Part shown: positions 1 to 10,458 of the stretch, one piece after another | How positions within the stretch are numbered: position 1 is the stretch's first letter | How the letters are laid out: each line of letters opens with the position of its first letter | Source: Bdellovibrionota bacterium | GTDB taxonomy: Bacteria; Bdellovibrionota_C; UBA2361 | NCBI GenBank assembly: GCA_044352465.1 | Contig: JBILDU010000101.1 | Span: forward strand, 1 to 10,458 | DNA: 10,458 bases | Direction: 5' to 3' | Notes under the pieces: model-generated | What the model was told of the DNA's origin: nothing | What the model saw: the letters and a program-made list of their open reading frames with translations, nothing else | Databases searched by the model: none | Position numbers and translations under genes: made by a program

Positions 1-1
1 G

Positions 2-2263
2 CTGCACCACCGCATACCTCCGGAACGAATCCTGGCCGTTACCTTTACAAATAAGGCGACCGAGGAGATGCGCGCGAGGTTGCACAAACTCCTTGGTGAC
101 GCCGCCCAAAGGCTATGGGTAGCAACCTTCCACTCCGCGGCGCTCCGCATCCTGCGCCGCCAAGCGCCACACCTCGGGTACACCAACGATTTCGTTGTCT
201 ACGATGAACAAGACAGCAGGTCGCTGCTTAAATCGATCGTCAAAGAGCTGAACATCGACGAGAAGCGATTCCCCGTGCAAATGTTTAGTCGCTCAATCGA
301 TCAAGCAAAAAATAAACTCATCTCCCCGGCTGAGATGCTTGAGAAGGGTGACAACTATGAGGGAAGACTCCAAGGCGAAGTCTACGACCGGTATCAGCGG
401 GAGCTCCTCAAAGCGAACGCAATGGATTTCGGGGATCTTCTCTTCAACGTCGTTATCTTATTCCAACGTTTCCCCGAAATCCTGGCGCTCTATCAAAATG
501 CCCTCCAGTTCGTACTTGTTGACGAATTTCAAGACACGAACAAAGTCCAATACACGTTCCTTGAAGCGCTGACCCGAACTCGCCGAAACCTGCTAGTCGT
601 CGGTGACGAGGATCAATCGATCTACGCTTTTCGAGGGGCGACGATTCGCAATATCTTGGAATTTGAAAAGGACTTCAAAGACTCCGTTGTCGTCAAACTG
701 GAACAGAATTACCGCTCAACGGGAACGATCTTAGAGGTCGCCCAAGCGGTGATCGAGAACAATAAGGCTCGCAAAGGTAAAAAGCTCTGGACCGAAGGGG
801 AGAAGGGGGAGCCGCTCACCGGATATCTGGGTGACGACGAGTCAGACGAGGCCCAATTCGTCGCTTTTGAAATTTCGAAACTTCAAAAAAAAGGGATCTC
901 TCTCGAAGATATTGCGATTTTTTACCGCACCAACGCTCAGTCTCGCGCGCTGGAGGAGGCGCTCATGAACCTGAAGATTCCGTACCGGATCTTCGGGGGG
1001 CTTAAATTTTATGAGCGCAAGGAGATTAAGGACATCGTCGCGTATCTCCGTCTCATCGTGAACGAATCGGACGTACAAGCGTTCCTCCGAGTGGTGAATA
1101 CCCCGCCACGGGGAATCGGGGCTCAAACGATTCAAAACATCTCTAACCTCGCCCGTGAGCGCGGCCTCACTCTTTCCGGTGCCGCCGAACTCATGGCTGA
1201 AAAGAGCAAAGGCGTCGCCCAATTCGTAGAGCTCATCCGAACTTTCCGCTCTGAGTCGATAACTTTGCCGCTTGGGGAGTTGATTCGCTCGGTTCTCGAG
1301 AAGACCGAGTACTGGCAGCGCTTAAAGCTCCTCAAAGATCCCTCGACGGAATCCCGACTGGAAAACCTCCGCGAGCTTGAGGCTATCGGGACGGTAGAGT
1401 CCGGAAAAGGCGAGACTCCAGCCGAATCGCTCCGCCTCTTCCTCGATCGGATCTCACTCACTTCGGGCGGCGACCTCCCTGAGGAAGCTGCGCGTGAGGC
1501 CGCTGGCGAAGAGGTCGCGAAGATTCCGATGGTCTCCCTCATGACACTCCACCTCGCTAAGGGACTCGAGTTTCCGTACGTCTTCTTTACCGGGCTCGAA
1601 GAAGGGCTCCTCCCACACTATCGCTCGATCGATGTCCCAAACGAGGTCGAGGAGGAGCGGCGTCTTTGTTACGTCGGTATTACTCGAGCGATGAAAAAAC
1701 TTTATGTTACCCGGGCAACCCAACGGGGAATGTTCTCGGCCGGGGAGGGGTTCGGTCTGGGGGGACTCTATCGACAACCGAGTCGCTTTATTAAAGAGAT
1801 GCCCACCGAACTTATTGAGAGCCGCGGACACGGCGACTTTATCGGGGGCCTGACCTCGGCCCGCCATCGCAGCGACGACGATTTTTTCCTCGATGAATCG
1901 AGCCCACGGCTCTCCGCCCAACGTGCGTCAACCGCGGAAAGGCGGTCGTTCGCCCCACGGCAACGCGAGAGCGTGAAGGGATTCCGCGGGGCTCCGCTCA
2001 GTCTCGTCATGACCGCGGACTCCCTCGTTACTAAGAAAACCCCGGAGGTCGACCGGACGAAGGATCTTCGCGCAGCGAACCCAAGCGAACTCTCCTGTGG
2101 ACTCCGCATCGTCCATCCAAAGTTCGGTCGGGGAATCATCGAGCAGATTGAGGGCGACCTAGAGGGAGACGGAGATAACGTCAAGCTGACCGTCAAATTC
2201 GACGAGTTCCCCCAAACAAAGCGTCTTCTCTTTAAGCAGGCGCGGCTCGCGCACGAACGATAG
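2..2263 (+). CDS. uvrD: UvrD/PcrA-family SF1A ATP-dependent DNA helicase (5' end outside window)
   Basis: The frame is open upstream of the ATG at 68 and reads LHHRIPPERILAVTFTNKATEEM (motif Ia), so the true start is outside the window. Other motifs: TFHS, VLVDEFQDTN (Walker B), VGDEDQSIYAFRGA, LEQNYRST, MTLHLAKGLEF, EEERRLCYVGITRA. The C-terminal Tudor-like tail GLRIVHPKFGRG is typical of UvrD/PcrA. Confidence 0.95.
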   Translation: MHHRIPPERILAVTFTNKATEEMRARLHKLLGDAAQRLWVATFHSAALRILRRQAPHLGYTNDFVVYDEQDSRSLLKSIVKELNIDEKRFPVQMFSRSIDQAKNKLISPAEMLEKGDNYEGRLQGEVYDRYQRELLKANAMDFGDLLFNVVILFQRFPEILALYQNALQFVLVDEFQDTNKVQYTFLEALTRTRRNLLVVGDEDQSIYAFRGATIRNILEFEKDFKDSVVVKLEQNYRSTGTILEVAQAVIENNKARKGKKLWTEGEKGEPLTGYLGDDESDEAQFVAFEISKLQKKGISLEDIAIFYRTNAQSRALEEALMNLKIPYRIFGGLKFYERKEIKDIVAYLRLIVNESDVQAFLRVVNTPPRGIGAQTIQNISNLARERGLTLSGAAELMAEKSKGVAQFVELIRTFRSESITLPLGELIRSVLEKTEYWQRLKLLKDPSTESRLENLRELEAIGTVESGKGETPAESLRLFLDRISLTSGGDLPEEAAREAAGEEVAKIPMVSLMTLHLAKGLEFPYVFFTGLEEGLLPHYRSIDVPNEVEEERRLCYVGITRAMKKLYVTRATQRGMFSAGEGFGLGGLYRQPSRFIKEMPTELIESRGHGDFIGGLTSARHRSDDDFFLDESSPRLSAQRASTAERRSFAPRQRESVKGFRGAPLSLVMTADSLVTKKTPEVDRTKDLRAANPSELSCGLRIVHPKFGRGIIEQIEGDLEGDGDNVKLTVKFDEFPQTKRLLFKQARLAHER

Positions 2264-2409
2264 AAGAAGTGGATTTTAAGTTGGGCTCCGGGGCACGTCG
2301 GTCCACTCGGTCTAAGCTGCGGAAGCCCTGAGAACCCGGGCGCCCCTTCCGGTCCGGCGCGGAGCATTAAGCACCACCGGTGAAGAGATTACCGCCTTAG
2401 AACAAGCGC

Positions 2410-2895
2410 TCACTCCTCCGGCAGCGACTCCCACCCCATCTCATCGGCAAGAGCCTCACGGAACCAGGTCTGCTGAGCGGTTATCAACTTGAAGTTGTAA
2501 TCGAGGTCTTCCACGGTAATGCCCGATGCGCCGAGCGTCGAACTCAAAACAAGATAATGGCCGACAAGGCTCACCTTAATTCCCACGAGGCCATCGGCTA
2601 TCTCGAGAGCCGCGGCGAGCATGTCGTGTCCACCTCTCACCGGGACGGTCGCAATATTTACCCCCATATAAATGGTGGTCTCAGCGGAAACCTTAAGACT
2701 CTCAGCCAAGATCTCGAGCTCCTCCTCTGCGCCTAGCTTCACCATCCAACGGGCGCTATCACCAGTTTTTTCGCGAGCACACTCATCGGGGTCGAACCCG
2801 CGCCGGACGATGAACTCCTCCACGAGACGGACCGGATCCTTCCCGCCCGTTATCTTTCGAATACTCATCGCCGCAAATTTCTTAACCCGTCCCAT
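2410..2895 (-). CDS. YbjN / CesT-type chaperone-fold protein (putative)
   Basis: 161-aa ORF directly downstream of rlmH on the same strand. The size, the beta-strand then helix pattern (WMVKLG..., VNIATVP...MLAAALEIADGLVGIKVSLVG...LSSTL...ITVEDLD) and the acidic tail resemble the YbjN/CesT superfamily. The family call is by eye. Confidence 0.55.
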   Translation of the reverse strand: MGRVKKFAAMSIRKITGGKDPVRLVEEFIVRRGFDPDECAREKTGDSARWMVKLGAEEELEILAESLKVSAETTIYMGVNIATVPVRGGHDMLAAALEIADGLVGIKVSLVGHYLVLSSTLGASGITVEDLDYNFKLITAQQTWFREALADEMGWESLPEE

Positions 2896-2927
2896 AAGCC
2901 TCAGTCCTTCGATCTACGTCATCACTA

Positions 2928-3389
2928 TCAGCGGTGATACGGCACACCTTTGATTATCGTCATCGCTCGATAGATCTGCTCTACCAAAATTAATCGCGTC
3001 ATCTGATAGGTAAAAGTTAAACTTGAAAGAGATACGACCCGATGGGCGCGCTTTAAAACCTCGGGAGCCCACCCGTGAAACCCACCTATCGCAAAGATAA
3101 AAGAGGATCGTCCCCGGGTCATCTCCGTTTGAAATAGGTGGGCGAATTCCGGTGATGACATCGACTTGCCCTTCTCATCGAGGACGATAAAGAGGTCGTT
3201 GGGTTTTACCTTCGAAATCACCGCCTCCCCCTCACGTACCTTCGCTTGCGCTTCAGGAAGATCGGTCGCTGCTTCGACCTCAATGAGCTCGATCCGGGTG
3301 TCCCCCTTAAGGCGCGGGATAAACTCCCCCTCACCATCAAGCACAAACCGCTGTTTTACTCTCCCGACCGAGATAATCTTTATCTGCAT
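2928..3389 (-). CDS. rlmH: 23S rRNA (pseudouridine1915-N3)-methyltransferase RlmH (SPOUT)
   Basis: 153 aa. N-terminal MQIKIISVGRVK, LDEKGKSMSSPEFA, FAIGGFHG and C-terminal SLSSLTFTYQMTRLILVEQIYRA...GVPYHR match the RlmH signature. Confidence 0.95.
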   Translation of the reverse strand: MQIKIISVGRVKQRFVLDGEGEFIPRLKGDTRIELIEVEAATDLPEAQAKVREGEAVISKVKPNDLFIVLDEKGKSMSSPEFAHLFQTEMTRGRSSFIFAIGGFHGWAPEVLKRAHRVVSLSSLTFTYQMTRLILVEQIYRAMTIIKGVPYHR

Positions 3390-3452
3390 CAGTCGAAAAA
3401 TAGCTGGATTCTACGGTAAAAACAAACAGTTAGGGGCGCTCAAAAAAATACT

Positions 3453-3479
3453 TAAGCGTTCGACTGAGTTAACCGACCA
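3453..3479 (+). promoter_or_regulatory. Possible sigma28 (FliA)-type promoter for flgM
   Basis: TAAG-N15-ACCGACCA versus the consensus TAAA-N15-GCCGATAA. Spacing is correct and it lies ~125 nt upstream of flgM, a typical sigma28 target. Confidence 0.45.
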
Positions 3480-3605
3480 CACCGAGGCAGAATGGATTCT
3501 CGTCGTTGGCCAAGGAAGGTCGCAGAAAGGAACCGATGGTTTCGTCTGGTGTTCGGAATAGTAGGTCCGTAACCACGAAATCCTCAGTCAAGGACGAGGT
3601 GAAAC

Positions 3606-3881
3606 ATGAACGTTGATAAACTAGCCCGCTTGTTTGCGGCGCAGGGTGGCTCTCTGCGCTCGCTCTCCGGGGTAAATTCCGAAGGGGTTGTAGGTGAACA
3701 AAAAGCCGCAGCGCAAAGCGCGGTCAAAGTTGCCAGCGATTTCGGAACGGCGACCAGCGAAGCTGACTTAAGCGCACGCCGGTCACGGGTCGAGGAGCTC
3801 AAGAAAGAGGTAGCTTCCGGCTCGTATAAACCGAATTCGGAGGAGGTTGCCAAAGCGGTTTACCGCGAACTTTTCCTCTAA
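3606..3881 (+). CDS. flgM: Anti-sigma28 factor FlgM
   Basis: 91 aa with a low-complexity N-terminus and C-terminal RRSRVEELKKEVASGSYKPNSEEVAKAV (FlgM motif). The SD-like GAGGTG lies just upstream of the ATG. Confidence 0.85.
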   Translation: MNVDKLARLFAAQGGSLRSLSGVNSEGVVGEQKAAAQSAVKVASDFGTATSEADLSARRSRVEELKKEVASGSYKPNSEEVAKAVYRELFL

Positions 3882-3892
3882 GGTTGTCTGCG

Positions 3893-3933
3893 AGAGCGGG
3901 GGTGGACTCCCAAACCACCCCCGCTCTTTTTTT
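3893..3933 (+). terminator. Rho-independent terminator after flgM
   Basis: 13-bp perfect stem AGAGCGGGGGTGG / CCACCCCCGCTCT with a 9-nt loop, followed by a T run. Confidence 0.9.
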
Positions 3934-4071
3934 ATCAGCGATTCCCTGAGCAGACTAATGCCATTATTTTCAATAGGTTGGCCCCGCTTTCCCCAGCTCC
4001 CGCCGTTAGCGTAAAGACGCCTCTGTTGCTATACTGTGCGACCGCTAGTCGTTGCTATCCGCTGGTTGCTC

Positions 4072-6696
4072 ATGAAATTCCGGTCGCTCCTCATCGTTCT
4101 CATCGTAGCGCTGTCTAACGCCACCCTTTGGATCGGCGCAAATCGGCCTATAAACCCCGATGCCTCCCGCTATCCCGTCATGGGGCTCTCGTACAATCCG
4201 TTTCAACGGGATCAAGACCCGCTTAAAGATTCAACGCTTCGCAAGGAAGCGATCGAACATGATTTCGAGATCCTTAAGCATAAGACCAAGTCGGTGCGTA
4301 TCTATAATTCGCTCGGCTTCGAGGATATTCCAGCGATAGCTCGCTCCAATGACCTCACCCTCGTCGCCTCGGCGTGGCTCGACTACGACTCTGCAAAGAA
4401 CAAACTGGAGGTCGAAGCTGCGATAAAACTCGCCGGTCGAAACCACGTCATCAAGCGACTCATCATCGGCAACGAAACGCAGCTCAAAAAGATAATCGCG
4501 CCGGAGGAATTACTCGTCTATCTGGACGAAGCCCGCAAACGGCTCCGCACGCCGGTCTCAACTGCAGAACCGTGGGACTTCTGGATCCTCAACCCCGAAT
4601 TCGCCGATAAAGTCGATTTCATCGCGATTCACATCCTGCCCTACTGGATGGAGATCCCGATCGATCAAGCGGTTGATTACGTTGTTGGGAAATATATCGC
4701 GGTCAAAGAGCGCTTTCCGAACAAGTTTGTCATGATCTCCGAGACCGGATGGCCGAGCGATGGCCCCCAACGTGGCGCAGCCGAAGCAACGCTAGCCAAT
4801 CAAGCGCGGTTTGTTCGCGAGTTCATCGCCCGAGCCGAGAAAGAACGCATCCCCTACAACATCATCGAAGCTTTCGACCAGCCGTGGAAAAGCTCGTTCG
4901 AAGGACGCGCCGGGGAGCATTTCGGTATCATGGACGCCGATCGTCAGGAGAAGTTCCCCCTCAGCGGAATCGTGCTTGAGGATCCCAACTGGGAGCTCTG
5001 GGCGATATCGTCGCTCGTCGTTGGAATGCTTTCAATGGGACTTTTCCTGGCGCGACGACCACAGCTGAAAATGCGTGGTAAGATCTTCTCGGCGATCGTT
5101 ATCCAAGCGGTCGTAAGCTCGGCCGTACAGCTCGCGCGTGAAGCTTCAGATCAATACATGTCCCCCGGAGATATCGCTTTTTGGACCGCGATGCTCCTCG
5201 CTCAATCTCTCCTCGCCGTTATCTTTCTCGCTGATGCGGCGGAGATCGCTGACGTGGTGGGCAAGCGTCCCTTGCGTCGAACGTTCCCCCCGGTAACGCG
5301 TCGGGATGATTCAATGTACCCGATGGTCTCGATTCACCTGGCGTGTTGCAAAGAGCCACCGGCGATGGTGATCCAAACGATCGAAAGCCTTGCTCGACTC
5401 GACTACCCCCGCTTTGAGGTTATCGTTGTCGACAACAATACCCCTGATGAGTCGCTGTGGCGCCCCGTAGAAAAGCGGTGCGCCGAACTGGGCTCCCGCT
5501 TTCGCTTCTTTTCACTTGGTAAATGGCCCGGCTTTAAATCTGGAGCTCTTAATTTTGCGCTTAAAAACACCGACCCTCGAGCCGAGGTAATCGGTGTCAT
5601 CGACGCCGACTATATCGTTGAGCCGAACTGGCTTGCCGGTACGATCCCTTATTTTGACGACCACACCGTAGCCGTGGTGCAAGCGCCGCAGGAGCACCGC
5701 TCGTTCGAGCAAAGCCTCTTCCAAATGATGGAAAACGATGAGTACAGCGGATTTTTTCGCATCGGCATGGTGCAACGCAACGAAGACAACGCCATCATCC
5801 AACACGGCACGATGACGTTAATCCGCCGTTCTGACATCGCTGCCCTCAACGGGTGGGCCGAATGGTGCATCTGCGAAGATGCTGAGCTGGGGTTACGCCT
5901 CCTTTGCGCCGGTAAAAAAACGGTATATATCGACCACGCGTTCGGTCGGGGTCTCGTACCGGATAGCTACACCGCATACTCAAAGCAACGCTTTCGGTGG
6001 GCGTACGGTGGTATGCGGATCATGCGACGGTATTGGCGCGAGCTTTTAGGTTTGAAGCGCGGGCTCACGTCGGCCCAGCGTTACCAGTTCATCAAAGGAT
6101 GGCTACCGTGGATCGGCGACGCCCTCCACCTTTTCTTCACCTTCAGTGCGCTGCTCTGGAGCGCCCATCTGATGATCGATCCTCTCAATACCGACTTCCC
6201 TGAGCCGATCTTCATCTACCCAGCGCTGGCACTGGTGGCGCTGCGAATTTTCGGCACCGCCTGGACCTACGCAACCCGAGTGAGGATCGGTTCGCACCGA
6301 ACGCTGCTCGCGATGATCGCCGGCGGATCGCTGACTCACACCGTTGGAAAAGCCGTCTTCCTCGGGCTCTTTACCTCGACCACGCCCTTTCACCGCACCC
6401 CGAAGATGGCCAATGCACCGCAGCTCATACAGAGCCTCCTCGGGGTCTACCAAGAGGCGGTGCTGACGCTCGCCTTGTGGGGATGTTCGGCAGGGATCCT
6501 TGCGGTCTTTGGTGTCGTCAACGACACCGCCGTTCTCTGGGCTATCGCACTAGCGATACAGTCTCTGCCGTACCTCGCGGCCATTACCGCCTCACTCGTG
6601 AGCGCCGTGCCGGGCCGCCCAAGACCAGAGACCCCCCCGCAGCGAGATATCCCCTCGGGGCCACAGGGCAGCCCGGAGGCGCGGATTGCGGCGTGA
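4072..6696 (+). CDS. ndvB: NdvB-like beta-(1,3)-glucan enzyme: periplasmic GH17 domain fused to a membrane GT2 glycosyltransferase
   Basis: ATG at 4072 gives MKFRSLLIVLIVAL (signal/TM); an alternative GTG lies at 4036. GH17 motifs: IIGNETQ, HILPYW, SETGWPSDG, EAFDQPWK. A TM block follows, then GT2 motifs VVDNNT, KSGALN, IDADY, QAPQ, CEDAELG, QRFRW, then C-terminal TMs. This architecture matches Pseudomonas-type NdvB. Confidence 0.8.
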   Translation: MKFRSLLIVLIVALSNATLWIGANRPINPDASRYPVMGLSYNPFQRDQDPLKDSTLRKEAIEHDFEILKHKTKSVRIYNSLGFEDIPAIARSNDLTLVASAWLDYDSAKNKLEVEAAIKLAGRNHVIKRLIIGNETQLKKIIAPEELLVYLDEARKRLRTPVSTAEPWDFWILNPEFADKVDFIAIHILPYWMEIPIDQAVDYVVGKYIAVKERFPNKFVMISETGWPSDGPQRGAAEATLANQARFVREFIARAEKERIPYNIIEAFDQPWKSSFEGRAGEHFGIMDADRQEKFPLSGIVLEDPNWELWAISSLVVGMLSMGLFLARRPQLKMRGKIFSAIVIQAVVSSAVQLAREASDQYMSPGDIAFWTAMLLAQSLLAVIFLADAAEIADVVGKRPLRRTFPPVTRRDDSMYPMVSIHLACCKEPPAMVIQTIESLARLDYPRFEVIVVDNNTPDESLWRPVEKRCAELGSRFRFFSLGKWPGFKSGALNFALKNTDPRAEVIGVIDADYIVEPNWLAGTIPYFDDHTVAVVQAPQEHRSFEQSLFQMMENDEYSGFFRIGMVQRNEDNAIIQHGTMTLIRRSDIAALNGWAEWCICEDAELGLRLLCAGKKTVYIDHAFGRGLVPDSYTAYSKQRFRWAYGGMRIMRRYWRELLGLKRGLTSAQRYQFIKGWLPWIGDALHLFFTFSALLWSAHLMIDPLNTDFPEPIFIYPALALVALRIFGTAWTYATRVRIGSHRTLLAMIAGGSLTHTVGKAVFLGLFTSTTPFHRTPKMANAPQLIQSLLGVYQEAVLTLALWGCSAGILAVFGVVNDTAVLWAIALAIQSLPYLAAITASLVSAVPGRPRPETPPQRDIPSGPQGSPEARIAA

Positions 6697-6774
6697 GAGG
6701 ATGCTCGAAAAACGGTACACAGCCCCCAAATGGGAGCTTTTGATCGGCTTGCCAAAGTTTATTTGTAACGTGAG

Positions 6775-7521
6775 GTGATGCGAGAAGTGAACACAGTGAA
6801 TCAATCAGCCGCTCGAGTTGATCATTCAAGGATGACAACAATTGACTCGATCGCGCAGCTCAATGATACAGACCGATCGATTGCTCAGGCCGGCAAGGAG
6901 GTAGTAACAGCGGCACAGTTCCTGATCCGCAAGGAACGCGAACATCGACACGTCGTCGGGATCGTTGGATTCACTGAGGAGTGGAGCGAGGAGAAGCTCG
7001 CCTCGAACCGCATCCTGAAAGAGCAGAATCGATTCGCGCGGGGAGAGCTTGAGGGGATCATTCGAGACCTGCAGGCCCAGCACGGGGAGAAACTACTCAT
7101 CTCGACCGAAGCCTTGATAGTTGGAATCGCCAAAATCGCGAACGAGATCTGCGAGGAGCTTGGCATCGAGATTGCCGCGGTCGGACCGCACGATGCAGCC
7201 GCTTCCCGCCACAGCCAACGACGCTACCTCATCGTCGAGTGCCCGAACGAAGCTCCGGAGCGCTCCTCATTTCTCGCCACTGCAGACACCGTTATCCTCC
7301 TTGGCGGGGACACGCAGGCAAAAAAAACAGCGATCCTCGCGGCCAACGCGGGGAAACCGGTCGTCGTCATTCAAGGATTCGGTGGGGCCGCGGACGAACT
7401 GCGCGGCAATATTATTAAGGCGCTCGAGCAACCCGACTCACTGGAGGCCCAAATCATAGAGGGGCGCATCAACGCCACCTTCATCGACTGCGGACGACCG
7501 ATAGTTCGCTCGAGAGACTGA
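6775..7521 (+). CDS. SLOG (Smf/DprA-LOG) superfamily nucleotide-binding protein, divergent
   Basis: Rossmann-like pattern VVGIVGF...LLIST...GIAKIANEICEELGIEIAAVG, then RSSFLATADTVILLGG and GKPVVVIQGFGGAADEL, as in SLOG domains. The start is uncertain (6775, 6778, 6787 or 6832). Confidence 0.6.
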   Translation: MMREVNTVNQSAARVDHSRMTTIDSIAQLNDTDRSIAQAGKEVVTAAQFLIRKEREHRHVVGIVGFTEEWSEEKLASNRILKEQNRFARGELEGIIRDLQAQHGEKLLISTEALIVGIAKIANEICEELGIEIAAVGPHDAAASRHSQRRYLIVECPNEAPERSSFLATADTVILLGGDTQAKKTAILAANAGKPVVVIQGFGGAADELRGNIIKALEQPDSLEAQIIEGRINATFIDCGRPIVRSRD

Positions 7522-7560
7522 CGCTAAAGCTCGTTTGAATATGGTGTGGACAGAAGGGGC

Positions 7561-7588
7561 CGCCCTGGAGTTCCGACTACTCAGGGCG
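7561..7588. terminator. Hairpin between convergent genes (possible terminator or stabiliser)
   Basis: CGCCCT(G)GAGT ... ACTCAGGGCG imperfect stem. There is no strong U-tract. Confidence 0.35.
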
Positions 7589-7710
7589 CTCTTCAGCGAA
7601 GTCAAAAGCCCCAATAATTCAACAAAGCTGAGTACACATTAAACCCAGAGCGAAAAAGTCTCGAAAGAAAAGGGGGGGAAGAGGTTAACCGAGGAAAAGA
7701 ACGTGCCTTT

Positions 7711-8373
7711 TTAGGCCTCCTTCAGGCCAATTATTCTCCATTGCCGCGCAGCAGTATCCAAAAATGACGGCCTCAAAAGAGCCATCTTATATCTACCAAC
7801 TCCTAGCTCCCCAAACTGCAGATAACCGTCTTTACATTGAGCAACAAAACCACAAAAGAGATCGGCTTGCTTCTCACCATTCGAACGAGCGAGAATGTTG
7901 TAAGCCACATGAGCAGTCACGGCATCGCTCATTGATATATTAGCCAGACCGTCATCCCTCCGTTGCCTGATCGAAAGCCTCTGCGACCCCTCAACGCAAC
8001 CATCGACACGGATAGTTGCAGAGCCTGCCCCAGGCTCCGTAAATTCCGGCTCTTTTCTCAAATACTTCAAAAGCTCCGGAAGAACCGTATTCCCCCCCGC
8101 AAATTTATTTGCCCGCTCAACGAAATCTCGCCGCGACATACCACCCAAAGATACTGAGATGACCCCCGGCTCTGGGGAATGAATGTCATGTTCCTGGACG
8201 AACACCTGTATAGCCGTAAGATCTTTCTGCGTTGCGCTGCTTAAGTCATTACCGCTAAATGCGGCGGCGTCCAAATCACCCTTATAGTAGTCGCCGGAGT
8301 AATTCCCACCGCCGCCCCCACTCGACCCCTCGAAATCGGAACTTCGCTTGGCATTATTTTGGAACATCGACAT
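7711..8373 (-). CDS. Hypothetical protein (220 aa), Gly/Ser-rich N-terminus
   Basis: Longest ORF in the interval. GGGAG SD lies 5 nt upstream of the ATG. No family recognised. Confidence 0.65.
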   Translation of the reverse strand: MSMFQNNAKRSSDFEGSSGGGGGNYSGDYYKGDLDAAAFSGNDLSSATQKDLTAIQVFVQEHDIHSPEPGVISVSLGGMSRRDFVERANKFAGGNTVLPELLKYLRKEPEFTEPGAGSATIRVDGCVEGSQRLSIRQRRDDGLANISMSDAVTAHVAYNILARSNGEKQADLFCGFVAQCKDGYLQFGELGVGRYKMALLRPSFLDTAARQWRIIGLKEA

Positions 8374-8617
8374 ACAAGCTCCCTATTGAATCGATTCCGA
8401 GCTGGCCAAAGGCCTACCAAAAACCCGGGGGCTTTCGATGATGCCTCTCCGAGCAACCCCTCTTTCACTAGGTTATGGCTCTAAGCGCAGCTGAGGACGC
8501 ATAAACAAATGCCCTGATTTCAAATAGATGCGCCGACGAACGTCTGCCAGCCCCGCTCGGTGACCTCATTGAATGGCTTTTACCACCACTCCGCGAGGCG
8601 ATATTTTCAGACAAAAC

Positions 8618-8847
8618 TGCGGAGAGAGGGGGATTCAACCGCCTCCTTTTAGTCGGCGGGTTCGAATCCCCAAACTGAATCTGAAATAGAAACCGGCGGA
8701 GAGAGGGGGATTCAACCGCCTCCTTTTAGTCGGCGGGTTCGAATCCCCAAACTGAATCTGAAATAGAAACTGGCGGAGAGAGGGGGATTCAACCGCCTCC
8801 TTTTAGTCGGCGGGTTCGAATCCCCAAACTGAATCTGAAATAGAAAC
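8618..8847 (-). repeat. tRNA-linked tandem array A: 3 x ~77 bp directly 3' of tRNA-Ser(GGA)
   Basis: Minus-strand unit: GTTTCTATTTCAGATTCAGTTTGGGGATTCGAACCCGCCGACTAAAAGGAGGCGGTTGAATCCCCCTCTCTCCGCCA. Copies lie at 8771-8847, 8694-8770 and 8618-8693. The last 20 nt equal the 3' end of tRNA-Ser(GGA). Confidence 0.95.
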
Positions 8848-8937
8848 TGGCGGAGAGAGGGGGATTCGAACCCCCGATAGGTGTTACCCTATACACGCTT
8901 TCCAAGCGTGCGCCTTCAGCCACTCGGCCATCTCTCC
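8848..8937 (-). tRNA. tRNA-Ser(GGA)
   Basis: GGAGAGATGGCCGAGTGGCTGAAGGCG-CACGC TT GGA AA GCGTG-long variable arm-GGGGGTTCGAATCCCCC-TCTCTCC-GCCA, 90 nt. Confidence 0.97.
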
Positions 8938-9059
8938 GGAACTTGTTAAATGTCTCAGACGAGAGATTTAATAAATTTCGGTGGGTATCTTCTGACTAAC
9001 GTCGCAAGTCCTGACCGAGCCCTCCATTCGACTCGCTCACCTCGTTCGCGGGCGCGATA

Positions 9060-9152
9060 TGGCGGAGAGAGGGGGATTCGAACCCCCGATACGGCTTTTG
9101 ACCGTATAACGATTTAGCAAACCGCCGCCTTCAGCCACTCGGCCATCTCTCC
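9060..9152 (-). tRNA. tRNA-Ser(GCT)
   Basis: Anticodon arm GCGGT TT GCT AA ATCGT, long variable arm, GGTTCGAATC, encoded CCA, 93 nt. Confidence 0.96.
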
Positions 9153-9218
9153 GGATTGCGTGGGAAGGGTGATTAAGATCACCTTCCCTATGGGTCTCTA
9201 ACGCGCTCGGTCGTTAAG

Positions 9219-9308
9219 TGGCGGAAGGAGAGGGATTCGAACCCCCGGACCCGTTTCCGAGTCTCTGGTTTTCAAGACCAGTGCCTTCAACCACTCGGCC
9301 ATCCTTCC
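9219..9308 (-). tRNA. tRNA-Ser(TGA)
   Basis: GGAAGGATGGCCGAGTGG..., anticodon arm CTGGT CT TGA AA ACCAG, long variable arm, encoded CCA, 90 nt. Confidence 0.97.
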
Positions 9309-9353
9309 GAATTTACAGGCCAAACACGTACCCATCCGGCAATTTAGGGGGTA

Positions 9354-9383
9354 AGACTAACGTAAGACCCTAATTATTTGCAA
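9354..9383 (-). promoter_or_regulatory. Putative sigma70 promoter for the Ser(TGA)-Ser(GCT)-Ser(GGA) tRNA operon
   Basis: Minus strand TTGCAA-18 nt-TAGTCT, ~45 nt upstream of tRNA-Ser(TGA), in an AT-rich divergent intergenic region. Confidence 0.55.
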
Positions 9384-9402
9384 CAATTCGATTAAGCAAA
9401 TT

Positions 9403-9431
9403 TTGCCTTCAAGCGGAGGATCTGCTACTTA
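9403..9431 (+). promoter_or_regulatory. Possible sigma70 promoter for tRNA-Arg(ACG)-tadA
   Basis: TTGCCT-17 nt-TACTTA with TGn preceding the -10. The -10 is imperfect. Confidence 0.35.
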
Positions 9432-9449
9432 TATCCGCTCGGAAACGGG

Positions 9450-9526
9450 GCACCCTTAGCTCAGCTGGATAGAGCGTCTGGCTACGAACCAGAAGGTCAG
9501 GAGTTCGAATCTCTTAGGGTGCGCCA
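9450..9526 (+). tRNA. tRNA-Arg(ACG)
   Basis: GCACCCTTAGCTCAGCTGGATAGAGCG-TCTGG CT ACG AA CCAGA-AGGTC-AGGAGTTCGAATCTCTT-AGGGTGC-GCCA, 77 nt. Confidence 0.97.
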
Positions 9527-9561
9527 CTTTCTCTTAAGTAAGCCGACCTAAAGCGGATAAG

Positions 9562-10029
9562 GTGAAGATCGAAGCGAAATTCATCGACACGCTGATGGAA
9601 ATCGCCCTTGAGGAAGCGAATCTGGCCCAAAAATCGGGCGAGGTTCCTATCGGAGCGGTTTTGGGCCTGAGAGGGAAAGTCATCGCTCGCGCCCATAACG
9701 AGATGGAGCGGCAGCGAAACGCGACAGCACACGCAGAGGTTTTAGCGATCGGACGGGGAGGTGAGCTCCTCGGCGGTTGGCGCCTTAACGACGCGGTGCT
9801 GTGTGTCACGGTTGAACCGTGCACGATGTGTGCGGGAGCGATAAGTCTCTCCCGAATCGGAACGGTCGTGTTCGGTGTAGCGGACCCACGCTTAGGAGCG
9901 TACGGTTCCCTCTATGACATCTCCCAAGATGAGCGACTCGGCGCTACGCCCCGAGTCATCTCGGGAGTGCGGGAGAATGAATGTCGCGGATTGATGCAGA
10001 GGTTTTTTTCGGAGCGCCGCGCTAGGTAA
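9562..10029 (+). CDS. tadA: tRNA adenosine(34) deaminase TadA
   Basis: MEIALEEA...GEVPIGAV, AHAEVLAI, GGWRLND, TVEPCTMCAGAI (Zn-binding HxE and PCxxC). GTG start, adjacent to its substrate tRNA-Arg(ACG). Confidence 0.95.
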   Translation: MKIEAKFIDTLMEIALEEANLAQKSGEVPIGAVLGLRGKVIARAHNEMERQRNATAHAEVLAIGRGGELLGGWRLNDAVLCVTVEPCTMCAGAISLSRIGTVVFGVADPRLGAYGSLYDISQDERLGATPRVISGVRENECRGLMQRFFSERRAR

Positions 10030-10147
10030 ATCATAGCGGTCGTTACCGCGACGGTGCGAAGCTCTCTCGGTTCATGAAACCGAAGGTTCTTGCAATCGGT
10101 TCCAACGTGATTGAGGAAGTTCTCTCTAAGAGACCTTCCCCATCCAC

Positions 10148-10237
10148 GGAGAGGTGGCCGAGTGGCTGAAGGCGCCTGATTCGAAATCAGGTATAGGGTA
10201 ACACCTATCGGGGGTTCGAATCCCCCCTTCTCCGCCA
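10148..10237 (+). tRNA. tRNA-Ser(CGA)
   Basis: GGAGAGGTGGCCGAGTGGCTGAAGGCG-CCTGA TT CGA AA TCAGG-long variable arm-GGGGGTTCGAATCCCCC-CTTCTCC-GCCA, 90 nt. Confidence 0.97.
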
Positions 10238-10458
10238 GTTTCTATTTAAGATTCAGTTTGGGGATTCGAACCCGCCGACTAAAAGGAGGCGGTCGCAATC
10301 CCCCCTTCTCCGCCAGTTTCTATTTAAGATTCAGTTTGGGGATTCGAACCCGCCGACTAAAAGGAGGCGGTCGCAATCCCCCCTTCTCCGCCAGTTTCTA
10401 TTTAAGATTCAGTTTGGGGATTCGAACCCGCCGACTAAAAGGAGGCGGTCGCAATCCC
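10238..10458 (+). repeat. tRNA-linked tandem array B: at least 2.8 x 78 bp directly 3' of tRNA-Ser(CGA), running off the window
   Basis: Unit: GTTTCTATTTAAGATTCAGTTTGGGGATTCGAACCCGCCGACTAAAAGGAGGCGGTCGCAATCCCCCCTTCTCCGCCA. Copies lie at 10238-10315, 10316-10393 and 10394->10458. The last 19 nt equal the 3' end of tRNA-Ser(CGA). Confidence 0.95.

Follow-up and report, generated by a model that had tools for sequence, protein, structure and literature searches.

Tandem arrays resembling tRNA-linked repeats flank the tRNA-Ser gene cluster of a lake-water Bdellovibrionota bacterium

Islands and phages that target tRNA genes leave attachment sites (attL and attR) in which the 3′ part of the tRNA, from the T loop onward, recurs as a direct repeat around foreign sequence, possibly in stacked form. 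The miniature hairpin repeats of the REP/REPIN type are mobilized by Y1 (RAYT) transposases. A closer parallel to the locus described here is provided by the tRNA-linked repeats (TLRs) of Escherichia coli. In the parts of PMC8144298 that deal with them, the defining feature of TLRs is a stretch of 18–19 bp that exactly matches the 3′ end of the preceding tRNA or rRNA, and a locus has 1–5 repeats; 22 TLRs are counted at ten E. coli loci, e.g., the 178-bp repeats behind tyrT-tyrV that give rise to the RttR/RtT RNA (Rfam RF00391), and, although the repeats have been on record in E. coli since 1978, neither an origin nor a function is presented there as accepted. In the literature searched, which left most subscription journals and the TLR papers of 1978–1999 outside its scope, no account of such modules from any organism other than E. 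coli came to light.

The window analyzed here, i.e., the whole stretch of 10,458 nt, is one entire contig out of the 170 in the assembly of an uncultured Bdellovibrionota bacterium (GCA_044352465.1). The nine ORFs scanned encode, according to Pfam, a UvrD helicase, a SPOUT methyltransferase, a glycosyltransferase, a TadA-type deaminase, and unknowns, in agreement with a preliminary description of this DNA that had noted no integrase, transposase, or RT in the window. Two tandem arrays, A and B, form an inverted repeat around the cluster of all four tRNA-Ser genes (Table 1), and each starts at the first base past the CCA of its tRNA. The two host genes, tRNA-Ser(GGA) and tRNA-Ser(CGA), lie ~1.2 kb apart within an array-flanked cluster of roughly 1.4 kb and are 89% identical, differing in the anticodon arm and in two acceptor base pairs.

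Table 1 Features of the tRNA-Ser cluster and its two arrays (positions are those of the window)
Feature	Positions	Strand	Evidence	Remarks
Terminator-like hairpin with T-rich run	8532..8551	−	Sequence scan	~65 nt past array A
Array A unit 3	8617..8693	−	Unit alignment	77 nt; terminal, ends CAG
Array A unit 2	8694..8770	−	Unit alignment	77 nt; ends CCG
Array A unit 1	8771..8847	−	Unit alignment	77 nt; 20 nt of tRNA-Ser(GGA) tail, ends CCA
tRNA-Ser(GGA)	8848..8937	−	ARAGORN; Rfam tRNA, 60.3 bits	Last gene of minus-strand three-gene tRNA-Ser row; host of array A
tRNA-Ser(GCT)	9060..9152	−	ARAGORN	Same row as tRNA-Ser(GGA); without a module of its own
tRNA-Ser(TGA)	9219..9308	−	ARAGORN	Opens minus-strand row
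tRNA-Arg(ACG)	9450..9526	+	ARAGORN	Opens plus-strand row
TadA-type tRNA adenosine deaminase gene	9562..10029	+	Pfam PF14437 (2.4e-30), PF00383 (5.7e-25)	Between tRNA-Arg(ACG) and tRNA-Ser(CGA)
tRNA-Ser(CGA)	10148..10237	+	ARAGORN	Host of array B
Array B unit 1	10238..10315	+		78 nt; ends with 19 nt of tRNA-Ser(CGA) tail
Array B unit 2	10316..10393	+		78 nt; identical to array B unit 1
Array B unit 3	10394..10458	+		Cut by contig end at position 65

Tandem Repeats Finder placed array A at 8614–8872 (period 77, 3.4 copies, 97% matches) and array B at 10219–10458 (period 78, 3.1 copies, 100% matches), copy numbers that in both cases take in the tRNA tail. Together with ARAGORN, this bore out the three 77-bp units originally proposed behind tRNA-Ser(GGA), and the 78-bp units proposed behind tRNA-Ser(CGA), at least 2.8 in number, could be followed beyond the window: array B resumes at positions 1–118 of contig C16, where these 118 bases are 100% identical to B units, and closes there with a degenerate terminal unit bearing a decayed tail of the A type. 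With the contig break inside the array, its copy number of at least three full units plus the terminal unit is a lower bound, and both arrays together comprise at least seven units. As 78 is divisible by 3, a reading frame stays open along array B; a coding reading of this array was rejected, given the period of 77 in array A and a candidate start that is absent in B.

Unit alignment showed the 56-nt cores of the two arrays to be identical except at position 11 (C in A, A in B), as the preliminary description had stated. That description had further ended each unit in 19–20 nt of its own tRNA, which holds for the internal units, where the tail is an exact copy of the host tRNA end (20 nt in A, 19 nt in B), but not for the terminal units, which deviate. 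Given the three different endings of the A units (Table 1), a CCA end is not universal.

Each unit opens with a U-rich spacer, followed by the T arm in antisense, a small GC hairpin, and a sense tail copy extending from the T loop to the CCA. The antisense copy occupies unit positions 23–36 and is exact over 14 nt, a length reached in none of 2000 shuffles; since the T arm is nearly palindromic, the antisense reading of these positions is better by two positions only. At the other end of the unit, likeness to the tRNA reaches upstream across the whole T arm if one substitution and one or two small changes are allowed. The GC hairpin carries an A-rich 11-nt loop with a GGA/Shine-Dalgarno-like motif of the AAGGAGG type, one per unit. 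Given the antisense T-arm copy in its core, the unit is predicted to fold into one long hairpin in which the antisense part is paired with the sense part, leaving a 12-nt single-stranded tail. The modeled RNA of an A unit reached −28.0 kcal/mol (z = −3.43), with none of 200 shuffles as stable, and that of a B unit −26.5 kcal/mol (z = −2.63), while the opposite strands were less distinct in folding (z = −2.22 for A and −0.95 for B). In a predicted fold of the whole transcript, the unit hairpins persist and the 5′ strand of the tRNA would pair with a downstream tail copy. The variable arm of tRNA-Ser, copied in inverted orientation, was considered as the source of the apical hairpin and rejected, the sequences being unlike.

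The ends of the arrays bear on how the rows grew. On contig C16, the terminal B unit combines the B-type base at core position 11 with A-type bases at all three diagnostic tail positions, i.e., the base after the GC hairpin and two acceptor positions (7-mer TCTCTCC in A vs CTTCTCC in B), and in the terminal units of both arrays the final GCCA is one C short. Because the last B unit bears an A-type, decayed tail, the sequences suggest that unequal recombination overwrites the unit tails with that of the host tRNA, a process for which an insertion enzyme would not be needed. Specifically, slipped-strand or unequal recombination between the real tRNA tail and its downstream copy would automatically provide every new internal unit with the tail of the host tRNA, while the tail of the founder would survive, and decay, only in the outermost unit. 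The internal B units are 100% identical and the A units 97% identical, as expected of recent local amplification. Arrays A and B would have a common origin, the founder unit most likely having been copied from A to B via the near-identical tRNA 3′ halves, a direction that rests on the three diagnostic bases; TCTCTCC is also the acceptor 7-mer of tRNA-Ser(CGA) in four of the six relatives read (G006, G008, G013, and G016; not G002 or G003). Taken as a whole, the arrays are best explained, with fair rather than high confidence, as a new TLR sequence variant that was amplified locally and is probably co-transcribed with the tRNA. Since the outermost unit has a foreign, decayed tail and the inner units have that of the host, the locus separates two steps that are usually conflated: the seeding of a founder and its probable amplification by ordinary recombination with the tRNA gene. 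How antisense and sense parts that match came together in one founder unit is not accounted for by slippage alone.

Next, we evaluated where the core occurs. Within its own genome, the eight strong matches were confined to arrays A and B and to contig C16, and blastn of the arrays agreed. By BLAST, the core was found in none of 60 relatives, and core patterns had no match in public genome contigs (two patterns) or metagenome contigs (two patterns), collections that may leave out records of the window's own genome. The exact core thus did not reappear behind other tRNAs, where the preliminary description had proposed to look for it, although related modules of a wider family did (see below). 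The same description had counted a core present at only these two loci among the signs of simple local duplication, and its confinement to two neighboring loci, as judged from the genome, the 60 relatives, and the public collections, therefore points in that direction. Empty sites, which were also to be sought, do exist: the same-family genomes G002 and G003 have tRNA-Ser(GGA) and/or tRNA-Ser(CGA) genes without a module. A same-genus genome (G001, 78% complete) had no tRNA-Ser gene that we could find, and the absence of the core from relatives is weakened as evidence by incomplete assemblies, which often lack regions with tRNA genes and repeats.

The architecture itself is more widespread than the core. 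A 99-nt unit, present ~1.7 times, lies behind tRNA-Trp of the same genome; its tail measures 21 nt, and it contains an antisense piece that is exact over 11 nt (reached in 3 of 2000 shuffles). Across 73 non-redundant tRNA genes at Ser and Arg loci of 25 relatives, a downstream tail copy of ≥12 nt was detected for eight genes (upstream control, 1 of 71) and a downstream antisense copy of ≥13 nt for 15 (control, 4 of 71). Seven of the 73 genes, in six of the 25 relatives and behind both Ser and Arg tRNAs, had both copies. In addition, a family of related cores was found in relatives behind Ser-GCT, Ser-CGA, Arg-ACG, and Arg-TCT, each with the antisense and sense parts of its own host; it amounts to 10 matches in 6 of 91 genomes, 1–3 per genome. 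One core behind unrelated tRNAs, each time with their own sequences, implies that some seeding beyond local duplication exists. The modules would belong to a lineage-wide set of tRNA-trailer foldbacks established behind different tRNAs with the sequences of the host, and would occupy the space that separates the final tRNA gene of a row from whatever terminator or gene follows.

Such host-specific parts would also be compatible with a different origin, which we regard as rather unlikely: a non-autonomous mini-element inserted unit by unit at the T loop/3′ end of the tRNA by a trans-acting enzyme, be it a tyrosine integrase, an HUH/Y1 transposase of the REP-RAYT kind, or an RNA-guided recombinase. 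An early version of this idea, a 57-nt cassette repeatedly inserted in trans, is not needed given the A-type bases at three of three positions in the terminal B tail; target duplication, moreover, does not predict a terminal B unit without the host tail unless the tRNA changed later. The tail copy does begin in the T loop, a known integrase crossover position, and the antisense piece matches the host tRNA, but the present core sits at only two adjacent loci and the related core is low-copy too. In the related core, 10 of the 21 predicted helix pairs have changed on both sides and still pair; most of these changes, however, fall in the stem of tRNA-derived sequence and trivially follow the tRNA. 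The search for a co-occurring recombinase or RT, suggested at the outset, returned three weak Y1_Tnp proteins (23.7–27.1 bits, cut-off 23) and three tyrosine recombinases, none of them in the window, and no RT in the genome. We found no link between the units and any Y1_Tnp or tyrosine recombinase gene of the genome, the Y1 loci sharing only 11–12-nt chance matches with the units. With regard to how such an element might be addressed, the antisense segment could serve as the address, or the antisense:sense hairpin could mimic a duplex target.

A broader reading, to which we likewise assign a low probability, dispenses with the transposase altogether. The modules would form a gene-less, self-addressing family of tRNA trailers, of which the E. 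coli TLRs are one branch, that settles behind different tRNAs, the T-loop sequence common to all of them serving as its foothold. Hairpin-templated synthesis or repair would copy the host tail in both orientations without a dedicated transposase, and the transcripts, shaped by the tRNA maturation enzymes, would be stable hairpin RNAs, tRNA-like at the 3′ end, that act as decoys or sponges for readers of tRNA ends.

Under the local-amplification reading that we prefer, RNA products can be expected as well. The arrays would be co-transcribed with the tRNA, the enzymes of tRNA 3′ maturation would cut each unit in the spacer past the tail copy, and these cuts would release hairpin RNAs whose 3′ end resembles that of a tRNA. 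CCA-ended RNAs are plausible products of such processing. The terminator-like site past array A is a weak hint that the array may lie inside the tRNA transcription unit, the number of such sites being at chance level (2 found vs 2.7 expected in shuffles), and the promoter/terminator scan of the locus found no promoter-like site. In one RNA run (X17), coverage was seen on the tRNA genes only, with many differences, and none on the arrays; because of these differences this coverage is ascribed to other organisms, and the expression of the arrays is not addressed by them. As compact natural units of 77 nt, the repeats are suited to tests of processing, stability, and protein binding.

Whether the arrays act as functional small-RNA genes, with the row of units sponging an RNA-binding protein such as CsrA or serving as a decoy for readers of tRNA 3′ ends, was considered separately, and we judge this quite improbable. 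The AAGGAGG-type motif in the 11-nt loop, presented at least seven times over the two arrays, is suggestive in a genome that encodes csrA (85.3 bits), and a GGA loop is also found on the small hairpin of the tRNA-Trp unit. Sponges of the CsrB/RsmZ type combine multiple GGA hairpin loops with CsrA; judging from its sequence, the present locus would offer one GGA loop per unit. In the sections of PMC8144298 concerned, three E. coli TLRs located behind 5S rRNA (RrA/B/F) bind Hfq and CsrA in vitro, while the other 19, located in tRNA operons, score <0.01 in a predictor of CsrA binders. A GGA in the loop is not common to the modules of relatives, and the core is unconserved even within the family, which speaks against a conserved regulatory role.

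That the arrays represent a neutral accident, i.e., a one-off duplication of a tRNA tail followed by slippage, with only a coincidental likeness to other tRNA trailers, is equally doubtful. A core unique to two adjacent loci and units nearly identical to one another would be expected from such an event. Coincidence, however, sits poorly with a four-part architecture that is found again at tRNA-Trp in the same genome, in six of 25 relatives, and at E. coli tyrV, with the clear downstream excess of sense and antisense copies over the upstream controls, and with a T-loop breakpoint at the same position here and in E. coli.

Finally, mis-assembly, raised in the preliminary description as a source of the tandem copies, was not borne out and is extremely unlikely: although this is a short-read metagenome-assembled genome with a contig broken at array B, the assembly spans array A, whose three units have distinct ends, and, of four sequencing runs (out of 20) compared with the locus as contigs, two from different studies match 8300–8648 without any difference and hold the A-specific 73-nt piece at ~1.7–2× the flanking depth (~2× fits its two occurrences), while run X3 covers the tRNA-to-array-B junction exactly and run X7 contains only tRNA genes of relatives. 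In contig form, the runs yielded neither a variant allele nor a copy number for array B.

Among described systems, the TLRs are the class, as defined in PMC8144298, into which these arrays fall, one of the outcomes foreseen when the repeats were first noted. Like TLRs, they stand directly behind a tRNA gene, presumably within its operon, and their internal units end in 18–20 nt of the host tRNA 3′ end starting in the T loop; against the 1–5 repeats of a TLR locus stand three units in A and at least three plus the terminal unit in B, where the contig breaks. The parallel drawn initially with the repeats at E. coli tyrT holds in further respects: in E. coli K-12, the tyrV repeats have a 19-nt tail copy from the same T-loop position and an internal antisense tRNA piece, 10 nt long there (reached in 20 of 2000 shuffles) and 14 nt here. 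By contrast, the units described here are single hairpins of 77/78 nt, less than half as long as the 178-nt repeats, they contain no small ORF like tpr, they form an inverted repeat around all four tRNA-Ser genes, and they belong to a distant, lake-dwelling lineage. The Rfam search proposed earlier gave no match to RtT RNA (RF00391, cut-off 45 bits) in the whole genome at E values up to 1, with an E. coli control detected, nor in 8300–10458 even at E values up to 10. The likeness to the E. coli family is therefore architectural only, and not one of sequence. Other non-tRNA matches (Plastid-psbI-rps4, sX4, isrA, permuted tmRNA, and others) were below gathering scores, lay on or across tRNA genes, and were rejected.

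The likeness to other systems is more partial. The duplications left by integrases at att sites share the direct repeat of a tRNA 3′ part beginning in the T loop, but here only 56 nt, without genes, separate the repeats, no recombinase domain is found in the nine window ORFs scanned, an antisense tRNA piece lies inside the unit, and array B closes with a tail other than that of its host. With REP/REPIN elements the units have in common that they are gene-less, hairpin-forming, and intergenic. Unlike MITEs and REPINs, they are not dispersed in the genome, they are tied to tRNA ends and carry host-derived sequence, and they have no cognate RAYT, the flanks of the three weak Y1-domain genes being unlike the units. 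What is new, then, is a TLR-like arrangement far outside the enterobacteria, an antisense copy of the T arm, and an A-type terminal tail in array B. E. coli and this lake lineage have in common the T-loop breakpoint, the copy of the host's own tail, the internal antisense piece, and the tandem rows, and the presence of one architecture in E. coli and in a freshwater lineage so distant from it speaks for a general and recurrent property of tRNA loci rather than an enterobacterial oddity.

The tRNA cluster examined here lies on a complete contig (10,458 bases) of a metagenome-assembled genome, 94.9% complete, of 170 contigs and 3.13 Mb; public runs containing it are labeled as lake-water or freshwater metagenomes. 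Its compact gene order, also found in relatives of the order (e.g., G008), comprises two tRNA rows, each closed by a tandem array, so that the ~1.4-kb cluster is bordered by an inverted repeat of tRNA-Ser gene plus array. Within it, tRNA-Arg(ACG) and the deaminase gene together occupy 9450-10029, the gene starting 35 nt downstream of tRNA-Arg(ACG), whose A34 is the editing target of this TadA-type family. The pairing is seen again in the relative G014, where a deaminase-like frame follows an Arg-ACG module, and a contig from public run X7 joins Arg-ACG and Ser-CGA with 634 nt between them.

Tandem Repeats Finder recovered 77-nt units in array A, behind tRNA-Ser(GGA) (3.4 copies counting the tRNA tail, 97% matches), and 78-nt units in array B, behind tRNA-Ser(CGA) (3.1 copies, 100% matches). 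Together with an alignment of all units and both tRNAs, this bore out the preliminary description of two tRNA-Ser-anchored arrays with a common core and host-specific tRNA 3' ends, including the identity of the first 56 positions (the core) save position 11; the tail of the host tRNA is repeated exactly over 20 nt in array A and 19 nt in array B. The array B count is incomplete on this contig, i.e., the contig end interrupts the array, which resumes on contig C16; the latter starts within a B unit and continues for 118 bases at 100% identity before a degenerate unit closes the array, so that the assembly does not fix the B copy number. An assembly artefact was rejected: the last bases differ among the three A units, positions 8300-8648 recur without differences in contigs from two runs of separate studies, as does the tRNA-to-B junction (run X3), and an A-specific 73-nt piece with two occurrences expected in the locus reached ~1.7-2x the depth of its flanks. 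The arrays are a real, well-defined structure.

In tRNA-strand orientation, each unit consists of four parts (see table). Its antisense part, a 14-nt match reached by none of 2000 shuffles, pairs with the sense part, so that the unit forms a single extended hairpin from which 12 nt protrude at the 3' end. The predicted fold of the A unit reaches -28.0 kcal/mol (z -3.43; none of 200 shuffles equally stable) and that of the B unit -26.5 kcal/mol (z -2.63), while the opposite strands gave less distinct predicted folds. Since the T arm of both tRNA-Ser genes is near-palindromic, the antisense reading is ahead of the sense reading by two positions only; it is unambiguous at tRNA-Trp and in relatives. 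The loci at which the sense-plus-antisense rule was checked were those of Ser, Arg, and Trp tRNAs, along with E. coli tyrV.

Features of the repeat units, the tRNA cluster and related loci
Feature	Location	Strand	Description
Unit part 1		tRNA strand	U-rich spacer, 22 nt
Unit part 2		tRNA strand	14 nt, exact reverse complement of host tRNA T arm
Unit part 3		tRNA strand	5-bp GC hairpin; 11-nt A-rich loop with GGA / Shine-Dalgarno-like motif
Unit part 4		tRNA strand	Host tRNA T-loop 3' half, T-stem 3' strand, acceptor 3' strand, GCCA
tRNA-Ser(TGA), tRNA-Ser(GCT), tRNA-Ser(GGA)	within tRNA cluster, window 8848-10237	minus	
tRNA-Arg(ACG), TadA-type deaminase gene, tRNA-Ser(CGA)	within tRNA cluster, window 8848-10237	plus	
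Trp unit	C123:8823-9022 (same genome)	minus	Behind tRNA-Trp at 9023-9098
Y1-domain frames	C3:15632-15853, C164:1425-1655, C109:1935-2150 (same genome)		
Second hairpin family	C34:6277-6531, C80:7893-7941, C61:7113-7177, C145:7550-7601, C90:4881-4921 (same genome)		
tyrV locus (L053)	E. coli K-12 NC_000913.3:1286500-1287243		

The preliminary description had suggested looking for copies of the core behind further tRNAs, with those tRNAs' own ends; such placement was seen for the wider architecture and not for the core itself. All eight strong core matches in the genome lie in the two arrays or on C16; none was found in 60 relatives, nor in four pattern scans of genome and metagenome collections, from which the window's own records were possibly left out. 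The same-family genomes G002 and G003 have tRNA-Ser(GGA) and/or tRNA-Ser(CGA) genes free of the module. As to a described repeat family, only tRNAs exceeded the Rfam threshold, and the RtT model had no matches across the whole genome, with the E. coli control detected.

Among the 44 tRNA genes of the genome, tRNA-Trp likewise has a downstream unit, of 99 nt in ~1.7 copies. It shows the four-part build again, with a spacer, a true antisense copy covering the T loop, T stem, and acceptor (exact over 11 nt; 3/2000 shuffles), a GC hairpin with a GGA loop, and 21 nt of its own tRNA's tail; the hairpin resembles that of the Ser units. A scan of the Ser/Arg loci in 25 relatives then took in 73 non-redundant tRNA genes, with upstream regions as control (n = 71). 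Within 300 nt downstream, own-tail copies of at least 12 nt were found for 8/73 genes (1/71 upstream) and antisense copies of at least 13 nt for 15/73 (4/71), although Ser T arms are alike and some antisense-only matches thus stem from a neighboring gene's module; both copies occurred together at 7 of the 73 genes, in 6 of the 25 genomes. In several relatives the units, 95-137 nt long, stand in tandem in two or almost two copies. A pattern search for one conserved core seen in relatives gave 10 matches among 91 genomes of the order, located in 6 of them, with none in the genome studied here and none for the reversed-pattern control. Complete units stand behind Ser-GCT, Ser-CGA, Arg-ACG (G014), and, at a separate locus, Arg-TCT (G042), the antisense and sense parts in each case matching the tRNA in question, and partial copies (antisense and core, no tail copy) behind Ser-TGA (G008) and Ser-GGA (G016). 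The RNAalifold consensus of eight such units has four helices, i.e., a closing stem from the tRNA-derived parts, an invariant T-loop-palindrome stem, and two hairpins; two-sided changes preserve pairing in 10 of 21 pairs, most of them in the tRNA-derived stem, where they trivially track the tRNA. Taken together, these comparisons indicate that such modules have come to lie behind unrelated tRNAs and are low in copy number.

In the terminal B unit, which lies on C16, core position 11 is of B type, all three positions separating A and B tails are of A type, and small deletions are present as well, while the inner B units are 100% identical and end in the tail of tRNA-Ser(CGA) as it is now. Both terminal units lack one C, the same in each, of the closing GCCA. 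The A-type acceptor 7-mer is also that of tRNA-Ser(CGA) in 4 of 6 relatives read. From the three diagnostic bases and this identity pattern, we infer as the simplest account a founder followed by amplification. A first unit with an A-type tail would have been placed behind tRNA-Ser(CGA), most likely by copying from array A via the near-identical 3' halves of the inverted tRNA genes, and the real tRNA tail and its copy would then have yielded further units through slippage or unequal recombination. Amplification from the real tail would leave the host tail on each inner unit and the outermost unit untouched. Alternatively, the acceptor pair of tRNA-Ser(CGA) may have changed after the founder arrived, with the same conclusion on amplification. 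Repeated cassette insertion by a trans-acting enzyme, proposed earlier for the host-specific ends, is not needed given the A-type terminal B tail and identical inner units. As first described, neither an integrase nor a transposase nor an RT is encoded in the window. The rest of the genome contains three tyrosine recombinases and three genes with a weak Y1-transposase domain; an RT was not detected there either, and we found no link between the units and any of these genes. The Y1 genes are paralogous frames of ~330 aa with a domain (PF01797) just above cut-off.

Under founder-then-amplification, the founder itself, with matching antisense and sense parts, is not a product of slippage, and the relatives' modules indicate that founders arise at different tRNAs. 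Speculatively, microhomology at the universal T loop could start a module without an enzyme, and hairpin-templated correction could keep its antisense arm matched to its sense arm.

The units are placed directly after the tRNA and have a predicted hairpin fold; their tail repeats the tRNA 3' end exactly, and a U-rich spacer comes next. The arrays would be transcribed together with the tRNA, and the tail-spacer junctions would undergo the cleavage and trimming typical of tRNA 3' ends, yielding hairpin RNAs whose 3' tail is tRNA-like. A csrA gene is present in the genome, and one may speculate that unit RNAs act, e.g., by titrating CsrA or other readers of tRNA ends. In the single RNA run compared, matches were to tRNAs of other organisms only.

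Other repeats were observed in tRNA trailers. A second hairpin family in the same genome lies behind five tRNA genes (Val-CAC, Val-TAC, Ala-CGC, Lys-TTT, and a Met-CAT gene). It carries no exact repeat of the host tRNA tail of 11 nt or longer, and at Val-CAC forms at least three tandem units of ~80 nt (79-80 nt apart) before the contig end interrupts. A conserved hairpin directly after tRNA-Ser(GGA)/(CGA) in G008, G015, and G020 (loci L034, L028, and L025) has an outer stem of the last five tRNA bases (CGCCA) with their downstream complement and a GCGAAGCGA-type loop, and is common to both Ser genes of G008. A further trailer common to two Ser genes is the ~70-nt palindrome behind tRNA-Ser(CGA) and tRNA-Ser(GGA) of G002 (L043), whose variable arms are unlike. 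The tRNA-Ser(GGA) trailers of G018 (L036) and G016 (L024) contain three ~40-nt units and four ~24-nt units, respectively, the latter followed by an antisense T-arm copy.

The closest known system is the tRNA-linked repeats (TLRs) of E. coli. The passages of PMC8144298 drawn on here describe 22 TLRs at ten K-12 loci, one to five per locus, each matching the 3' end of the preceding tRNA or rRNA over 18-19 bp and having no known function, three of them, behind 5S rRNA, showing Hfq and CsrA binding in vitro. Reading the K-12 tyrV locus directly, we found three 178-nt units, each with a 19-nt tail copy whose T-loop start position is the same as in arrays A and B, and 10 nt antisense to tRNA-Tyr (positions 68-77; 20/2000 shuffles), of which those passages of PMC8144298 make no mention. 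In addition, 9 nt of the T arm are present in sense orientation in each tyrV repeat. Arrays A and B have every architectural feature of the TLR class (array A with three units, array B with at least three plus a terminal one) but no sequence or covariance-model likeness to it, and on these comparisons we regard them as a new sequence variant of this known class, amplified locally.
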